The notes beneath the pieces are model-generated. The model ran no database searches and was not told where the DNA came from. It was given only the letters and a program-made list of their open reading frames with translations. From positions 1,696,001-1,760,000 of the forward strand of contig OX638340.1 of the NCBI GenBank assembly GCA_951812955.1: a stretch of 64,000 nucleotides of DNA, read 5' to 3'. Positions 1 to 64,000 of the stretch are shown here, piece after piece. The DNA is from an uncultured Gemmatimonadota bacterium (GTDB taxonomy: Bacteria > JAAXHH01). Positions within the stretch are counted from its first letter, which is position 1. Each line of letters opens with the position of its first letter. Position numbers and translations under genes: made by a program.

Positions 1-597
1 CAGCTGCGGGAAGCGGGCGTGCACGCCGGCACCCGCGTGGTCATCGCCCGGTCACGGCGAGCATTCCTGGAAGTCGAAGACTGCATCGGCGGGTATTTCA
101 TGGACAATCGGGCGGCCATCGCCATCGCCATCGGCGCGGCCGCGCGTATGAGGGACCAGGGCGTCCGGCCCGCTGGCGACGCCTACCTGGTGATGACCAC
201 CTGCGAGGAGATCGGCGGCCACGGCGCCGCGTACGCCGCGCGGACCCTGCCCGGCGACGTGTCCCTGGCCGTGGATTCAGGACCGGCCTGCGAAGAATAC
301 GGGGTGGCCCTTTCCGACGACCCCGTCGTAGTATACGGCGACGCCGGGGGACTCTACGACAAGTCCGTCGCGGACCGCCTGCTGGCATGCGGGCGGGAAC
401 TGGGCATGGACCCCCAGTGCGCGTACTGGCAGAGCTACGCCTCCGACGCGTCCATGGCGAAGTCCGTGGGCCAGACGCCCCGGGCCGGCCTGCTCTGCAT
501 CCCCACGGAGAACACCCACGGATACGAGATCATACCCCGCAACGGGTTGAACCGGTGCGTCGCCCTGCTGGCGGCCTACCTTGAAAAACCGGAGTAG
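1..597 (+). CDS. M42-family metallopeptidase (FrvX/glutamyl aminopeptidase-like), C-terminal fragment; 5' end lies outside the window
   Basis: The frame is open from base 1. TTCEEIGGHGAAYAA resembles the Glu-Glu catalytic region of M42 peptidases, and the distal YASDAS...GLLCIPTENTHGYEI region resembles the C-terminal metal-binding segment. Confidence 0.55.
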   Translation, partial: QLREAGVHAGTRVVIARSRRAFLEVEDCIGGYFMDNRAAIAIAIGAAARMRDQGVRPAGDAYLVMTTCEEIGGHGAAYAARTLPGDVSLAVDSGPACEEYGVALSDDPVVVYGDAGGLYDKSVADRLLACGRELGMDPQCAYWQSYASDASMAKSVGQTPRAGLLCIPTENTHGYEIIPRNGLNRCVALLAAYLEKPE

Positions 598-619
598 CCG
601 AGAGGAGCGGAGGACCTTC

Positions 620-1885
620 ATGTCCCTGAAAGTCACCAACGTGGAAAGATTCACCGTCACCGTGCCCTTCACGCAGGGTCAACGGCCCATGGCCGAGCGA
701 ACGGTATACAACTGGTCCGTCTTCGAACTGTGCAAGGTCTCAACCGACGCCGGGCTCGTGGGCTGGGGCGAGACCATCGTCCATTACATCCATGCGCGGG
801 TGACCGACCGGAGCGTGGAACGCGTCATGGGAAAGAGCCCTGCGGACTTCATGCAGGACGATACGATTGGCGCCGGGCTGCAGATGGCCCTGTACGACGT
901 GGTGGGCAAAGCGCTCGAGGTGCCCTGCCACAAGCTCCTGGGCAACAAGGTGCGTGACTGGGTGCCCATTTCCTGGTGGTCCAACGAAGGGCCTCCAGAC
1001 GACTGGGTCCGACAGGCGCGGGACGCTGTAGACAACGGGTACACCACCATCAAGCTCAAACAGCGGCCCTGGCATGACATCAACGAACAGATGGAGGCGA
1101 TCGACGCATCCGTGCCGCGCCACTTCCGGGTGGATCTCGACGCCAACGGTTCCATGCACAACGCGGCGGCGGCCATGCCCGTCATGCGCGGCCTGGAGCG
1201 ATTCGACATCGTGGCCATGTTCGAGACGCCCATACCGCAGACCGACATCCTGGGGAACCGCCAGCTCCGGCAGGTCATCAACCGTCCCATCGCCATGCAT
1301 TTCGGCTCGCCGCCCTACACCACGGTGGTCCGCGAAGCGGTATGTGACGGTTTCGTCGTCGGTGGAGGCGCCTCGCGGGTGATGTACCAGGGGATTCTCA
1401 GCGCGGAAGCCAACATGCCCTTCTGGCTCCAGATGGTCGGCAACGGACTTACCACCACGTGGGCCGCCCATCTCGGCGCCGTGCTCACCCACGCCACCTG
1501 GCCCGCCATCACCTGTATCAACCTGTACCGCCACCACCTGCTCAAAAGTCCCATCGAAGTCGTGGGCGGCTTCCACCGCGTGCCCGACGGACCGGGTCTG
1601 GGCGTGGAAGTGGACGAAGAGGCCATGCACGGCTTCCTCGTTCCAAACGACGTGATGCGGCCATTCCACGACCGGGACGAGCCGTACGACTTCCCGAGGC
1701 CCCGGTTTATCCGCACGGCGGTGTTTCCGGATGGGCGCCGCGTCCATTTTGGGAATATCCGCCACGGGTGGGAACTGGAGGCCTACACGCCCGGCGTACG
1801 CACGGAATACTGGCGGGAAGACGGCACCGAAGGTTTCGAAGACCTCTGGAGCCGTACGCAGGAACGGCCCGTATCCGAGGGATGA
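620..1885 (+). CDS. Enolase-superfamily protein (mandelate racemase / muconate lactonizing enzyme family) with an atypical ~70-aa C-terminal extension
   Basis: Internal ATG at 620 preceded by AGAGGAGCGGAGG RBS. Shows the N-terminal capping domain and a TIM-barrel with KLK / D-x-N / E-x-P-type metal ligands (IKLKQRPW, RVDLDANGS, FETPIP). Genome-typical high GC3. Confidence 0.8.
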   Translation: MSLKVTNVERFTVTVPFTQGQRPMAERTVYNWSVFELCKVSTDAGLVGWGETIVHYIHARVTDRSVERVMGKSPADFMQDDTIGAGLQMALYDVVGKALEVPCHKLLGNKVRDWVPISWWSNEGPPDDWVRQARDAVDNGYTTIKLKQRPWHDINEQMEAIDASVPRHFRVDLDANGSMHNAAAAMPVMRGLERFDIVAMFETPIPQTDILGNRQLRQVINRPIAMHFGSPPYTTVVREAVCDGFVVGGGASRVMYQGILSAEANMPFWLQMVGNGLTTTWAAHLGAVLTHATWPAITCINLYRHHLLKSPIEVVGGFHRVPDGPGLGVEVDEEAMHGFLVPNDVMRPFHDRDEPYDFPRPRFIRTAVFPDGRRVHFGNIRHGWELEAYTPGVRTEYWREDGTEGFEDLWSRTQERPVSEG

Positions 1886-2056
1886 ACGACCGGGGTGGTC
1901 GGACGAACGACCGGGGTGGTCGGACGAACGACCGGGGTGGTCGGACGAACGACCGGGGTGGTCGGACGAACGACCGGGGTGGTCGGACGAACGACCGGGG
2001 AGGTCGGACCAAACGACCGGGGAGGCCGGACCGAGCGACCGGGGAGGCCGGACCAG
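1884..2056. repeat. Tandem array of a 21-bp unit (gaacgaccggggtggtcggac): 5 perfect plus ~3 degenerate copies. Each unit contains the inverted repeat CGACC-N5-GGTCG
   Basis: Read directly: the unit repeats head-to-tail from the enolase-family stop codon (TGA at 1883-1885) to ~2056. No unique spacers, so it is not a CRISPR array. Confidence 0.9.
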
Positions 2057-2172
2057 ACCGCATGGTGAGAACGGTGCCACGTTGACACGTAACCAGGGAT
2101 CGGTAAACTGCCGGCAAGACGGGCATTTCTTAAAAATTCGTATAAGGAAGACCAGGTAACCGGAGCAGAACC

Positions 2173-2922
2173 ATGAGACTGGAAGACAAGACTGCGATCG
2201 TAACCGGCGCGGCATCGGGCATTGGACGAGGCACCGCGGAGATGATGGCGCGGGAAGGCGCCCGGGTAGTGGCCGTGGACATCAACGAAGTGGGACTGGA
2301 ACAGACGGTCGAATCGATCCGCCTGGAAGGCTGGGCGGCCACGGCCTGCGTCGCAGACGTGGGGCGGGACGATCAGGTTCGACGCATGATTCAGTGCGCG
2401 GTCGACACCTATGGCGGACTGCAGATCCTGCACAACAACGCCTACTGGCACGCGCCCGGTCCGGTCTGCGACCTCCCGGAAGCCGACTGGGACCGGACGC
2501 TGAACGTCTGCCTGAAGGCTATCTACCTGGGCAGCAGGCACGCCATTCCGGTCATGAAAGATTCGGGCGGCGGCGCGATCGTAAACACGGCGTCTGTGCA
2601 CAGTCTGGTTGGTTTCCGGGACTACGCCGCCTACGACGCGGCCAAGGGCGGGGTGATCGGGATCACGCGCTCCGTGGCCGTGGACTACGGGCCCGAGATC
2701 CGAAGCAACGCGGTGCTGCCCGGCGCCATCCTGACGCATGCCTGGGACGGTCTCGACGAAGCGATTCAACGGCCCTATATCGACCGGCCTCCCATGAAAC
2801 GGCTGGGACTGCCGGAAGACATCGCCTCAGCCGTGGTGTTTCTCGCCTCCGACGAGGCGTCCTTCATCACCGGCGCCAGCCTCGTGGTCGACGGCGGCCT
2901 GACCATCGTCGGCGACGCGTAA
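2173..2922 (+). CDS. Short-chain dehydrogenase/reductase (SDR) family oxidoreductase
   Basis: TGAASGIGRG Rossmann motif, NNAY, catalytic S...YDAAK triad, and the PGAILT C-terminal motif typical of classical SDRs. Confidence 0.9.
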   Translation: MRLEDKTAIVTGAASGIGRGTAEMMAREGARVVAVDINEVGLEQTVESIRLEGWAATACVADVGRDDQVRRMIQCAVDTYGGLQILHNNAYWHAPGPVCDLPEADWDRTLNVCLKAIYLGSRHAIPVMKDSGGGAIVNTASVHSLVGFRDYAAYDAAKGGVIGITRSVAVDYGPEIRSNAVLPGAILTHAWDGLDEAIQRPYIDRPPMKRLGLPEDIASAVVFLASDEASFITGASLVVDGGLTIVGDA

Positions 2923-3120
2923 CCTTTCCCGGCTGGAGCGTGCGATGTATATGAAGTTCAACACTTTCTTGCGGGATATGCATGGCCTGTTTCGACTGAA
3001 TAGTGAGTTGGAATGGTGTCTGAACCCTTACGTGAGCTGCGTAACCGCGAGGAACGTGACCCGCCGTGCCGTCGTCCCTCGCAATGCGCCATGTGATTCC
3101 GCCACAGTCCCTGAAAGAAC

Positions 3121-4503
3121 ATGAGCGTATCCGAATCATCGAAACCTGAACTTCAGGATCCCGTACCCGCCATCCATCCGTCCGCGGGAAGCGTGAACCG
3201 AGTCTGGCTGCTGGCCTATCCGATCATCCTGGCCAACATGTCCGAGACCCTTCTGGGCGTGGTCGACACTTACATGGTCGGCCAGCTCGGCGTGGCTGAG
3301 ATCGGCGCCGTGGGTCTCGGGTCCATGCTCGCGTGGCTCTTCTACCTGCCGGTCCTGGGTCTGGCGATGGGGTTGAATACCTTCGTCGCCCAGAGCTACG
3401 GCGCCGGAAACCGGAAGGAATGCGGGTACATGACCTGGCAGGGGCTGTACATGGCCGTGGCAAGCGGCTTATTGATCCTGCTCGTCATCCCCTTCGTACC
3501 GCTTCTGTTCGATATCGCGGGACCTTCCGCAGAAGTTCGACGCCTGGGTGTCACCTACCTGCAGTGGCGCCTGATCGACGGCCCGGCCTTCATGGTCGCC
3601 ATGACGGCCGCCAGCTTCTTCCGCGGTATCGGCGATACGAAAACGCCGATGAAGATCGGCATAACCATCAATATCATCAACGTCATCCTGAATTACGGAC
3701 TGATCTACGGCAATTTCGGCCTGCCCCGCCTCGAAGTGCAGGGATCGGCCATCGGATCGGCGCTGGCCGGCATGCTGGGCGGAGGGATTTACCTCGTCCT
3801 GTTCCTGTCCAGACGACTGCATCCTTACGCCAACCGGACCGTTCCCCGGCCCCGGTGGCTGGACCAGGTCCGGCTTTTAAAGGTTGGCGCGCCGATCGGC
3901 CTGCAACGGTTCCTCGATATCGGCAGCTTCGTGATATTCGCCGCCTTCATCGGCAGATTGGGAAATGCCCAGCTGGCCGCGAACCAGATCGCCATCCAGC
4001 TGATGTCCATCTCGTACATGATCGGCCTGGGTATCGGCATGGCCGCTTCCACGCTCGTGGGCCAGTATATCGGCGCGAAACGCATCGAACTGGCCGAGCG
4101 CAGCGCATACAGCGCCTTGAAACTGGCCATGGGCATCATGGTTTTCATCGGCCTGTGCTTCCTGTTGTTCCCCGAGCCGCTCGTTTCACTTTTTAACGGC
4201 GACCCGGCCGTCATACGCTACGGAAGGCAGGGACTCTTGTTCGCGGCGCTCTTCCAGGCCTTCGACGCCCTCGCCGTCATATACATCGGCGCTCTTCGCG
4301 GCGCCGGCGACACCCGGTGGTCCGCCGTGGCCGCCTTCATAGGTGCATGGGTCATCTTCCTGCCAATGACCTACCTGTTCGCCTTCACGATGGGTCTGGA
4401 TTTCTGGGGGGCCTGGCTGAGTGCGACGATCTATATCTGTCTCCTCGGCATTGCCTGCGTTTACCGGTTCCGGCAGGGTGTATGGAAGCGGATGGTCATA
4501 TAG
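3121..4503 (+). CDS. MATE family multidrug/oligosaccharidyl-lipid efflux transporter
   Basis: 460 aa, 12 predicted TM helices. N-terminal LAYPIILANMSETLLGVVDTYMVGQLG motif and the internal two-fold repeat are characteristic of MATE/NorM-like pumps. Confidence 0.88.
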   Translation: MSVSESSKPELQDPVPAIHPSAGSVNRVWLLAYPIILANMSETLLGVVDTYMVGQLGVAEIGAVGLGSMLAWLFYLPVLGLAMGLNTFVAQSYGAGNRKECGYMTWQGLYMAVASGLLILLVIPFVPLLFDIAGPSAEVRRLGVTYLQWRLIDGPAFMVAMTAASFFRGIGDTKTPMKIGITINIINVILNYGLIYGNFGLPRLEVQGSAIGSALAGMLGGGIYLVLFLSRRLHPYANRTVPRPRWLDQVRLLKVGAPIGLQRFLDIGSFVIFAAFIGRLGNAQLAANQIAIQLMSISYMIGLGIGMAASTLVGQYIGAKRIELAERSAYSALKLAMGIMVFIGLCFLLFPEPLVSLFNGDPAVIRYGRQGLLFAALFQAFDALAVIYIGALRGAGDTRWSAVAAFIGAWVIFLPMTYLFAFTMGLDFWGAWLSATIYICLLGIACVYRFRQGVWKRMVI

Positions 4504-4539
4504 CAGAGCGTTTTTCAAATGCCGTTTTTCAACAAGGGA

Positions 4540-5610
4540 ATGGAGTGCCAAGTGTCCAATAAGAAGAAATGCCTGATGATCGGCGCCGGCGGCATGGCCG
4601 GCGGTTGGATTCGCAGTTTCTACCCGCGGTTCAAGGACCGGCACGAGATCGTCGCACTGGTGGATATCAACGCGGATATTCTCCACGACGCGGGGGATTT
4701 CCTGGGGCTTCCCCGGAGTCACAGGTACACGGACATGGAGAGCGCTTTCGGGGAGGTGGACGCGGACTACTGCACAATCGTCATTCCCCCGGCCGTTCAC
4801 CGGGACGCCGTGATGCTGGCGGTGGAGCATAAGCTGGACATCCTGAGTGAAAAACCGATTGCCGACACGTGGTCCGCATGCGTAGATATATACAGGGCGG
4901 TAATGGATGCCGGCCTGAAGATGCACGTGATTCAAAACTACCGCTATTCCAGCCGCATGCTGACGATGCGGCAGGTATTGCGAGACGGAGCGCTTGGACG
5001 GATCAACTACATCCAGGGCCGATTTGCCGCGGACTACCGGGAATACGGCGCCTGGGGCGCCTTCCGCTACGAAATACCGCACACCCTGCTCGTGGAAGGC
5101 GCCGTGCATCACTTTGACATGATGCGGAATCTTTCGGGGGGAGACTGCAAGACGATCGCCGGTTGGGAGTGGAACCGGCCGTGGAGCACCTTCCAGGGGG
5201 ATTGCTGCGCCATGTACGTGATGGATATGACCAACGGGGTGAAGGCGGCCTACGAGGGGTCGTGCCTGGGCGCCGCCGAACAGAACAGCTGGCACGGGGA
5301 GTACTACCGGGCGGAATGCGAAGAGGGTGCCGTCGCCATTGGAAGCGACGGGGTCACGCGCATGTATAGACATACGCCCGGAAAGGGTATGTGCGTCGAA
5401 GACGTCAGCCCCGTCGTTCCCGAATACGACGGACACCAATGGCAGATCAACGAGTTTCTCGACTGGATCGACGGGGGACCCGCACCCGATACATGCCTGG
5501 AGCACAACATCCGGAGCGTGGCCATGGTCTTCGCCGCCATCGAAGCTTCGAAGACAGGAGAGTCGATCGACGTGGAGGAAATGGTCGGGCAGGTCGTAAA
5601 CACCGCTTGA
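4540..5610 (+). CDS. Gfo/Idh/MocA family NAD(P)-dependent oxidoreductase (start uncertain: 4519, 4540 or 4576)
   Basis: N-terminal KKCLMIGAGGMAGGWI Rossmann strand followed by an EKP motif (LSEKPIA) and a C-terminal alpha/beta domain typical of the family. Confidence 0.8.
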   Translation: MECQVSNKKKCLMIGAGGMAGGWIRSFYPRFKDRHEIVALVDINADILHDAGDFLGLPRSHRYTDMESAFGEVDADYCTIVIPPAVHRDAVMLAVEHKLDILSEKPIADTWSACVDIYRAVMDAGLKMHVIQNYRYSSRMLTMRQVLRDGALGRINYIQGRFAADYREYGAWGAFRYEIPHTLLVEGAVHHFDMMRNLSGGDCKTIAGWEWNRPWSTFQGDCCAMYVMDMTNGVKAAYEGSCLGAAEQNSWHGEYYRAECEEGAVAIGSDGVTRMYRHTPGKGMCVEDVSPVVPEYDGHQWQINEFLDWIDGGPAPDTCLEHNIRSVAMVFAAIEASKTGESIDVEEMVGQVVNTA

Positions 5611-5722
5611 AGGAGAGAACGGGAACTGCCTGAAGGAGAAAACGGGAACTGCCGTTGACGGGGAGAAAGTGATTGGACCGGTGACGGGCGCCGCCTGAGA
5701 GAGGTACGGGTACCAAATTCAT

Positions 5723-6949
5723 ATGCAGAACCAGAAAATCCCTTTTATAAACGCATTTTTGAGACTGGAATCCGCCAGCGGCATTCTGCTGATGCTCGCG
5801 ACCGCCCTGGCCATGGTGTTCGCGAACTCGTTCCTCGAACCGCTCTATCATCGATTGCTGGAGATAGAGATCGAGATCCGCATCGCCGCCCTGGATATCA
5901 ACAAACCGCTGCTCCTCTGGATCAACGACGGTCTGATGACCATCTTCTTCTTCCTCGTGGGACTGGAATTGAAGCGGGAATTCCTCGAGGGCGAGCTGTC
6001 GAACCGGCGCAACATCATCCTGCCCGGCATCGGCGCCGTCGGCGGTATGGTGGTCCCCGCGCTGATCTATCTCCTCATCAACAGCGACGACCCCTCCGCC
6101 TGGCGGGGCTGGGCCGTCCCGGTCGCTACGGACATCGCCTTTACCCTGGGCGTATTGACCTTGTTGGGTACGCGCGTGCCCATTTCGATCAAGGTCTTCC
6201 TGACCTCGCTGGCCATCCTGGACGACATCGGCGCGATCTTGATCATCGCGGTATTCTACACGGCGGAAATTTCGATGACCGCCCTGATAGTGGCCGCGGG
6301 TTGCGTACTCGTGCTGGTCTTCCTGAACAACAGGAACTGGGTCTCCCACAGTTCGTACATGATGGTCGGCATAGTCCTCTGGATCGCCTTGCTTAAATCC
6401 GGAGTGCACGCAACGCTTGCGGGCGTGATCCTGGCCGCGTTCATCCCCATGCGTTCCAGGACCGACCCCGACGTCTCGCCACTCAAGATCCTGGAGCACG
6501 ATCTGCACACCGTCGTGGCCTTCGTCATCCTTCCCGTGTTCGCTTTCGCCAACTCCGGTGTCATGTTGAGCGGCATTACGGCCGAACAGGCGCTTCACGG
6601 CGTACCCGTCGGGGTCGCCCTCGGACTGTTCCTGGGCAAGCAGATCGGGATATTCGCACTGTGTTGGCTGTTCATCAAGATGAAAGTGGCCGCGCTGCCG
6701 AGGGGGATGTCCTGGGCTGGCCTCTATGGGGCAAGTACCCTGTGTGGGATCGGATTCACCATGAGCCTGTTCATCGGTTCGCTGGCCTTCGGCGAAACCG
6801 ATATTCACGCCATGTTCGACGAGCGGCTGGGGATCATCGTGGGATCGCTACTGTCGGGGGTGTTGGGCTATGCCATCCTCCGATACAGCCTGCCGCCCGC
6901 CGACAAGCCGGAAGAGGTCGTCGAGCAAGAGGTCGAGCAGGTGGTTTGA
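5723..6949 (+). CDS. nhaA: Na+/H+ antiporter NhaA
   Basis: 408 aa polytopic membrane protein. The FFFLVGLELKRE motif and the interrupted TM helices IV and XI (ATDIAF... / FANSGV) match NhaA. Confidence 0.9.
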   Translation: MQNQKIPFINAFLRLESASGILLMLATALAMVFANSFLEPLYHRLLEIEIEIRIAALDINKPLLLWINDGLMTIFFFLVGLELKREFLEGELSNRRNIILPGIGAVGGMVVPALIYLLINSDDPSAWRGWAVPVATDIAFTLGVLTLLGTRVPISIKVFLTSLAILDDIGAILIIAVFYTAEISMTALIVAAGCVLVLVFLNNRNWVSHSSYMMVGIVLWIALLKSGVHATLAGVILAAFIPMRSRTDPDVSPLKILEHDLHTVVAFVILPVFAFANSGVMLSGITAEQALHGVPVGVALGLFLGKQIGIFALCWLFIKMKVAALPRGMSWAGLYGASTLCGIGFTMSLFIGSLAFGETDIHAMFDERLGIIVGSLLSGVLGYAILRYSLPPADKPEEVVEQEVEQVV

Positions 6950-7152
6950 GGGGGATGATAGCAAAGATGACAGTTCATATATTCGAATTTAAGCATAAAC
7001 TGACTAGCATTCTCTACGTTGCAATTCCCAATTCATACACGCAAGCCTTACGCTGACCGGTCGTACATAGCTAGTTTGGAAAGGCACACATCTATCTAAC
7101 ACTTCACGATAGATCCATTTGGCCATTTCTGTAAGAAAACTGCAGTTTCTTT

Positions 7153-8835
7153 TTAGCTATTGGGCATAGATGTAGGATGTATCTGGTCAAGTGAAGTCTT
7201 AAAGTCCTTTATTTCATAAAGTATAAATCGATCCGCATCATTCAATAAACCACGTAAACGATTCCCATAGTCTATATCGAGATGTTTCTGGCCACCGTGT
7301 ATTATTGAGTGTATTAAAAAACTCCTCATGTATCCTTCATCACCACTTTCATTAAGACGACTGACTTCTCTAAGTACAACTTCGAACATTTCAACAATAA
7401 ACCTATACTCAAATCGCTCAGATTCCAAGATTGTGGCGAGACAAGTCCCAAGTGCAACTGCAGAAGACAAAGGGATGTTATCGTTTGGAAGTGACCAAGT
7501 ATTCCAATCAAGAATTACCCCGTTGTTTTGCTTTGGTAGGTTTCTATGGTGTGAGTCATCTGGTAATTCAGAAACTAGATGAATCCAACTACATAAAGTG
7601 CTTAATACCACATAAACCAATCTAGCCGATCGTGTTGGGAATTCGTCTGTAGTATCCACAGATGGATCAGACGAATCATAGGAACCTTCCAAAGCATCGA
7701 TAACAGACGTCATGTAATAAAGCCACATATGCCATGTAACACCCTGATAGGCTGCGGCTTTAACCATAAGGTCGAAAAACACAACTCCGACAAACACACC
7801 ATTCTCCCAACACTCATAATCGAATTCAACCGCAGTACCCTGTAAGTAATCTACAAAATCAGAAGACTTGTTTGGATTCAGTAACTGTAGGATATGCTTC
7901 CCAACCGGTTGCCATACTTCCAGTTGTAGCGCTATGTTTGCATTCGAAAAGAGAAAATACAAGAGACGATTGCTTACAGGAAACTCATAGCCATGTTGGT
8001 AAGAAATGTTCTGGTTGTATTGGATTTCTTGGTATAGAACGCTTCCTGTGTCAGCGATTAACAGGCTTAAGTATTTTTCAGAAAACTGACGACTACCAAA
8101 TATGTCCTGGTAAATCAGCGGAATCGCAAAGTACGGTCTATTTGTTGCGATATAAACCCGAAGTTCTTCGGACTGAAAAAACACGCGCGCGATGTTTTCC
8201 GCAGAATCTTGAGCACTGTACTGACTAGGTACAATAAACGCTAGTTTACCAAGCCATCGTCGCCCCACTTTAAACAAACCACTTCGATGTGTTGCTGCAG
8301 ATTGTGATTCCTGATCCAAAACCGTGTATCTTAATGCCGCAATATCTCCTTGCATGGCCCCCAAATTGTCATGATGTCGTTGTAAAAACAGCTTTCGATG
8401 TGATGCCTTCCCAATTACTGGTAAATAGGGTTCGATGAATTCAAGCAATTCAGAATACCGCTTTTCAAGCGATAACCGATCTACTATTCGAGCGATTCTT
8501 ACTAGCAAAAAGGACGAGAATAGCCTCGGGATGCTCAAGTGTATTACTATAGCAAAGATGATCCAAAACAAGACTACGAAAAAGGCAACACCGGAGGGAG
8601 AAAGTGGGCTGGATTCTTTGAAAACAATCCACGTGCATAAACTACCTAGAACAGCTGGGCAAGGTTGCCCAAAAACTTCGAAAAACTCAAGATAAACTAC
8701 TATGAAAAGCGAAACTAACGCTAGTGGGATCTGAAGGACAATGACCAGCTTAGCACGTAGTTTATCAACATGCGTGGCAAGTGTATATGCAGCTAGTACT
8801 AGAGTTAAGAATGTTAGAAAACCGTCTAGGGTCAT
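7153..8835 (-). CDS. Hypothetical membrane-anchored protein (~4 N-terminal TM helices plus a ~400-aa soluble domain), the only gene in an AT-rich island
   Basis: Long uninterrupted ORF (560 aa) in a ~2-kb segment of roughly 40% GC, flanked by ~65% GC genes. I recognise no family motifs. Confidence 0.6.
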   Translation of the reverse strand: MTLDGFLTFLTLVLAAYTLATHVDKLRAKLVIVLQIPLALVSLFIVVYLEFFEVFGQPCPAVLGSLCTWIVFKESSPLSPSGVAFFVVLFWIIFAIVIHLSIPRLFSSFLLVRIARIVDRLSLEKRYSELLEFIEPYLPVIGKASHRKLFLQRHHDNLGAMQGDIAALRYTVLDQESQSAATHRSGLFKVGRRWLGKLAFIVPSQYSAQDSAENIARVFFQSEELRVYIATNRPYFAIPLIYQDIFGSRQFSEKYLSLLIADTGSVLYQEIQYNQNISYQHGYEFPVSNRLLYFLFSNANIALQLEVWQPVGKHILQLLNPNKSSDFVDYLQGTAVEFDYECWENGVFVGVVFFDLMVKAAAYQGVTWHMWLYYMTSVIDALEGSYDSSDPSVDTTDEFPTRSARLVYVVLSTLCSWIHLVSELPDDSHHRNLPKQNNGVILDWNTWSLPNDNIPLSSAVALGTCLATILESERFEYRFIVEMFEVVLREVSRLNESGDEGYMRSFLIHSIIHGGQKHLDIDYGNRLRGLLNDADRFILYEIKDFKTSLDQIHPTSMPNS

Positions 8836-8933
8836 TTCAACAATCCTTCTCTTAGTAAATGGGTTTACTTCCAGTCAGGAACTCTAAAGAGCATATAAAA
8901 TAGAGTTTTTAAAAAGATCATATGGTTCTTTTA

Positions 8934-10100
8934 CTACGCTTTCTCCAACGCCTGGTCCAGATCGGCGATGATGTCGTCCGGGTCTTCCAGGCCCACCGAA
9001 ACGCGCGCTCTAAAACCGCCATCCGCGCTCTCGCCCGAGGGCAGGATCAACGTCTCCACATCGCCCAGACTATACCACGGCTTGCACATCTTTAGCCGGC
9101 CTAAAAAGCGGTCGAGCGAGACGCCGGGCTTGGAGACGAACCGCATCATTCCCCCAAAACCGTGCAGGTATCCGGTCGCGACCTCGTGATTCGGGTGTGA
9201 GGTCAGGCCCAGGTAGTCGACACGGGTGATCTTTTTGTGCTGGTCCAGGTACTCCGCCACCTTCTGGCCGCTGCCGCAGTGCCGCTCCATCCTGAAGGCC
9301 AGCGTCTTGAGGCCCCGGTGTACGAGGAAGGCGTTCATGGGCGCCAGCACGCCACCCATGAGGATCCGCATAAAATGTATCTGCTTCCTGATCTCTTCGT
9401 CGCGGCCGGAGACGATCCCGGCAAGGGCGTCACCGTGCCCGGCCATGTACTTCGTCATGGCGTGGAGGACCACGTCGGCGCCGTAGTGCAGAGGCCGCAG
9501 CAGGTAGGGCGATAGAAAGGTGTTGTCGACCACCACCAGGGCTCCAGCTTCATGGGCCATGTCCGTGGCGCGTGCTAGATCGATGAATTCCATGGAGTGG
9601 GCGTACGGTTCGAAATAGACCATCCTGGTCGGCTTTTTAAGCGCGGTTTCGAGTGCGTTCAGTTCGCACAGGTTTACCATCTGGACTTCCACGCCCCACT
9701 TCGTCGGCAGCACGTCCTGGAACAGCATGTGGGTCCCGGCATAAACGGTCTCGTGACAGACCACCCGGTCGCCGCTTTTAAGCAGGCCGAACAAGGTCTG
9801 GCTGACCGCCGACATGCCGCACGAGGTCGCCTGCGCCCACTCCGCGCCTTCGAGGATCCGCACCTGTTCTTCGAGCGCGCCGCTGGTGGGACCGCCCGCC
9901 TTGTCCAATCCCCGGCCGTAGGAGTTCGTCCCCTCGTAACCCTCGCGGTAGTTGGTGTTTCCCTGGTAGATCGGCACCGAAGACGACGTGCCATGGTACC
10001 CGCCGTGGATGGCGTCCGTGGTAAAATCCCGGTTGTCGGCCGACTGGTAGTCATCGGCTGCGAAACGGAGGTCGTTACGGAGGTCGTGGTTGTTGGGCAT
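8934..10100 (-). CDS. PLP-dependent trans-sulfuration family enzyme (cystathionine gamma-synthase / gamma-lyase / methionine gamma-lyase-like)
   Basis: Cys/Met-metabolism PLP family signatures: the TKYMAGHGD lysine motif, VVDNTFLSPY, and a C-terminal domain with VSLGDVETLI. Confidence 0.85.
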   Translation of the reverse strand: MPNNHDLRNDLRFAADDYQSADNRDFTTDAIHGGYHGTSSSVPIYQGNTNYREGYEGTNSYGRGLDKAGGPTSGALEEQVRILEGAEWAQATSCGMSAVSQTLFGLLKSGDRVVCHETVYAGTHMLFQDVLPTKWGVEVQMVNLCELNALETALKKPTRMVYFEPYAHSMEFIDLARATDMAHEAGALVVVDNTFLSPYLLRPLHYGADVVLHAMTKYMAGHGDALAGIVSGRDEEIRKQIHFMRILMGGVLAPMNAFLVHRGLKTLAFRMERHCGSGQKVAEYLDQHKKITRVDYLGLTSHPNHEVATGYLHGFGGMMRFVSKPGVSLDRFLGRLKMCKPWYSLGDVETLILPSGESADGGFRARVSVGLEDPDDIIADLDQALEKA

Positions 10101-10315
10101 AGTAAGAATCCCTCAGTTAAACACTACGGGGCTATGGTGGAGTCTGGACCAATGCAGAACCAGTGGACAAACAGATCGAGAAAGAACCCGGGTTCTTGAC
10201 TGGTTTAAGGTAAATGGGGGTTAAAGGGGGTCAAGCCATATCAGTCGTGCTTCGTGGGATGTCGAGATCATGATTCCACGCTATATCATTCAGGTTATTA
10301 CGATTTCATTCGGCA

Positions 10316-10350
10316 TTAACGTTTGACGTTAATAACACGTAACGTTATTA
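10316..10350. promoter_or_regulatory. Two adjacent inverted repeats (TTAACGT-N3-ACGTTAA and TAATAAC-N7-GTTATTA) in the AT-rich leader of the XRE-kinase operon; putative operator
   Basis: Read directly from the sequence ~75 bp upstream of the XRE gene start. Type II TA and XRE operons are commonly autoregulated through such palindromes. Confidence 0.4.
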
Positions 10351-10426
10351 TTGTATTAGCATGATGATATCGTTCAAAGACCATTTTCGTACAGTCGAAC
10401 TTGTCGATTACCATTAGGAGTCAGAT

Positions 10427-10732
10427 ATGCCTTCCGACTTGATGCACCCAATTCATCCCGGTGAGATCCTCAAGGAAGAGTTTCTGGAACCATTAGGCCT
10501 GAGTCAGTATCGTGTCGCTGTGGACATTTCAGTTCCACCGCGCCGTATAAACGAAATCGTTCACGGCAAACGCTCTATATCCGCTGACACGGCATTACGG
10601 CTGGCACGCTATTTCGGAACTACGGATCGTTTCTGGCTGAACCTACAGACACACTACGACCTGGAGAAGGAAAGAGATCGCTTAGGAAATCGATTGGAGA
10701 CCGAGGTACTTGTACTGGAGCGATCGAACTGA
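10427..10732 (+). CDS. HigA-family XRE helix-turn-helix antitoxin-like regulator (orphan: no HigB upstream)
   Basis: 101 aa. MHPIHPGEILKEEFLEPLGLSQ ... ISADTALRLARYFGTTDRFWLNLQ is the canonical HigA/VapI HTH signature. Confidence 0.85.
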   Translation: MPSDLMHPIHPGEILKEEFLEPLGLSQYRVAVDISVPPRRINEIVHGKRSISADTALRLARYFGTTDRFWLNLQTHYDLEKERDRLGNRLETEVLVLERSN

Positions 10733-10746
10733 AGCCGCAAAAGTTT

Positions 10747-11751
10747 ATGTCTCAACACCCGGCATCTCTTACCAAACTACTGCACAAAGCCAGTATTAAG
10801 CGCGGGGGCATTCGATGCGTAGAACCGATCGGCGATGGCGTAACCAACCGGACCCTATTGGTTACTCTGAAGGACGGCAAGCGCTACGTCCTACGCGAAT
10901 ACGATTGGCCTTACCCTTCAAGTGATAATCTCCAAAGACTCGATAAAGAGGTTTATCTACACAATCTGCTTCTAAAATACGATGTACCGGTTCCGTCCAT
11001 CGTTGCCAGTCACGACGATGGAAGTAACTGTGCCGTGCTGATGGAGTATATGCCAGGATTGCTTCTTGGAAATGTTGTAGATACCCTGACTGAAGTACAA
11101 CGGGCTCAAGCCTGGCGGGCTGCCGGAACAGCTTTACGGAATGTTCATTCGATCCGGCTGCTTGATGGCTGTTCGGGCGTGATCGTCGGTGAGCGCGTCC
11201 AGCCTTTTGAAGAAGGATCCTGGGGAGACTTTCATTTCCATCAGGCTATACAGCATGCGAATCACCTACTGAAGCGGGATGTGGGATTGCATTTCGACCT
11301 GCCGTCGATGAAGAACGTATTGAAACAGGCGGTTCCCCTGCTGAACGAATCTCCGGTGGTCCTGCTGCACAACGACCCCCATCCCTGGAATGTGCTTGTT
11401 AACGAGGTAGCCGGCCATTGGACCTGTTCAGCATGGCTTGACTGGGAATACGCCTGGTCAGGAGACCCGGTCTGGGACCTTGTTCGGACCGATCTGTTCC
11501 GGTTGAAACGGATCGGTCCCACGCCGGACGCCTTCTACGAGGGATATGGCGCTTTCCCTCGAGAACCGAATCGAAGTATCTACGAACTTTCCATTAACCT
11601 TTGGATGGCCGACCAGTACCTGGATGGAGAAATAGACGAGGAACGGGTACTCATGCCCACCTACGAGGCGGCGATGCAGTACCTGGGCCGGATCGACGAA
11701 GCGGTGGTAAGGATCGGAAACGAGCTTGAAAGGGCTGACCGGCTGCCTTGA
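10747..11751 (+). CDS. APH/choline-kinase-fold phosphotransferase (protein-kinase-like superfamily)
   Basis: Brenner motif LLHNDPHPWNVLV and the D-x-E metal loop WLDWEYAWSGDPVWDL (Pfam APH-like). Starts 15 nt after the XRE gene stop. Confidence 0.8.
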   Translation: MSQHPASLTKLLHKASIKRGGIRCVEPIGDGVTNRTLLVTLKDGKRYVLREYDWPYPSSDNLQRLDKEVYLHNLLLKYDVPVPSIVASHDDGSNCAVLMEYMPGLLLGNVVDTLTEVQRAQAWRAAGTALRNVHSIRLLDGCSGVIVGERVQPFEEGSWGDFHFHQAIQHANHLLKRDVGLHFDLPSMKNVLKQAVPLLNESPVVLLHNDPHPWNVLVNEVAGHWTCSAWLDWEYAWSGDPVWDLVRTDLFRLKRIGPTPDAFYEGYGAFPREPNRSIYELSINLWMADQYLDGEIDEERVLMPTYEAAMQYLGRIDEAVVRIGNELERADRLP

Positions 11752-11795
11752 AACGGGTGAGGAGTTGGTAGTCTTACTGTAAAAGGAATGTGATC

Positions 11796-12227
11796 ATGGA
11801 TTCGGTTTTCACAAGGATTATCCGAGGGGAGTTGCCCGCTTACTTCGTATGGCGTGATGACCAAGTGGTCGCGTTCCTTTCCAAGTCGCCCTACAGTACT
11901 GGGCATACGCTGGTTGTCCCGCGATTGGAGGTCGATCACTGGATTGATCTTGAACCGGCGCTGCTGCGACGGATCATGACGGTCTCGCAGGAGGTGGGAA
12001 AGGCTATTCAGCAGGCGTTCAACCCGGCCAAAGTGGGCATGCTGATCGGGGGATTGGAAGTCCGCCACGTACATGTGCATCTGTCACCGGTGAATTCCGT
12101 CCACGACTTTGACTATGATCGCCAGCAATTGAGCCCGGTTCCAGAGTCACTCGAGCAGGCCGCTAGAAAGATCCGTGCCGCGCTAGTGGAACTGGGACAT
12201 GCTTCGGTTGTACCAGGAGATGATTGA
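11796..12227 (+). CDS. HIT (histidine triad) family nucleotide hydrolase/transferase
   Basis: Histidine triad HVHVHL, an N-terminal FxxII-G-E motif, and an AAAGGAA RBS 7 nt upstream of the ATG. Confidence 0.85.
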   Translation: MDSVFTRIIRGELPAYFVWRDDQVVAFLSKSPYSTGHTLVVPRLEVDHWIDLEPALLRRIMTVSQEVGKAIQQAFNPAKVGMLIGGLEVRHVHVHLSPVNSVHDFDYDRQQLSPVPESLEQAARKIRAALVELGHASVVPGDD

Positions 12228-12440
12228 TCAGCCCCGATCAGGTTTCCACTCTTCCCTCTCCGCTCCCTAGCCCCGATCCGTGCCGCATTGGCCTATGAGA
12301 CTATCTGAACGGTTTTCCCTCTCGTATTCCTTGACATATACTAAACAAATGATTAGTTTATCTGTAGAATGAGTTCCAGTATGGCGTTCCCATATCTCGT
12401 CCCGCCGACGTCCTGGGCAACCACTACGAGAGGAGATTAA

Positions 12441-13367
12441 ATGTACACCGCGTACACGGGGAGCAGCCACTACTGCTATAGCAACAGTCTTCACATGTGC
12501 CTGAAGCAGGCAGGTATGGTCGATCTCCCGGAGCCCGGCCTGTTGGAATGCATGACAGGCATGCCGTTCGGTACCCTTTTCCTGAAGTTTGAAACGCCTC
12601 TGTTCTTCCCAAGTCACGCCGACCTAAACCCACACAGTGGGCTGTCCCGTGCCCTAAGCATCCTGGGCTGGAACTGTACCTTGTGGCAGGGTGACAATGC
12701 TGAATCTGCCCTCGATGCATTGAAGGAAAACCTGAAGAAGGGTCCCGTGCTGCTTGGTCCCCTGGACCTGGGCTACCTTCCCTATGATCCGAATCACAAG
12801 ATGAAGCGCGGGGGAGACCATTTCATTGTAGTCCTGAAACTCGAAGGCGACCGGGTGCAAGTGCATGACCCGCAGTTCTATCCTTTCGCCGTACTGCCGG
12901 TAGATGACCTCATGCGCGCGTGGAATGCCACTAATCTCGGCTACGCGACTTGCGCATATACCCTGCGCGGCGATTTTCGGGAAGAGCGTCGGGTGTCGAC
13001 CGATGACATGCTGAAGGATATCCTGGAATACGCACGGGAGCTGATACATGCGGCCCCCTCCGGTCCGGTCTTTTTTGGCGGTTCGAAGGCCTTCCGCCTG
13101 GCTGCAGAAGTGATCCGGGGTAAACCGCCGCAAGGTTTCGCTGGCATGCTGGTCCATTTCGTCCTTCCGATAGGCGCCCGACGCACCCTGGATGCGGCTG
13201 ATTTCATGAAGTCGGCGGGCCAGACGGAAGCCGCGGAGTGGATGGTAAAGAAAGCCGAGTCATACGGCCTGGCGCAATATCATGCCACGCAGGAGGACTG
13301 GAAACGCACGGAAGCGCTTTTCGAAGAGTTGGCGGAGATTGAAGACAGCATCGCGGAGTGTGTCTGA
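12441..13367 (+). CDS. BtrH_N / peptidase-C39-like (papain-fold) domain protein; domain assignment tentative
   Basis: N-terminal SSHYCYSNSLHMCL resembles the Cys-containing start of BtrH_N/C39-like domains. Good GAGAGGAG RBS. The rest is unrecognised. Confidence 0.55.
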   Translation: MYTAYTGSSHYCYSNSLHMCLKQAGMVDLPEPGLLECMTGMPFGTLFLKFETPLFFPSHADLNPHSGLSRALSILGWNCTLWQGDNAESALDALKENLKKGPVLLGPLDLGYLPYDPNHKMKRGGDHFIVVLKLEGDRVQVHDPQFYPFAVLPVDDLMRAWNATNLGYATCAYTLRGDFREERRVSTDDMLKDILEYARELIHAAPSGPVFFGGSKAFRLAAEVIRGKPPQGFAGMLVHFVLPIGARRTLDAADFMKSAGQTEAAEWMVKKAESYGLAQYHATQEDWKRTEALFEELAEIEDSIAECV

Positions 13368-13433
13368 TTGAATAGCCTGGCACGACCACCAGGTATTTTA
13401 TATTTGCTCTTCATCCTTAACTAGGGTCAGTAC

Positions 13434-13853
13434 ATGAAGATCAACCATCTCTCCATTACAGCCAGAAATCCGGAACAGGTCGCCATGATCCTGGCGGAGC
13501 TTACGGGCGGGACCGCAAGCCCCTTCCCTTCCAAGACCATGGAAGGTGCGTGGTTGTGTGTATGGGACAAGCAGGCAGGCGAATTGATCGAGGTGATACC
13601 GGACCGTTACTTGCTCCAACCGGGCAAATACGCCGCAGAATACCGGTTGCTCGAAGTCGGTCAGAACTTCAACTCAACACATTTTATGCTTGAAACAGAG
13701 CAAAGCCTCGACCACTTGAAAGCAGTGGCAGATAAACATGAACTCTACCACCGATTTCGGCCGAGGCTAGGCGGACCTCTCTATGAAATTTGGATCGAAT
13801 CCCAGATCCTGGTTGAATTCGTGTCCGACGAGATCAGGAACCTCGAGTCCTGA
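13434..13853 (+). CDS. VOC (glyoxalase/bleomycin-resistance/dioxygenase) superfamily protein
   Basis: N-terminal MKINHLSITARN... beta-alpha-beta-beta-beta module pattern typical of VOC proteins. 139 aa. Confidence 0.55.
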   Translation: MKINHLSITARNPEQVAMILAELTGGTASPFPSKTMEGAWLCVWDKQAGELIEVIPDRYLLQPGKYAAEYRLLEVGQNFNSTHFMLETEQSLDHLKAVADKHELYHRFRPRLGGPLYEIWIESQILVEFVSDEIRNLES

Positions 13854-13886
13854 ATTCAAGGTCGAATCAAGGTCGAACTCGGCTGA

Positions 13887-14462
13887 TCATTCCTCGATCA
13901 TACCCAGGATCTCTACCAGGTGATCGGTTGACGGCCGGTCAAAGGGATCGGAACCCACATACTTGAACCGAAGGACGCCTTCCTTGTCGATGATGAAGGC
14001 GGTGGGAATGACTTCCTCTCCTTTGTCGGTAGCTTTTTGAATCTTGAACTTCGTGGGTATGGCCCGGTCCGGGTCGGCAAGTACGGGGAAGGAAAGCGCT
14101 TCCCGGGTGACTTTCGACTTGGCGACGAAGTCTCTGGTCTGATCGAGATCTTCGGGATTGATGAAGAGTAGTTCCGTGCCCGTTTCAGCTATGCGTTCGT
14201 AGTCGGATTGCAACTGCCCCAGTTGCCGTAAGCAAAGGGGTCACCAGTAGCCGATCCAGCCACGGTCGACAACCACCAGGAGGTTCTTGCTGCCCCTGTA
14301 ATCGGCGAAGTTGACCGTCTCACCGTTGACGTCCTGCAGGCTGTACTCCGGCGCGGGCTGGCCTACCCTCGGAGCCAGATTTCTGGGTTGAGCGTCGGCG
14401 GTTTCCGCCACCAGGCCGACCAGCGCCAGGGCGAAGCACCACCGCGCTAATGCACGTACCAT
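13887..14462 (-). CDS. Secreted thioredoxin-fold redoxin (AhpC/TSA-TlpA-like) with an in-frame TGA at the first position of the CxxC motif: probable selenoprotein (W-U-P-L-C)
   Basis: The ORF track gives two same-frame ORFs (14241..14627 and 13887..14213) separated only by a TGA at 14243-14241. The join reads ...LLVVVDRGWIGYW-TGA-PLCLRQLGQLQ..., a redoxin active site with the first Cys replaced by TGA. ATG at 14462 follows a GAGGAGG RBS and opens a signal peptide (MVRALARWCFALALVGLVAETADA). Confidence 0.7.
14210..14226 (-). other. Putative bacterial SECIS-like hairpin (GCAACUG-GGG-CAGUUGC), 15-31 nt downstream of the in-frame UGA
   Basis: Perfect 7-bp stem with a G-rich apical loop, read directly. 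The position matches where bacterial SECIS elements sit relative to a Sec UGA. Confidence 0.45.
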
Positions 14463-14613
14463 AGTCTTCCTCCTCGATTGGATGTCATCCTTCTCGTTTC
14501 TATAGCAATTCGCTTGCGTTTTGTTCCCTTTAATATAACCTACCCCGGTACGCCTGTGAACTTCATTTTTAATGATACGCTGCATTGTGAAGGATAGGGA
14601 GGAGCCGTTTTCC

Positions 14614-15405
14614 ATGACACCGGGCATAACCCAACTCTGTCTCGGCCGCCAGGATCTTGAAGAGGATCTTTCCAGGACCCGTAACCTGGGCTATGAGGCC
14701 ATCGAACTGGTGTTTTCCGATGAGGGATCGCCGAACATAGACGCTTCGACATCGGAAATCGCCGCGGTCGCCGAAGCCTGCCGTAGACACGGACTCGATC
14801 TGTGTTCCATGATCGCCATCAGGAAAGATGCCGGTTCCCTGTTATCGCCGTCCGCGGCCGAACGGGCGAAGCGGGTCGCCATCCTCGAGCGGGGCTTTGA
14901 AATTGCCGAGATCCTTGGTGTGGACGCCCTGCTCCTGCATCCCGGGGCACTCGATCCGAAGAGTTCCTACAGCACGACCTGGGACAACTTCCGCGACGCC
15001 CTCCGCGATCTCGCCCCCTCAGCGGAGCGCCACGGTACCCGTATCGGCATCGAGAACGTGTGGAACCAGTTCTTGCTGAGTCCCCGGGAAGCCCGTCAAC
15101 TCGTCGACGAGGTCGGGTCGTCCGCCGTTGGGATCTACCTGGACACAGCCAACATGATCCTCTACGGATATCCGGACATGTGGATCCGGGAACTCGGAAG
15201 CCGGATATTCAAGGTGCACGTGAAGGATTTCCGCCGCGGGGAAGGCGCCTGGGTCCAGCTGATGGACGGCGACACGGACTGGCCGGCGGTCATGGCCGAA
15301 TTGCGCGGCATCGGATTCGACGGCGCCCTGGTGAGCGAAGTCGGCGGCGACGATGTCGCCATGCGGGAAACCGCCGAGCGCATCAGGCGGATCATCGCCC
15401 TGTAG
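14614..15405 (+). CDS. Sugar phosphate isomerase/epimerase (xylose isomerase-like TIM barrel, AP endonuclease 2 family)
   Basis: The GYEAIEL, IGIENVWN and HVKD motifs are typical of this TIM-barrel family. GGGAGGAG RBS before the ATG at 14614. Confidence 0.85.
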   Translation: MTPGITQLCLGRQDLEEDLSRTRNLGYEAIELVFSDEGSPNIDASTSEIAAVAEACRRHGLDLCSMIAIRKDAGSLLSPSAAERAKRVAILERGFEIAEILGVDALLLHPGALDPKSSYSTTWDNFRDALRDLAPSAERHGTRIGIENVWNQFLLSPREARQLVDEVGSSAVGIYLDTANMILYGYPDMWIRELGSRIFKVHVKDFRRGEGAWVQLMDGDTDWPAVMAELRGIGFDGALVSEVGGDDVAMRETAERIRRIIAL

Positions 15406-15517
15406 AACATGCGCTCCCCGGACCTCGACCGCGACTTTCTCACCGTCCAGACCAGCTGGCTTCTCACCACGCTTCCGACGGCAGACAGCCATCAGGGGGC
15501 CGAGTAAGGAACCGACG

Positions 15518-16495
15518 TCACCGTCTCGCCCAGACGGCTTCCGCGTACTTGATTACACCGTTTACGTAGGAGTCAATAGGGTTGTAACTGAAGATGGCCT
15601 TTCGTCGCGCGGCGTCGGCTGCACCGTATTTACCTCGTTCATTGAGGTATTTCGCGACGCTCATGATGGCGTCCGGCCACGAATGGAGATTGATCGTGCC
15701 GTCTCCATCACCGTCGGCCGCATGAGGCATGCTGGCCGGCATGAACTGCGGGTATCCGATGGCGCCGGCCCATGACCCGTGGAGGGACAGCGGGTCGACA
15801 CCCGTCGCCTTGCTGTGGCGGAGAAGCGCCACCAGGTTGCCTACGCACCTTCTACGTATCTTGGCAAAGCGTTCTTCCTGCTTCTTTGCTACCTCGGCGG
15901 AGGCCAGCGGATCGGCTTCGCCTCGCGCCGTAATCCGGCGGACCGCTGCCTGCTGCGCTTCTTCCATGTACAGCAACTGGGCGATCAGGACGTTGAACAC
16001 GCGGTAGTTGCCCGTGAACTCTCCCAGGCCCGATTCCCACATCAGAATAGACACGATATCCTTCCGGGCAACGCCGTACTTCTGTTCCGCCGCGTCCAGC
16101 AGGTCCTTCTTTTCTTCGAGAAAATCAACACCGCGCTTCACCCGCTTTTCAGTCAGGAACACGCGAGAGAAATCCTCGTGGGCCTTGTTCTGAATCGCGA
16201 CACTGCGGGGCGTGGCTACCTTGATCAACTGCGACGCGTAGACTTCACGGCTTTCGGGGCGGTCGAACAAGGCCAGGAATTCCGCCTCGGATACCGGCTG
16301 GCCGCCGCCCTGGGTGGACGCCAGGCGCTTGACGAGGTCCGGCAGGTAGGACGCTGCAGGATGGTTGCGCGGCAGGTCGACAATTGCCGATTTCTGAATC
16401 TCCCAAGACTGGGGTGGCTCCATGGCCGCGACGGCGTCCGGCCGATCAAGGAACGACGATACCAGGACAGCTAAGGCAACAGACCAGGTTTTCAT
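15518..16495 (-). CDS. Lytic murein transglycosylase (MltB-like, SLT_2 domain)
   Basis: Signal peptide MKTWSVALAVLVSS. The ...GAIGYPQFMPAS... motif corresponds to the MltB family GxxQFMP active-site region. Confidence 0.8.
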   Translation of the reverse strand: MKTWSVALAVLVSSFLDRPDAVAAMEPPQSWEIQKSAIVDLPRNHPAASYLPDLVKRLASTQGGGQPVSEAEFLALFDRPESREVYASQLIKVATPRSVAIQNKAHEDFSRVFLTEKRVKRGVDFLEEKKDLLDAAEQKYGVARKDIVSILMWESGLGEFTGNYRVFNVLIAQLLYMEEAQQAAVRRITARGEADPLASAEVAKKQEERFAKIRRRCVGNLVALLRHSKATGVDPLSLHGSWAGAIGYPQFMPASMPHAADGDGDGTINLHSWPDAIMSVAKYLNERGKYGAADAARRKAIFSYNPIDSYVNGVIKYAEAVWARR

Positions 16496-16688
16496 TCTGA
16501 AGGGCCTTTCATTATTCGGGTTCCCGTGGCGTTAAGTCCATCTCAGAAATTACTCATTCTATTTACCGGGTTCGGACCGGATCTGTCAAGGTCATTGTAC
16601 CGCCTCGTAGGATTTACCTTATACTTCATATTTTCAATTATTTAGAGCCATAACTACTGTGCTCCGGCATTTGCTTTTCTTTATATGT

Positions 16689-18518
16689 TTAACACAGTTT
16701 TTTCAACTCGTGCTTTTTCGTGAAATAGACTCCATCCCTGTCCATCGGGCCGGTATTCTGGAAGGCGGCCGGTTCTTGGTGAACCGTGGTCACTACGCCG
16801 GCATCGGGATCGAAACGGTAGAAGCAGCCGGTTGTGAATCCGTAAACGCCGCCATCCGGTCCGACCTGAACTCCGCCGTCGAGAGCCCGCCCGCCGGGCA
16901 GCGTAACGAGATGGGCAAACCTGCGGCCGGCCGGATCGAAAACGAATATGAGTGATTCCGTTCCTGAATGGACCGTCCCGCACAGCAGGTCGCCATCAAT
17001 GACCGCCAGTGCGTTAACCGACGTAACCGCAACTGGAAGCCGGCCTTCCCACACCTTTTCCTCCGCCGCGCAGTCCCATAGGAACAACGATGCCTGGTCT
17101 ACCCGGGGCTGCGTTCCCGAACCACCCTGAATCGTCGTCCCGACGGCCAGGAGACCATAGGATTCCAGCCATGCCAGCGCCCAGCAACTGGCTTCCCCGG
17201 CAATATCCCGATAGGATCCGAATTCCTCGGTGGCCGGATCGTACCAGGACAGCGGCCCGCCCCACATGCCGTAGTCCGGTACGGAGGCCGTCCACACACG
17301 GCCCAGGGGACCGGCGACCATGGAGCGTGGACGATAGGAGATCTCGTCCATTCGGCCGAGTTCACGGGGGTTGCTGTCGGCTTCATTGCCGAAGTCATAG
17401 GGCCGGGATGGATCGTAAACGGACAGATTGGCGCCGGGATAGGAGCAGATGTAGAGCTTTCCGTCCATGTTGGCCATGGAATAGGCTTCGCCGGCCGCGG
17501 TAGTGCACATGCCCAGGTCGTCCATGGCCTGCGAAGAAGGATCGAAACGAAACAGGTGCAAGGGCAGAATGCTCGAGCCGTAGATTTTGTCGTCGGGGCC
17601 GCGATGCACCAGGAAGATCTCGCTGCCCGCGGACTCGTAGGTAACAGGAATCGTACGCGTCGTACCTGAATCCGGATGGGTAATGGCCAATTCGTGAAAC
17701 ATCTGCGTCGCCCGGTCCGCGAAGTCAGCCGTGGAACCGTCGGACAGGGCCGGGGGCGGCGCCGGGGCGGGAAGGTCATCCACAGGCTCTGCTTCGAAAC
17801 CGTCCAGTTTGAAATCTCCCCCGGTCGACCGGATGTAGAGTTGACCGTCGGCAGCCCGGTACAGCGTTAGAGACCCGCCATCCTCCGTGACCACTACGGG
17901 TCCCACGGTCCTGCGCACGCCCGACTCCGGATGGTAGACTACCACGTGCGGGCGGGTCACCCTGATGTAGCATGCGATCGTGCCGCCGGCGCCGACGTAG
18001 GGATAACAGTACATGTCGGTCTCGTCCATCCGTCCGTGCCGGACGAACTCACCGGTCGCCGGATCGTAGCTCGTCAGGCCGGCCGATCCGTAGCAACCGA
18101 TCCAGATTACGCCGTTGTCGTCCTCGTCCATGTTGCAGGGGAAGGTGTCGTCTGGCAGATTAATGGCTCCGAGGTCATCCAGTTGCTCAGATGCCGGATC
18201 GTACCTATACAGGTGCCCGGCATAGGCCGCGCCAATGTAGACGCGGCCGTCGCGGGTGCGGAGGGCGCCTGTGGGGAAATTGGCTGTGGGATCGGTCGAG
18301 GTCGCCTGGGACGTCGCGCCGGTGACGGGGTCGATTTTAACGACAGTGAATCCCGCCGCCTGCTGTCCCATAACGGCAACCAGGCAGTCCCGGCCTTCAC
18401 CGTCCATGGTGGGGAAGACGCGGACCCAGTTGACGCTGCGGACCGGAATACCAATGGTCTGGATCGATGTGATGGTATTATCCTTTCTGGTTTTCTTTGC
18501 GGTCACGGCGCGCTTCAT
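16689..18518 (-). CDS. Beta-propeller repeat protein (two-component-regulator-propeller / NHL-like repeats); start may be the internal ATG near 18407
   Basis: Recurrent ~45-aa repeats ending in Y(R/D)(Y/F)DPxxxxF (e.g. LYRYDPASEQL, TSYDPATGEF, SVYDPSRPYDF, LSWYDPATEEF). Confidence 0.6.
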   Translation of the reverse strand: MKRAVTAKKTRKDNTITSIQTIGIPVRSVNWVRVFPTMDGEGRDCLVAVMGQQAAGFTVVKIDPVTGATSQATSTDPTANFPTGALRTRDGRVYIGAAYAGHLYRYDPASEQLDDLGAINLPDDTFPCNMDEDDNGVIWIGCYGSAGLTSYDPATGEFVRHGRMDETDMYCYPYVGAGGTIACYIRVTRPHVVVYHPESGVRRTVGPVVVTEDGGSLTLYRAADGQLYIRSTGGDFKLDGFEAEPVDDLPAPAPPPALSDGSTADFADRATQMFHELAITHPDSGTTRTIPVTYESAGSEIFLVHRGPDDKIYGSSILPLHLFRFDPSSQAMDDLGMCTTAAGEAYSMANMDGKLYICSYPGANLSVYDPSRPYDFGNEADSNPRELGRMDEISYRPRSMVAGPLGRVWTASVPDYGMWGGPLSWYDPATEEFGSYRDIAGEASCWALAWLESYGLLAVGTTIQGGSGTQPRVDQASLFLWDCAAEEKVWEGRLPVAVTSVNALAVIDGDLLCGTVHSGTESLIFVFDPAGRRFAHLVTLPGGRALDGGVQVGPDGGVYGFTTGCFYRFDPDAGVVTTVHQEPAAFQNTGPMDRDGVYFTKKHELKKLC

Positions 18519-19380
18519 CCGCGAATATGGCCACCGTTTCTTCCAGGGTGCGGTTGCGGTCCACGGTCTCGGGCCGTTCGTGGCCGATGGGACTTTCGGC
18601 TATGAGGCGGAAAATGTGTTCCGCGCCTTCGTGAAAACCGGGCGATACCCCGGCCTGGTCGTAGGTAGCCGCGATCTCCTGCATTTCGCCGATCCAGCGA
18701 AAGGCCTTGGCCGATAGGCTACGGACACCATCCATCGCCTTGAGCCGATGTGACTGGCTTTCGGAGAATTCCGCCAGCAGTTCCTCACCCAGACCCATGA
18801 CCTCCGCCGCGGTCAGCGCGGCGGCATGGAGGGCGGATGTCCCCTTGGTGACCGAGGCGTAGCACATCTTTATACCCGACGCCCTGCCCACCTCACCGCC
18901 CAGCGTCCGGACGAGGATGCCGTGACCGTCGAGTCGGGAAAGGACTTTTTCGTGGGGACCCGAAGCATAGAAACGGGTCTTTTCGCGGCCGCCCGGGGGC
19001 CCACCGATGATGCCCGCGTCTATGAAGCGCCCTCCAGCGCCGGTGATGACCATGTCGATCTCTCTCACCGAATCCGGCGAGATGGCGTTGCAGTCGGCGT
19101 AGGCCGGCGTGGATCCGGTCCGCTTCAATACGTCCGCCACCTGAAGGGCAAGCGCGTGGGCCTGGTCAGGTACCAGGATGGCGAGGATCAGATCGGATTC
19201 CCGTACCAGTTCATCCAGGTCCGGCACGTCCCGGATACCCGCGGCCGCAGTCAGCGTACGGGTCCTTTCGCTCCGGCCCGCCAGACAGGTGGCCACGTCA
19301 AATCCGCCCGCAATGAGGCATCGCCCCACGGAATGGCCCATCTCCCCGGGGCTCAGTATGGCGATTCGGTGCGTTTTCAT
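18478..19380 (-). CDS. NAD(P)-dependent oxidoreductase, 6-phosphogluconate-dehydrogenase-like NAD-binding fold (DUF1932-type)
   Basis: N-terminal IAILSPGEMG Rossmann motif plus a C-terminal helical domain. Confidence 0.65.
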   Translation of the reverse strand: MKTHRIAILSPGEMGHSVGRCLIAGGFDVATCLAGRSERTRTLTAAAGIRDVPDLDELVRESDLILAILVPDQAHALALQVADVLKRTGSTPAYADCNAISPDSVREIDMVITGAGGRFIDAGIIGGPPGGREKTRFYASGPHEKVLSRLDGHGILVRTLGGEVGRASGIKMCYASVTKGTSALHAAALTAAEVMGLGEELLAEFSESQSHRLKAMDGVRSLSAKAFRWIGEMQEIAATYDQAGVSPGFHEGAEHIFRLIAESPIGHERPETVDRNRTLEETVAIFADEARRDRKENQKG

Positions 19381-19400
19381 CCTCGTCTCCCTGCCGGGTG

Positions 19401-20018
19401 TCAGGTCTGGGTCCGTCTGGCCACCATGCGCCGGATCACGCGGTGGCCTTCATCGATGTCTTCTTCGTGCAGCACGGAGAATCGGCCGGCGGGCAGGCGG
19501 TCGGCCGGTTCACCTTCTTTGATACACCAGTCCGGATTCTGCGAAGCCCGGTAGCGCAGATGGTCGAGCGTAAAGCCCTGCCACGCGATGAGCCCGCCAT
19601 CAGCGACCACGGGCCAGGCGTAGTCGAAGACCGCCTGCTCCCAGTACATCACGCAGATTACGAGCGCGAATTTACGATCAGCGGGCGGACGCCAGGCATT
19701 CAGGTCCGCTTCCACACAGGTCAGCCGGGTCCCAAGGCCCTGCTCCGCGGCCTCCGTACGAAGCCGGTCCAGGGCCACGTTCGATATGTCGACGGCAAGC
19801 ACCTCGCGTCCGGCCCCGACCTGGGCCAGTGCCTGGGCTGACATGCCGCACGCGAGTTCCAATACGGGTCCTTCCGGATATCCCAGCTTGGCCGCCTGTT
19901 CGTACAGCGGGCATGATTCTCGCGGCGCCAGGCGCTTCGGCTCCCGGTATCGCGCGTTCCACTTCAGCCGGTCGGGATGGTCTTCGAAGGGTTGCGTGCG
20001 GGGCTCCGTGTTATTCAA
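19401..20018 (-). CDS. Class I SAM-dependent methyltransferase (start tentatively TTG at 20018; no in-frame ATG is available)
   Basis: Motif I VLELACGMSAQ, the acidic motif II VLAVDIS, and motif III LVICVMYW. The ORF-track start at 20300 would overlap the upstream gene by 232 nt. Confidence 0.55.
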   Translation of the reverse strand: MNNTEPRTQPFEDHPDRLKWNARYREPKRLAPRESCPLYEQAAKLGYPEGPVLELACGMSAQALAQVGAGREVLAVDISNVALDRLRTEAAEQGLGTRLTCVEADLNAWRPPADRKFALVICVMYWEQAVFDYAWPVVADGGLIAWQGFTLDHLRYRASQNPDWCIKEGEPADRLPAGRFSVLHEEDIDEGHRVIRRMVARRTQT

Positions 20019-20068
20019 AACGAAAATGCTTCCGTTTGCTGATCGAACCGGGACAACTACGAAGGAAT

Positions 20069-21115
20069 CTACCGTGCCTGAACTTCCTGCGCCACGACGA
20101 GAATGTGGCTGCCCTGCCTGACCGGCTGGCGGAAAGACTGCGACAGAACATAGCCGTCCACGCCCGCGCGCACCGGCCAGGGCGGGTCGTCCATGCGATA
20201 GAAATCGTGCAGGTTGCCCACGACCTGTCCCGCTTTCACGAGGTCGCCGCAGGCCATCAGTGGTTCGTAGTGTCCTGGAAAGGGCGCAGGTACGTAACAT
20301 TCCCGGTCGATAATCGCGGTTAGTTTCTGGGTGCCGTCGGCGTGGTGGGCGATGGGCCGGATATCCCCGACAAGCTGGCCGTGATGAATGGCCGCGGCGC
20401 GTATGCCGTGCCGCGCGTACCGCACGCCGTCGGGATTGACCGATTCGCCCCAGCCCAGTTCCGTTCCGATCGTGATCTTTCCCAGCCTTTCCGCCTCGCT
20501 GACCATCAGCCCAGGGGTCTCGTTCTGGTACACCATAATGAAGGGCGTACCGAACCAGCGGGCCGTGTCTTCGATGACGGCCGACTGGTCAGGATCATCC
20601 ACTTCGTGAAAACTCGAGCACTGTGCAAAGTCGAGTTCGGCGCCACCGGAATGGATGTCCGTCACGACGTGCACACGGGGCCATAGATATTCCCGTACGA
20701 AACGGGCGATACGGTGCGTGATGCCCGCGAGGGCCGGCGACGTCCCTGCGCCGTCCACGAAAGCCCGGTTCAGGTTAACCCCGTCATCTGCGTCGCTTGC
20801 CCGCCGGCCCACGTGGAACGCCCCGGGGTTGAGCACGGGGATGAGGATCAGCCGGCCCCTTACCGCCTCCAGCTCGATCTCCTGAAGCAGTCCCTTGATC
20901 GCGACCGGTCCTTCGTATTCGTTACCGTGATTGGACCCGCTGGCCATGAGCCCCTGGCCTTCTCGGGCGTCGGGCCCTACCAGGACCGTTAAGGGGATGA
21001 GATGATCCGCCCAGAGCGAATCGTGTTCCAGGGCGACCCAGTAGTCCCTGCGCCCCGGGGAATCGAGATCGAGCCTGTCGGGTCGTACCACTTCACGGGG
21101 CATGCCGGTCTCCAA
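20069..21115 (-). CDS. Succinylglutamate desuccinylase / aspartoacylase (AstE/AspA) family zinc hydrolase
   Basis: SGSNHGNEYEG zinc-binding motif and the overall ~350-aa M14-like architecture. Confidence 0.8.
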   Translation of the reverse strand: METGMPREVVRPDRLDLDSPGRRDYWVALEHDSLWADHLIPLTVLVGPDAREGQGLMASGSNHGNEYEGPVAIKGLLQEIELEAVRGRLILIPVLNPGAFHVGRRASDADDGVNLNRAFVDGAGTSPALAGITHRIARFVREYLWPRVHVVTDIHSGGAELDFAQCSSFHEVDDPDQSAVIEDTARWFGTPFIMVYQNETPGLMVSEAERLGKITIGTELGWGESVNPDGVRYARHGIRAAAIHHGQLVGDIRPIAHHADGTQKLTAIIDRECYVPAPFPGHYEPLMACGDLVKAGQVVGNLHDFYRMDDPPWPVRAGVDGYVLSQSFRQPVRQGSHILVVAQEVQAR

Positions 21116-21182
21116 AATCTACGGGTTTATCGTGCAACAAGAGTCAGAACGAATGGCCAGGCATGGCACAGATTACTCGCGC

Positions 21183-21324
21183 CCCACCGAGACGCCGAGC
21201 AATCCGCGATCATCGCGCCCCACACCGAATTGCCGAGCAGTCCGCGATCATCGCGCGTCACACCGAAACGCCGAGCAGTCCGCGGCCACCGCGCGTCACA
21301 CCGAGACGCCGAGCAGTCCGCGAG
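21183..21324. repeat. Tandem repeat of a ~38-bp unit (caccgaRacgccgagcaRtccgcgRYcaYcgcgcgt), ~3.7 copies
   Basis: Read directly. Units are contiguous with no spacers. The array overlaps the last codons and the 3' flank of the UxaA-family gene. Confidence 0.85.
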
Positions 21325-24037
21325 TAATTTGGAAATCCGTGTTGCCGAGGGCCTCGGCCCGGGGCGTATGAATACTGGCGGCCGTGCGTCGGATCAGGTC
21401 CAGGATGTCTTTCCGCTGTGCCTCCGGTCCACCTTCCAGGATGTGGTCCACGTCTTCGCGGAAAGGTCCGGGCAGGTCCTCCGCACCGACCAGGAGTACT
21501 GGAATCATGGGATGGCCGGGCAGTGGATGGCTGCCGACCCCAGCGACGACCAGCTCCACGCCGGAAGCGCCCAGCCCGGTCATGGTCTCCACCCAGTGCG
21601 TAGTCTGTGACTCCATGACGTGCAGCCCGGGCACGGTAAAAGGTTCGCCATAGGCCAAAGTAGGCTTTGCCGGTCCGTCCGCCAGGTGACGCACGAAGGA
21701 CGGATGACCAAGCAACGCCGAGTTGTCCGGCACGACGACCGTTCCACCCTCGCTTACGACATCGAGGATCAGCCGTGAAAGCGCTTCGGAAAGGTCATCG
21801 GAGAGCGGATCGGCCGCGGACACACCCAGCCTGAGATCGGACAGACCGGTATTGCCCGCGACAGGACCATCGCAATCTTCCAGGGTCTCGGCGAACCAGG
21901 TTTCGATGCGATCGATTGCCTTTTCGATACCGCCATCGAGCTGTACGCTGGCCCAGCCGAATCCCGCTGGATCTATGCCGCGGTCCAGCAACTGCTGCCG
22001 ATAGAAGTCGTTGTGCGTGCGTTCGCAGCCATGCTCCAGAAGCAGGGCGGCCCCCGTCATCGGGTGGGTCAGGTAGCCGGTCATGGTGCGGATGTACATC
22101 TCCTCCGACACGCCGCCCGATACGCCGCACCCCTCGGTGTGTACCAGGGTGACGAATCGGGATATGCCGGCCCCGCACCCAACACCTTTCGCACTCAGCC
22201 GCTCCGCGGCCATCCGGGCGATCTGTCCGGAGCACAGGCTGGTGGGTAGAATCAGGCCGACGCGGTCTGTGGCGAGGTTTCCGTTCACTTCGTACATGGG
22301 CAGTTCGAAAGGCGGTGGAGGCGTCGACGCCTCGTTCGAGCGGACCGCCAGCGGTTCTCCCATCGGCGCTGGCCTGTCGCGGAGGACCTGCAGCCGACTC
22401 CCGTCTGTCTGGCGCCAGTCGCGCCAGATCTGGGTCTGGCTGTGACCCGCCTTTTCGCCGCGGGTCAGTTCGCCCGAGGCCGTTCGCAATGTCAGGTCAA
22501 GAGTCCTTCGTCCCAGTTCGTCCATGGATTCGCCGTCCAGGTAGGCGCCGGCGTTGACGTCCATTTCGCCCGAAAGCATTTCGTACCGTTTCGTAGTCGT
22601 CACGATTTTGATCGTAGGGACAAAAGGAAAGTTGGTGATGGATCCGTTGCCGGTTATGAAGAAGATGACATTGCCGCCGGACGCTACCTGGCCGGCGATA
22701 GCTTCCAGGTCGTTGCCGGGACTGTCCATGAAGTAGTACCCCGGCTCCTTCATCGGTACCGCGTAGTCGATGGCGTAGTCGAGTCGTACGTCGGGGTGGC
22801 GCTTCCGGGCCGCGCCGATGGATTTGAGCACGATGTTGTAAATCCCCCTGAGCTTGTTGCCCCCGGAGGGGTTGGCATCCACCGACTGGCCATGCCACGC
22901 CGTTCGCTCCTGGAAACGCTCGATCATGTGGAGGAACGTGCGGGCCGTCTCGATATCCCGGACATTCTGCAGCACATAGGGTTCGCCGCCGATGAGCTCG
23001 TCAGTTTCGGCAAGACTGGCCTTGCCTCCGAAGCGGATGATCTCCCGTGCGACGAGCGCGGCCAGCGGATTGCCCGATATGCCCGAAAACGAATCCGAAC
23101 CACCGCACTGAAGCACGATGTTGAGATGGGACGCGGAAGCCGGCATCCGTGCGACGCGGTTAACCGTCTCGAACCAGCCGGTGACGAACCTCGCACTACG
23201 CTCAAGTTCCTCGTCAAATCCGCCTTTGAGCGTTTCAAAACGGTGCAGCACCTCGTTCAGCGGATAGCCGTTAAGCCGCATGTAGTTTTCCAGCATCCGG
23301 TCCGTCACGATTTCTGTTCCGCGGTCCACCGCGTAGACCGCACCCACATTGGGATGGACCATGAAGCCCGCCAGCGTCCGCAGCACCAGTTCCCGGTTAT
23401 TGGGGTCCACCCCGGCGCCGCCCTCGGTATGTGCCACGGCCACGACGCCATCTATATTCGGATACCGTTCCACCTTTTCCTTCAGTCTGGATTCCAGCCG
23501 CCGCACGAATCCTGCCGTCTGCGACGTAATGCCCAGGAGGACGATGAAGTTCCGGGTTCCGACGCCCCGCGCCTTCCCTCTGTCATATCCATCGAAGGTC
23601 GGAGGCTTGTCGCTGACAGGAATCTGCTCGCCCGGTGTGAAGGTGGATTCGTCCAGCTCGTAGGGTACCACGCGGTCTTCGAAGTTCGGCTGATCCGGGA
23701 GGGCGAAATCTACCTGCCGTACGCGGAGGGCGTTGAGAATGTCGCCGTTGCAGATGTAATCGCCCGGCGCGATGTCCCGGGTCGCCCGTCCGAAAGGCTG
23801 TCCCCAGGACAGGACGTACTCCCCGGCAGGTATGGCCCGGATGGCGAAACGATGCCCTTCCAGCAGTGAATGGGCGACGGAAAAGGAGTTGCCGGTTTCG
23901 TTGGCAACGCGCGTGCCGGCCTCCAGCCTTCGGGACACGATGGCCACGTTGTCGCCGGGTTCGGCAAGGCGCGCAATGTCTTTCAGGCGGCAGACGGACA
24001 CGATGCCAGGATCCTTGCTGTTAGCATATCTAACCAT
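21296..24037 (-). CDS. UxaA-family (altronate / galactarate dehydratase-like) protein with an internal tandem duplication: SAF domain + Cys-less dehydratase copy + second Cys-containing dehydratase copy
   Basis: 913-aa continuous ORF. Contains an N-terminal SAF domain and a first dehydratase module with the GD_AH_C signatures (CGGSDSFSGISGNP, FFITGNGS, HSQTQIWRDWRQ) but no Cys in the iron-site region. A second module has the Cys ligands (LILPTSLCSGQIA, HTEGCGVSGG, LEHGCE) and ends with FQITRG. Confidence 0.75.
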   Translation of the reverse strand: MVRYANSKDPGIVSVCRLKDIARLAEPGDNVAIVSRRLEAGTRVANETGNSFSVAHSLLEGHRFAIRAIPAGEYVLSWGQPFGRATRDIAPGDYICNGDILNALRVRQVDFALPDQPNFEDRVVPYELDESTFTPGEQIPVSDKPPTFDGYDRGKARGVGTRNFIVLLGITSQTAGFVRRLESRLKEKVERYPNIDGVVAVAHTEGGAGVDPNNRELVLRTLAGFMVHPNVGAVYAVDRGTEIVTDRMLENYMRLNGYPLNEVLHRFETLKGGFDEELERSARFVTGWFETVNRVARMPASASHLNIVLQCGGSDSFSGISGNPLAALVAREIIRFGGKASLAETDELIGGEPYVLQNVRDIETARTFLHMIERFQERTAWHGQSVDANPSGGNKLRGIYNIVLKSIGAARKRHPDVRLDYAIDYAVPMKEPGYYFMDSPGNDLEAIAGQVASGGNVIFFITGNGSITNFPFVPTIKIVTTTKRYEMLSGEMDVNAGAYLDGESMDELGRRTLDLTLRTASGELTRGEKAGHSQTQIWRDWRQTDGSRLQVLRDRPAPMGEPLAVRSNEASTPPPPFELPMYEVNGNLATDRVGLILPTSLCSGQIARMAAERLSAKGVGCGAGISRFVTLVHTEGCGVSGGVSEEMYIRTMTGYLTHPMTGAALLLEHGCERTHNDFYRQQLLDRGIDPAGFGWASVQLDGGIEKAIDRIETWFAETLEDCDGPVAGNTGLSDLRLGVSAADPLSDDLSEALSRLILDVVSEGGTVVVPDNSALLGHPSFVRHLADGPAKPTLAYGEPFTVPGLHVMESQTTHWVETMTGLGASGVELVVAGVGSHPLPGHPMIPVLLVGAEDLPGPFREDVDHILEGGPEAQRKDILDLIRRTAASIHTPRAEALGNTDFQITRGLLGVSV

Positions 24038-24083
24038 TTCCTACGCAATTAAATCGACGGAAGAATAAACTATAGAAACAAGA

Positions 24084-25334
24084 CTACGTATCTTTGGAGA
24101 GCATCAACTGGATTTTGGGATGGAGATGGCTAACAAGCCTATTCAAGTGATCCCTCATCCAGGAAACAGCGTTCTCGAAATCCGGGGTTTCCCCTTCTTG
24201 TGACAGAAACGACATATCACAGTCCAGATAAAACCCAATTCTTGGTCTATCGGCCGTGTTGTACCACTGGTCGAGGTTATTACCAAGTACTTTTTTAAGA
24301 TCCTCAAACGAGGCATTGATTTCTTCAAAGATCCTGACTTCTCGAGTCTGGTTTTTACGAACTGTAAGATAGCATCCGATTGCCCCGTTTTGTCGGTACA
24401 GATAACCCACAAAACTCAATGCCCAACCGTTGAATGATGAATTCTTTACTGGTAAATATAGAGTTGGATCTTTAGGTGGTTTGGGCCATAACTCAGTCAG
24501 TGAATCTATGGTTGAATCCGAAAACGAGAAATCTTTCAAAACTGCATTCCAAAATCGCAGGTTTTCCTTTTCATATGGTGATTCTTGATAATCATCATCA
24601 CTAGATTCGTCCAGGTCTGCAGGTACGACAGCTCCATTATCACTCTCAATTACGAAACGTCGTACGATTTCAGTACGCGCAAGTACACGAGGATGAACAA
24701 ACAGATTGTGGGCTTTATCGCGGTAAAGGGCCGCTTCCACTAGTGCCAGGTTGAAGTGTAATCCACTGTGGCGCTGTACGAAATCTACTATGTTTTCCAC
24801 ACCTTCCCGAATACCATCGCCAACTATCAATAGTAGGAATTCCCCGCGTTTCAGGTGACGTGAGACATTGTCAACGAATTCAGCTTCATTCAGGTTTGAT
24901 TTTTCTTTACGCACTTTTACGTAGAGAACATTCCCATTCATGCCGGTATTCAGAGATACTTCACGTTGCAAATCTTCGTAATCCCACGAAGCTACTTCCT
25001 TCGTGTAGTCGAGTATTTGGCCAATAACCTCTCGCCGTGCCTGCTGGTTACGCCAGAGTTTGAACTCAACTAGTACAAGTTTTCCTAAGTGGTTTGCGTA
25101 TAACGCGTCTAAGTATCCAGCATTAGTATTCAACTCTCGACAGATTGGAACTAATCCTTCGTATGCAGGATCGATGGCTGTTATTGGTAGAGCTTGTGGA
25201 TGACAAAAAAGAAGCTTTTGTAGCTTTTCTTCGTAAATGCTCCCGTCAGATACTCCAGTATCAAGTGGGACACGAGTTACAACTTCTGGATCTTCGTCTT
25301 CGACATTATTCACAATGATCAGTTTATCTGACAT
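24084..25334 (-). CDS. PD-(D/E)xK nuclease-fold protein (NucS/DUF91-like N-terminal domain plus an uncharacterised C-terminal domain), the only gene in an AT-rich island
   Basis: AGYLDALYANHLGKLVLVEFKLW...REVIGQILDYT matches the D...(E)xK...QxxxY core of RecB/NucS-like nucleases. About 42% GC versus ~65% in the flanks. Confidence 0.55.
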   Translation of the reverse strand: MSDKLIIVNNVEDEDPEVVTRVPLDTGVSDGSIYEEKLQKLLFCHPQALPITAIDPAYEGLVPICRELNTNAGYLDALYANHLGKLVLVEFKLWRNQQARREVIGQILDYTKEVASWDYEDLQREVSLNTGMNGNVLYVKVRKEKSNLNEAEFVDNVSRHLKRGEFLLLIVGDGIREGVENIVDFVQRHSGLHFNLALVEAALYRDKAHNLFVHPRVLARTEIVRRFVIESDNGAVVPADLDESSDDDYQESPYEKENLRFWNAVLKDFSFSDSTIDSLTELWPKPPKDPTLYLPVKNSSFNGWALSFVGYLYRQNGAIGCYLTVRKNQTREVRIFEEINASFEDLKKVLGNNLDQWYNTADRPRIGFYLDCDMSFLSQEGETPDFENAVSWMRDHLNRLVSHLHPKIQLMLSKDT

Positions 25335-25601
25335 TTACACACTCCAAATTTTGTCACGATTACAGATCCTGATACTTCCTTGCGCCAAAAGTATCTGAAG
25401 TAGATTTCAAATTTCGACACTTTCAGGCCATTCTTGTATTGAGAACGTAATTGATGAAATCCTCGATTCCCGGACTGGCAAGGTACCACTCGCCCCGACT
25501 CCGTGTCAAAGGTAATTCGGCGGCCGCCGATCCGCCCGCCGGATGCCGCGAGCGGCACAGTTGACGCTGCGGCCGAACGGTGTACATTGTCTTCCGGACT
25601 T

Positions 25602-25694
25602 GGTTCGTCTCACGGGCCGGACGCGGTTTCGTCTCACGGACCATTCACGGTTTCATCTCAATCGACGGTCGCGGTTTCATCCAGCGGAACCCCT
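25602..25694. repeat. Four direct repeats with exact 23-bp periodicity (core cGGTTTCrTCTCA) ~50 bp upstream of the following gene; putative regulator-binding sites
   Basis: Core copies start at 25602, 25625, 25648 and 25671, read directly. Confidence 0.6.
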
Positions 25695-25740
25695 CGCTTC
25701 CAGATTCCGATCCAGAACATCCGCCAGCCGGAGGTCCAAA

Positions 25741-27333
25741 ATGCTTGTAGGGTACGTCAGCGACGAACGATATGTTGCCATTCCTGAAGTCCTGCTCGAA
25801 TTCGAAGCCGGCGGGGAATCCATCGAAGCGCGCTCGCGGGCTACGGGGGCGGTCTACGCGGACGTAACGCCCGGACGGGAATACAGGGTCACGCTGGCAT
25901 GCAGGGATTTCGGATTCAAGAGCGTGTACATGACACCGCGCGAAGACCAACCCTACCATTTCCGGCTGTTGCGGGACGACCTGCTGGGCTACATGTGGCC
26001 CAAGTGGGTCCGTACCGGGGAGAAATCGGAATTCCGCGTGCACGCCGTGGAGGCCTACCAGTTGGAACTCTACCGCTACGGATGGAAGAAGGAATACATC
26101 CGGAACATCGGCTGGTACGACGAGCACGGCCCCCGCGCCACGATGCAGATCACGCCCGATGGCGATTACACGCGGTCCGGGGTGAAGTGGAACACCCAGG
26201 GCTATACCAATCCCGCCCACAAACAATACATCGAGGCGCCGGAACGGTCCGGCCTGTACTACCTGCACGCTTCCACTGAGAACGGCGGTTTCTTTTCCTT
26301 CCCCTGGATCGTCGCACCGGCCGCGCCGTCAGCCGACGTCGCCGTACTGGCCGCCAACATCAACTGGAACGCCTACAACAACTTCGGGGGCCGTAGCAAT
26401 TACATCCACGCCGACGAGTTTCCGCCGACCCCCACGGTCAACGCCCGCTACGACCTGAAGCGGTACACCGATCCCTCGCACCGGATGTACAGCGCGGAAG
26501 ACTATGCGCCGCTCTCCTTCGACCGGCCGGAACCGATAAACCACGTTCCCGAGGACGACGAAGCGATGGACATGATCGCGGGTCGCGCGGCGTGCCACGT
26601 CGCGCCCGCGGAGTGGCGTTACCTGGCCTGGATGGAACGGGAGGGATTCGGCTACGACCTATATGCGGAGACGCAGTTCCATGACGGCACGCTGCCCCTT
26701 GACCGGTACCGGGTGCTGATCACCACTACCCACCCGGAATACTGGTCGAAGGACATGTATTTCCGGCTCAAGGCCTGGGTATTCGAATCAGGTGGCAGGC
26801 TCATGTATCTGGGCGGCAATGGCCTGAATTGCGAGGTCGTGTTCGTCGACGAGTACACCATGAAGGTCATGAACGGCAACATCGATTCTCTCGACCGGCC
26901 AGGGGTGGGCATTGAAAGCCGTTTCAACATCTACAACGAATCGGAAGCCAACCTGCTCGGCGTCGCCTTCACGCGGACGGGGATCATGACCAGCGCGCCT
27001 TACCGCGTGATCGACGCAGGCCACTGGGTCTTCGAAGGTACCGGGGTACAGGAAGGAGATATCTTCGGCGAAGCCAGCCTGCACGAACGGGTCCCCGGCG
27101 GCGCGTCGGGACACGAGACCGACAAGATTACCCCGAGTTCACCGCCGAACACCCACCTGATCGCCAAGGGCACCAACGTGGATGATGGCGGCGCCGAGAT
27201 GGTCGTGCATGAGACGGAAAGCGGCGGGATGGTCTTCTCGGCGGGATCGATCACCTATCCGTCGTCGATCCTCGTCGACGACGTGGTGTCGCGGGTCACG
27301 TCCAACGTGCTGAAGCGGTTTCTGGTGGACTGA
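25741..27333 (+). CDS. Large hydrolase-like protein, tentatively N,N-dimethylformamidase large-subunit-like (DUF6605-type)
   Basis: 530 aa with high coding GC3. Family assignment is from memory of motifs (INWNAYNNFGG, YRVLITTTHPEYWS) and is not verified. Confidence 0.45.
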   Translation: MLVGYVSDERYVAIPEVLLEFEAGGESIEARSRATGAVYADVTPGREYRVTLACRDFGFKSVYMTPREDQPYHFRLLRDDLLGYMWPKWVRTGEKSEFRVHAVEAYQLELYRYGWKKEYIRNIGWYDEHGPRATMQITPDGDYTRSGVKWNTQGYTNPAHKQYIEAPERSGLYYLHASTENGGFFSFPWIVAPAAPSADVAVLAANINWNAYNNFGGRSNYIHADEFPPTPTVNARYDLKRYTDPSHRMYSAEDYAPLSFDRPEPINHVPEDDEAMDMIAGRAACHVAPAEWRYLAWMEREGFGYDLYAETQFHDGTLPLDRYRVLITTTHPEYWSKDMYFRLKAWVFESGGRLMYLGGNGLNCEVVFVDEYTMKVMNGNIDSLDRPGVGIESRFNIYNESEANLLGVAFTRTGIMTSAPYRVIDAGHWVFEGTGVQEGDIFGEASLHERVPGGASGHETDKITPSSPPNTHLIAKGTNVDDGGAEMVVHETESGGMVFSAGSITYPSSILVDDVVSRVTSNVLKRFLVD

Positions 27334-27420
27334 TCGGCGAGCGTTGCCCCGGACTTGAGAGCTTGGGAGCGAGGATCGCGCGGTTTTTCGCACCATCGGA
27401 TCAAGACGCGCACCTCAATC

Positions 27421-28371
27421 CTACAACTTCCTCTGGTAGACCCCCGTCACCCGGTGGTTCATTCCCTTCTCGAGGATCAGGTCCGCCCGTTCTCGGGTTG
27501 GAATGATGTTATCGCGCAGGTTCACCAGGTTGATGTCCCGCCAGATTCCCCTGGCCGTTTCCACGGCCTCTTCCGTACTCAGGCCAGCATAGTGATGGAA
27601 GTAGGACTCGGGATTTTGAAAAGCGGTATCCCGTAGCCTCAGGAACCGGTCGACGTACCACTGCGCCAGATCGTGTTCCTCGGCTTCCACGTAAATCGAG
27701 AAATCGATGAAGTCGGATACGAAGACACGAGGCGACGCGTCGCCGGCCAGGTGATGGCCGGTCTGCAGGATGTTCAACCCCTCCAGGATGATGATATCGG
27801 GCTGCGTGATCGTCTTTTCGACGCCGGGCACGATATCGTAGATCAGATGCCTGTACACCGGAACGGTGACCGTCTCACGGCCCGACTTCACGTCCGCCAT
27901 CATCCGCACCAGACGCCGGAGATCGTAGCTCTCCGGAAAGCCCTTCCGCTGCATGAGTCCTCTTTCCTCAAGGACCCGGTTGGAAAACAGGAATCCGTCC
28001 GTGGTGACCAGGTCCACCCGGGGATGGTTCGGCCAGCGGCTCAGCAGGGCCTGCAGGATACGCGCCGTCGTGCTCTTACCCACCGCCACGCTGCCTCCGA
28101 TACCGATTACGTAGGGCACTTTGGCGGCCGGTTTGCCGAGGAAGGTGTCCATTACCCGGTACAGGTGCTGCGCCGCGCCAACATGCAGGTTGAGAAACCG
28201 CGACATGGGCAGGTACACCTCGGCGACCTCGTCGAGGTGTACCATCTCGTTGATGCCGTGCAGTTCCTTCAGGTCTTCTTCCGACAGCGTCAGCGGCGTA
28301 GCGGCGCGCAGTTCCGACCACTCGTCGCGGGACATGTAGTTGAAAGGGGAAAGAGAAGACGATGGGGACAT
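27421..28371 (-). CDS. coaA: Type I pantothenate kinase
   Basis: P-loop [18 protein letters not shown] and the PRK/uridine-kinase fold motifs. 316 aa, typical of CoaA. Confidence 0.85.
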
Positions 28372-28441
28372 GGCTTCCTTCCGAATGGTTCCAATGGGAC
28401 CACTGATCTATCGCGGGGATGCCCGCGGACCGGCCGGCCGA

Positions 28442-29551
28442 TCAGTCTATCACGGCCCTTTCGACCATCTGTTGTTCGAGCAGTTCCGGCACGGGTTCCG
28501 CCCCCGCGCCGGGCGTATCAGAAAGGACCATTTGCGATGGGCCCGAAAGTTCCAGTCGCGGCGCGCTCAGGTCCCGCTCGTAGAACCTGGTACTGGGAAA
28601 AACGTCCGATGGGTATTTCATATTGGGCAGCGTCGCCAGCGCCATGCAGAACGAAGCGCCCAGGGCCGATTCGAGCATGCCGCCCGTCCAGCAGGGAACG
28701 CCCTCCTCTTCGCATATCCGGTTCACCTCGAGCGCCTGGGTCACCCCGCCGACCCGGGCGGGCTTGATGTTGATCCACCGGGCCGCGCCTATGCTGATCG
28801 CCTTTCGGGCCCTGTCGGGTGACGTAATGCTCTCGTCCAGGCATATCGGCGTCTCGATCGCGCTTTGCAACTCGGCGTGGTCGACCAGGTCGTCCCGCAT
28901 CAGCGGCTGCTCGATCATGGCCAGGTTGTACCGGTCCAGTTTCCTGAACATGGGCAGGTCGTCCAGCGTGTATCCGCTGTTGCAGTCGATGTGAAAAACG
29001 GAGTCCGGGAAGGCCGATCGGACCGCCGCGATCATGTCCAGATCCCATCCCCGGCTGTACTTCAGCTTGATCCGCTTGAAGCCCGCCTCCACGGCCTGCT
29101 CGATATTGCCCAGCAGCATGTCGATACTGTCCTGCACGCCGAAGTCCGCGCCAACCTCGATGACCGGCCCTTTGCCGCCAATCACCTGCCAGAGCGGCTT
29201 GCCCTCCATCCGGGCGTGCAGGTCCCACCACGCCGCGTCCAGGCCTCCCTTGGCGAAGTAGTTGCCCGCGACCCAGGCGCAGGTCTCGTGCAGATCCCGG
29301 CCGCTGTCGACCCGCCTGCCCACCAGCAGGGGAGCGAGCACGTCACGGGTCACGGCGTATACACCGGCCGTGTATTCCGGGCTGTAGGTTGGCCGGGCGA
29401 GGGGAGTCGTCTCGCCCCAGCCCACGGCATCGCCGGCATGCATCTTCACGATGACGCTCTCGATGACGTCGTCACTGCCGTAGGCCGTGCGCCACGGATA
29501 GATCAGGGGCATGGCGACGTGATATAGCTCGACTGCGTCGATGACGGGCAT
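28442..29551 (-). CDS. Enolase-superfamily enzyme (o-succinylbenzoate synthase / N-acylamino acid racemase / dipeptide epimerase-like)
   Basis: KLK (RIKLKYS), DCN (HIDCNSGY), E (IEQP) and D (LDES) metal and acid/base residues in canonical order. Confidence 0.8.
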   Translation of the reverse strand: MPVIDAVELYHVAMPLIYPWRTAYGSDDVIESVIVKMHAGDAVGWGETTPLARPTYSPEYTAGVYAVTRDVLAPLLVGRRVDSGRDLHETCAWVAGNYFAKGGLDAAWWDLHARMEGKPLWQVIGGKGPVIEVGADFGVQDSIDMLLGNIEQAVEAGFKRIKLKYSRGWDLDMIAAVRSAFPDSVFHIDCNSGYTLDDLPMFRKLDRYNLAMIEQPLMRDDLVDHAELQSAIETPICLDESITSPDRARKAISIGAARWINIKPARVGGVTQALEVNRICEEEGVPCWTGGMLESALGASFCMALATLPNMKYPSDVFPSTRFYERDLSAPRLELSGPSQMVLSDTPGAGAEPVPELLEQQMVERAVID

Positions 29552-29557
29552 AGCGTC

Positions 29558-30769
29558 CTACCCTCTCAGATCGGACAGCAACCGGCCGGTGACCGCCTCC
29601 GCGAAGGCGGGATCGTTGATGTTGCAGTCCATCTCCGTCACCGTCACGTCGCCGGATACGTTCGATTTGATGGCGTCGTAAAGGGCCTGGTCGGCATCGG
29701 GCCACCAGAACTCGTTCCCAGGGCTGTCCAGGATGGACACGCCCTTCAAGGGGAGAAAGATCGACACCGGCCCACCGGAGGCGTTGGCCTTCTCCGCGAT
29801 AATCTCGCCGAGACGGACATTCTCCTCCACGTTGGTCCGCATCAGGGTGATGTTCGGATTCCATTTGTGCAACCTGCGGTTCCGGTACTTCTCCGGCACC
29901 GTGTCCGGCGCCCAGAAGTTGACCATATCCAGGCAACCCGGCACGATCACCTGTGGAATGCCCGCCCTGCCCGCGGCATCCATACGTTCGGGACCCGCTG
30001 TCAGGACGCCTCCGGCCAGTTCGTCGGCCCATTCCGTGGTGGTGATGTCGAGTACGCCCTCGATCAGGCCCTCGTCGATCAGGCCCTCCATGGTTCGGCC
30101 GCCCGCGCCGGTGCAGTGGAAGACAAGCACCTCATAGCCCGCTTCCTCCATGATGGCCCGGGCCAGGTCCACGGCCTCGGTGGTGTTGCCGAACATGCTG
30201 GCGGTGATCAGCGGCTTGTCTTCTGCCGCTTCCTGTACGTCGGTTTCAACCATCCCCGCGATCGCGCCCGCGGCGTTGGCAAAGATCCGCCGGCTGATGC
30301 GGTTGATTCCGGCCACGTCCACGACGGAGGGGATCATCACCACGTCCTTGATCCCCACGTAGTTGGTCGTATCTCCGGCAGCCACGGTGGACACCATCAC
30401 CTTGGGCACCCCGACGGGCAGCGCCCGCATAGCGCTCGTGCCTACCGCGGTACCGGCGGAACCGCCCATGCTTATGATTCCATCGAACACGCCGGCTTCA
30501 TACAGGCCCTGCGCGATCTCCGCGACGCCTGCCGCCATGGCGTCAATAGCCTCGCCGCGGTCGCCGCGCTTCTTCAACGCTGCTATCGTCGTGCCGGCGG
30601 CCTCTGCGACCTGGTCCTTCGACACGTCCGCTTCGAAAGCGGAATCCCCGATGACACCCGTATCGATGATCAACGTCCCGTGTCCGTGTCGTTCTATCTC
30701 GTCTTTCACGAAGGCGAATTCGTCTCCCTTGGTATCGAGCGCGCCTACGATGGCAATGGTTTTAGGCAT
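29558..30769 (-). CDS. UPF0261 / Tm-1-like family protein
   Basis: N-terminal IAIVGALDTKGDE and the overall two-domain layout of Tm-1-like proteins. ATG at 30769 with a GGAGAGGG RBS. 6-bp gap to the downstream enolase-family gene. Confidence 0.7.
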   Translation of the reverse strand: MPKTIAIVGALDTKGDEFAFVKDEIERHGHGTLIIDTGVIGDSAFEADVSKDQVAEAAGTTIAALKKRGDRGEAIDAMAAGVAEIAQGLYEAGVFDGIISMGGSAGTAVGTSAMRALPVGVPKVMVSTVAAGDTTNYVGIKDVVMIPSVVDVAGINRISRRIFANAAGAIAGMVETDVQEAAEDKPLITASMFGNTTEAVDLARAIMEEAGYEVLVFHCTGAGGRTMEGLIDEGLIEGVLDITTTEWADELAGGVLTAGPERMDAAGRAGIPQVIVPGCLDMVNFWAPDTVPEKYRNRRLHKWNPNITLMRTNVEENVRLGEIIAEKANASGGPVSIFLPLKGVSILDSPGNEFWWPDADQALYDAIKSNVSGDVTVTEMDCNINDPAFAEAVTGRLLSDLRG

Positions 30770-31123
30770 TGCATTCCCTCTCCAAGTCTGGTATCGATTT
30801 GCGATATAATCCTTCTTAATCCGACTAATCAAGTTACAGGTACGCGAAGATATTGTACATACCTTTATACCAAGTGTTTCGAGTTCATAACGCCGCGACC
30901 ACAACGCTCCCGGACACCGTTTGTGCCAGGTAAATTGATGGCTCCGGACGGCAAACCATTAGATTATTACGACCTGAGGAGGACAATACGGCATCGTGTG
31001 CGCAATGCAGGAATAAGTACCTTGACATGGATGGTAAATCATTACTTATTACGTAACGAATTATGTATCAGTCAGCCTTAGCATGAGGATGTGGAAAGCG
31101 GTGAGTGGTTCAACTTGCATTGA

Positions 31124-31471
31124 ATGGTTCAACTCTTGGATATCGTCTTCAAATCACAAAAGCTTGCTCAGATATTCAATTCAGAGAACAACCTCAAGAA
31201 GAAGTACGGGACAAAGTGTTCGCGTACCATAATGATAAGAATGTCCGTTTTGAGAAACGCCAGTACTTTGGAAATTGTACCGAAAACCCCGCCTGACCGG
31301 TGCCACCAGTTAAAAGGGCGTCGTAAGGGGCAATTCGCGGTGGAACTGGATGCAACGCGAAGGCTCGTCTTCAAACCGAACCATGAACAGACTCCACTTT
31401 CAAACGATGGCGGTATAGACTTGAATGGCGTGACAGCAATAATGATCCTCGATGTAACGGAATATCATTGA
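31124..31471 (+). CDS. higB: HigB-type (plasmid maintenance killer / RelE-ParE superfamily) toxin
   Basis: ...PPDRCHQLKGRRKGQFAVELDATRRLVFKP... matches the HigB toxin (PF05015) C-terminal signature. Confidence 0.8.
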   Translation: MVQLLDIVFKSQKLAQIFNSENNLKKKYGTKCSRTIMIRMSVLRNASTLEIVPKTPPDRCHQLKGRRKGQFAVELDATRRLVFKPNHEQTPLSNDGGIDLNGVTAIMILDVTEYH

Positions 31472-31510
31472 AGGTGGAGATACGAGGGACTATCTCCGCA
31501 GGAGGAAACC

Positions 31511-32599
31511 GTGGAGTCGCAGAAATATCAGTACCGGCCGGACTACGCAGTGCAGCCAGGATGGGTCTTGGAAGAGAGATTGGACGCGCATGGCATGACG
31601 CACGCTGAATTCGCACGCAGGTGTGATCGTTCACCGAAGCTCATCAGCGAAATCATCGCTGGGAAGGCTCCGATCGTACCAGAGACTGCTTTTCAATTTG
31701 AATTGGTGTTAGGCGTTGATGCCAGTATCTGGTTAGGTATAGAGGCTGACTATCGTCTATACTTGATCCGTGCTATTGCCGAAAAAAGAGCAGAAGCCGC
31801 TGGCACGTGGTCCAGATCATTTCCAGTTAGAGACCTAGCCAAACGAGGGGTAATCCGCAAATCGGCATCTACGGGTAAGGCGGCATCTGAGCTACTGGCT
31901 TTCTTCGGTGTAGCATCAGTAAATGCATGGAAGATGAAGTACGAAAACGTAAATGCCGCCTTTCGTCAATCACCGTCATTCGAAAGCGACAGAGCTGCAT
32001 TAACTGCTTGGCTTAGACTCACCGAGATAGATGCACAGGATCAGGACTGCGACAGCTACGACGTTGCCAAGTTCAAACAGGTGCTGGCTCAAGTACGCCA
32101 CCTCACCCGGACACCGGTCCGTGAGGCTTTAAAAAACGCCAGAACACTTTTAAATGAGGCCGGGGTTGCCTTGTCGTTGGTCAAGCCATTGCCAAAAACA
32201 AGGGTGAGTGGCGCTGCATGGTGGGTTTCCCCTAACCGACCCGTTGTTGCGCTGAGCGGGCGTCACAAAACAGATGATCATCTATGGTTCAGCTTGTTTC
32301 ACGAAGCAGCACATATCATCCTGCATGGCAAGAAAAACGTGTTTGTCGATAGGGCGAACGGAGGGGCCGATAAAACCGAAAATGAAGCTAACCAGTGGGC
32401 GATCAATTTCCTGATTCCGAGTACAGCCTGGAGTGGTTTTGTAGCAAAGAGTAGTTTTCGTAGAAGAGATGTGTGTGATTTTGCTGACGAACACCAAATC
32501 TCGCCAGGTATAGTGGTGGGGAGACTCCAGCACACGAAACAGAGAAACTGGAACCACCTTAATACCCTCAAAACACGGTTGCAATGGTCGGACGAGTGA
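31511..32599 (+). CDS. higA: HigA-type XRE antitoxin fused to an ImmA/IrrE-family zinc metallopeptidase domain
   Basis: N-terminal HTH (GMTHAEFARRCDRSPKLISEIIAGKAPIVPETA) plus a C-terminal HEAAHIILH (HExxH) peptidase motif. Confidence 0.8.
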   Translation: MESQKYQYRPDYAVQPGWVLEERLDAHGMTHAEFARRCDRSPKLISEIIAGKAPIVPETAFQFELVLGVDASIWLGIEADYRLYLIRAIAEKRAEAAGTWSRSFPVRDLAKRGVIRKSASTGKAASELLAFFGVASVNAWKMKYENVNAAFRQSPSFESDRAALTAWLRLTEIDAQDQDCDSYDVAKFKQVLAQVRHLTRTPVREALKNARTLLNEAGVALSLVKPLPKTRVSGAAWWVSPNRPVVALSGRHKTDDHLWFSLFHEAAHIILHGKKNVFVDRANGGADKTENEANQWAINFLIPSTAWSGFVAKSSFRRRDVCDFADEHQISPGIVVGRLQHTKQRNWNHLNTLKTRLQWSDE

Positions 32600-32718
32600 G
32601 AGACAGGGGAAACCGCATCCAGATTGTGGTGTTTCAACCGATTGGCTTTCATTCTCAAACCAATGGTCCTCAATGATTAGTCGTAGTCCTGGAATGTGTA
32701 AATCAACAAGGAACCAAG

Positions 32719-33177
32719 GTGATTAATCCTACTGTTCAGACGCAGATGGTCGTCCGTCGGCCGGTCGACGAAGTGTTCAACGCGTTCGTCGACCCCGCCA
32801 TCACCACCCGCTTCTGGTTCACCAGGAGCAGCGGTAAGCTGGAGCCGGGTGCGAAGGTCACCTGGGAGTGGGAGATGTACGGAGTTTCTGCGGTTGTCCA
32901 AGTAAAGGAAATCGAGCAGCCCTCCAGAATCCTCATCGAATGGGACGAGCCCGCGACGACCGTCGAGTGGCGCTTCACTTCTCTCGGAGCGGAATCGACC
33001 CTCGTACAGATCGCCAACACCGGGTTCCAGGGAACCACAGAGGAGATCGTCGGCATGGCGCTCGATTCCATGGGCGGTTTCTCTCTCGTCCTCGCCGGGC
33101 TCAAGGCATGGCTGGAGCACGGTATTGCCCTGGATCTGGTGGCTGACCGCGATCCGGAACACCACGTTCCTGATTAG
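32719..33177 (+). CDS. SRPBCC (AHSA1 / START-like) domain protein
   Basis: 152 aa. The MVVRRPVDEVFNAFVDP...RFWF start is typical of activator-of-Hsp90-ATPase-homolog-like SRPBCC proteins. Confidence 0.65.
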   Translation: MINPTVQTQMVVRRPVDEVFNAFVDPAITTRFWFTRSSGKLEPGAKVTWEWEMYGVSAVVQVKEIEQPSRILIEWDEPATTVEWRFTSLGAESTLVQIANTGFQGTTEEIVGMALDSMGGFSLVLAGLKAWLEHGIALDLVADRDPEHHVPD

Positions 33178-33231
33178 CCCTACTGTATCGGCGACTACCC
33201 AAACCGAATCTTTACCCCAAAGCCTGATGCC

Positions 33232-33456
33232 TTGACGGCGGTCGCCGGAACTTCTATACTCCACCGGATGCGAAGACAAGTGCCTCCATGCCCATCCTGC
33301 GGAGGACCGTTGCACCACGTCCGGGGCGTCCGGTATTTCTGCGCGTCCTGCCGGGAAGATTACGGACTATTTCGAAAGCGCGCTCCGTACACGGGTACGC
33401 ATTGCGTCCGGCTTCAGTCACCGGCCCAGGTCAGACAGGCCGAGGAGGAACCGTAG
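33232..33456 (+). CDS. Possible small zinc-ribbon protein (CPSC...CASC); low confidence
   Basis: 74-aa ORF in an otherwise empty 310-bp gap with two CxxC pairs. Only moderate GC3, so it may be non-coding. Confidence 0.2.
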   Translation: MTAVAGTSILHRMRRQVPPCPSCGGPLHHVRGVRYFCASCREDYGLFRKRAPYTGTHCVRLQSPAQVRQAEEEP

Positions 33457-33490
33457 CGGGAACCGTGCCTGACCGTTTCCCACGCTCAAG

Positions 33491-34513
33491 ATGAACTGGT
33501 TAAAGAAGACCTGGGGATGGCTTCGGTGGCTGGCCGCGCTGGGCATCCTCGCCTACCTGTTCTATCTCTACCGGGACCAGTACGCCGATTTCATCCGCCG
33601 CGAAATCGACTTTACCTTTTTGATCATCGGCGTCGTGCTGGCTACGACGGCGACCGTGCTGGCCTTTTTTCGGTGGTATCTCCTGGCCCGGGGCCAAAAG
33701 CTGGTGCTGGGATTCCGCGAGGCCGTCCGCCTGGGCTTTGTCAGCAACCTGTTCAACTACCTGGCGCCCGGGACCGCGGGCGGAGATATCGTCCGCGCCG
33801 TGGGCATCGCGCGGCGTCAAAAGTCGAGGCGGACCGTCGCCGCGGCTACCGTGCTGCTCGACCGGTTGATCGGCATGCTAGCGCTGCTCATCGTCGGATC
33901 GGCGGCTTCCCTGCTAAGCCAGGACCTCTGGCATCACCGGGAGATCATGATCGCCGTCCTGATCTTCTGGGGCGGCGCCTTAGCCGGAATGATCTGCCTG
34001 GTGGTTTCGCTGCAGTCGCGGTTTCTGGAATGGACCCTCTATCAACGGCTTACCCGTCTCCGGTACGCCGGTCCGTTTTTCGCCGAACTGGCCAACAGCC
34101 TGGCGCTATACCAGACGCGGCGCAGCGCGCTGACCGAGGCCCTGCTCATCGGTCTGGCCGGACAGGTCTTCATGTTGTCGGCTTTCTATTGCTGCGCGAT
34201 GGCACTCCTGCCCGGACCGGCCGCGCCGGATTACTGGGTCCATCTGATGCTGATCCCCGCGGCCGAGATCATCGGTACTTTCGCGCCGGTGCCGGGGGGC
34301 GTCGGCGCCCTCGAAGGCGCGGTAATCTATATCTATCACCTCGTCAGCACGACCTCGGATGGATCGGTCACGGGAACGGTCGCACAGGCCACGGGCCTGG
34401 CGGCCGCACTCACGTACCGGATCGTGCGCGTATCCGTCGCAGCCCTGGGCGCCGGGTACTACATGGTATCGGATAGAAGCTGGAGGGAGAGGCTGAACCT
34501 GGAAGGAACCTGA
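33491..34513 (+). CDS. Flippase-like / lysylphosphatidylglycerol-synthase TM-region (UPF0104) family membrane protein
   Basis: 8 predicted TM helices and the NLFNYLAPGTAGGDIVRA motif typical of the LPG_synthase_TM domain. Confidence 0.7.
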   Translation: MNWLKKTWGWLRWLAALGILAYLFYLYRDQYADFIRREIDFTFLIIGVVLATTATVLAFFRWYLLARGQKLVLGFREAVRLGFVSNLFNYLAPGTAGGDIVRAVGIARRQKSRRTVAAATVLLDRLIGMLALLIVGSAASLLSQDLWHHREIMIAVLIFWGGALAGMICLVVSLQSRFLEWTLYQRLTRLRYAGPFFAELANSLALYQTRRSALTEALLIGLAGQVFMLSAFYCCAMALLPGPAAPDYWVHLMLIPAAEIIGTFAPVPGGVGALEGAVIYIYHLVSTTSDGSVTGTVAQATGLAAALTYRIVRVSVAALGAGYYMVSDRSWRERLNLEGT

Positions 34514-34624
34514 CCGTACGGGCACGAAGAAAGTGCCTGGCTTGCCAGGCGCATCCCCGCACCCGGTCAGGGCCGAACTCCGGGTACTTTATTCCCCGGT
34601 GTCCGGCGGTTCATTGCTGTTACT

Positions 34625-37408
34625 TCACGAACAACCGCTCGTCGATCCACATTCCCTGCACACGTAGCAGGAACCGTTGCGGGTCATCAGGCTGCCGCAG
34701 TCCGAACAGGACGGGGCATCGGCCTGGGCGACATAGACCTCGTGTTCCTGGTTCTCCTGCGCGGTCATCGTCTGGTCCATGGCGTTCGAATGCATGGTGG
34801 AATCCATGTCCGTGTCCGCCACGATATCGGAATGACTGTCCTCGGGCAGGAACTTAAACGCGAGCCATCTGAAGATATAATCGGTGATGGACTTTGCGAT
34901 GGGCACGTCCTTGTTTCCGGTCATGCCGGCCGGTTCGAACCGCATGTGGCTGAACTTGCGGATCAGGCTCTCCAGCGGCACGCCGTACTGAAGCGAAACG
35001 GATATGGCCGTGGCGAAAGCATCCATCATGCCGGATACCGTGCTGCCTTCCTTGGACATCCGCAGGAAGATCTCGCCGGGCTGGCGGTCTTCGAAGAGAC
35101 CCACCGTCAGGTAGCCCTCGTGGCCGGCGATGCTGAACTTGTGGGTCACGGCCTCGCGCTCGTCCGGCAGCCGCCGGCGAACGGGCTGGACCTCGGCCGT
35201 CTCTTCGTCCTCCGAGGCCTTGGTGCTGAGCGGCTGGGTGCGCTTCGAGCCGTCGCGGTAGATGGCCAGGGCCTTGAGTCCCAGTTCTCCGCCTTTCATG
35301 TACACGTTCATGACGTCTTCGACCGTCGCCTCGTTAGGGAGGTTGACCGTCTTGGAAATGGCACCGGAAATGAAGGGCTGCGCGGCGGCCATCATCTTCA
35401 CGTGCCCCATGTGGTGGATGGAACGGCTGCCGTTCTCGGCACGAAAGGCGCAGTCGAATACAGGAAGGTGTTCCTGGAGCAGGTGTGGGGCCCCCTCGAT
35501 GGTCCCATTCGCGTCGATGTAGCCGATAATCCGCTCGATCTGCTTCTTCGAGTAGCCCAGCTTCTCCAGGGCCGAAAGTACGGTACGGTTCACGATCTTC
35601 ATCGTGCCACCGCCCACAAGGCGCTTGTACTTCACGAGGGCGATGTCGGGCTCGATGCCCGTCGTGTCGCAGTCCATCATGAAGGCGATGGTACCCGTAG
35701 GCGCCAGTACCGTGGCCTGGCTGTTCTTGTAGCCGTTCTTCCTGCCAAGGGCAAGGGCGTTGTCCCACGCGGTCCGCGCGGCGTCCAGCAGGTTCTTGTC
35801 GACCATCTCCGGCTGAATGTCCTCCACGGCGTCCCGATGTTTCTGCATGACCCGGAGCATGGGGTCGCTGTTCTCCTCGTAACCCGCGAAGGTGCCCAGG
35901 TTTTCGGCGAGTTCGGAGGACCGGAAGTACCCCTGGCCGGTCATCAGCGCCGTGATGGCCCCGGCGTATGCCCTCCCGCCATCGCTGTCGTAGGGCAGCC
36001 CCATGGCCATGAGCAGCGCGCCGAGGTTGGCGTACCCCAGGCCGAGCTGCCGGAAGGCGCTGGCGTTCTCCCCGATCTTTTCGGTAGGGTAGCTCGCGTT
36101 GTCGACGATGATGTCCTGCGCCATGATCATGATATTGACGGTGTGGATGAATCCCACCACGTCAAAGGTGCCGTCATTGGTCAAATACTTGAGCAGGTTG
36201 ATCGAGGCCAGGTTGCACGCGCTGTTGTCGAGGTGCATGTACTCGGAACAGGGGTTGCTGGCGTTGATACGGTCCGTGTTGGCGCAGGTGTGCCAGTCGT
36301 TGATGGTCGTATCGTACTGCATGCCGGGGTCGCCGCACTGCCACGCCGCCTCCGCGATCCACTCCATGATCTCCTTCGCCCGGAGGCTTTCCACCGGTTT
36401 TTTCGTCGTGATCGACTGAAGCGCCCACTCGCCGTCCTCTTCCACGGCGTCAAGGAATGAATCGGTCACCCGGACGGAGTTATTGGCGTTCTGAAACTGG
36501 ATGGAGCTCCATGCGTCGCCGTTCAGCGTCATGTCCCACCCGGCGTCGCCGAGGGCGTAGGCCTTGCGCTCCTCGTTGGCCTTGCACCAGATAAACTCCA
36601 CCACGTCGGGGTGATCGATGTCCAGGACGACCATCTTGGCGGCCCGCCGCGTCTTGCCCCCAGACTTGATGGAACCGGCCACCGAATCGGCCGCTCGCAT
36701 GAAGGAGACCGGTCCGGAGGCCTGCCCGCCGGCTGAAAGTATCTCCTTCGAGGACCGGATGCGCGACAGGTTGACGCCCGCGCCGGAACCACCCTTGAAG
36801 ATCATGCCTTCCACCTTGCACCATTCCAGGATCGACTCCATCGAATCTTCCACCGAGAGGATAAAACACGCTGAACACTGGGGCGTGTCCTCGACGCCCA
36901 CGTTGAACCAGACCGGACTGTTGAATGTGGCGCGCTGGTGGAGGATGATGGATTTAAGCTCGTTGTGAAAGGCGTCTGCGTCCTCTTCCGACGCGAAGTA
37001 ACCCTGCGCCCGTCCCCAACTGGCGATCGTATCCGCCACGCGGTCGATCATGTGCTTCACGCTGTTCTCGCGCTGCGGGGTACCCAGGGGTCCGCGGAAG
37101 TACTTTGACGCAACGACGTTGGTGGCCAACTGCGACCAGGCCGCGGGAAACTCCATGTCCTTCTGTTCGAAGACGACTTCGCCGCCGTCCCCCGAGATGG
37201 TGGCCGTGCGCTTTTCCCACTCCACGCCGTCGTAGGGGTCCACGCCCGGATTGCTGAACAAACGCTCGACAGCCAGTCCTCCTTCGACAAGCGGCGCGTT
37301 GGCGGTGGACGCGTCATCGACGGACACGTCGGCGGTGGATTCCTCCGTCTCCTCCATCAAGAGATCGGGATTATCCTTTGATTTCAGTCCAATATTCTCT
37401 GTAGCCAT
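34625..37408 (-). CDS. nrdJ: Adenosylcobalamin-dependent (class II) ribonucleotide reductase
   Basis: 927 aa. Active-site Cys and finger loop (PCSEYMHLDNSACNLASINL), CSACFIL, and a C-terminal Zn-ribbon (CSDCGSLMTRNGSCYVCRECG). Confidence 0.92.
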   Translation of the reverse strand: MATENIGLKSKDNPDLLMEETEESTADVSVDDASTANAPLVEGGLAVERLFSNPGVDPYDGVEWEKRTATISGDGGEVVFEQKDMEFPAAWSQLATNVVASKYFRGPLGTPQRENSVKHMIDRVADTIASWGRAQGYFASEEDADAFHNELKSIILHQRATFNSPVWFNVGVEDTPQCSACFILSVEDSMESILEWCKVEGMIFKGGSGAGVNLSRIRSSKEILSAGGQASGPVSFMRAADSVAGSIKSGGKTRRAAKMVVLDIDHPDVVEFIWCKANEERKAYALGDAGWDMTLNGDAWSSIQFQNANNSVRVTDSFLDAVEEDGEWALQSITTKKPVESLRAKEIMEWIAEAAWQCGDPGMQYDTTINDWHTCANTDRINASNPCSEYMHLDNSACNLASINLLKYLTNDGTFDVVGFIHTVNIMIMAQDIIVDNASYPTEKIGENASAFRQLGLGYANLGALLMAMGLPYDSDGGRAYAGAITALMTGQGYFRSSELAENLGTFAGYEENSDPMLRVMQKHRDAVEDIQPEMVDKNLLDAARTAWDNALALGRKNGYKNSQATVLAPTGTIAFMMDCDTTGIEPDIALVKYKRLVGGGTMKIVNRTVLSALEKLGYSKKQIERIIGYIDANGTIEGAPHLLQEHLPVFDCAFRAENGSRSIHHMGHVKMMAAAQPFISGAISKTVNLPNEATVEDVMNVYMKGGELGLKALAIYRDGSKRTQPLSTKASEDEETAEVQPVRRRLPDEREAVTHKFSIAGHEGYLTVGLFEDRQPGEIFLRMSKEGSTVSGMMDAFATAISVSLQYGVPLESLIRKFSHMRFEPAGMTGNKDVPIAKSITDYIFRWLAFKFLPEDSHSDIVADTDMDSTMHSNAMDQTMTAQENQEHEVYVAQADAPSCSDCGSLMTRNGSCYVCRECGSTSGCS

Positions 37409-37450
37409 ACGTGCCCCCTGGAATCGTCTTTCACCATCTGCGACTGGTAT

Positions 37451-37498
37451 CTGATACGGTCAAACTCTGATACGGTCAAACTCTGATACGGTCGAACG
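37451..37498. repeat. Three tandem copies of a 16-bp unit (ctgatacggtcaaact) in the nrdJ leader
   Basis: Read directly, 43-90 bp upstream of the nrdJ start codon. Confidence 0.8.
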
Positions 37499-37516
37499 AT
37501 GTGTTAATCAAATTAC

Positions 37517-37554
37517 AAAAAACCGATGCCTGGTCCATATGATTGAACCAGGCA
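37517..37554 (-). terminator. Rho-independent terminator downstream of nrdR (stem TGCCTGGT/ACCAGGCA plus T6)
   Basis: Minus-strand hairpin followed by UCGGUUUUUUG, 15 nt after the nrdR stop. Confidence 0.55.
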
Positions 37555-37568
37555 CAAGTAAACGCTAA

Positions 37569-38060
37569 CTAGTTCTGATCGGGTTGGTCCTTGACGACCG
37601 AGGCCAGCTCCTGCTTTTCCAGCTGTTCGAGCTCTTCCTGAAACTCGCTCCGGTCCTTGAAATCCCGGTAGACCGAGGCGAAACGCACGTAGGCCACTTC
37701 ATCGATCTTGCGCAGTTCGCGAATGATGAATTCGCCGATCTTGTCGGAAGAGACCTCGCGGTCGCTCAGGTTGCTGACGTAGTATACCACCCGGTCCACG
37801 AGTTCGTGCAACTGATCGGCGGAAATCATGCGTTTCGTGCAGGCCAGCTTCAGTCCGTGCATGATCTTTGCGCGGTCGAAGACCTCCCGGCGGCCATCGG
37901 ACTTCACCACCATCAGTTCCTCTTCCTCGATGGCTTCATAGGTCGTAAACCGCTTGGTGCAGGAAAGGCACTCGCGCCGCCTGCGGATGGTTCTTCCACT
38001 TTGAATTGTGCGTGAGTCAACAACGTGGCTGTTCAACGTGCCACACGCCGGACATCGCAT
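37569..38060 (-). CDS. nrdR: Transcriptional repressor NrdR
   Basis: MRCPACG...CLSC zinc ribbon plus an ATP-cone domain. 163 aa. Confidence 0.92.
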   Translation of the reverse strand: MRCPACGTLNSHVVDSRTIQSGRTIRRRRECLSCTKRFTTYEAIEEEELMVVKSDGRREVFDRAKIMHGLKLACTKRMISADQLHELVDRVVYYVSNLSDREVSSDKIGEFIIRELRKIDEVAYVRFASVYRDFKDRSEFQEELEQLEKQELASVVKDQPDQN

Positions 38061-38250
38061 CGCGGCGGCCCTCCACCTTACCTAATTTGTTGAGATTTAT
38101 TGATTAAGAATCACTACTTGTTGTGGTGTTCAAACACGTAACAAACAAGATATTGTATAGATTGCGAAGTCGCAAGTATCTTTTGAAACTTTTTTGATTT
38201 ACCGGTGGGTAACCTTCATAGCTACATAATATGTGACCATCATGACCAAT

Positions 38251-38285
38251 AAAAACGCCCCTCGGCAGGTGATGCGGAGGGGCGT
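38251..38285 (-). terminator. Rho-independent terminator downstream of the outer-membrane beta-barrel gene (ACGCCCCTC ... GAGGGGCGT plus T5)
   Basis: 9-bp GC-rich stem followed by UUUUU on the minus strand, 60 nt after the stop at 38345. Confidence 0.6.
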
Positions 38286-38344
38286 GTACAAGCAGTGTTC
38301 CTGAATCTAAAAACGTAATCGCGTAATGTCAACTCACCACGATG

Positions 38345-38905
38345 CTAGGGACTGAACACGATAGATACGGTGATCGGAATCCACTTTGTGGCCTCGATTT
38401 CCGTCGCCGCGTGATTGTATCGCGCATCAATGGCCACGCCGATTGACGGATTGATGGGAATTAGAACCCCTCCACCTACTGTAAAGCTTAAAACAGTCTC
38501 GGTGTTACTGACAGATAGGGACCCGCTAGAAACATTACCTTTGTTTCGCGTAATCCCTATACCTCCCTGCCCATACACACCAACGGGGGAAGAAGAACGC
38601 AGCATTATTCCAAGGTTCGCACCGGTGAGTGTTACATCTGCGTCTACTCCCAAGGATGTTAGCTCTTCTGCCGCACCATATTTGCTGTAGTGGCCATCCA
38701 ATACCGCATGCAAGTTTTGATAAACCGGCAAAGACACTCCGCCGCGAATCGCCAGTCCGTTGTTAACATCTTCGGCGTCAATGGGTATACCCAGTCCGCC
38801 TCCTACCGTAAACGACGGCGACATTTCCTGGGCATGTACAGTTTCAAGTGTGGATATCGACACGAGAACAACCGCTGCCAACAATGAGAGTGCTGCCTTT
38901 CGCAT
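38345..38905 (-). CDS. Outer-membrane beta-barrel protein (OmpA-like/porin-family barrel)
   Basis: AAGGAG RBS and ATG at 38905. Signal peptide MRKAALSLLAAVVLVSISTLETVHA. Alternating hydrophobic beta-strand pattern with Gly-rich turns. Confidence 0.6.
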   Translation of the reverse strand: MRKAALSLLAAVVLVSISTLETVHAQEMSPSFTVGGGLGIPIDAEDVNNGLAIRGGVSLPVYQNLHAVLDGHYSKYGAAEELTSLGVDADVTLTGANLGIMLRSSSPVGVYGQGGIGITRNKGNVSSGSLSVSNTETVLSFTVGGGVLIPINPSIGVAIDARYNHAATEIEATKWIPITVSIVFSP

Positions 38906-39364
38906 GAGACTGCTCCTTGATGAAGAAATACAGAGTTGAAAGAGAAACTTAAGGAACCTCTGATAATTACCAAATTGTTTGATCATGAGGAATGTTATGA
39001 GTCCTGTGGAACTTACATACAATAACCTACAACGCAAGTACTTTCTACTCCTACATGTGATCATAATGAGAGGTAAATCACAAATATGTGACTATTATGT
39101 GAACTTTCCATATGGGTCTTTTATCAACCCGTTTGTCCGATCGTGAGGTATGATCTGCGTCTGTTTGGAGGGCGATCATGATTGAGTGGTTTCATTTTGG
39201 TTGCTTGTGATGGAGTCTTCGGCCCCATGAGAGCGAACAACACGTCCCGGAGCAATACTACATTACAGACGTAGGAGCAACAACAGATGAAGGATCAACG
39301 GTCCATTAAAACAACTGCGAACTGGCTCTGTTATGTGACATCCGGAATAACTGTAATCTTGACA

Positions 39365-41800
39365 CTACTCCGTCCGCAACGACTCGACCGGGTTCGCGGT
39401 AGCGGCCCGCACGGCCTGGAAGCCCACGGTGAGTAGGGCGATCGCCATGGCCAGGAAGCCGGCGAGGATAAAGGTCGTCCAGCCCAGCTCGACGCGGTAG
39501 GCGAAGCCATCAAGCCAGTTGTTCATTGCGGCGTATGCGACGGGCCAGGCCAGCACATTGGCCACGATTACGAGCCGGAGGAATTCGCTGGACAACATCC
39601 CGAAGACGTTGGGGATGGATGCCCCGAGGACCTTGCGGACCCCGATTTCCTTCCTGCGCCGTTCAGCGGTGAAGGAAGAAAGGCCGACGAGACCCAGGCA
39701 GGCGATGATGACTGCAAGGGCGGCGAAGCTGACGAATATCCTGCCGAACCGCTGTTCGGCGGCGAATAGGCGCGCGAAGGTGTCTTCCACGAAGAAATAC
39801 TCAAAAGCGAAATCTGGATTGACTTCCTTCCACGCCTCTTCGACAAAAGCTATGCCTTCCATCAGGTTTTCCGAGTCGATTTTGATGAGCGCGTGACCAC
39901 CCTCGTTATCCGGGAAGAGTACCAGGGGTTCGATGGGCTCATGTAATGACCTGAAATGGAAATCCCGCATCACGCCGACGACCTCGCGCGGAACCTGGTC
40001 ATCCTTCTCGTATCCGTGCCGGCGTTCATGAAGCCAGAGGATCGTCTTGCCCACCGCATATTCCGCCGAGTCGAAACCCAGTCTTGCAGCGGCTGCCTCG
40101 TTCATGACCACCGCGCCGGTTCGCGTCCAGTCGCCGGGGAACGCGCGATCGAAATATCTGCCCGCGATCAAATCGATTTCGAAGATGTCGATGTAATCCT
40201 CGTCCGTCCAGGCCGCGTGCATTTCGTATTTTGACGCGGAGCTGTCTTCCGGCCTGCTTACCGCGAGCGGGATTACCGCGTTCTTGTGACCGGGCAGGAT
40301 ATAGGCCAGGGTGGCTTTCACCACGTGCGGGCTTTCCATGATGCGCGCCTTGAATACAGGTGACGTTTCCATAACCGGGATAAAGGTCAACGGAATCGCG
40401 ACAACCTGGTCCGTATTGAGTCCCATGTTCTTCGCGCGGATGTATTCGACCTGGTTGAAGACGACACCGGTAGAAATGATCAGGGCGATCGATATGGCGA
40501 ACTGGCCCACGACCAGGATCCTGCGCATGTCCGCGTTGCCGGCTCCGGTTATCAGCGAGCCCTTCAGGGTTTGAATCGGCGCAAGTCCCGAAAGGTAGAG
40601 CGCGGGATAGCTTCCCGAAGCAAAGCCGACCGCGATTCCGATCACCACCACGGCACCCAGGGTGAACCATATCGTGTCCCCATCCAGCGCCATGGATTTG
40701 CCCGTCAACAGGTTGAACCACCGCAGGCTCACCACGGCGAACACGAGGGCAAGACAGACCGCCAACCCGCTCATGATCATGGACTCGCTGATGAATTGCC
40801 GCATTACCTGTCCCCGGCCGGCGCCGAAGACCTTTCTCAGGCCGATTTCCCTGGCACGGCCGGCGGATCTGGCCGTGGCCAGGTTCATGAAGTTGATACA
40901 CGCGATGACGATGATGAATACGGCGATGGCGGTGAAAAGCCAGATGTACGCGATATCGCTGTTCGGGGTAATCTCCCTTTCGAGATGGGAATGGAGATGG
41001 ATATCTGTGAGCGGCTGCAACTTGAGCGTCAGGGATTCTTCCTCGTTGCGGTACCGGTCGCCCAGGTACTTCTCCACAAAAGCGGGTAGCTTGGCCTCCA
41101 ACTCGGTCGGGTCGCTGCCCTCTCGCAACAGGAGATAGCTGTAGGACGCGCGCCAGCCGAACTCGTCGATGGGTAATTCCAGATAGGCCTCCTGGATCCG
41201 GAATGACGCGAGGATGTCGAATCCCAGGTGCGAATTCGCGGGCAGATCCTCCATCACTCCGGTCACCTCCAGATGAAACGACCCTTCGGCATCCAGAATC
41301 TTCCCCATGGGATTCTCGTCGCCGAAGTACTTTCGCGCGACGGATTCGGACAGCACCACCTTGTCGTTGCCATCCAGCGCCGTCCGGGGATTGCCCGTCA
41401 AAAGGGGCACATTGAAGACGTTGAAGACCGAACTGTCGGCCAGATAGAACGCTCGCTCGTAGAACCCCTTGTCGCCGTACTTGACCATCCAGGCGTTACC
41501 CGGAGGCACGAAACGGACCATGTCTTCCACTTCGGGAAAGTCTGCCCGGATGAACTTGGCTATCGGGATCAGTACATCGGCGTTTTGCGAGACCTGGTTC
41601 CCCTGCCGATGCTCCGCGGTCACGCGGTATATACGGTCCGCCTTGTCATGGAACCGGTCGTAGCTCAACTCGTCGCGGATGTACAGCAGGATGAGGAGAC
41701 AGCAAGCGATCCCGAGCGCCAGGCTCATGACGTTGATGAACGAATAGCCCTTCTGGCGGTTCAGGTGGCGGAGAGCCACCGTGAAGTAGTTGCGGAACAT
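39365..41800 (-). CDS. ABC transporter permease, FtsX-like family with two FtsX/MacB_PCD modules (MacB-like); no adjacent ATPase gene
   Basis: 811 aa. N-terminal MFRNYFTVALRHLNRQKGYSFINVMSLALGIA, duplicated 4-TM FtsX domains, large periplasmic domains. Confidence 0.85.
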   Translation of the reverse strand: MFRNYFTVALRHLNRQKGYSFINVMSLALGIACCLLILLYIRDELSYDRFHDKADRIYRVTAEHRQGNQVSQNADVLIPIAKFIRADFPEVEDMVRFVPPGNAWMVKYGDKGFYERAFYLADSSVFNVFNVPLLTGNPRTALDGNDKVVLSESVARKYFGDENPMGKILDAEGSFHLEVTGVMEDLPANSHLGFDILASFRIQEAYLELPIDEFGWRASYSYLLLREGSDPTELEAKLPAFVEKYLGDRYRNEEESLTLKLQPLTDIHLHSHLEREITPNSDIAYIWLFTAIAVFIIVIACINFMNLATARSAGRAREIGLRKVFGAGRGQVMRQFISESMIMSGLAVCLALVFAVVSLRWFNLLTGKSMALDGDTIWFTLGAVVVIGIAVGFASGSYPALYLSGLAPIQTLKGSLITGAGNADMRRILVVGQFAISIALIISTGVVFNQVEYIRAKNMGLNTDQVVAIPLTFIPVMETSPVFKARIMESPHVVKATLAYILPGHKNAVIPLAVSRPEDSSASKYEMHAAWTDEDYIDIFEIDLIAGRYFDRAFPGDWTRTGAVVMNEAAAARLGFDSAEYAVGKTILWLHERRHGYEKDDQVPREVVGVMRDFHFRSLHEPIEPLVLFPDNEGGHALIKIDSENLMEGIAFVEEAWKEVNPDFAFEYFFVEDTFARLFAAEQRFGRIFVSFAALAVIIACLGLVGLSSFTAERRRKEIGVRKVLGASIPNVFGMLSSEFLRLVIVANVLAWPVAYAAMNNWLDGFAYRVELGWTTFILAGFLAMAIALLTVGFQAVRAATANPVESLRTE

Positions 41801-42067
41801 GGAAACCTCTGCACCGAGTTATGGGCTAACTAAGCCGGCCTGCAAATCGAAAAGTCTGCGTTTCGGAGTCTGCTTCAAGGACCCGTTATACCCCCGTAAG
41901 GGATGCACCGGGCCCTGATTCATCGTCCTTCGGGCCGCACTTCCCTATTATACTCCCTTTACGGATTCAACACCCGTATATTCTAGTATCCATGCCCCTT
42001 GTTTCAATGGCCCGAAATCTATGTTCATTTCCAATAATTTGATCGCGATGCCATCGGACGCCTATCC

Positions 42068-43402
42068 ATGACCGACCTCTTCTCCGAACAGGCTGAAAAG
42101 CAACTCCAGCGTGAAGGGCCGCTGGCGGCGCGCATGCGGCCGGATTCTCTGGAAGGCTTCCTGGGCCAGCAGGGGCTGGTCGGCCAGGGTCGCCTCCTGA
42201 ATGAATCCATCGAGCGGGACACACCCTTTTCCATGATCCTGTGGGGGCCGCCGGGTTCGGGCAAGACTACCCTCGCCTTCATCATCGCCCGATCTACGGA
42301 CTCCCATTTCGTGCCGCTGAGCGCCGTGAACGCTGGCGTGAAGGACCTGCACCGGGCGGCTTCCGAGGCCCGGGACCGGCTGGGCATGCACCGCAAGCGG
42401 ACCATTCTCTTCATAGACGAGATCCATCGATTCAACAAGCTGCAACAGGACGCCGTGCTGCCGACCGTGGAGAACGGGACGCTGACCCTCATCGGGGCGA
42501 CGACGGAGAACCCGTCCTTCGAAGTCAACGGCGCCCTGCTGTCTCGCTGCCGTGTGCTGCGCCTGGAACCCCTGGCTGAGGACGACCTGGCAAGGATCGT
42601 ACGTGGTGCGCTGGAAGACGGCGAACACGGTCTCGGCGGGCGGAATATAGAAATGGACGAGGAAGCGGTCGAGCACCTCGCTTCCGTGGCCGGCGGCGAC
42701 GCGCGGGTCGCACTGAATACCCTCGAGGTGGCGGCCATGACCACGCCGCGAGATGACGACGCCCGGATACGACTGACCACGAAGGAGATCGACGAAGCCC
42801 TGCAGCACCGGGCGCCGCAGTACGACAAGGGTGGAGACTGGCACTTCGATGCGATATCGGCCCTGCACAAAAGCGTGCGGGACTCCGATCCGGACGGAGC
42901 GCTGTACTGGCTGGCCCGGATGCTCATCGCCGGGGACGATCCCCTGTACATTGCCCGCCGGATCATCCGCATGTCGGTGGAGGACATCGGACTGGCCGAC
43001 CCCTTCGCCCTGACCCTGACCACCTCGGCCCAGCAGGCCGTCCATTTCGTGGGCCAGCCCGAAGGCGACCTGATGCTCGCCCACGCGGTGGTGTACCTCG
43101 CCACGGCGCCGAAGAGCAACGCGGTCTACTCGGCCTTTTCAAAGGCGCGGCGGGACGCGGAGCAGACGAGCGACGAGCCCGTGCCCATGCACCTGCGCAA
43201 CGCCCCGACCAGCCTGATGAAGGAAATGGGCCACGGCAAGGGATACAAGTACGCCCATGACCACGACGGGGCGGCCGTGGACCAGGAGCATCTGCCCGAA
43301 TCCATTCAAGGGCATCGCTACTACGAACCCACCAACCGGGGACGGGAAGAAAAGATCCGTTCGTGGATGGAGAAGATGCGGAAGATCAGGGAGAGGGGTT
43401 GA
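42068..43402 (+). CDS. rarA: Replication-associated recombination protein A (AAA+ ATPase)
   Basis: Walker A GPPGSGKTT, Walker B ILFIDEIHRFNK, and the MgsA C-terminal helical domain (DAISALHKSVRDSDPD...YWLARM). Confidence 0.9.
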   Translation: MTDLFSEQAEKQLQREGPLAARMRPDSLEGFLGQQGLVGQGRLLNESIERDTPFSMILWGPPGSGKTTLAFIIARSTDSHFVPLSAVNAGVKDLHRAASEARDRLGMHRKRTILFIDEIHRFNKLQQDAVLPTVENGTLTLIGATTENPSFEVNGALLSRCRVLRLEPLAEDDLARIVRGALEDGEHGLGGRNIEMDEEAVEHLASVAGGDARVALNTLEVAAMTTPRDDDARIRLTTKEIDEALQHRAPQYDKGGDWHFDAISALHKSVRDSDPDGALYWLARMLIAGDDPLYIARRIIRMSVEDIGLADPFALTLTTSAQQAVHFVGQPEGDLMLAHAVVYLATAPKSNAVYSAFSKARRDAEQTSDEPVPMHLRNAPTSLMKEMGHGKGYKYAHDHDGAAVDQEHLPESIQGHRYYEPTNRGREEKIRSWMEKMRKIRERG

Positions 43403-43515
43403 CCGATCCGCGCCGCCCAGGGGCTTTACTCGGATTACGCGACGAGGCCGCCGATCGCGCGACATCACGCCGGATTACGCGACGAGCGCTACGGATCGCG
43501 CGTCAACCCGCCGGA

Positions 43516-44091
43516 CTAAGCGATCGCCTTGCTGTAGCAGTAGTCGAAGAGCAGTTCCCACTCGCGCTGCTGAATGCTCCGGCAGAGATCGCCGGCCGGG
43601 ACGCCGCCCACGTTGGCGCCTTCGCATAGATCGATGAAGGCGTAGGGGTCCCATGAAGACTGGGACATGAGGTAAACGGCCTGGTCGGGAAGGTTGTCCG
43701 TACCGGATGCGATCGTCGCCGACTCGTCCCTCAACTCGGGGTAGATGTCGTGTTCGCCGACGCGGCCGAACCAGTGCTTGCCATTGGGATAATCCGGTTC
43801 GCGGCGGTGCATGATGCCGTGCCAGTAGCTTCCCGTGGGCGTGGTAATCTGCTGGCTGAGCGTGTGGGATGTGACCAGGAAATCGTGGTACAGCCACAGG
43901 CCGGATACACACCCTTCGGCCATCTCACGGTCGGCAATGCCGTTCGGGCCGAAGGCCTCGTCCAGGTCCAGGGCTTCCAGGTCGGCCTTCGCCGGAGTGT
44001 TTTCTTCTCCCGGTCCCAGCGGCATGATCCGGGGTGTTTTAAGCAGGTCAGCGAAAACGGATCCGTATGCGGCAGGTTCAAAGGCAGACAT
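43516..44091 (-). CDS. Hypothetical protein
   Basis: 191-aa ORF with genome-typical codon bias. No family recognised. Confidence 0.5.
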   Translation of the reverse strand: MSAFEPAAYGSVFADLLKTPRIMPLGPGEENTPAKADLEALDLDEAFGPNGIADREMAEGCVSGLWLYHDFLVTSHTLSQQITTPTGSYWHGIMHRREPDYPNGKHWFGRVGEHDIYPELRDESATIASGTDNLPDQAVYLMSQSSWDPYAFIDLCEGANVGGVPAGDLCRSIQQREWELLFDYCYSKAIA

Positions 44092-44109
44092 GGTCGATCC
44101 TTTCGTGAT

Positions 44110-44952
44110 TCAAACGGCGGTCGTGGCCTTTCGCTTCTTCAGCACCTCGTTCATGCTGCCGGTGCGATATCCCTCCAGGTCGAGCGTGACGTAATCGTAA
44201 CCTATTTCCTTCAGGTAAGCAGCGATCTCGTCGTGGTGTTCGACGACTTTCGCAAGATCGCAAGGCTCTGTTTCAATACGGGCCATGTTCCGGTGGTGGC
44301 GCACACGGAATTGCCGGAGCCCCAGTCCCCGGATGAAGGCTTCTGCCCGGCCAACCTGTTCTAGCGCTTCGATGGTGATGGGGTCGCCGTACGGAAAGCG
44401 CGACGACAGGCAGGCCAGGGACGGCTTGTCCGCCGTGGGCAGGCCAATTCGTTCGGACAGCGCACGGACGTCGGCCTTGGTGAACCCGGCGTCCTTAAGC
44501 GGGCTGCGAACGCCGTGTTCGCGTATCGCCAGCATGCCCGGGCGGAAGTCGCTGATGTCGTCCACGATGCTTCCTTCGCAGATAAAGGCCGCGCCTTCTT
44601 CCCCTGCAATCTCCTCCAGGCGCGTATACAACTCATCTCGACAGAAATAGCACCGGCGCGGGTTGTTCTGCATGTATTCCGCGTTGTGGATTTCCTCCGT
44701 GTCCGCGTAGCGGTGGCGCGCGCCCATCCATTCGGCCAGTTCGGCGGCGGCGTTTTTCTCTTCCTCAGGCAGTGATTCGGACACACCGGTAACCCCGAGC
44801 GCACGGTCACCCAGCACGTCGGTGGCCACCTTGAGCAGCAGCGCACTGTCCACGCCCGCGGAGAAAGCCACCAGGACGCCGCCCATGGCCTGCAGGTCCA
44901 GCTGAAGCGCCTGGTACTTTTCATCCAGTGTGGATGCGTTGTTCCTTTTCAT
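44110..44952 (-). CDS. PP-loop ATP pyrophosphatase, LarE-like (TIGR00268 family sulfur transferase)
   Basis: PP-loop motif VAFSAGVDS. ATG at 44952 with a GGAG RBS. ~280 aa. Confidence 0.65.
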   Translation of the reverse strand: MKRNNASTLDEKYQALQLDLQAMGGVLVAFSAGVDSALLLKVATDVLGDRALGVTGVSESLPEEEKNAAAELAEWMGARHRYADTEEIHNAEYMQNNPRRCYFCRDELYTRLEEIAGEEGAAFICEGSIVDDISDFRPGMLAIREHGVRSPLKDAGFTKADVRALSERIGLPTADKPSLACLSSRFPYGDPITIEALEQVGRAEAFIRGLGLRQFRVRHHRNMARIETEPCDLAKVVEHHDEIAAYLKEIGYDYVTLDLEGYRTGSMNEVLKKRKATTAV

Positions 44953-45214
44953 GTCCTGCTCTCCGATTAAAACCCGGCTCGCTGGAGGTCGAGAGACCTT
45001 GATCAATCTCGGCGAATGCGCCTACGCGGCGTCCGTCTTACATGGTACTCGCCCCATGATTTCGCTTGACAGAAGGGGGATTCCGACACTATTTAACACG
45101 TCTGTTTCGGGTCAAATAAAGATACGGCTGACAAGGTATCATGACAACTTTTTTTTGTATGAAGGTGACGTCGTAAGTTGAACCCTCGAGGTCCATGAAG
45201 GAGCATGATCGGGC

Positions 45215-46288
45215 ATGAGCGGGGACGAACGGAAAGAGACAAAATCCACGCCGGACGACGGGACTGCGGCTTGTCCCCCGGCGGATAGTGACAAGGAAAA
45301 CACTTCGGGCGAACCGACCCGGTTGTACAGCGGCATCCAGCCGACCGGCGACATACATATAGGGAATTACCTCGGCGCCGTTGCCAACTGGGCCAGGCAG
45401 ATCCCGCGGTACGACTGCATCTACTGCGTCGTGGATTACCACGCCATCACCATCGAGTACGACCCGGATACCATGCGGGAGGCCGTGCTGGACACCGCCA
45501 CGATGGGCATCGCTTGCGGTCTCGACCCGGCCCGCTGTACGCTCTTCGTGCAGTCCCACGTGACCGAAACGATGGAACTCGCCTGGATCTTCAGCACCTG
45601 CACCGCCATCGGGGCCCTGGAACGGATGACGCAGTTCAAGGACAAGGCCGCCCAGCATAAGCAGAACATCAACGCGGGCCTGTTTACCTATCCCGTGCTT
45701 CAGGCCGCGGACATCCTGGGTGTCAAGGCCGACGGCGTTCCCGTGGGCGACGACCAGTCCCAGCACCTGGAGTTGACGCGCGAAATCGCCAGGCGGTTCA
45801 ATCACCTGTACGGACCGGTATTCCCCGAAGCCAGGACACTGTACAGCCCCGCGCCGCGCATCATGGGCCTGGACGGCCAGTCCAAGATGAGCAAGAGCCA
45901 GGGGAACTACATCGCGATGAAGGACCGAGCAGACACGGTCAGGAAGAAGCTCGGCTCCGCCTATACCGATCCGAACCGGCTGCGCAGATCCGACCCCGGA
46001 AATCCGGATATCTGCAACATCTTCACGCTCCACAAGTCTTTCTCGAGTCCGGACGAGGTGGCGGCCATCGACGCCGATTGCAGGAGCGCGGACATCGGGT
46101 GCGTCGATTGCAAGAAGAAGCTGGGTTACAACATGGAATCCGCCATGTCGCCGATCCAGGACAAGTACGAGGACCTTACCCGCCGGCCCGACGACGTGCG
46201 GGACGCTCTCGCCACGGGCGCCGACCGGGTACGGAAGCTCACGTCGGAAACCATGACGGAGGTCCGTCACGGCCTGGGGCTGAGGTAG
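45215..46288 (+). CDS. trpS: Tryptophan--tRNA ligase
   Basis: HIGH-class motif (DIHIGNYLG) and KMSKS; class Ic architecture with a ~35-aa N-terminal extension. Confidence 0.9.
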   Translation: MSGDERKETKSTPDDGTAACPPADSDKENTSGEPTRLYSGIQPTGDIHIGNYLGAVANWARQIPRYDCIYCVVDYHAITIEYDPDTMREAVLDTATMGIACGLDPARCTLFVQSHVTETMELAWIFSTCTAIGALERMTQFKDKAAQHKQNINAGLFTYPVLQAADILGVKADGVPVGDDQSQHLELTREIARRFNHLYGPVFPEARTLYSPAPRIMGLDGQSKMSKSQGNYIAMKDRADTVRKKLGSAYTDPNRLRRSDPGNPDICNIFTLHKSFSSPDEVAAIDADCRSADIGCVDCKKKLGYNMESAMSPIQDKYEDLTRRPDDVRDALATGADRVRKLTSETMTEVRHGLGLR

Positions 46289-46466
46289 GATGGAACTCCG
46301 GGGCATTCTCCGCGTTTATATCAACGTGATTGAATCTCCTTGTAGGAAACGTCCGGAACATCCTGCAGAAACGCTGAACCGCCACCGGAACTCCCTGCCG
46401 TTTCTTCCCGCACGACCGACCGCGGACTGAAACGGCCGCCCGTAATCCTATCCTTAAGAACCATGC

Positions 46467-47606
46467 ATGGATATATACTCGAAAGAATACGACCATCAAT
46501 CCAGGCCCCTGGGACGGACCGTATCCTTTCGCCGATTAACGGCCAAATACCTCCTCGTCGCCTTCGCCGTCGCTGGTCTGCTCCATGGCTTCATCCTGCT
46601 GGCCCTCCTTTCCACCGGCTTGCTCGAAGACAAGAACATGATCGAACTCACCCTCGCTCCCTACGAGCGTCTGGAACAGCTCGAACAGGCCTACATGGAA
46701 ATGCAGAACCCTCCCACCCTGGTCGACGTGCCTGAAGAAGCCCGCGTGGACGAGCCGCCGGACGAACCGGAGCCCGACGTGGCGGATAAAAACGCCATCG
46801 CGAGGGACCTGCTGGAGGATACGGATTTGCCTGAAGGTCCGGCTTTCTCCGAGGGCGAACTGGAGATCAGGACGATGGAAGACCCGAACGAAGAGGACGA
46901 GCAGCAACACGAGCCATTCACGGGCACCGTCCCGCTCGCTCCGCGAGAGGGCGGCATCGAGGATTTCAAAGAGGTGAAAGACCCGCCCATGTGGACATCG
47001 GACCTGATCATCAGGCGCGAATTCCGGGGCAAGGGCGGACGCGAGGGACTTGGAGAAGGCGCGATGGCAGGAGATGGGGTCGCTTCCGCGCCACGGCCCA
47101 CCGGTCCGGAAGAGCCGGTTTTCATCCCCCAGGACGATCTGAACGAACTGGCACAGATTTCCCGCGAACCCGCCTACGAGCGGCACCGCCGGTTCGGTTT
47201 CGGTTTAGGAAACTCCGGTCCGCGGGTACCCAGGACGAACAACCGCCACACCTCGGTCAAGGATTACGGCGACTTCTCGCTCAGCACCTATGCCTGGGAT
47301 TACGCGCCGTACCTGTACATCCTGCGCGAGCGGATCCGGAGGCGCTGGTTCGCACCCGAGGCCTTCCGGCTCGGCCTGGTGAGCGGACGGGTCATCATCC
47401 GGTTCAAGATCATGCCCGACGGTGCTCTGCGCGACCTCGAGGTTCTTTCCTACAGGGACAATGATATCCCCTATCAATCTCTCGTGGCGTCAAGCCGCAA
47501 CGCCATCGAGACTTCCCACCCCTTTCCGCCGCTCCCCGACGATTTCCTCCATCCGTATCTGGAAATCACCGGCACCTTCTACTACCAGATCCTGCGTGCG
47601 AGGTAG
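46467..47606 (+). CDS. Energy transducer TonB-like protein
   Basis: N-terminal TM anchor, a Pro/Glu-rich spacer, and a C-terminal TonB_C-like domain (...YAPYLYILRERIRRRWFAPEAF...VIIRFKIMPDGAL...). Confidence 0.7.
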   Translation: MDIYSKEYDHQSRPLGRTVSFRRLTAKYLLVAFAVAGLLHGFILLALLSTGLLEDKNMIELTLAPYERLEQLEQAYMEMQNPPTLVDVPEEARVDEPPDEPEPDVADKNAIARDLLEDTDLPEGPAFSEGELEIRTMEDPNEEDEQQHEPFTGTVPLAPREGGIEDFKEVKDPPMWTSDLIIRREFRGKGGREGLGEGAMAGDGVASAPRPTGPEEPVFIPQDDLNELAQISREPAYERHRRFGFGLGNSGPRVPRTNNRHTSVKDYGDFSLSTYAWDYAPYLYILRERIRRRWFAPEAFRLGLVSGRVIIRFKIMPDGALRDLEVLSYRDNDIPYQSLVASSRNAIETSHPFPPLPDDFLHPYLEITGTFYYQILRAR

Positions 47607-47615
47607 CCGTGGGAA

Positions 47616-48560
47616 ATGTCGAATGTGCTTTCTTTTCCGGAGCGTAGGCCTGTGAAAAACCAGATTGGAAGACTGGTTGATTCGAACGCATTCCAGCACA
47701 CCGTCCTCGGAGTAATCTCGGCCGCCGCCGTACTGGTTGGCTTGGAAACCTCCCGGGATCTCGTGGCCCGGTACGGTGCGTGGCTGCATCGGCTCGACCA
47801 GCTGGTCCTGCTGTTCTTCATCCTGGAAGCAGCACTGAAGATGGCGCGGCACGGCCGCCACTGGTATCGCTATTTCGGCGACCGGTGGAATGTTTTCGAC
47901 TTCCTCATCGTGGTGGCGTGCCTGCTGCCGACGGGTGGGCAGTACGCCGCGGTACTTCGCCTAGCCCGGGTGCTCCGGGCGCTGCGGCTGGTGACCGCGG
48001 TGCCGAAACTGCAACTGCTTGTCAATTCACTGCTCAAGTCGATCACGTCGCTGGGATATGTCGGCCTGCTACTGGCCGTGCTGTTCTACATCTACGCGGT
48101 ACTCGGCGTCTATCTCTTCCGCGGCAACGATCCCGTCCACTTCCAGGACCTGTCTACGGCGCTGCTTACGCTCTTCCGCGTGGTAACCCTGGAGGACTGG
48201 ACCGACGTGATGTATATCCAGATGTACGGCAGCGACGCCTACCCCAACTACGCGGATTTCGCCCAGGCCCATCTGCGCGAAGCCTCGCGGGCCATGCCCG
48301 TATTCGGTGCAATCTTCTTCGTAAGTTTCGTGATGCTGGGCACCATGATCATGCTGAACCTCTTCATCGGGGTCATCATCAATTCCATGTCCGAGGCCCA
48401 GGCCGACCGGGAATCGGAGGAACGGCGCCGGCACCTGGAAAGGGATGGACGCATCAGCGTGGGGGATGAAATCGTCCTGGTAGAGGAAGAGATTCAGAAA
48501 CTTTCGAGGCGGCTCAAATCCCTTCGCAAGCGGGCGGATGAGAACGGGGATGGCGGCTGA
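47616..48560 (+). CDS. Voltage-gated ion channel, bacterial NaV/CaV (BacNaV) family, 6-TM
   Basis: S4 with Arg every third residue (RLARVLRALRLV). Pore loop FRVVTLEDWTDVMY aligns with NaChBac FQVMTLESWSM. Confidence 0.8.
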   Translation: MSNVLSFPERRPVKNQIGRLVDSNAFQHTVLGVISAAAVLVGLETSRDLVARYGAWLHRLDQLVLLFFILEAALKMARHGRHWYRYFGDRWNVFDFLIVVACLLPTGGQYAAVLRLARVLRALRLVTAVPKLQLLVNSLLKSITSLGYVGLLLAVLFYIYAVLGVYLFRGNDPVHFQDLSTALLTLFRVVTLEDWTDVMYIQMYGSDAYPNYADFAQAHLREASRAMPVFGAIFFVSFVMLGTMIMLNLFIGVIINSMSEAQADRESEERRRHLERDGRISVGDEIVLVEEEIQKLSRRLKSLRKRADENGDGG

Positions 48561-48581
48561 TTTGCGTTGGAACGGAGCGGC

Positions 48582-48727
48582 GGGAACGGTGACGACGGGT
48601 AGTGGGTGATGAGACCGGTCGGTGGGAACGGTGGCGACGGGTAGTGGGTGATGAGGCCGGTCGATGGGAACGGTGGCGACGGGTAGTGTGTGATGAGGCC
48701 GGTCGGCGGGAACGGTGGCGACGGGTG
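48582..48727. repeat. Tandem repeat of a 42-bp unit (gggaacggtgRcgacgggtagtgKgtgatgagRccggtcgRY), 3.5 copies
   Basis: Read directly. Starts 22 nt after the channel gene stop. Contiguous units with no spacers. Confidence 0.85.
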
Positions 48728-48881
48728 AACCGTGTGAAATTGGACCGATTGATCTGAGGCGGCGCACGGGCTGAAACAGCGCGAGTAACCTTTAGGCCAT
48801 GCTCGACTTGCCTGGAATCGTAAATCAGACCTGTTCGCCACCGGCACGTAATTTCGCTGGCGGGACGACACACGCGGGCGT

Positions 48882-49223
48882 TCAGACCTGCTCGCCGCCG
48901 TCCGGTCCGTAGAAGATGACCCACGTCTTCATCGATTCGCCGAAATCCACGAATCGATGTGCGACCCCGGCGGGCACGAATAAGAAGTCACCGGCCTCGA
49001 ACGGCACGACCTCGCCGCCCATTTCGAATTCTCCCTTCCCCTCGACAATCACGTAGCACTCGTCACGGCGGTGAGGCTTCTGATCGTCCACTTCCCGGGG
49101 CATGTACAACTCGATCTGCAACTCGCCGCGCTCCAGCGCAACGAAGAACCGATCTCCGTTCGGAGCGGGGATCTTCGCGGCGATCTCCGAGGGGGTGATT
49201 CGCTTGCAGGTGTGTCTTTGCAT
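48882..49223 (-). CDS. Cupin domain protein
   Basis: 113 aa. Two-His-one-Glu cupin motifs (YVIVEGKGEFEMGGEV...GVAHRF). Confidence 0.75.
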   Translation of the reverse strand: MQRHTCKRITPSEIAAKIPAPNGDRFFVALERGELQIELYMPREVDDQKPHRRDECYVIVEGKGEFEMGGEVVPFEAGDFLFVPAGVAHRFVDFGESMKTWVIFYGPDGGEQV

Positions 49224-49609
49224 GGTTCCTATCCAAAGGGTCAGGTTAAATCACAAGCTTGAACCAGTATACACGAAGAGATCCAGATACAAGAGGCAAC
49301 GAAAGACTATATTCCAAGATAGCGACCTGATCTGGCAATTGCCACGGAATAGAGCCGTGCGATCGGCAAAGCCATGCGATCGGCAATTCGAGTCGCCGTT
49401 GACACCTAACGAGCACCCTGTTTATATTAACTTGATCGAGATAAAGCGCCTGTTTAATGGTTCTTGTTAATAGCATTCGGCATCTCTTGCGTGATTCTAC
49501 GTCGTCTGCGCACTGAATCGTGCGTAACCTGCTTATATGTGCGCTATGGTTAGTCTCCTTGTCCTCTCTGTCGCCTCACTAAGACCGAAATCTCACTAAC
49601 CCAATATCC

Positions 49610-50587
49610 ATGCCCTCCCATCCAACGCTGACTGACATCGCCAGGGCACGACGTTTCCTCAACGATCACCTGACTCCGACGCCGATGTACCGTTCCGCCG
49701 GGTTCAGCGAGACGCTGGGCCTTGATCTCCACGTCAAGTACGAGAATTTCCAGCCCATACGCTCGTTCAAGGTAAGGGGCGGACTGTATGCCATGTCCCT
49801 GCTCGACGAGTCCCAGCGCGAACGGGGGGTCACCACGGCGTCCACCGGCAACCACGGCCAGGGCATTGCCTACGGCGGCGGCGTACTGGGCGTACCCGTC
49901 ACGGTGGTCGTGCCCCACGGTACTCCGAAGGTCAAGAGCGACGCCATCCGCCGGCTCGGCGCCGATCTGGTCGTGCACGGGACAACGATCGCCGACGGAT
50001 TCAAGCGGGCGCGAGAGATTGCGGAAGATACCGGAAAAGTATACATCGAGGACGGCGAGGATTTTGGCCTTATGGCGGGCGCGGGCACCATCGGCCTGGA
50101 GATCGTGGAGGACCTGCCGGACGTGGATGCGGTGGTGCTGCCCGTGGGCGGCGGCAACCTGATCGCGGGGGTAGGCACGGCCATCAAGGCCACCAATCCG
50201 GAAGTGCGCCTCATCGGCGTCCAGGCCTCCAACGCGCCATCGGTTTACCGATCATGGCAGGAAGGCCGGACGGTGATCACGGCGACGTGCGACACCTTTG
50301 CCGGGGGGCTTGCGACGACCTATCCGGGCGGCCTGGCTTTCGACGTCCTGAAAGACCTGGTCGACGAGATGCACCTCGTCACCGAGGAAGAGATGAAGCG
50401 GGCGATCCCCGTCGTCCTCGAACACACCGGGTTCATCGCGGAAGGCGCGGCCGCGGCGGTATTCGCCCTGTGCATGCGCGAGGCGGCGGCGTTGCGTGGA
50501 CAGCGCGTGGCTATCCTGTTCAGTGGCGGCAACCTGGGTATGGACGGGGTCAGGGAAATGGTCCGGTACCTCCCCGATGAGGCATAG
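49610..50587 (+). CDS. Threonine/serine dehydratase (PLP-dependent, tryptophan-synthase-beta fold)
   Basis: PLP-Lys motif FQPIRSFKVRGG, glycine-rich phosphate loop TASTGNHGQGIA, 325 aa. Confidence 0.85.
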   Translation: MPSHPTLTDIARARRFLNDHLTPTPMYRSAGFSETLGLDLHVKYENFQPIRSFKVRGGLYAMSLLDESQRERGVTTASTGNHGQGIAYGGGVLGVPVTVVVPHGTPKVKSDAIRRLGADLVVHGTTIADGFKRAREIAEDTGKVYIEDGEDFGLMAGAGTIGLEIVEDLPDVDAVVLPVGGGNLIAGVGTAIKATNPEVRLIGVQASNAPSVYRSWQEGRTVITATCDTFAGGLATTYPGGLAFDVLKDLVDEMHLVTEEEMKRAIPVVLEHTGFIAEGAAAAVFALCMREAAALRGQRVAILFSGGNLGMDGVREMVRYLPDEA

Positions 50588-50616
50588 CACGCACGTCGCT
50601 GACATTGGAATGGCCT

Positions 50617-50672
50617 GTCGTATACACATCGTATACACGCCCAGTAATATACACACCCTATCGTATACACTA
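50617..50672. promoter_or_regulatory. Three to four direct copies of TCGTATACAC (palindromic GTATAC core) in the leader of the TPP-enzyme gene
   Basis: Read directly, between the dehydratase stop (50587) and the GAGGAG RBS / ATG at 50712. Confidence 0.4.
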
Positions 50673-50711
50673 TCCTTGCCGTAATGTGGTCTAGTCCTAC
50701 GAGGAGCCGAC

Positions 50712-52346
50712 ATGAACGTCGCACAGGCGGTTGCCCACGTATTGAAGAAGGAAGGGGTCGAGTACCTCTTTGCGTACCCAGTCAACCCACTGATCGAAAG
50801 CGCCGCGGAGCTGGACATCCGCACGGTGATCGTACGTCAGGAACGGATCGGCCTCCACATGGCGGACGCGGTCAGCCGGTTGTCTTCCGGCCGCAAGATC
50901 GGCGTGTTCTGCATGCAGAGCGGACCCGGTACCGAGAACGCCTATGGCGGTGTTGCGCAGGCCTTCGGCGAATCGGTACCCATCGTGGTCCTCCCGATGG
51001 GCTACCGGAGGAAGGTCGCCCAGTTACCGCCGAATTTCCATGCCTATCTCAACTTCCAACACATCACCAAGTCCTGTGAATACCTTGTGCTTCCCGAGAC
51101 CGTATCGGAGGTGATGCGCCGGGCGTTCACCCGGGTCAAAAACGGACGGCCGGGTCCGGCACTGGTGGAGTTCCCGACCGATCTCCTGGGCGAGGAGGTG
51201 CCCGAGCCATTTGATTACAGGGCTACTCCTTCCGTCCGCGTCGGACCCGATCCGGACGCGGTGCGTGACGTCGCCGAGGTACTGGTCGCGGCGGAAAGGC
51301 CGGTCATCTACGCCGGCCAGGGGGTGCACTACGCCCGCGCCTGGCCCGAACTCAAGCAACTGGCCGAGTTACTGGAAGCGCCGGTAACCACCAGCCTTGA
51401 CGGCAAGAGCGCCTTCCCGGAAGACCATCCCCTGTCCCTGGGCAACGGAGGACGGTCGATGCCGGAGCCTGTTCATGTTTTCGTGCAAAATGCCGACGTG
51501 ATCTTCGGGATCGGGTGCAGCTTCACTCGGACGAATTTCGGCCTGACCATGCCAGAGGGAAAGACGTATATCCACGCCACGCTGGATCCGGACGACATAA
51601 ACAAGGACGTGGAATCCGCCTATCCCATCGTAGGCGATGCCGCGCTGACGCTCAGGGCCCTAATCGAGGAGGTATCGGACAGGTTGAAGAGAAAGCCGCG
51701 CGGCAGGCGCGACGGGATCGCGGCAGAAATCCGGACGATCCGGCGGCGCTGGATGAACGCCTGGATGCCGAAACTCCGGGACGCATCCACGCCGTTCTCC
51801 CCTTACCGGGTCATCAACGACATGATCGAAACCGTCGACATCGAGCGAACGATCATCACGCACGACGCGGGCAGCCCACGTGACCAACTTACCCCCTTCT
51901 GGCCGTCAACCACGCCCCTGAGCTACATCGGCTGGGGCAAGACCACGCAGCTAGGCTACGGCCTCGGCCTGGCCATGGGCGCAAAGCTGGCCCACCCCGA
52001 CAGGCTCTGCATAAACGTGTGGGGCGACGCGGCCATCGGGTTCACGGGCATGGACTTCGAAACGGCCGTGCGCGAGCGCATCCCCATCCTCTCCGTCCTT
52101 TTCAACAACCACTCCATGGCCATAGAGATTCCCGTCATGCCCACATCGCAGGCAAAGTACGGCGCGACCGACATTTCGGGAAACTACGCCATGATGGCTG
52201 AGGCCTTCGGCGGCTACGGGGAGCGGGTCGAGTCTCCCGAAGAGATCATCCCGGCGCTGAAGCGGGGTATAAGGAAAACGGAAGAAGGAGTGCCGGCGCT
52301 GCTGGAGTTCATGACGAGCAAGGAAATCGACTTCTCATTCTTTTGA
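50712..52346 (+). CDS. Thiamine pyrophosphate-dependent enzyme (acetolactate synthase / sulfoacetaldehyde acetyltransferase-like)
   Basis: Three-domain TPP-enzyme layout with the GDAAIGFTGMDFETAV ... NN TPP-binding motif. Confidence 0.85.
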   Translation: MNVAQAVAHVLKKEGVEYLFAYPVNPLIESAAELDIRTVIVRQERIGLHMADAVSRLSSGRKIGVFCMQSGPGTENAYGGVAQAFGESVPIVVLPMGYRRKVAQLPPNFHAYLNFQHITKSCEYLVLPETVSEVMRRAFTRVKNGRPGPALVEFPTDLLGEEVPEPFDYRATPSVRVGPDPDAVRDVAEVLVAAERPVIYAGQGVHYARAWPELKQLAELLEAPVTTSLDGKSAFPEDHPLSLGNGGRSMPEPVHVFVQNADVIFGIGCSFTRTNFGLTMPEGKTYIHATLDPDDINKDVESAYPIVGDAALTLRALIEEVSDRLKRKPRGRRDGIAAEIRTIRRRWMNAWMPKLRDASTPFSPYRVINDMIETVDIERTIITHDAGSPRDQLTPFWPSTTPLSYIGWGKTTQLGYGLGLAMGAKLAHPDRLCINVWGDAAIGFTGMDFETAVRERIPILSVLFNNHSMAIEIPVMPTSQAKYGATDISGNYAMMAEAFGGYGERVESPEEIIPALKRGIRKTEEGVPALLEFMTSKEIDFSFF

Positions 52347-52412
52347 TTCGGGCGTTCTGCTGATTAGCGCTGCGCGGTCGCGTCCTCGCCTGCCCCGATC
52401 GGGCGCGCTGCT

Positions 52413-53597
52413 TTACTGCTTCGGGCGCGCTGCTGAATCCTGACGCGCCGCCGTGTCCAGGCGTGTTTTCGAATCCTCCTGCGCCGCATTCCCTTTAAAT
52501 CGATCTACCAGGAACGGGCCCATGGCCTCCGGCACCTCGCCGGTTGCGATGAGATCCGCGACCAGCCGGCCGGTTAATGGCGCCAGCAGAATGCCGTTGC
52601 GGTAATGGCCGGTGGCGAGAACGAGATGCTCCAGACTCGAGGGACCGAGTATGGGCTTGCCGTCCTTCGACATGGGCCGCAATCCCGCCCAGGTCTCCAC
52701 CACGGGTGCGCCTGCCAGTCCGGGCGCCATGCGGAGTCCATGCTCCATCACAGCAGACAGGCCGCCGGCCGTAACGCTGGTGTCGAAACCTGTCTTCTCC
52801 ACCGTGGCGCCAAATAGCACGCGTCCGTCACGGCGGGGAACAAGGTATTGCCCCAGTCCATTGATGACCCTTGTAACTGTGGGGAAACCGCTTCCGTCGA
52901 CGCAAACTATCTGGCCGCGTACAGGTTCGACGGGCAGTGGCAGTCCGGGAATCCAGTTCTGCAGACCGGACCACGCGCCTGCCGCAATGACAACCCGGTC
53001 CGCGCCAATCCGCCCGTCTGGCAAGATGACCCCGGTCACCCGGTTATTCCGTACAATCAGGTCGATGACTGGGTCTCCGACAAGGAATTCCCCGCCACGG
53101 CCCTTGACCGCTGCAACCAGCGCCCGGACGAGCCGCCTGTTCTCCACCTGGTGCATGCCTTCAAAGAACAGTCCGCACCTGGTTTCAGGCGAGAGCATTG
53201 GTTCAAGTGTGCGGACCTCTTCGCTGTTGAGTCGATCGACCGGTAACCCCAGTTCCTGCTGGTGGTGGTACCGCTGCGCCAGTTCTTCCGATTCCTCCTC
53301 GTCGAAGGCGACCTGGAGCCCCCCTTCCGTTCGGTATTCGATGTCGATGCCTGACTCCGCCAGCAACGCGGCGGACCAGTCCGCGAACATGTCGCGGCTT
53401 GCCATGCACAGATCGAGGTAGGGGCGATGAAACGGACGCGCGCCCTGCGGGGCCAGGACGCCGGCGGAAGCCCAGGAAGCCCCCATACCGGGTTGGCGCG
53501 GATCCACGAGGATTGCGCTCATCCCGCGGCACAGCAATTCACGGGCGACGGACAGACCGATTACGCCCGCGCCAACGATAATCACATCCGTTCTCAT
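52413..53597 (-). CDS. FAD-dependent oxidoreductase (DAO family; glycine oxidase ThiO-like)
   Basis: N-terminal VIIVGAGVIGLSVAREL dinucleotide-binding motif and C-terminal DAO-family motifs. Confidence 0.8.
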   Translation of the reverse strand: MRTDVIIVGAGVIGLSVARELLCRGMSAILVDPRQPGMGASWASAGVLAPQGARPFHRPYLDLCMASRDMFADWSAALLAESGIDIEYRTEGGLQVAFDEEESEELAQRYHHQQELGLPVDRLNSEEVRTLEPMLSPETRCGLFFEGMHQVENRRLVRALVAAVKGRGGEFLVGDPVIDLIVRNNRVTGVILPDGRIGADRVVIAAGAWSGLQNWIPGLPLPVEPVRGQIVCVDGSGFPTVTRVINGLGQYLVPRRDGRVLFGATVEKTGFDTSVTAGGLSAVMEHGLRMAPGLAGAPVVETWAGLRPMSKDGKPILGPSSLEHLVLATGHYRNGILLAPLTGRLVADLIATGEVPEAMGPFLVDRFKGNAAQEDSKTRLDTAARQDSAARPKQ

Positions 53598-53628
53598 GAT
53601 GAAGAACCCGGTATATATCTCAATTCAA

Positions 53629-53657
53629 ATTTATATGTTGATTCTTATTTCGATCAA
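53629..53657 (-). promoter_or_regulatory. Candidate sigma70-type promoter for the ThiO-like gene (TTGATC-N17-ATAAAT, minus strand)
   Basis: Read on the minus strand within an AT-rich patch ~30-60 bp upstream of the start at 53597. Confidence 0.35.
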
Positions 53658-53792
53658 CATTGACAATCTATATTTTGCCATTTTAGATAACATCGCGAAG
53701 GCAAAATCGCGGACCCAGTCGATCTACCCAGTCGATCTACTTATTCGATCTATCTACAGAATCTGCCTACGGGATCTGCCTAACCGATCGAT

Positions 53793-54866
53793 CTAACCGA
53801 TCTCCCCAGGCGCGACGGCACGGTGTTCCGCCATGGACAGGTAGGCAGCGTTGACAAGTTGAAGGGTCTTGAGGTTATCTCTCCCATTGGTCTCGGGTAG
53901 CCGATCCTGTTCGATGGATGCCATCAGTTCACCCATCGGACCGATGAAGGAATCGGGGATCCAACGTTCCTCGAATCGATGGTTTATGGTCTTGTTGGCA
54001 TCGATCTTTCGGCTGGAATAGCTCAGCGTGTCCGGCCGGCCGTGGGGATAGTCGTAAAGCAGGCCAAAAGTCCCCGCGGTGTACCCCTCCGTTCCGTCGA
54101 TGCGCAGCGTCGCGAAGCACTCCTCCGTCCAGTTGTTGTGATTGACGGACACCAGGGCGCGGAAGGTGTCCGAATACTCGAACACGGTAATTGTGCGCGT
54201 TTCCCCGGTTGCCGCGTGCCCCGGATAGGATGCCCCGGACGACCACACGCGCTCAGGTTGACCGAAGAGGGAACGCATGCTGTCAAAATAATGTATACTG
54301 TGAAACATCAGGTCGAGACCCTCGGCCTCAAGGACCCAGGGCCAGGCCCGCCATTCGGTAAGGATGCTCACGTCGATCACGGCCGAAGCGGGATCGCCCA
54401 GCAGTCCACGGTTCAGCAGGTTCCTGGAGGCCCTTACGGCCTGGTCCCACCGCATCTGCTGGTTCACGGCCAGGTTCACGCCGCTCGCCTCCGCCATCTC
54501 AACGATCTCAACGGCTTCGGCGTATACATTGGAGAGCGGTTTCTGGCAAAGCAGATGCTTGCCGGCCATGGTCGCTTTCCGCACGAGTTCCTTCTGGTGC
54601 CAGGGGGGGACGGCGATGTCCACGATTTCTACTTTGGGGTCGTCGAGCAACGATTCTACGGAAGGATACACCCTGGGCACCTCAAACTCCCGGGCGGTCC
54701 GGTTCGCCTTGTCGACGTCCTTGTCCGTCAAGCCGACCACGTTGAATCCCGCCTTGCGATAGGCGGGGAGGTGCGCAGCATTTACGATCCCGCCCGCCCC
54801 GACTATGCCAATACCATAGTCCAGCTTTTTGCCCAGTTCGGGACGGTAATCCAGATCCAGGTTCAT
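53793..54866 (-). CDS. Gfo/Idh/MocA family oxidoreductase
   Basis: N-terminal GIGIVGAGGIVNAAHLPA Rossmann motif and the EKP motif (CQKPL). Confidence 0.85.
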   Translation of the reverse strand: MNLDLDYRPELGKKLDYGIGIVGAGGIVNAAHLPAYRKAGFNVVGLTDKDVDKANRTAREFEVPRVYPSVESLLDDPKVEIVDIAVPPWHQKELVRKATMAGKHLLCQKPLSNVYAEAVEIVEMAEASGVNLAVNQQMRWDQAVRASRNLLNRGLLGDPASAVIDVSILTEWRAWPWVLEAEGLDLMFHSIHYFDSMRSLFGQPERVWSSGASYPGHAATGETRTITVFEYSDTFRALVSVNHNNWTEECFATLRIDGTEGYTAGTFGLLYDYPHGRPDTLSYSSRKIDANKTINHRFEERWIPDSFIGPMGELMASIEQDRLPETNGRDNLKTLQLVNAAYLSMAEHRAVAPGEIG

Positions 54867-55041
54867 CTAACATACCTCCTTGATTCGGGTTCATCGGAAA
54901 CGCAGTAATTATACGGCGGCGCGGCCGGACCGGACAGAAAAAACACTTCGATTCATCTGGCCCTGGAGAGCCGGCCGTTATATCATCCACAACCACGGAT
55001 CCGGTTACAACTCGAAGCCTTTCACCGATCAAGGCCCTTTC

Positions 55042-57441
55042 ATGAACCTGGATAGGCACTCCATAACAAGCATCCTGCGCGGGAAGCCGTACCTGTCCGC
55101 TACCGCGATCCTGACGGCAGCCGCGGCGGGGATGACGCAGATGCCCCTCGTGGATGACCTCGGATTCGAGTTCGCCTTCCTGACTGCCTTCATCGCCACC
55201 TTCGTCGCGGGCCTGATGACCCTCCATCTCGTGAACGGCTGGCGATCGAGCCGCGTTCAGAACACCTGTCTTTCGGTGCTACTTTGCTTGCTCTTCTGCC
55301 TTTCCCTGTCGACGCTCTTGCTGCCGCTGGCCGTGATGTACGTCAAAAGCTGGATCAGCGGTTTCTGCAACGTGCCCGAGGGTCTCGCGTTCTATTTGCT
55401 GCTTCCCGGCATAAGCGTCCTGTGGTCCACCGCCGTCGCTTTGATCTGTGCGCTCGCAACCAATCGTAAACTACACGCCACGCTTCTCTTTCTCGGCGCC
55501 ATGTTCGTTTCGATCGGTATCAGCGTCTTTCGTCTGGCCACCCAACCACCCGTTTTCGCGTACAACCCGATCATCGGATATTTCCCCGGGCCGATTTACG
55601 ATGAAGTGGTGGTCATTACCTCGACGCTGCTTGCGGCGCGGGCCATCGTCCTTGTCAGTGTCCTTGCGATGGTCGCCGGCCTGTGCGTCTGTTTCGACTC
55701 ATCGGCTCGGAAGATCCGTCCCTCGCTGCTCATGAAGTTCCGCGGCGGCGGGCCGGACGGCAGCCAAGCTGGCGGGCCGGACGGCGGACCGGACGGCAGC
55801 CAGGTTGGTGGGAACGCCGCACCTGCCATGGCCATGCGGGTTATTTTCCTGGCTTTGCTGGCCGTGCTGGCTGCAGCCTACGCCTACCGTGCGCCGCTGG
55901 GCATCGTGATCGATCGAGCGTACATCCAGCAGACCCTGGGGGGCCACAGGCAGACGGCCCACTTCAACATCTACTATGACCATAATACCATTTCGAACTG
56001 GAACATCGATCTCATCGCACGGGATCACGAGTATCAGCTCGACCGGATCATGAGCTACCTGGACGTGCCGCCCCCGTCGACGCGCATCGCGTCGTACATC
56101 TATGCCAACGCAGACCAGAAGAAAAAGCTGATGGGCGCCCGCCATACGTCCATCGAACGACCGGGGTCGGATGAAATGCATCTCAACAACGCGGCGTTTC
56201 CACATCCCGTACTGAAACATGAACTGGTGCATGTGCTGTCCGCTTCATTCGGGAATTCCCTCTACGGAGGCAGCTACTGGATAGGATTCCACGAAGGGCT
56301 GGCCGAGGCGGTGGATTGGCAGGACGCCCCCATGAACCCGCACGAGTGGAGCCGTGCCATGCGTGAGCTCGGCCTCGCCCCGCCCCTGGAGAACCTGCTG
56401 AGCATGACGGGATTCTGGACGGCCTCGTCCTCGCGCAGTTACACGCTGTGCGGTTCTTTCGTGCGTTTCCTGATCGAACGCTATGGCTTGCCCGCGTTCA
56501 AGAAGGCCTTCCCCACCGGCGCCGTCGAGGAGTCCTACGGCCGGAAGCCAGCGGAATTGATCGCCGAATGGGAGACATTCGTGGATGGTATTCAATTGCG
56601 GGAAGACCAACTCCGGATCGCCCGTCAGCGGTTCATTCGTCCCGCCATCTTCAGGCGGCGCTGTCCCCACGAGGTGGCCGCGCTGATCGACCGGGCCTGG
56701 CAGGCGTATAGCGCACGGCGGTATTCGGATGCCGTGCGAGACTTTGACCGCGTGCTCGAACTGGAGCCCGAGAACCCTTCGGCCCTGCGAGGCTTGCTGT
56801 ACGGAACCTACCGGTTGGAGGACTACGAACGGAGCGAGTCGGCCGCCCTGCTGATCGAACGTCCGGACCAGACCGTCGGGCTGCTGGCGGACGCCCACCT
56901 GGTCCGTGGCGACACGGCCTGGAAGACGGGAAGGCTGGACGATGCCCGACGCAGTTACGAAGCGGTCGCGGACCTGCACGCGTCGGAAGACATGTCGCGC
57001 GCTGCGTCCATCCGGATGGAGGTGCTCGACCGGGAACCAATCCGTGATACAATCATGGCCTACTTGACTGCCGTGAGCGGCCACTGGCGCCTGATCCTGT
57101 CCGTCCGGGACGCGGGCGATCTCGCGCCTGACTATGGAGCGGCCTACTACCTCTTAGGCCGCTGGCTGTTCCGCTCCGGATCCTACGTAGAAGCTTTGAA
57201 GTACCTGGCGAAAGCGGATGCGCTCGGACTCCCGGGCGAACTCGTGCAACAGGAAAGCCTTCGTCTGGCGGCAATGGCACACTTCTACCTGGAGGATTAC
57301 GAGAATTCGGCCGAATACTTCGAACGCCTGGCGGCGCTGGCCGGGGCGAGCGGCTCGAGCGGCGTGGCCAAAACCTGGGAAGCCTGGATAGACCGTTGCC
57401 GTTGGTACCAGGAGACCGGATCGGAAGATCTCGACAGCTAG
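55042..57441 (+). CDS. Polytopic membrane protein with an HExxH (putative zinc-metallopeptidase-like) soluble domain and C-terminal TPR repeats
   Basis: ~8 N-terminal TM helices, a short GGGPDGSQAGGPDGGPDGSQVGG low-complexity linker, LKHELVHVL (HExxH), and a TPR-like C-terminus. Confidence 0.6.
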   Translation: MNLDRHSITSILRGKPYLSATAILTAAAAGMTQMPLVDDLGFEFAFLTAFIATFVAGLMTLHLVNGWRSSRVQNTCLSVLLCLLFCLSLSTLLLPLAVMYVKSWISGFCNVPEGLAFYLLLPGISVLWSTAVALICALATNRKLHATLLFLGAMFVSIGISVFRLATQPPVFAYNPIIGYFPGPIYDEVVVITSTLLAARAIVLVSVLAMVAGLCVCFDSSARKIRPSLLMKFRGGGPDGSQAGGPDGGPDGSQVGGNAAPAMAMRVIFLALLAVLAAAYAYRAPLGIVIDRAYIQQTLGGHRQTAHFNIYYDHNTISNWNIDLIARDHEYQLDRIMSYLDVPPPSTRIASYIYANADQKKKLMGARHTSIERPGSDEMHLNNAAFPHPVLKHELVHVLSASFGNSLYGGSYWIGFHEGLAEAVDWQDAPMNPHEWSRAMRELGLAPPLENLLSMTGFWTASSSRSYTLCGSFVRFLIERYGLPAFKKAFPTGAVEESYGRKPAELIAEWETFVDGIQLREDQLRIARQRFIRPAIFRRRCPHEVAALIDRAWQAYSARRYSDAVRDFDRVLELEPENPSALRGLLYGTYRLEDYERSESAALLIERPDQTVGLLADAHLVRGDTAWKTGRLDDARRSYEAVADLHASEDMSRAASIRMEVLDREPIRDTIMAYLTAVSGHWRLILSVRDAGDLAPDYGAAYYLLGRWLFRSGSYVEALKYLAKADALGLPGELVQQESLRLAAMAHFYLEDYENSAEYFERLAALAGASGSSGVAKTWEAWIDRCRWYQETGSEDLDS

Positions 57442-57494
57442 GCGCGGTACTTGCCGCGCTCTGAAGTCCTTGATGAAACGCTTGTGGCGAGATG

Positions 57495-57720
57495 GCGCGG
57501 GGAGCGGCACGACTGGCCGGCGAGGTACGGGGAGTGGGAGGTATGGAACGCGGGAGCGGCACGACTGGCCGGCGAGATTGCGCGGGGAGCGGCACGACTG
57601 GCCGGCGAGGTACGGCGAGCGAAAAGCGGCACAGCTGGCGGGCGTGTTGCGCGGGGAGAGGCACGACTGGCCGGCGGGTACGGCGAGCGAAAAGTGGCAC
57701 AGCTGGCGGGCGTGTTGCGT
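57495..57720. repeat. Composite GC-rich direct-repeat region (>=4 copies of gcggggagcggcacgactggccggcg and 2 copies of a ~42-bp unit)
   Basis: Read directly in the gap between two convergent genes. Confidence 0.7.
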
Positions 57721-57735
57721 GAATGCGTCCGGCGA

Positions 57736-58260
57736 CTACCACCCCGATATGGACTGGTTCAGGATCTCCTCTGCCATCTTTTCGATAGCGGTTTCGATCG
57801 CTGGCTCGCGGTCGGTTTCGGTGCCGGTGTCGATCGCGTAGTCGCCGTAGGTGCGCAGCTGCCTTTCCTCCCAGACCACTTCCTTCTTGTCCACTGTTTC
57901 AAAACGTACGTCCACGACGATCCAGAGGCGGACCTCCCGGGCCAGTGTTCCCTCAGAGAACGCCACGGACTCTTCCTGCAAATCGGTGATCACCCCGATG
58001 ATCGCCGCGTCCGCCTGCCGCAAGTCCACGATGCGGAATTCACCGTTGGTGAGAAACCGCTCGATAACTTCATCCGTCAACGTCTCCTGGATGCCGGTCT
58101 CCACGGTGGTGTTATCGAAAAGTGGAATGACGATGTTTCGAATGTCTCCGGCCCGCGATCCCTGCGAAGTGGAGTAATAGCACGACGTAACCACCATGCA
58201 GGCGCAAAGAAAAGAGATAAGGAAGGCGACTGGGTTTCGCTGTGGTTTCAGTTTCATCAT
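57736..58260 (-). CDS. LptE-like lipoprotein (tentative)
   Basis: Signal peptide with a possible lipobox (VVTSC). The IVIPLFDNTT...LT...region resembles LptE. 175 aa. Confidence 0.45.
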   Translation of the reverse strand: MMKLKPQRNPVAFLISFLCACMVVTSCYYSTSQGSRAGDIRNIVIPLFDNTTVETGIQETLTDEVIERFLTNGEFRIVDLRQADAAIIGVITDLQEESVAFSEGTLAREVRLWIVVDVRFETVDKKEVVWEERQLRTYGDYAIDTGTETDREPAIETAIEKMAEEILNQSISGW

Positions 58261-58430
58261 GCCATGCTCCGCTCGTTGATCATCATGCCATTCTATACAT
58301 GTACAATTGTACGTCACGTTCCACGCGTACTTCTTCGTAACGCCACGCTCCATGCGTTCAACGCCGCGTCACTTTCCGCTCGTTCAACGCCACGCTCCGC
58401 TCGTTCAACGTCACGCCACTTTCCGCTCGT

Positions 58431-59837
58431 TTAGTTGTACGCGCGTTTCAGGTCGACACCACGATAGTAGTGTTTCAGAATCTGGTCGTACTTGTACCCC
58501 TGTCCTGCCATTCCTATTGCGCCCATCTGGCACATGCCGATGCCATGGCCATACCCACCGCCTTCCGCCACGATGGTGTCTCTCCTGTACGTCAGATCGA
58601 ACTTCGTGCTGCGGAGCATCGGCTGGCCCTGGACAGGACGCCGTAACGCGGAACGTATCCTGTCGCCGCGCAGTGTCGCCGTGCCGTGATTCGATTTGAT
58701 CTCCAGCAATTGAACGCGCCCGCTCGAAGATCGTTGCTTTATATCGATGCCACGAAGAGAAAACTCACCCGCCTTGCGCTGGTCCATGCCGGGCAACCTG
58801 GCGGCCAGGATGTTCTCCAGCGTCTCCTTCTTCCACTCCACGCGCCATTCATAGACCGGCGAATGCCTGCAGAATTCATCGCTTCTGCCGTCCCTGTCCC
58901 GCACGGAGCGCAGGTACGGAACGGGACTGGAACCCCAGGCGTCCTCGATGGATTCGGTCGCGCCTCCGCAGGTCGAAGAGTAAAACGCGGAGATCGGCTT
59001 GCCCTTGTACATAGCGATCATTCCGCGTGTTTCCGAAATCGCCCTGTCGGCGATGGGCCATTCCGCACTGTAGCCCCGGTATATCTGGTCGGAGACGGTG
59101 CTGTAAAGATCGAATCCCAGACTTTTGCGTCTACCCAGGTTCGACACGGTGTAGGTCCGGGCCGCTACCGCCTGGGCCTTCATGGCCTCGATACGGTCCT
59201 CCTTCAACTTGCCGATTTCGGGGGGTACGACCCCGCGCAGGTAATTCTCCAGGTCGAGGATATTCACCACCGTCAACTTGCCCTTGCTGTTGGAAACCAC
59301 CTCCATCGTTCCGCGGTATTCCCTTTCAGATACCTTGAGGCGCCCTTCCCGAGTTAGAGGGCTTACCTGGATCGGGCCGGTATACAAACCCTGGGCATTG
59401 CCGTCCGGAGAGGACACGTCAATCCACGCGCCTTTCGCCTGCATTTTCCATATGTGACCAGGTGACGACGTACCGATCACCTCGCCGCTGGATTGGTCCA
59501 CGACCTTGAAGCCGCCTGTTCCGGTCATGCTTGCCGAGTCCCTGTTCACGAGCAGACCGATCCTGATCATCGGAAGCTGGCCGGGTTTAAAAGCCACTGA
59601 AGGCGTGGACGGCGCGGAAGGAGCCGGCGGCGTGGCGCGAACAGATGGGAGCGGTCGCCCTGCACATCCGAAGATTACCAGGAACAATACACTAACTGCC
59701 CACCACGCGGGCCGTCCGTGGACCGGTTGGTGGGCCGGCATGTGGACTGGTACGAGGGCCGGCACATGGTCAGGCACGTGGTTGCCGCGGATTCGTCTTG
59801 CGGTGTTCCCGAACTTCGTAACGTTGAAGCGCATCAA
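58431..59837 (-). CDS. SpoIID/LytB domain protein (amidase enhancer-like); start may be the internal ATG at 59741
   Basis: Signal-like N-terminus and the SpoIID/LytB core (AQAVAARTY...HGTATL...CQMGA). Confidence 0.75.
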   Translation of the reverse strand: MMRFNVTKFGNTARRIRGNHVPDHVPALVPVHMPAHQPVHGRPAWWAVSVLFLVIFGCAGRPLPSVRATPPAPSAPSTPSVAFKPGQLPMIRIGLLVNRDSASMTGTGGFKVVDQSSGEVIGTSSPGHIWKMQAKGAWIDVSSPDGNAQGLYTGPIQVSPLTREGRLKVSEREYRGTMEVVSNSKGKLTVVNILDLENYLRGVVPPEIGKLKEDRIEAMKAQAVAARTYTVSNLGRRKSLGFDLYSTVSDQIYRGYSAEWPIADRAISETRGMIAMYKGKPISAFYSSTCGGATESIEDAWGSSPVPYLRSVRDRDGRSDEFCRHSPVYEWRVEWKKETLENILAARLPGMDQRKAGEFSLRGIDIKQRSSSGRVQLLEIKSNHGTATLRGDRIRSALRRPVQGQPMLRSTKFDLTYRRDTIVAEGGGYGHGIGMCQMGAIGMAGQGYKYDQILKHYYRGVDLKRAYN

Positions 59838-59872
59838 GGACTATCCTCCACTCTACTCATCATCCGGGCAGG

Positions 59873-61060
59873 TCAACCAGACAGGCAAATTTTCCCAAGC
59901 ACAGCCGGCCGATCCGCTCCCGTCGCACCCGGAAGACTGCCAGGCAGGCCCCGGACCGTCTGGTCGGCGAGCACCGCAAAGGCCACGGCTTCCTTGGCGT
60001 CCGACGAGAGGCCATGGTCATCCGAAGTCGCCACCTCCACAGGAGACAGCGCCCCGGCGAGCCGTTCGAGCATGAACTTGTTCCTGGCGCCGCCGCCGCT
60101 TACGATCATTTCGTCCAGTTGCGTGACGACGGGCTCGACGAACCGGTGGCAGGCGTCCTTTATGGAACGTACGGTGATCTCCGTCGCGGTCGCAAGCAGA
60201 TCGTCGCCTTTGAGACCAGCCTCCCGCCCCGCGCGAACCAGGACTTCCGCACAGCGGTCTCCAAAAAGTTCCCTGCCCGTGGACTTTGGAGGAGGCCGCT
60301 CGAAATAAGGCATGGACAGCACCTCCGCTATCAGGTTCTCGGCAGGCTTGCCCTGCCGCGCGCCCGCGCCGTCCTCATCCATAACGCGTCCAAGTTCCAT
60401 CCGGGCAACCGCGTCGATCAGCATACTGGCCGGCCCCGTATCGAAAGCCATCACATCTTCGGGTTTCGGGTCTGCGGGCAGCACGGTGAGGTTAGCTATG
60501 CCGCCCAGGTTCAGGAGCCCCCGGGATCTGCCGGTATGCCTGAAGAGCAGGTAGTCCACATAGGGCACGAGCGGGGCGCCCTGGCCGCCCCGGGCCACGT
60601 CCGCGGCGCGGAAATCGCCAACCGTCACCACGCCAGTCCGCTGTGCGATCACCGATGGATCGCCGATCTGCAGCGTCGCCCCGGTTTCCACGCCGAATCT
60701 TGCTATCCTTCCGGGGAGATGGTGGACCGTCTGGCCATGGGATCCGATCAGATCGATCTCCGACATGGACAATCCGGCGGCTCCCGCCGCGTTGATCGCC
60801 GCCCCGGCGAAGAGTTCCCCCAGTTCGAAATGAAGGCGGCAGATTTCGTCGATTCTTCCCGTTTCCGAATCGGAGACTTCCATCAACCGATCGCGCAGAC
60901 CGGATGGAAAAGGCACCGTATCGAAGCCCAGCACTTCCAGGGAAAGCTCATCGTCCTTTCCGCTCATGTTAATTACCGCGGCGTCGATCCCATCGGCGGA
61001 CGTTCCCGACATCAGTCCGATGATCCGGCGGTCCTGAGCTGTCTGGAATCCAGATAACAC
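59873..61060 (-). CDS. anmK: Anhydro-N-acetylmuramic acid kinase
   Basis: N-terminal IIGLMSGTSADGIDAA and the ASKHA fold. 395 aa. Confidence 0.88.
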   Translation of the reverse strand: MLSGFQTAQDRRIIGLMSGTSADGIDAAVINMSGKDDELSLEVLGFDTVPFPSGLRDRLMEVSDSETGRIDEICRLHFELGELFAGAAINAAGAAGLSMSEIDLIGSHGQTVHHLPGRIARFGVETGATLQIGDPSVIAQRTGVVTVGDFRAADVARGGQGAPLVPYVDYLLFRHTGRSRGLLNLGGIANLTVLPADPKPEDVMAFDTGPASMLIDAVARMELGRVMDEDGAGARQGKPAENLIAEVLSMPYFERPPPKSTGRELFGDRCAEVLVRAGREAGLKGDDLLATATEITVRSIKDACHRFVEPVVTQLDEMIVSGGGARNKFMLERLAGALSPVEVATSDDHGLSSDAKEAVAFAVLADQTVRGLPGSLPGATGADRPAVLGKICLSG

Positions 61061-61364
61061 GGGGGATTTACCTTTTCTAGCGGCTACGAAGGTAGAGAAC
61101 GCCCGGCATCATCAGTCTATTGCCGTCCTACCGCATGCCAGACTGCTCGATTTGCTGCTGAATATGCTCTGCAACCCGCCAGATGTCAAGACGGTTGGCT
61201 GGCTAGAAACGGCCTTCGGGCAACCCGCCGGCAGGTGAAAAACCCGTTGCAAAATCGCGCCTGTATCGTATTATAGCCGTTAAACGACAAATCCAATATG
61301 CAACTGTTCTACTCGAGGTAGGAGTCTAAGCCAGGCTCTGCCACCAAGCAAAGCGAGGACACCC

Positions 61365-62405
61365 ATGACACCTTTGACCCGGTACCGGTGGATCGTTTAT
61401 ATGGTCGCCGCCGCTCTGATCACACAGTTTCAAGGGCTTTCCATGGCCCAGAACCACGCGCCGAACCCGTACACTACCGTCGAGGGCATATGGGGCAAAC
61501 TCGGTGGAGACCGGACATGGGGCGCCACGAGCGCGGTCTTTCCCGCCCAGGACGGCAGCGGCAACATCTGGGTGGCGGAAAGATGCGGGCAGAACCTCTG
61601 CGCCGGACGCGAAGACGTGGATCCGATCCTGCTTTTCGACAGCGACGGCAACCTGCTGAAGAGCTTCGGAGCGGGCATGTTCGTCTGGCCCCACGGCATC
61701 TTCGTGGACCCGGAAAACAACGTCTGGGTGACGGACGCCCGGGGCGGTGAAGGCATCGGGCACCAGATCCACAAGTTCAGCGAAGACGGCGAACTGCTCA
61801 TGAGCCTTGGGGTAGCCGGAGTCGGAGGCGATGGGGAGACCATCTTCAACGCGCCTTCCGACGTCCTCGTAGCGCCCGACGGCAGCATCTTCGTGGCGGA
61901 CGGTCACGGATCCGGCGGCAACAACCGCATCGTCAAGCTGGCGGCGGACGGCTCGTTCATCAAGGCCTGGGGCGAGACGGGTCAGGCTGCCGGCGAGTTC
62001 CGCGATCCCCACGCGCTGGCCATGGACTCCCAGGGCCGGCTGTACGTGGGCGACCGGGGCAATGCACGGATCCAGATTTTCGACCAGGAGGGCGAGTACA
62101 TCGCCACCTGGACCCAGTTCGGCCGCCCGAGCGGCCTCTTCATCACCGCCGACGACATGCTCTACAGCGCGGACTCCGAGTCGAACGCGACCTGGGGAGC
62201 CAACCCGGGCTGGCGGAGGGGAATCCGCATCGGCAGCATCAAGGACGGCGGCTTCGTGTCGGCCTTCATTCCGGATACCGTAGTGGATGCCGATGACGCA
62301 GGTACGACCGGCGCGGAAGGCGTTGCCGTGGATGACATGGGCAACGTGTACGGCGCGGAGGTCGGGCCCCGCATGTTGAGGAAATACCTCATATCCGGGG
62401 AATAG
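61365..62405 (+). CDS. Secreted NHL-repeat / six-bladed beta-propeller protein
   Basis: Signal peptide, then repeated NHL-type blades (NVWVTDARG, SIFVADGHG, RLYVGDRGN). Confidence 0.75.
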   Translation: MTPLTRYRWIVYMVAAALITQFQGLSMAQNHAPNPYTTVEGIWGKLGGDRTWGATSAVFPAQDGSGNIWVAERCGQNLCAGREDVDPILLFDSDGNLLKSFGAGMFVWPHGIFVDPENNVWVTDARGGEGIGHQIHKFSEDGELLMSLGVAGVGGDGETIFNAPSDVLVAPDGSIFVADGHGSGGNNRIVKLAADGSFIKAWGETGQAAGEFRDPHALAMDSQGRLYVGDRGNARIQIFDQEGEYIATWTQFGRPSGLFITADDMLYSADSESNATWGANPGWRRGIRIGSIKDGGFVSAFIPDTVVDADDAGTTGAEGVAVDDMGNVYGAEVGPRMLRKYLISGE

Positions 62406-62428
62406 GACGAACCCGATTCCGATGGTTT

Positions 62429-62536
62429 TCGACGGTCTGTCTGACTGGATCGACGGCCTGACCGATTGGACCGACGGTCTGTCCGATTGGACCGACGGTC
62501 TGTCCGACTGGACCGACGGTCTATCAGGCCAGACCC
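62429..62536. repeat. Tandem repeat of a 21-bp unit (cgacggtctgtccgaYtggaY), ~5 copies
   Basis: Read directly, starting 24 nt after the NHL gene stop. Confidence 0.8.
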
Positions 62537-62550
62537 GGTGCTAAATTAAA

Positions 62551-62597
62551 AAAGGCGTGGTACGTGGACCAATACAGATCCCACGGACCGCGCCTTT
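62551..62597. terminator. Probable bidirectional rho-independent terminator (AAAGGCGTGGTACGTGG ... CCACGGACCGCGCCTTT flanked by A/T runs)
   Basis: ~15-bp imperfect stem with T-runs on both sides, lying between convergent genes. Confidence 0.5.
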
Positions 62598-62709
62598 TGC
62601 TATTCAACTGAACAGAAACCGCCTGGCCGGGCGGCCAGGCAGTTCGCTTACGAGCGATTGTCGACACCTGACAACACATCTTTAGATGGCAGATGCGCGC
62701 TCGAACAGG

Positions 62710-63993
62710 TCATTCTTCCTCGTACAGCGCTTCGCCGCGGCTCAGACGCAGCGCGATCTGCGCAGTCTGATTGAGTGCTCGCTGGGTCGGGGCATGGGCG
62801 GCGAGATACCGGGCCGTAGCGATCAGCACGTGGTCGGCCTCGGCACTTCCCCGCAACTCCTCATATTGCCGAATGCCCGCCTCCAGCATCTGGAAGCTGT
62901 GGAACTCGGCATCCTCCCGCAATAGCGAGATCGCCAGCGTACGGAACAGCCGGTCCACCGGGTGCCCATCGGCCAGGTAACGATAGACCAGCCTGGCGGC
63001 CGGCTCCACCTGCTGCTGCGTGTCCAGTTCGGTCAGAAACGCGTCGAGGATCTCATCGGTCTTGCCGGCCAGATCGGCCGTGGCCCTGTCACCGGGCAAA
63101 CGCGCGGGCGGCACGTTGAGAAAGCGGTCCAGGTACACGGCCATGGCGCCGTGGAAGACGCCGCGGATCAACTCCGGTGAACCCGTCCGCTTCAGGGCCT
63201 GGTGCAGGGCGTTCGCGTAGGTAAAGGTGTGCAGCACCGTGATCCAGTCGCCGAACTCGTTCTGCGTGTGGAACCGGGCGATGCGCAGCGCGGCGGCGTA
63301 GGTGACCGCCTGGCTGAGCTGCAGGGGCGTCATGCCCTCGCGAAGGCGGGCCAGCATGGTGTCCACCGTGGCCTGGGGATCGTCCCCGAGAATCACTTCT
63401 GCCAGTTCGACGGGACCTTCCCAGACGTGCCCGTTGGACGTCGAAGCCAGCGCGCCGGGCAACGCGGCGTTGGCTTTGCGAATAATGGCGGCCAGGTCGA
63501 CGGGATGGCGCCAGGCGTTTCGCTCCTCGCTGCGCGCCGCGGCGCATAATTGACCGACCAGGCTGGGCAGCACTTCACCGGCGTGTTCCCAGCCGATGTG
63601 GTCCAGCAGTTCCGTGGATTTGTTGATGAAGTCCGCGACGTGGCCGCCGTCCAGGAACACGTGATCCGTGGCGGCGCTCATCATCATGTCGACCAGCTGC
63701 GCGGGTTCGCAGTCCATGGACACGGCGGTGAGGAGACACCGCGTGGCGCCTTCCGTGTCGCGCACCTCCACGAAGCGGCGGAACCAGCGCTTCAACTGTT
63801 CAAAGGACAGATTCTCCGTATCCAGTGGTTGCAGGTCGAACCTCGGCGGCTGTCCGTTGCTGTCCCGGGCGACGTGCGTCAGTCCCTGGTATAGCGGGAG
63901 GATCTGCTCGTCTTTCGGCAGATAACCGCACAGGTTGGTCATCGCGGTTAGAATGGTCAGTCCGGGACCCCATCCAGATGACCGGTACCGCAC
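62710..63993 (-). CDS. Hypothetical protein (N-terminus near the window edge, possibly incomplete)
   Basis: 427-aa ORF with genome-typical codon bias. No recognised motifs. Confidence 0.5.
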   Translation of the reverse strand: MRYRSSGWGPGLTILTAMTNLCGYLPKDEQILPLYQGLTHVARDSNGQPPRFDLQPLDTENLSFEQLKRWFRRFVEVRDTEGATRCLLTAVSMDCEPAQLVDMMMSAATDHVFLDGGHVADFINKSTELLDHIGWEHAGEVLPSLVGQLCAAARSEERNAWRHPVDLAAIIRKANAALPGALASTSNGHVWEGPVELAEVILGDDPQATVDTMLARLREGMTPLQLSQAVTYAAALRIARFHTQNEFGDWITVLHTFTYANALHQALKRTGSPELIRGVFHGAMAVYLDRFLNVPPARLPGDRATADLAGKTDEILDAFLTELDTQQQVEPAARLVYRYLADGHPVDRLFRTLAISLLREDAEFHSFQMLEAGIRQYEELRGSAEADHVLIATARYLAAHAPTQRALNQTAQIALRLSRGEALYEEE

Positions 63994-64000
63994 GCCGTAC

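Follow-up and report, generated by a model that had tools for sequence, protein, structure and literature searches.

What is a lone AT-rich gene doing between two convergent core genes in an uncultured Gemmatimonadota bacterium, and how did it get there? In the 64-kb stretch of DNA analysed here (hereafter, the window), the 2-kb segment with the lowest GC content spans positions 6950-8933, where GC is 0.403 (window median 0.602, sd 0.046). This segment contains a single long gene, for a 560-aa protein, which the original prediction, made from the letters alone, took for foreign cargo and, possibly, a stand-alone abortive-infection or defence gene. We therefore considered the provenance of the segment, the architecture of its product, and the company that homologues of the gene keep in other genomes.

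A horizontally acquired island between convergent core genes

The island (6950-8933; 1984 bp) is wedged between the stop codons of nhaA, the core gene for a Na+/H+ antiporter (5723-6949, plus strand; Na_H_antiport_1, E=8e-147), and of a second core gene, encoding a PLP-dependent enzyme of Cys/Met metabolism (8934-10100, minus strand; E=3e-98). GC content falls to 0.38-0.44 inside the island, as originally described, although from about 0.60 outside rather than from the ~65% quoted, and GC3 is 0.36 in the island gene vs ~0.8 in the flanking genes. The sole long ORF (7153-8835, minus strand) shares the orientation of the PLP gene and starts 98 bp downstream of its stop codon. This 98-bp AT-rich leader (8836-8933, minus strand) places a Shine-Dalgarno motif, GAAGGA (8844-8849), 8 nt upstream of the ATG, whereas downstream of the ORF the island ends in an AT-rich non-coding 3′ tail of 203 bp (6950-7152), for which no homology to the cargo of relatives is detectable. 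As first noted, the island holds no mobility gene and no partner ORF, nor does it hold a tRNA; no integrase or att repeats are present at the site in the window, and no convincing target-site duplication or terminal repeats mark the island ends. An Rfam scan of the window yielded no RNA family, and promoter and terminator scans gave matches at chance level. A HigA-like HTH gene lies near the island.

Comparison of the nhaA-PLP junction among relatives, proposed at the outset as a check, revealed three states of the site. In L081 and L083, the site is empty, with the two stop codons 15 bp apart; the 15-bp spacer of these relatives, CAGGGCTGCCCGGCC, is exactly replaced by the 1984-bp island, and homology ends exactly at both stop codons (window positions 6951 and 8935), so that the island is delimited precisely by its junctions against these two loci and L072. 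In L072-L075 and L082, the site is occupied by different small cargo (584 bp, with a 78-aa ORF). Finally, the more distant relatives L001, L070, and L085 carry, at the same site, homologues that are 54-71% identical to the window protein, and in L001 and L070 the leader is recognisably homologous as well, which is not the case in the empty sites. The occupied sites also hold additional genes, namely, an N6/N4 methylase and IS3 in L001, a KilA-N/BstA_C (BstA-like) protein and IS1595 in L070, and a transposase fragment in L085. These findings show that the island is horizontally acquired cargo in a recombination hotspot between the convergent PLP-enzyme and nhaA genes, and the view of it as a foreign single-gene insertion between housekeeping genes is thus strongly supported by both the 15-bp empty sites and the alternative cargo.

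The occurrence of homologues here in L001, L070, and L085 could be taken to indicate that the gene is a vertically inherited housekeeping gene for a membrane protein of odd composition. Indeed, the original prediction had set against itself the finding of this gene, at a similar GC, in the corresponding locus of related genomes, and nominally this is what L001 (GC 0.43), L070, and L085 present. Yet these alleles are only 54-71% identical to that of the window, vs 88-90% for the flanking proteins. The antiporter is 96% identical to that of L072 and 88% identical to that of L001, and the respective values for the PLP enzyme are 95% and 89%, whereas identity drops to 54% for the island gene, whose synonymous sites are saturated (pS 0.79), against a dS of 0.45-0.62 in the flanks. 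Because, in addition, the closest relatives lack the gene, these observations indicate a long-lived variable hotspot rather than vertical housekeeping inheritance. The distribution of the family, which is patchy across phyla and includes mobile elements (see below), does not fit a housekeeping role either, and the precisely empty sites in the closest relatives effectively refute it. A dN/dS of ~0.14 against the L070 allele and the confident predicted fold speak against the companion proposal of a non-functional ORF: the gene is intact and under purifying selection. Taken together, we regard a housekeeping protein or a dead ORF as extremely improbable.

The spread of the island probably involved homologous recombination in the flanks. 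The site resembles the variable regions between conserved core genes, or chromosomal defence hotspots, a concept used for the P2/P4 hotspots (PMC9122126). The core flanks are likewise fixed, while the PLP-nhaA site is empty, filled with other cargo, or occupied by divergent alleles, which are accompanied there by genes for a methylase and a BstA-like protein and by IS elements. Unlike the P2/P4-type hotspots, the PLP-nhaA site lies between convergent housekeeping stop codons and, in the window, lacks an integrase, tRNA, and att repeats.

A membrane module joined to an alpha-solenoid

The AF2 model of the 560-aa protein (pLDDT 85.9, pTM 0.82) combines an N-terminal membrane module (aa 1-105; 8521-8835, minus strand) with a cytoplasmic, all-helical alpha-solenoid domain of about 450 aa (aa 106-560; 7156-8520, minus strand), in place of the ~4 transmembrane (TM) helices and ~400-aa soluble domain initially envisaged. 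The membrane module comprises three hydrophobic TM helices, at aa 3-20, 30-50, and 81-103. Loop 1 has 2.7 K/R and almost no D/E, as expected of a cytoplasmic loop, and loop 2 (aa 51-80; 8596-8685, minus strand) is net acidic, so that, by the positive-inside rule, loop 1 is predicted to be cytoplasmic and loop 2 periplasmic. The mean conservation of the membrane module, 0.59, is as high as that of the soluble domain. The N-terminus, MTLDGF, is near-invariant, with D4 present in all 52 sequences that include it; E50 is found in 81% of the family alignment; and loop 2 contains a near-invariant Cys59...Cys67 pair (C59 in 53 of 54 sequences, C67 in 54 of 54). Between the module and the bulk of the solenoid, aa 151-200 (8236-8385, minus strand) form a linker of variable length, poorly conserved (0.36) and modelled with a pLDDT of 53-71. 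We also sought family members with swapped N-terminal modules, but in all apparent cases the TM module is unchanged and the difference lies in the length of the linker alone. The highest conservation of any region, 0.68, is reached in the core at aa 346-420 (7576-7800, minus strand), with the pattern FFDLMV..AA.QGV.WHMWLYY ... YD.S.P.VD...EFPTRSARL, of which H369, M370, W371, E398, and P400 are retained even among the homologues from E. coli and Klebsiella.

Sequence and structure comparisons agreed with the earlier impression of a soluble domain devoid of recognisable motifs. The window protein matched nothing in Pfam or NCBIfam, and none of the 5027 models of PADLOC-DB v2.0.0 at E <= 1. Pfam searches of 41 diverse family members produced three weak single-member matches (best E=0.004), and no recognisable enzymatic or pore-forming domain emerged from the Pfam/NCBIfam searches of the protein and the family. 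Profile searches that included distant members recovered the same set, without fused or annotated domains. Foldseek comparison of the window protein gave E >= 0.046 (none < 1e-3), with no specific PDB or BFVD fold match, and a PDB profile search gave E >= 0.23; the fold matches are limited to generic helical repeats. The protein has a helical-repeat fold of the HEAT/ARM alpha-solenoid type, but its identity to such proteins is at most 16%, mostly 5-12%, and the Pfam HEAT, ARM, and TPR models match none of the 41 family members; the likeness is thus one of architecture, not of family.

The sole named match is phrog_13820 (PHROGs v4, function unannotated), which aligns over nearly its whole length (E=1.8e-28; aa 6-548 vs positions 12-495 of 505), in agreement with tblastn matches to genes of E. 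coli Stx prophages and Klebsiella phage-plasmids. The window protein, however, falls in an environmental branch far from the enterobacterial members, to which it is 20-25% identical, and is encoded on a chromosome, not in a phage. Our literature searches found nothing on phrog_13820 or on a TM + HEAT single-gene system, and neither the searched literature nor the DefensePredictor supplements contained a record of the E. coli homologue, WP_000501170.1.

A sparse, mobile family and its neighbours

The family to which the window protein belongs, previously undescribed, comprises 613 clusters at 50% identity, all with one architecture, and is widely but sparsely spread over at least a dozen phyla, always encoded alone. 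Its carriers include prophages, phage-plasmids, plasmids, and defence islands. The homologues in E. coli lambdoid/Stx prophages adjoin the integrase and are rare (35 of 5426 complete genomes); others are carried by Klebsiella phage-plasmids and by rhizobial and sphingomonad plasmids, and members sharing 85% identity or more are found in separate genera. A search of the IMG/VR viral contigs with the alphaproteobacterial-type subfamily found no relatives. In 45 of 68 loci, the family gene has a lower GC content than its flanks, the mean difference being 6.5 points. All-vs-all BLAST of 64 loci revealed no neighbour cluster in common beyond near-identical elements; the small ORFs that precede the family gene in L002, L003, and L071 bear no relationship to one another.

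Carriage by prophages, phage-plasmids, and plasmids, together with the fast divergence of the gene, would suit a factor that serves the mobile element itself, through counter-defence, inter-element competition, or as an addiction-type toxin. Toxin-antitoxin-like genes do occur nearby, HicB-like in L071, YafO in L078, and the HigA-like HTH gene of the window, and can be read in the same way. By contrast, the gene persists without a surrounding element in the window and in L085, no conserved antitoxin or partner was found among the 64 loci, and a lone membrane toxin would not be stably kept under purifying selection. We consider an element-serving function quite unlikely.

A number of family genes neighbour known defence systems. 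In L062, Upx is encoded 172 bp upstream of the family gene; in L016, PDC-S06 is found ~630 bp upstream; in L026, IetA/IetS follow ~1.2 kb downstream; and in L047, the family gene adjoins a C5-methylase. At other loci, a pAgo with its Aga partner, KwaA, PD-Lambda-2_B, and a CBASS-type E2 are found within 3 kb; L002 has an MmeI-like R-M gene and a serine recombinase nearby, and L080, a large methyltransferase and a UvrD/AAA gene pair. Counts of PADLOC families near vs far from family genes were 115 vs 63, a comparison that is not a formal enrichment test; some defence genes occurred in the distal set as well, and many loci have no defence neighbours. Likewise, mobile-element genes were present in both sets of the Pfam near-vs-distal comparison, which were too heterogeneous to show enrichment, and L003 and L071 are among the many loci with ordinary metabolic neighbours.

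The family might consist of accessory membrane proteins unrelated to immunity that hitch-hike in variable regions, for instance, factors of envelope or stress adaptation, membrane-recruited scaffolds or regulators, or proteins for element maintenance. The lack of likeness to any PADLOC defence family, the heterogeneous neighbourhoods with their metabolic genes, the role of alpha-solenoids as generic protein-binding scaffolds, and the accumulation of non-defence cargo in variable hotspots are all compatible with this possibility. Against it stand the repeated, direct juxtaposition of the gene with a variety of bona fide defence systems across genera, the integrase-adjacent position in prophages, the highly divergent alleles with turnover and saturated dS at one site, and the persistently low GC. 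These features are typical of conflict genes and therefore argue against a function outside immunity, which we deem somewhat unlikely.

A possible role in immunity at the membrane

Judging from this genomic context, the gene is, on balance, probably some kind of defence or exclusion factor. Our preferred explanation overall, for which the prospects are close to even, is that a horizontally acquired gene provides a stand-alone anti-phage/anti-MGE immunity factor at the inner membrane. The initial proposal of a stand-alone abortive-infection or defence gene has circumstantial support from carriage on mobile elements and from defence neighbours, and the protein matches no known defence family.

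Single-gene, membrane-acting abortive-infection and exclusion proteins are familiar from prophages and plasmids, as exemplified by RexB, the lactococcal AbiP-type proteins, and P22 SieA. The family resembles these in being stand-alone, with an N-terminal membrane anchor, mobile carriage, AT-rich composition, and residence in variable accessory slots. This is a functional analogy, with no sequence or fold relationship to the 560-aa protein detected, and neither the large alpha-solenoid nor the periplasmic Cys-pair loop has a counterpart in RexB, AbiP, or SieA. The KwaA protein of Kiwa is similar in its small multi-pass TM module and its association with defence islands, and a KwaA gene lies within 3 kb of a family member at one locus; however, no PADLOC KwaA model matches the 560-aa protein, and Kiwa needs the partner KwaB, whereas the 560-aa family is partnerless.

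Superinfection or entry exclusion could take the place of abortive infection: an inner-membrane protein could block the translocation of phage or conjugative DNA, leaving the cell unharmed, by means of its periplasmic Cys-pair loop or of a membrane-proximal cytoplasmic scaffold. The predicted inner-membrane anchor with its conserved periplasmic loop, the absence of a partner, the integrase-adjacent slot in E. coli temperate prophages, which is an accessory-gene position, and carriage by phage-plasmids and conjugative plasmids are all in line with exclusion. Known exclusion proteins, such as P22 SieA, T4 Imm, HK97 gp15, and TraS/Eex, are small, and a simple plug leaves the conserved 450-aa cytoplasmic solenoid unexplained. 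Moreover, many copies, including that of the window, reside on chromosomes away from any phage or conjugation genes. Exclusion thus appears unlikely as the function of the family.

If the protein is an immunity factor, as we favour, it may combine a sensor with a membrane effector, a tentative scheme that is built entirely on architecture and context because the fold matches only generic helical repeats. The cytoplasmic alpha-solenoid would act as a sensor of an invader protein or infection cue, with a binding surface that would include the conserved WHMWLYY / EFPTR core. The 3-TM module, conserved to the same degree and bearing the membrane-embedded acidic residues D4 and E50, would be the effector; once activated, it would permeabilise or depolarise the membrane, resulting in an abortive-infection-like arrest. 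On a broader reading, to which we give about the same credence, the family as a whole could be an unrecognised, widespread single-protein immune system, extending from Gemmatimonadota to E. coli prophages, in which a solenoid sensor is hard-wired to a 3-TM effector and in which phages, through frequency-dependent selection, maintain highly divergent alleles at the one hotspot.

If the immunity reading is correct, our findings add an immunity family of single-gene, membrane-acting proteins without homologues among the catalogued systems, one that is directly testable in a model host because E. coli Stx/lambdoid prophages carry the homologue WP_000501170.1. They would also document a defence hotspot between convergent housekeeping stop codons that lacks an integrase and would be overlooked by island finders relying on mobility genes. 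Should this reading fail, the family would still be a clean case of an orphan accessory family, with a confidently predicted and novel-looking architecture of membrane module and solenoid.

A long-lived insertion hotspot between nhaA and a PLP-enzyme gene

Between the convergent genes nhaA (5723-6949, plus strand) and a Cys/Met-metabolism PLP enzyme (8934-10100, minus strand), the composition scan shows a GC drop from ~0.60 to 0.38-0.44 across window 6950-8933. This island of 1984 bp, with GC of 0.403, is the lowest 2-kb segment in the window (median 0.602, sd 0.046), and its sole long ORF (7153-8835, minus strand), with GAAGGA eight bases 5′ of the ATG, encodes a 560-aa protein. Thus, the GC drop and the single long ORF between convergent core genes are as originally predicted, although the background GC is ~0.60 rather than the claimed ~65% and the ORF and the PLP gene share one orientation. 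The ORF scan detected no mobility gene or partner ORF within the island, and no tRNA or known RNA was found there. The host is an uncultured Gemmatimonadota bacterium: for each of five core proteins encoded in the window, there are relatives with at least 90% identity that NCBI lists as Gemmatimonadota MAGs. Antisense ORFs of up to 453 aa over real GC-rich genes (4186-5505, minus; 5447-6808, minus; 9597-10199, plus; and others) were rejected as genes, being the usual high-GC artefact.

Related genomes share the same PLP gene cluster, with the site between the two stop codons found in several states. It is empty in loci L081 and L083, where 15 bp (CAGGGCTGCCCGGCC) separate the stop codons; holds a 584-bp cargo with a 78-aa ORF in L072-L075 and L082; and contains the 560-aa gene alone in the window. 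Elsewhere, homologues of the island gene have company: a 78-aa-type ORF, IS3 and an N6/N4 methylase with the 564-aa homologue in L001, a KilA-N/BstA_C protein and IS1595 with the 538-aa homologue in L070, and a transposase fragment with the 509-aa homologue in L085. At occupied sites, the cargo takes the place of the 15-bp spacer: the window is homologous to L072/L073 precisely up to positions 6951 and 8935, L081 and L083 have the same boundaries in their junction sequences, and the junction comparison revealed neither target duplication nor terminal repeats at the island ends. The leader from the PLP stop to the ATG is recognisably homologous among occupied sites. The empty sites, the exact junctions and the low GC together bear out a foreign insertion between convergent housekeeping genes.

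The smaller cargo (L072 9156-9739) merits separate mention. Its 78-aa ORF has no Pfam match and has a conserved 85-aa counterpart in L001 (11814-12071); read by eye, a small second frame, seemingly frameshifted (MADFELVGEITNIQ... / ...VELHWYEGHGVGKLEIKRKRYL), lies 5′ of the L072 ORF, with which it may constitute a small two-gene module. In L070, a related Gemmatimonadota contig, the KilA-N/BstA_C protein (3038-3844; precomputed Pfam hits), of the BstA-type abortive-infection family, lies two genes downstream of the 71% homologue.

When the window is compared with L001, the flanking core genes retain 88-90% amino acid identity, with dN of 0.054-0.075 and dS of 0.45-0.62, whereas the island gene shows 54% identity, dN of 0.354 and saturated dS (pS 0.79). 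Because the island gene is far more diverged than its flanks, its alleles are much older than the host split, with the caveat that dS in this pair rises somewhat at lower GC3 (0.94 for the HTH gene). The divergence does not point to vertical housekeeping descent; it indicates either an old polymorphism, reshuffled as the flanks recombined, or repeated acquisition. With the closer L070 allele as reference, dN/dS is ~0.14, so that the gene is under purifying selection; the housekeeping and pseudogene readings are both excluded. The island is, then, a functional, stand-alone accessory gene that was acquired horizontally and sits in a long-lived hotspot.

Two other parts of the window stand out. 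At 10050-11751, GC is lower (0.42-0.50), and a HigA-like HTH_3 gene (10427-10732) is followed by an APH-family phosphotransferase (10747-11751). Relatives also differ on this flank of the PLP gene: the HTH gene is missing from L081 and L082, L082 and L001 carry an extra HIT-family gene beyond the APH/HTH position, and L072 has an RHS/YD-shell protein of >2400 aa instead. A second low-GC patch (24084-25334, minus strand; 1-kb GC 0.43), with a 416-aa ORF that has no Pfam match, is flanked by a galactarate/altronate dehydratase-like gene (21296-24037) and a DMFA2_C-family gene (25543-27333) and may be a further orphan insertion.

An undescribed family borne on mobile elements

The island protein has zero matches in Pfam, NCBIfam and PADLOC, and Pfam gave no meaningful match to 41 diverse family members; Foldseek against PDB and BFVD (E < 1e-3) and a sequence-profile search of PDB found no match either. 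The sole named relative is phrog_13820, matched over the full length (E=1.8e-28) and unassigned to a function in PHROG, and we found no literature on the family. It comprises 63 clusters in the 90% database and 613 at 50% identity, each cluster typically being seen on just one to three contigs. Full-length members, of roughly 480-610 aa, share one architecture, N-terminal variants being only apparent, with differences confined to linker length. The family spans many phyla, including Alpha- and Gammaproteobacteria, Acidobacteriota, Binatia, Opitutales, Elusimicrobiota, Ignavibacteriales, Latescibacterota, Sumerlaeota, Cyanobacteria and Pirellulaceae.

The family gene falls below its flanks in GC at 45 of 68 loci (mean difference -6.5 points), most strongly in Aeromonas tecta (-28 points). 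Family proteins with 85% identity or more are shared among Sphingomonas, Pseudorhizobium, Sphingobium and Novosphingobium (L019-L023), and among Idiomarina, Nitrincola and Pseudomonas saudimassiliensis (L037, L039, L061), implying recent inter-genus transfer; in these groups the surrounding elements are largely shared. The 64 loci compared share no conserved neighbour, and the small ORFs upstream are mutually unrelated. The family gene works alone. On the side, two family proteins, P0009 (49% identical to the island protein) and P0062 (a distant paralogue, 31%), each have a longest listed contig of 25,519 bp and may be two copies on one contig (L071, ena:ERZ25067264:ctg771629); a HicB-like gene 165 bp upstream of P0009 is 92% conserved in a Binatia locus, L006.

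In E. coli lambdoid/Stx prophages, a 515-517-aa homologue (WP_000501170.1; always annotated as hypothetical, in 35 of 5426 complete genomes) lies at the prophage end with the ea22/DUF551 region on one side and the integrase on the other, and Klebsiella phage-plasmids (~110 kb) encode a 529-aa homologue in an accessory region near integrase, YafO toxin and PhoH. Homologues also reside on plasmids of Agrobacterium, Rhizobium, Sinorhizobium and Sphingomonas, one plasmid copy adjoining Tn3, integrase and a DUF4433 protein, and one a 1158-aa methyltransferase and a UvrD/AAA gene pair. Chromosomal copies have Upx 172 bp upstream (L062), PDC-S06 ~630 bp upstream (L016), IetA/IetS ~1.2 kb downstream (L026) or a C5-methylase alongside (L047); class I pAgo with its Aga nuclease partner, KwaA, PD-Lambda-2_B and a CBASS-type E2 occur within 3 kb at other loci, an MmeI-like restriction-modification gene with a serine recombinase at L002, and a DUF4062 protein with IS elements at L084. 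In an informal comparison, PADLOC families matched numbered 115 near versus 63 in a distal control set (6.5-10 kb; mostly methylases and reverse transcriptases), many models being redundant, and by Pfam mobile-element genes appeared in both neighbour sets. The family is undescribed and borne on mobile elements.

Predicted architecture and possible functions

The AlphaFold2 model of the island protein is confident and all-helical (pLDDT 85.9, pTM 0.82; 54-sequence alignment), with three hydrophobic helices (aa 3-20, 30-50, 81-103) rather than the ~4 transmembrane helices first proposed. Loop 1 (K/R 2.7) almost lacks D/E, loop 2 is net acidic with near-invariant Cys59 and Cys67, and a K/R-rich segment follows TM3. 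By the positive-inside rule, the N-terminus would face out and the C-terminus in, from which follow a predicted short periplasmic loop that may be disulphide-bonded and a predicted cytoplasmic helical domain of ~450 aa. The TM module (0.59) and the soluble domain (0.53-0.68) are equally conserved: D4 occurs in all 52 sequences covering the N-terminus, and E50 in 81% of the alignment. Conservation peaks at aa 346-420 (FFDLMV..AA.QGV.WHMWLYY ... EFPTRSARL), where the E. coli and Klebsiella homologues still keep H369, M370, W371, E398 and P400.

We infer that the island protein is an immunity or exclusion factor at the inner membrane. In the favoured sensor-effector design, sensing would fall to the cytoplasmic solenoid, and the effector would be the conserved 3-TM module, which has buried acidic residues and is too conserved for a mere anchor; the closest rival is exclusion of incoming DNA. 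The defence role suggested in the original prediction is plausible on circumstantial support from mobile elements and defence neighbours, but several family loci have plain metabolic neighbours, and an accessory function unrelated to immunity is quite possible. The family joins, as a new member unrelated to known families, the stand-alone membrane immunity or accessory genes borne on mobile elements. Many orphan candidates of this kind exist, among which this family stands out by its confident structure, very broad distribution, clean hotspot history and directly testable E. coli homologue.

Follow-up and report, generated by a model that had tools for sequence, protein, structure and literature searches.

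Among the described members of the UxaA/GarD superfamily, the D-arabinonate dehydratase C785_RS13685, the D-idonate dehydratase and the heteromeric L-fuconate-type dehydratases (Watanabe et al. 2019, PMC6336799) serve as the reference for the four conserved cysteines (Cys1 to Cys4) and for iron dependence. A rubredoxin-like four-Cys iron site has been proposed, while an EPR signal at g~2.02 was also reported (PMC6336799). Sulfolactate sulfo-lyase is the one exception to the conservation of the four residues among the members, and SuyAB is counted as a functional enzyme of the superfamily (PMC6336799). Since SuyB as an accepted member also lacks the full set, the four cysteines do not define the whole superfamily, and their role in the canonical enzymes is unsettled. 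Canonical members reportedly form homodimers that pair via the second domain, and the GarD crystal structure is said to contain only Ca2+, bound in the C-domain.

While the superfamily members discussed in PMC6336799 are all single-module proteins without any two-module fusion, two modules are encoded by a gene on the minus strand of the window analysed here, i.e. the whole 64,000-nucleotide stretch of DNA from an uncultured Gemmatimonadota bacterium. The product is a putative sugar-acid dehydratase of ~900 residues made of two fused UxaA/GarD-type modules; it is real, widely conserved and uncharacterised. SAF is followed by a full UxaA/GarD module (module 1) and a divergent one (module 2). 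An earlier note on this DNA had described an uninterrupted frame of 913 aa with one SAF domain and two such modules, all of which is borne out:

21296..24037, minus strand: whole ORF, 913 aa plus stop, uninterrupted
23738..23962, minus strand: SAF (beta-clip) domain, aa 26-100; Pfam SAF at aa 29-95 (E 6e-7), PDB matches 3k3s and 3laz
23153..23599, minus strand: second domain of module 1 (D2'), aa 147-295; Pfam GD_AH_second at aa 150-292 (80.6 bits)
22415..23152, minus strand: C-terminal domain of module 1 (D3), aa 296-541; Pfam GD_AH_C at aa 302-541 (250.5 bits)
22307..22414, minus strand: inter-module linker, aa 542-577; no invariant columns, pLDDT 71-84
21872..22306, minus strand: second domain of module 2 (D2), aa 578-722; Pfam GD_AH_second at aa 595-721 (53.4 bits, above cut-off)
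21299..21871, minus strand: C-terminal domain of module 2 (D3'), aa 723-913; GarD-like fold, degenerate, partial Pfam GD_AH_C match

The true start is likely the GTG at 24001..23999 (minus strand), with AAGGA located 10 nt on its 5' side, which would shorten the protein to 901 aa. This is indicated by the first 12 codons of the ORF, an AT-rich and unconserved stretch next to a low-GC insertion, and by the length of the closest homologues retrieved in the homologue search (901 aa).

A domain search of the translated ORF returned a single SAF domain for the two modules, two GD_AH_second matches, and one complete and one partial GD_AH_C match (Pfam gathering cut-offs 21, 27.3 and 26.8 bits for SAF, GD_AH_second and GD_AH_C, respectively). 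SAF and module 1, at 30.3, 80.6 and 250.5 bits, exceed these cut-offs in the domain order of the UxaA/GarD superfamily (COG2721), and the GD_AH_C match of module 1 is complete (profile positions 1-240 of 242). In module 2, the second domain also scores above the cut-off, which contradicts the concern that this half could be unrelated to UxaA. Its C-domain matches GD_AH_C at aa 793-906 with 21.1 bits, i.e. below the cut-off and in profile positions 120-238 only. In the predicted structures, each module adopts a GarD-like fold: module 1 plus SAF superposes on the whole GarD chain with a TMt of 0.84 (AF2 model), while the two domains of module 2 form a GarD-like pair by themselves. Unlike E. coli GarD (PDB 6U7L) and UxaA, the protein thus comprises ~900 aa with a second module; compared with both, module 1 lacks Cys1-3, and module 2 has no SAF, no Cys4 and no C-domain motifs and is shorter by a segment of ~60 aa. 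An identity as GarD was rejected, as the whole protein attains 178.5 bits with the GarD equivalog TIGR03248 (module 1, 166.1; module 2, 15.6) against a cut-off of 730.85. The architecture is absent from the characterised family members with which motifs and domains were compared, as the earlier note had supposed, and a literature search for a two-module architecture or an Fe-S assignment in UxaA returned nothing relevant.

Comparison of the two halves with each other yielded a BLASTP E of 1e-7 and, in a profile-profile alignment with hhalign, a probability of 99.8% (E 7e-28, 336 aligned columns, 20% identity). Judged from these alignments, their homology is far beyond chance. The modules share only ~20-23% identity and no direct DNA repeat was found within the ORF at 21296..24037; by this measure they hence represent an ancient duplication or a paralogue fusion, and no mis-assembly. 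The term internal tandem duplication used in the earlier note is acceptable as a description of the architecture. With regard to origin, however, module 2 is no nearer to module 1 (23% identity) than to other family members (22-24%), so that a fusion of old paralogues would be equally possible.

The two-module arrangement recurs in more than 160 full-length homologues with 37-95% identity from at least eight phyla, some of which come from complete chromosomes and cultured strains (Rubrobacter indicoceani, Paenibacillus piri, Alicyclobacillus fodiniaquatilis). Short matches that suggest a stand-alone module 2 are mostly N-terminally truncated fragments. One match considered as a split or stand-alone module 2 (P0175) was rejected as a scaffold-gap artefact, its locus (L011) being a scaffold gap. 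Another short module 2 match (P0127) comprises 346 aa on a 1.9-kb contig.

According to the earlier note, module 1 had lost its cysteine ligands. Three of the four conserved cysteines are indeed missing. In alignments to GarD, UxaA and SuyB, their positions correspond to Q173 (in ITSQTAG, aa 170-176), the Gly-rich HTEGG loop around G206 (AHTEGGAG, aa 202-209), in which GarD Cys2 has no partner residue, and T241. Yet, module 1 is not Cys-free, as the fourth cysteine is kept as C311 in LQCGGSD (codon 23105-23107). Moreover, module 1 carries all non-Cys hallmarks that are common to E. coli UxaA, B. cepacia GarD, the P. alexandrii heteromeric large subunit (which retains all four cysteines) and a SuyB orthologue, the references of our motif alignment. 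These are VGxRN, which D2' keeps as RGVGTRN along with HTEG, and CGGSD..SG...NP, ET.E, GNK.GG....K..G, PGxD, TG.G, VP.IK and DVNAG. The module terminates with QIWR (aa 536-539).

Module 2 retains the very cysteines that are missing from module 1, namely C602 in LCSGQIA (aa 601-607; codon 22232-22234), C637 in HTEGCGVSGG (aa 633-642; 22127-22129) and C671 in LEHGCE (aa 667-672; 22025-22027); its own tail is FQITR (aa 902-906). These motifs and tails all lie where the earlier note had placed them. D2 has no VGxRN motif and features the family-specific invariant residues E668, H669, H675 and N676, with S697, Q699 and D701 as further invariant polar residues near the cysteines. The Cys face of module 2 comprises 30 invariant residues and is, by this conservation, under strong selection. 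In D3', Cys4 is replaced by V739, the C-domain hallmarks CGGSD, ET.E, PGxD, TG.G, VP.IK and DVNAG are all gone, and a deletion of ~60 residues spans the NPSGGNK...LKSIGAA motif, while the tail DFQxTRGLLGVS is conserved. Of the family motifs in the alignment, only Cys1-3, HTEG and HP..GA are retained in module 2.

Hence, the four cysteines found in C785_RS13685 (C134, C173, C208, C276) do not occur together in either module: module 1 has Cys4 only and module 2 has Cys1-3 only. In 166 full-length homologues (120 close and 46 divergent), C311, C602, C637 and C671 are always cysteine, whereas the Cys1-3 positions of module 1 and the Cys4 position of module 2 never are. In terms of sequence, each module has lost a different half of the conserved features of the family, and this reciprocal pattern is invariant.

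A precedent for module 1 is provided by SuyB. In our alignment, the orthologue from Paracoccus versutus lacks Cys1-3 and keeps Cys4 as well as VGVRN, which is the pattern of module 1; at only 27% identity, this common pattern is a shared property and no proof of orthology. SuyB is also organised differently, with ~393 aa, SAF on a separate small subunit and no second module, whereas SAF is fused and a second module is present here. The P. versutus gene is located between genes for a small UxaA-family subunit and a sulfate-exporter-family protein. Unlike at this suyAB locus, no suyZ-type exporter gene was found near the gene under study, which thus does not show the SuyAB architecture of separate SAF small subunit, ~390-aa large subunit and nearby suyZ.

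On balance, the protein is probably best viewed, albeit with considerable reserve, as a single-chain pseudo-heterodimer in which module 1 is catalytic, with module 2 as a degenerate partner retaining a three-Cys metal site, as motif patterns and structure models suggest. Two diverged modules of an iron-dependent UxaA/GarD acid-sugar dehydratase would have been fused, each preserving a different ancestral subset. Most likely, it is module 1 and not module 2 that catalyzes the reaction. Module 1 (SAF-D2'-D3) would carry the sole dehydratase active site, with D3 as its candidate catalytic domain, and work like the Cys-poor SuyB, equipped with SAF, a D2' that bears VGxRN and HTEG, the fourth cysteine and the metal- and substrate-associated motifs of the C-domain. 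Module 2 (D2-D3'), devoid of SAF and C-domain motifs, would be non-catalytic and may take the place of a second subunit in the dimer. Its three-Cys site, next to the new invariant Glu-His and His-Asn residues, probably binds iron or an iron-sulfur centre and would serve a structural or regulatory purpose. A purely structural role, however, would explain the strong selection on this site less naturally than a catalytic one. The candidate substrate is a sugar acid or a similar 2-hydroxy acid, a class suggested by family membership alone.

The exact 1 + 3 complementarity of the cysteines counts against the pseudo-heterodimer, as it is what a single composite site would give. Such a site, which we consider unlikely, would extend across the modules, with C311 and C602/C637/C671 restoring a four-Cys iron site, D3 and D2 forming the live site and D2' and D3' the dead pair. 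One copy of each conserved cysteine survives, split 1 + 3 in all 166 homologues, and PMC6336799 proposes that four cysteines bind one iron. In addition, conservation is highest in D3 and D2, one from each module (invariant-column fractions: D3, 0.35; D2, 0.21; D2', 0.16; D3', 0.05), and D3, with 85/246 invariant columns, Cys4 and the hallmark motifs, is the best-conserved part of the protein. Heterodimeric ABC transporters have degenerate composite sites, which the proposed arrangement would resemble. Yet, D2' is undegenerate; the canonical VGxRN, absent from D2, is present there, and with 16% invariant columns the domain has not decayed, which counts against a live site formed by D3 and D2 in trans. 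The predicted models likewise show the canonical within-module GarD arrangement for module 1 (TMt 0.84) and a self-contained GarD-like pair for module 2, whose Cys loops gain no order in the full-length model relative to that of the isolated module. Moreover, SuyB retains Cys4 without Cys1-3, so that the function of Cys4 does not depend on the other cysteines. When covariation was analysed by mutual information with APC (243 full-length sequences, Neff 127), variable loops and phylogenetic noise dominated the signal; because it hardly varies, D3 contributed few pairs.

It appears improbable that both clefts are functional, be it with two activities or with a catalytic site and a gating iron- or redox-sensing site, although each has a strongly conserved face. 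This possibility draws on the genomic context of some lineages, in which FeoAB and a DtxR-like gene adjoin the homologue (9/80 loci) or two Nramp genes are found nearby (Rubrobacter). However, this link to ferrous-iron or Mn transporters is lineage-restricted, and D3' shows no recognisable second apparatus for substrate binding. Across the 80 loci, no conserved operon was found, the commonest neighbour family being Gfo/Idh/MocA in 15/80, and the neighbourhood differs among phyla. Where informative, the context fits acid-sugar metabolism. For example, a plasmid island of Rubrobacter indicoceani encodes a glucose 1-dehydrogenase, an MR/MLE enzyme, a four-carbon acid sugar kinase and a GntR regulator, and another locus (L009) has lactonases, a kinase and an aldolase nearby.

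The reverse assignment proposed in the earlier note, i.e. a catalytic, Cys-bearing module 2 and a module 1 serving as pseudo-enzyme or regulatory module, is more doubtful still. Module 2 keeps the three second-domain cysteines that are conserved in most family members, and the invariant polar residues E668, H669, H675, N676, S697, Q699 and D701 surround them. It is, however, without SAF, the C-domain hallmarks and the NPSGGNK segment of ~60 aa, and no other part of the protein is as poorly conserved as its C-domain (5% invariant columns in D3' against 35% in D3). Module 1, with all non-Cys hallmarks and a D3 that scores 250 bits against GD_AH_C, does not look like a decaying pseudo-enzyme, and its lack of Cys1-3 has the SuyB precedent. 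Finally, an assembly or annotation artefact, whether a mis-assembled tandem repeat as considered in the earlier note or falsely joined genes, has practically nothing in its favour, given two modules of ~20-23% identity, an ORF free of DNA repeats and more than 160 independent full-length homologues, some on complete chromosomes or in cultured strains, a survey that refutes it.

Taken together, these findings correct the annotation of ~900-aa proteins whose labels, "altronate dehydratase" or "UxaA family hydrolase", have no substrate evidence behind them. What the iron centre of UxaA/GarD dehydratases is and does has yet to be settled, and the family represents a natural separation-of-function experiment, with the second-domain cysteines and the C-domain motifs residing in different modules of one chain and this split arrangement being fixed across at least eight phyla. 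If the composite site were true, the protein would be a natural half-dead pseudo-dimer, and the active site of UxaA/GarD dehydratases would turn out to combine the second domain from one subunit with the C-domain from its partner; the fused protein would also offer a system with one site per chain for settling the iron centre of these enzymes.

The two-module dehydratase is encoded by an uninterrupted open reading frame (ORF) of 913 aa at 21296..24037, as the earlier note had stated; it lies on the minus strand, and all motifs quoted there were found where it had placed them. Its layout of a SAF domain followed by two UxaA-type modules agrees with a Pfam domain search, in which the GD_AH_C match of module 2 is partial and sub-threshold.

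Pfam domains of the two-module dehydratase
aa 29-95, minus strand: SAF domain, the single copy in the protein
aa 150-292, minus strand: GD_AH_second of module 1, 80.6 bits
aa 302-541, minus strand: GD_AH_C of module 1, 250.5 bits, complete (profile positions 1-240 of 242)
aa 556-913, minus strand: span of module 2
aa 595-721, minus strand: GD_AH_second of module 2, 53.4 bits, above the cut-off
within module 2, minus strand: partial GD_AH_C, profile positions 120-238, 21.1 bits (cut-off 26.8)

Compared with each other, the modules prove homologous but old, both by BLASTP (23-28% identity, E 1e-7) and by profile-profile alignment with hhalign (20% identity over 336 aligned columns, probability 99.8%, E 7e-28).

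Directly upstream of the gene lies a low-GC segment (window ~24020-25700; 43% GC versus ~62% around it) that is missing at the syntenic Gemmatimonadota locus L001 and looks like a recent insertion. Its single ORF (24084..25334, minus strand, 416 aa) has no Pfam match and weakly resembles the PADLOC candidate defence family PDC-S11 (E 6e-8). Codons 1-12 of the 913-aa ORF adjoin this insertion, are AT-rich and lack conservation, and a GTG at 24001 with AAGGA ahead of it gives 901 aa, the length of the closest homologues. The insertion has probably displaced the promoter of the dehydratase gene and provided a spurious ATG at 24037.

The protein is one of a conserved family, of which a word-indexed search recovered 120 homologues of 55-95% identity, nearly all full-length at ~900 aa. 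An exhaustive search queried with just module 2 gave 787 clusters (50% identity) at E<=1e-3 and 223 at E<=1e-30, in which long matches span 718-1036 aa and the short ones inspected are mostly truncated fragments. When one genome per species was scanned, relatives turned up in at least 492 genomic stretches, with the top match (96% identity) in the Gemmatimonadetes MAG APA_bin_41, so that the window probably stems from a related Gemmatimonadota genome. The best 80 of these, each covered over nearly full length, stem from Gemmatimonadota, Latescibacterota, Poribacteria, Chloroflexota (Caldilineaceae, Anaerolineae), Actinomycetota (Rubrobacter), Deinococcota, Acidobacteriota and Verrucomicrobiota, as well as from the cultured Firmicutes Alicyclobacillus fodiniaquatilis and Paenibacillus piri. 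A 346-aa gene (ENA ERZ27247924 k141_3147207, 133-1173) matches module 2 only, with a Met start just ahead of the PTSLC motif; no module 1 gene end is readable in the 130 nt upstream, and on this short contig the gene may represent either a frameshifted fragment or a rare case of module 2 standing alone.

In their characterization of a D-arabinonate dehydratase of the UxaA/GarD superfamily, Watanabe et al. (PMC6336799) noted four Cys (C134, C173, C208 and C276; here Cys1-Cys4) kept by every member apart from sulfolactate sulfo-lyase, and proposed a rubredoxin-like iron site. Both modules were aligned to E. coli UxaA, B. cepacia GarD, the P. alexandrii heteromeric large subunit and a SuyB orthologue from Paracoccus versutus pTAV3, whose gene has on one side that of a small UxaA-family subunit (SuyA) and on the other a gene of the sulfate-exporter family taken to be of the suyZ type. 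The earlier note had described the module 1 iron site as devoid of Cys, which holds for Cys1 (Q173), Cys2 (HTEGG loop) and Cys3 (T241) but not for Cys4, kept as C311 in LQCGGSD. All other hallmarks common to the references are retained in module 1 (RGVGTRN; CGGSD-FSG-S-NP; AETDELIG; NPSGGNK-RG-YNI-LKSIGAA-K; FMDSPGNDLE; TGNGS-TNFPFVPTIK; MDVNAG). Module 2 does keep Cys1-3, namely C602 (PTSLCSGQ), C637 (HTEGCG) and C671 (LLLEHGCE), the last adjoined by the new invariant residues E668-H669 and H675-N676. It lacks VGxRN, Cys4 (V739 instead) and every C-domain motif, a ~60-residue deletion having taken out the NPSGGNK...LKSIGAA segment. The architecture survey found this pattern without exception in the 120 close and in 46 divergent full-length homologues (37-54% identity), and invariant columns are distributed as follows.

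Invariant columns (as a fraction) by domain
residues 26-100: SAF, 0.17
residues 147-295: second domain of module 1 (D2'), 0.16
residues 296-541: C-domain of module 1 (D3), 0.35
residues 542-577: inter-module linker, 0.00
residues 578-722: second domain of module 2 (D2), 0.21
residues 723-913: C-domain of module 2 (D3'), 0.05

The alignments thus point to reciprocal degeneration rather than to a dead first and a live second copy. The SuyB orthologue displays exactly the pattern of module 1, with VGVRN kept, Cys1-3 replaced (by Asp, Arg and Pro, respectively) and Cys4 kept in TKCGESD. Since PMC6336799 counts SuyAB as a functional enzyme of the superfamily, loss of Cys1-3 is no mark of a pseudo-enzyme, and the role of Cys4 is independent of Cys1-3.

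An AF2 model of the full protein (108 homologues; pLDDT 88.3, pTM 0.89) was matched by Foldseek to GarD (6u7l_A; 525 columns, TMt 0.84), the only full-length relative with a solved structure, which places SAF, D2' and D3 as in the GarD chain; the two-domain arrangement within each module is predicted to be canonical. GarD reportedly dimerises via its second domain. We lean towards reading the protein as a single-chain pseudo-heterodimer, in which module 1 would be the SuyB-like, Cys-poor catalytic module bearing the sole SAF domain, and module 2 would replace the partner subunit while retaining a three-Cys metal site. The main rival, a composite site made up of C311 together with C602, C637 and C671, would explain why the four Cys are split exactly 1 + 3 between the modules, yet it is rather doubtful given the intact VGxRN of D2', which has not decayed, the within-module arrangement of both modules, and SuyB, which has Cys4 without Cys1-3. 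Two functional clefts are unlikely, and a dead module 1 beside a catalytic module 2, as first proposed, is slightly more improbable, with the hallmarks beyond Cys kept by the former and the C-domain motifs lost from the latter. Artefactual duplication can be practically dismissed, because no direct DNA repeat was found within the ORF and mis-assembly therefore fails.

No conserved operon surrounds the gene among the 80 loci. A Gfo/Idh/MocA oxidoreductase is the commonest neighbour (15/80), and an MR/MLE enolase-superfamily gene occurs at 11/80 loci in four phyla. The Gemmatimonadota synteny comprises, in this order, UPF0261, MR_MLE and PRK-like genes, a divergent DMFA2_C gene, and the dehydratase gene followed by AstE/AspA-like and DUF1932 dehydrogenase genes. 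In the window, 25543..30904 holds the DMFA2_C-like (N,N-dimethylformamidase beta-like), PRK-like kinase, MR_MLE and UPF0261 genes. Throughout Gemmatimonadota this set is in synteny with the dehydratase gene, and it may, along with the AstE/AspA-like gene, make up a single uncharacterised catabolic island. Between the AstE/AspA-like and DUF1932 genes lies a 299-aa methyltransferase-domain ORF (19401..20300, minus strand) that has no counterpart at L001. As it overlaps the upstream gene with a long N-terminal extension, its true start is probably further downstream. In cultured Rubrobacter indicoceani, a homologue (60% identity across module 1) encoded on plasmid NZ_CP031116 (locus 150570-157393) and annotated solely as 'UxaA family hydrolase' sits within an acid-sugar island, its gene being flanked by two Nramp metal-transporter genes, and a DtxR-like-FeoA-FeoB cluster lies divergently upstream at 9/80 loci, all Latescibacterota. 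These adjoining ferrous-iron/divalent-metal transporter genes may reflect the metal demand of the enzyme or lineage synteny. The gene contexts fit an iron-dependent acid-sugar dehydratase in general but do not point to one substrate.

Two-module proteins are already in databases under generic names, and literature searches found no paper describing the architecture. Database labels as 'altronate dehydratase' are unsupported, and against the GarD equivalog model the two-module dehydratase scores 178.5 bits versus a cut-off of 730.85. Its fixed reciprocal degeneration makes the unsettled iron-centre question of the UxaA/GarD family directly testable.

What the first reader, a model, noticed from the sequence alone, without database searches (positions are those of the whole stretch)
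24038..25740. Second AT-rich single-gene island: stand-alone 416-aa PD-(D/E)xK (NucS/RecB-like) nuclease-domain protein
This ~1.7-kb segment of ~42% GC lies between divergent high-GC genes. It encodes one protein whose N-terminal third carries a classic PD-(D/E)xK core (YLDAL...LVLVEFKLW...QILDYT), followed by ~250 aa of unknown function. Stand-alone nuclease-fold proteins in foreign-composition islets are frequent components of anti-phage defense repertoires. It could also be a restriction-like or Mrr-like enzyme remnant. It and the 7.1-8.8 kb orphan are the best candidates in this window for uncharacterised defense genes.
Basis: partly seen in the sequence, partly recalled or inferred. Interest (0 to 1): 0.55.

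Follow-up and report, generated by a model that had tools for sequence, protein, structure and literature searches.

The report
Stand-alone NucS-like/DUF4268 defence-type nuclease cassette
An AT-rich 1.4-kb single-gene cassette inserted in front of a sugar-acid dehydratase gene encodes an intact nuclease that is distantly related, in both of its domains, to recently described enzymes that cut chemically modified phage DNA, so it is most likely an uncharacterised anti-phage restriction enzyme rather than something of a new kind.

Summary
ORF 24084-25334 (-) encodes a 416-aa protein at 43% GC in a 59% GC window, with an invariant PD-(D/E)xK core (D76, E90, K92, Q106, Y110).

Best reading (confidence about 0.55): a single-chain, type IV-like, modification-dependent restriction nuclease.

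The "foreign islet" is a real insertion. Four related genomes have the empty site, and the cassette (~24030-25460) sits between the promoter-like block and the ribosome-binding site of the dehydratase gene. It is not recent: it co-diverged with its flanks in a close relative, is under purifying selection, and shows no GC amelioration.

It has no conserved partner gene and is not usually in a defence island. The family is large and, among its closest relatives, found mostly in genomes that appear to be sponge symbionts. I rate it a new variant of a known kind, of moderate interest.

The parts
24030..25460 (-). Inserted AT-rich cassette. The boundaries are approximate, +/- about 15 nt at each end.
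   Evidence: Alignment of three filled and four empty sites (A5). Homology with the empty sites stops after the conserved promoter-like block and resumes at the AAGGA Shine-Dalgarno sequence of GD_AH. GC is 0.43. There are no terminal repeats or target duplication, and no tRNA in the window.
24084..25334 (-). CDS of the 416-aa nuclease, stop codon included.
   Evidence: A 100%-identical protein is in the public collection (P0001), with more than 3,400 homologues, and the 120 best-scoring are mostly ~405-420 aa. dN/dS is 0.08-0.18.
24660..25232 (-). NucS-like PD-(D/E)xK nuclease module, residues 35-225.
25005..25109 (-). Catalytic core D76 ... E90-x-K92 ... Q106 ... Y110.
   Evidence: These residues are invariant in alignment A1 (36 sequences). 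D, E, K and Q are also invariant in 49 distant relatives (A4). They lie on strands 73-80 and 86-91 and on helix 97-116 of the model.
24585..24659 (-). Acidic, poorly conserved linker, residues 226-250.
   Evidence: pLDDT is below 50 for residues 223-250. Mean identity is 35%.
24087..24584 (-). C-terminal DUF4268-like domain, residues 251-416. Presumed DNA or modification sensor.
25335..25460 (-). Leader of the cassette, with a GGAG ribosome-binding site 8 nt before the ATG.
   Evidence: Read from the sequence. Conserved with L084 and partly with L086. The scan found no sigma-70-type promoter in this leader.
25472..25515 (-). Native promoter-like block (TTACCTTTGACA-N-GTTACCTTGCC), shared by filled and empty sites and now upstream of the nuclease gene.
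   Evidence: Conserved in all seven sequences of A5. That it functions as a promoter is an inference.
23999..24016 (-). Shine-Dalgarno sequence (AAGGA, 24012-24016) and probable true GTG start (23999-24001) of the GD_AH/UxaA dehydratase, directly downstream of the cassette.
   Evidence: Conserved in filled and empty sites. Gene calls in the empty-site loci start at this GTG. The ATG at 24037 listed lies in the inserted DNA.

Best explanation
The gene encodes a single-chain, two-domain restriction-type nuclease of the NucS-like-nuclease plus DUF4268 kind. This is the architecture of PADLOC PDC-S11 (Madara). DUF4268 is also the accessory domain of MdgA and MdgB.

Proposed mechanism:
1. The C-terminal DUF4268-like domain binds DNA and recognises a feature of foreign DNA, most likely a base hypermodification carried by phages. 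This step is inferred.
2. That binding licenses the N-terminal PD-(D/E)xK module (D76/E90/K92), probably as a dimer, to cut the DNA. Dimerisation is inferred.
3. No methyltransferase partner is needed, because the host's own DNA lacks the mark.

Shown here: the fold, an intact and invariant catalytic core, remote homology of both domains to PDC-S11 models and to DUF4268, absence of a partner gene, purifying selection, a C-terminal domain more variable than the nuclease module, and accessory status (filled and empty sites, alternative sites, two divergent copies in some genomes).

Inferred: the defence role, dependence on DNA modification, and dimerisation.

The cassette lies in the 5' leader of the GD_AH dehydratase gene, in the same orientation, so it is probably transcribed from the resident promoter.
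For: - Catalytic core: D76, E90, K92, Q106 and Y110 are invariant in 36 homologues, and D, E, K and Q are invariant in 49 distant relatives.
- PDC-S11, nuclease module: the window protein hits PDC-S11 at E 5.8e-8, and 48 of 49 distant relatives hit the same model.
- PDC-S11, C-terminal domain: other PDC-S11 models hit this domain in P0013 (62% identical to the query) and in P0129.
- DUF4268: P0129 scores above Pfam's cut-off, and hhalign of our C-domain profile against it gives probability 96.2%.
- Published function of relatives: Madara (PDC-S11) restricts T4 carrying glucosyl-hmC but not T4 with plain cytosine, and its D63A mutant is dead (bioRxiv 10.64898/2026.09.05.749240). MdgA and MdgB carry DUF4268, and MdgA degrades T4 DNA but not T4-GT7 DNA in vitro (PMC12366544). 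DUF4268 is fused to GmrSD type IV enzymes (PMC4619093).
- No conserved neighbour in 80 loci.
- Selection and variability: dN/dS is 0.04-0.11 in the nuclease module and 0.14-0.23 in the C-domain. Mean pairwise identity is 73% for the N-module and 48% for the C-domain, and paralogues in one genome differ mainly in the C-domain.
- Accessory status: empty sites in four relatives. A different site is used in a genome whose orthologues are about 83-88% identical to the window's.
Against: - All family matches are weak and partial. The window protein itself hits only one PDC-S11 model, covering about 35% of it, and no Pfam family reaches its cut-off.
- I could not obtain the Madara or MdgA sequences, so no direct alignment to a tested protein exists.
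- The immediate neighbours are mostly metabolic genes. Among 150 of them, the only R-M-type families in the listed top 25 were REase-ARP (3) and type II methyltransferase (2).
- Each lineage keeps the gene at its own conserved site, and the gene tree broadly follows host taxonomy. That is more stable than many defence genes.
- There is no match in 50,697 phage records and there are few in plasmids.
Confidence: 0.55

Rival explanations
1. It is a defence or conflict nuclease, but not a reader of DNA modification. The DUF4268-like domain would sense another cue, such as a phage protein, a DNA structure or free DNA ends. Activation would cause non-specific DNA cleavage (abortive infection) or sequence-specific restriction.
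For: The nuclease fold is shared with Shedu, HamA, Can2 and Card1, which are triggered in other ways. The C-domain fold resembles type III secretion chaperones and YbjN-like protein-binding domains as much as it resembles DNA binders. The Madara authors themselves leave open 'a non-specific abortive response'.
Against: Both experimentally tested relatives with this domain combination are modification-dependent. DUF4268 is otherwise fused to GmrSD type IV enzymes. No sensor or partner gene is conserved nearby.
Confidence: 0.17
2. It is a DNA repair or recombination nuclease of the host, a NucS/EndoMS-like function kept for genome maintenance in these symbionts rather than for immunity.
For: The closest solved fold is the repair enzyme NucS. 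Each lineage has a conserved site among metabolic genes. The gene tree broadly follows host taxonomy. Selection is purifying at the same level as in the flanks. There is little defence-island context.
Against: Only the NucS C-terminal (nuclease) domain matched in Pfam, and only weakly. Close relatives lack the gene at this site, and one carries a copy only 62% identical to the window's at another site. Some genomes carry two divergent copies. The C-domain is variable. The gene keeps a composition foreign to its host.
Confidence: 0.13
3. It is a selfish, homing-type nuclease cassette. The nuclease would cut empty sites in related genomes, and the gene would be copied in by recombination, which would explain precise insertion without any mobility gene.
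For: The insertion is precise and intergenic, with no integrase, transposase, terminal repeats or target duplication. The filled state is not monophyletic on the flank tree: filled L086 is the sister of empty L093. The nuclease dS between the window and L086 is about twice that of the flanks.
Against: The same family sits at many unrelated sites across phyla, which would require many target specificities. The gene belongs to no known homing-endonuclease family. The C-domain links it to type IV enzymes. It is stably co-inherited with its flanks between the window and L084.
Confidence: 0.07

Closest known systems
PADLOC PDC-S11 = Madara (E. coli ECOR34; bioRxiv 10.64898/2026.09.05.749240)
   Same: It is a single-protein system with an N-terminal NucS-like PD-(D/E)xK nuclease, a linker and a C-terminal presumed sensor domain. 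PDC-S11 HMMs hit both domains of this family. It is likewise an AT-rich gene in its host.
   Different: All hits are weak (E 1e-5 to 1e-15) and each covers only one domain. This family is about 40-100 aa longer than the PDC-S11 models (313-379 positions). Madara lies beside BREX in a defence island, whereas this gene lies among metabolic genes. Madara's C-domain was described as EVE-like, which our model does not show. No direct sequence comparison was possible.
MdgA / MdgB modification-dependent nucleases (Cell Host Microbe 2025, PMC12366544)
   Same: They are stand-alone nucleases that carry DUF4268. The catalytic residue of MdgA is near the N-terminus (E77). They are active against T4 but not against T4-GT7.
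   Different: DUF4268 is detected in our family only at profile level.
NucS / EndoMS mismatch endonuclease (PDB 2vld)
   Same: It has the same nuclease fold and the same D...ExK...Q...Y motif pattern.
   Different: Only the NucS C-terminal nuclease domain matched, and weakly; the rest of the protein differs, with a DUF4268-like C-terminal domain added. The gene is an accessory cassette rather than a core repair gene.
GmrSD/BrxU-type type IV restriction enzymes with a C-terminal DUF4268
   Same: They share the presumed DNA-binding or sensing DUF4268 domain and are single-polypeptide enzymes without a methyltransferase.
   Different: Their nuclease is of a different kind: DUF262 (ParB-like) plus DUF1524 (His-Me finger), not PD-(D/E)xK.

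Membership tests
PD-(D/E)xK nuclease superfamily (NucS-like branch) | Restriction-endonuclease-like alpha/beta fold | tested here: met
PD-(D/E)xK nuclease superfamily (NucS-like branch) | Catalytic D ... (D/E)xK triad present | tested here: met
   D76, E90 and K92 are invariant in A1 and in A4.
NucS/EndoMS proper | N-terminal NucS DNA-binding domain, and family-level HMM score | tested here: not met
   NCBIfam NucS scores 16.9 bits against a cut-off of 216. Pfam NucS_C scores 16.8 against 24. No other Pfam family, and so no second NucS domain, matches at E<=1.
PADLOC PDC-S11 (Madara) | Full-length match to a PDC-S11 HMM | tested here: not met
   The window protein hits PDLC04916 only, at E 5.8e-8 and 30 bits, covering profile positions 43-169 of 358.
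PADLOC PDC-S11 (Madara) | Same two-domain architecture, with both domains homologous | tested here: inconclusive
   N-module: 48 of 49 relatives hit PDLC04916, and hhalign gives 99% to a PDC-S11-like protein. C-domain: PDLC04911-14 hit relatives P0013 and P0129, but not the window protein itself.
PADLOC PDC-S11 (Madara) | Restriction of phages with hypermodified cytosine; nuclease-dead mutant inactive | not testable with these tools
   Needs plaque assays.
DUF4268 (PF14088) | Pfam HMM match above the gathering score | tested here: not met
   The window protein has no hit at E<=1. Ten of 36 family members have hits, the best at E 0.0038.
DUF4268 (PF14088) | Profile-level homology to a confirmed DUF4268 domain | tested here: met
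   hhalign of A3 against P0129 (DUF4268 at 38.5 bits against a cut-off of 27) gives probability 96.2%, E 2.4e-9, over 149 columns.
Type IV (modification-dependent) restriction enzymes | Nuclease with a DNA-reader domain and no cognate methyltransferase | tested here: met
   There is no conserved neighbour. The window's neighbours are a dehydratase and a DMFA2_C protein. Methyltransferases occur beside only 2 of 150 neighbours.
Type IV (modification-dependent) restriction enzymes | Cleavage depends on modified bases | not testable with these tools
   A biochemical assay is needed.
Defence-island gene | Homologues enriched next to known defence genes | tested here: not met
   Neighbours one gene away on each side in 75 loci were scanned. 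The top Pfam families are SDR, aminotransferase and TPR. REase-ARP occurs 3 times and type II MTase twice. The SspA/DndA hits are the syntenic class-V aminotransferase. Only the top 25 families are visible, and no background rate was computed.
Mobile element (IS, integron cassette, genomic island) | Transposase or integrase, terminal repeats, target duplication, tRNA target | tested here: not met
   The cassette holds one ORF only.

The most novel reading that the evidence does not exclude
A pan-phylum 'sponge-symbiont' nuclease family (Dehalococcoidia/SAR202, Gemmatimonadota/Latescibacterota, Acidobacteriota, Spirochaetia, Alpha- and Gammaproteobacteria, Binatia) that is kept as a one-gene cassette inserted into the leaders of resident operons. 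It would be held at a low-GC compositional equilibrium for long periods (silencing or expression control). It would read a DNA mark specific to that habitat, such as hypermodified phage DNA or eukaryote-type methylated DNA taken up by the sponge, through a fast-evolving DUF4268 domain of a fold with no solved homologue. It might spread between relatives by recombination aided by its own nuclease.
Probability: 0.1. Interest if true: 0.7.

Novelty: new variant of a known kind. Interest (0 to 1): 0.45.

Why it matters
If the reading is right, this is a large family that annotation does not recognise: more than 3,400 close homologues and about 4,900 50%-identity clusters in the wider superfamily. 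It would be a family of single-gene type IV-like restriction enzymes missed by Pfam, NCBIfam and PADLOC thresholds.

It would tie two very recent experimental discoveries, Madara/PDC-S11 and MdgA/MdgB, into one superfamily with a conserved NucS-like nuclease and an exchangeable DUF4268-type reader.

It would also give a defined, testable defence candidate for sponge-symbiont bacteria, which cannot be cultured.

The filled and empty sites, resolved almost to the nucleotide, and the long-lasting compositional anomaly make it a clean case for studying how a defence gene is gained, kept and expressed without any mobile-element machinery.

Tried and rejected
- Sequence search of the PDB with the protein and with profiles found nothing useful. 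The only match was a chance RAD18 hit at E 0.07-0.18.
- PHROGs gave nothing.
- tblastn against phage records found no match.
- Rfam found nothing in 23800-25900.
- No paralogue is present in the window.
- No homologue of the window's flanking genes occurs in any of the first 83 loci, so the window's site is different from theirs.
- The search for flanking direct or inverted repeats, a target duplication or a tRNA gave only chance-level short matches.
- The sigma-70 promoter scan found no site in the cassette leader.
- A recent-HGT explanation of the low GC was rejected because of equal dS with the flanks between the window and L084 and balanced AT<->GC changes.
- 'Mrr-like remnant' was rejected: the ORF is intact and conserved, and only one of 36 members has a weak Mrr_N hit.
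- An exact look-up of the window's own protein on contigs failed.
- The MdgA sequence could not be found, because no supplementary files are held.
- The AFDB Foldseek library was unavailable.
- Foldseek of the C-domain against the PDB gave no significant hit.

Full report
**1. What is there**

The region holds one long ORF, 24084..25334 on the minus strand (416 aa, ATG start). Its GC content is 0.431 in a window of 0.591. The dip in GC runs from about 24050 to 25400.

The gene to the left, 21296-24037 (-), is a double GD_AH/UxaA-type sugar-acid dehydratase. The gene to the right, 25741-27333 (+), is a DMFA2_C-family protein. A type I pantothenate kinase follows at 27421-28371. The window has no tRNA. 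The island has no flanking repeats, and the region matches no Rfam family.

**2. The protein**

Pfam, NCBIfam and PHROGs give only sub-threshold hits: NucS_C at E 0.007 and NucS at E 0.0025. PADLOC gives PDC-S11 at E 5.8e-8 over residues 61-201.

The protein has more than 3,400 homologues. The 120 best are mostly ~405-420 aa long and, apart from three close relatives at 81-88%, 53-63% identical. In an alignment of 36 of them, D76, E90, K92, Q106 and Y110 are invariant. The same D, E, K and Q are invariant in 49 much more distant relatives.

A separate model of residues 248-416 is confident (pLDDT 88.9, pTM 0.86) but has no close solved relative:
- nothing significant by Foldseek

**3. What the C-terminal domain is**

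- Ten of 36 family members give weak DUF4268 hits.
- P0129, a relative found with the family profile, has DUF4268 above Pfam's cut-off (38.5 bits against 27).
- The profile of our C-domain aligns to that region of P0129 with hhalign probability 96.2%, E 2.4e-9.
- PDC-S11 models PDLC04911, 04913 and 04914 hit the C-domain of P0013, which is 62% identical to the query. PDLC04911 to 04914 hit that of P0129.
- PDLC04916 hits the nuclease module in 48 of 49 distant relatives.

So both domains are remotely homologous to those of PDC-S11 proteins, and the C-domain is a divergent DUF4268.

**4. The wider family**

A profile search of 1.84 billion cluster representatives finds 4,946 clusters at E<=0.001 and 858 at E<=1e-30, mostly of about 400 aa. 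All 103 full-length representatives among the best 150 keep the N-module. Only 37 keep a C-domain that our C-domain HMM recognises. Across 89 close family members, mean pairwise identity is 73% in the nuclease module and 48% in the C-domain. The pattern is a conserved nuclease with a variable reader.

**5. What is known about the relatives**

- PDC-S11 was renamed Madara in a September 2026 preprint. It is a single protein with an N-terminal NucS-like PD-(D/E)XK nuclease (the D63A mutant is dead) and a C-terminal putative modification sensor. It restricts T-even phages and T4 with glucosyl-hmC, but not T4 with plain cytosine.
- MdgA and MdgB were recovered by functional metagenomics. They are modification-dependent nucleases that carry DUF4268. 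MdgA degrades T4 DNA but not T4-GT7 DNA, and its E77A mutant is dead.
- DUF4268 is otherwise known as an extra domain of GmrSD type IV enzymes and is predicted to bind DNA.

I could not obtain the Madara or MdgA sequences, so the link rests on HMMs and domain names, not on a direct alignment.

**6. Genomic context of homologues**

Eighty loci from species-representative genomes were fetched. Judging by their lineage names and isolate codes, most appear to be MAGs of sponge-associated bacteria. Literature support was found only for Poriferihabitaceae and Azotimanducaceae; for the rest this is inference from the names.

No neighbouring gene is conserved across the loci. Of the 150 immediate neighbours, most are metabolic. 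The only R-M-type families among the listed top 25 are REase-ARP (3) and type II methyltransferase (2).

Several lineages have their own syntenic site, and an NJ tree of the protein broadly follows host taxonomy. Three genomes carry two copies. In two of those pairs the copies differ mainly in the C-domain, at 52-58% against 79-82% identity.

**7. History of this copy**

Two related genomes carry the gene at the same site (L084 and L086; proteins 88% and 81% identical). Four others, whose dehydratase is 81-85% identical to the window's, have DMFA2_C and GD_AH adjacent with nothing between them.

The alignment of filled and empty sites places the insert at about 24030-25460. One end lies just after a promoter-like block conserved in all seven sequences (25472-25515). 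The other lies just before the AAGGA-N10-GTG translation start of GD_AH (24016-23999). The cassette has the orientation of GD_AH, carries a GGAG ribosome-binding site, and has no sigma-70-type promoter match in its leader. It is therefore probably transcribed from the resident promoter; this is inference.

Evidence that the insertion is old and the gene functional:
- Between the window and L084, the nuclease and its flanks have the same synonymous divergence (dS 0.335 against 0.35-0.38).
- dN/dS is 0.08-0.18.
- GC3 is 0.36-0.39 in the nuclease against 0.71-0.86 in the flanks.
- Polarised third-position changes are balanced, with 18 AT>GC and 19 GC>AT.

The insertion is therefore old and is not ameliorating.

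Evidence that the gene is nonetheless accessory:
- The filled state is not monophyletic on a tree of the flanks. Filled L086 is the sister of empty L093.
- The nuclease dS between the window and L086 is about twice that of the flanks.
- The genome of L003 is empty at this site but carries a copy only 62% identical to the window's at a second site, between an SDR gene and an aminotransferase gene.
- At that second site, six genomes whose flanks are 76-92% identical hold nuclease alleles only 56-61% identical between allele classes.

This points to long-lived presence/absence polymorphism, or to allele exchange by recombination.

**8. Interpretation**

The best-supported reading is a single-chain, type IV-like restriction nuclease. 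A DUF4268-type reader would recognise a mark on foreign DNA, most likely a base hypermodification, and a NucS-like PD-(D/E)xK module would cut.

- Shown: the fold, the catalytic residues, remote homology of both domains, the lack of a partner gene, purifying selection, a variable reader domain, and accessory status.
- Inferred: the defence role, dependence on modification, dimerisation, and co-transcription with GD_AH.

The rivals are a defence nuclease with a different trigger, a repair nuclease, and a homing-type selfish cassette. The evidence for and against each is given in the rival-explanation entries.

**9. Novelty and score**

The architecture and the probable mechanism are those of a kind described in 2025-2026. 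This family nevertheless falls below every curated threshold, is longer than the PDC-S11 models, has a reader domain with no solved relative, and shows an unusual ecology and history. I rate it a new variant of a known kind, interest 0.45.

Noticed in passing
window 24084-25334; L084 and L086 8001-9250: The cassette keeps GC3 at 0.36-0.39 while the flanking genes have 0.71-0.86. This holds despite equal synonymous divergence from L084 and balanced AT>GC and GC>AT changes. All copies in the Gemmatimonadota/Latescibacterota-like clade are AT-rich, whereas Dehalococcoidia copies are near host GC. The cause is unexplained.
   Followed up: partly
window 25604-25678: A 24-nt tandem repeat (3.1 copies, consensus TTCGTCTCACGGGCCGGTCGCGGT) lies in the native intergenic DNA next to the DMFA2_C gene. 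This stretch varies in length among relatives.
   Followed up: partly
window 23999-24037: The mechanically listed start of the GD_AH/UxaA ORF (ATG at 24037) lies inside the inserted DNA. Empty-site relatives start at a GTG preceded by AAGGA (window 23999-24001 and 24012-24016), so the first 12 codons of the listed ORF are probably not translated.
   Followed up: partly
window 7001-9000: A second AT-rich stretch (GC 0.40-0.42) holds ORF 7153-8835 (-), 560 aa, with no Pfam match.
   Followed up: partly
window 31511-32599: A lower-GC stretch (0.48-0.52) encodes a protein with HTH_3 and Peptidase_M78 (ImmA/IrrE-like) domains.
   Followed up: no
window 38345-39064 and 10747-11751: Two further dips in GC (0.47-0.48) coincide with an outer-membrane beta-barrel protein and an APH-family kinase.
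   Followed up: no
L084 and L085 (same contig, positions 224667-241911 and 3800387-3817631): The same locus appears twice on one 3.9-Mb contig. In one copy the DMFA2_C gene is split into two ORFs. This is probably an end overlap of a circular assembly rather than a real duplication.
   Followed up: no
L001, L002, L003, L005, L007, L013 (nuclease at about 10001-11250; in L007 at 1547-2800): At a second syntenic site, between an SDR gene and a class-V aminotransferase gene, six genomes with flanks 76-92% identical carry nuclease alleles only 56-61% identical between three allele classes. That is as deep as the differences between phyla.
   Followed up: partly
L009, L012, L017, L045, L046, L065, about 1.4 kb downstream of the match start: In six Dehalococcoidia/Chloroflexota loci a conserved gene of about 139 aa with unknown function (…WPHEYVLLQKDG…YKYWFM…) follows the nuclease gene, directly in four of them. 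A coiled-coil protein precedes the nuclease gene in seven loci. Neither was scanned individually.
   Followed up: no
L001-L080 (record titles): Most of the closest homologues come from MAGs whose lineage names and isolate codes point to sponge microbiomes. One plasmid homologue is from a Bosea strain isolated from the sponge Callyspongia. The isolation sources were not checked record by record.
   Followed up: partly
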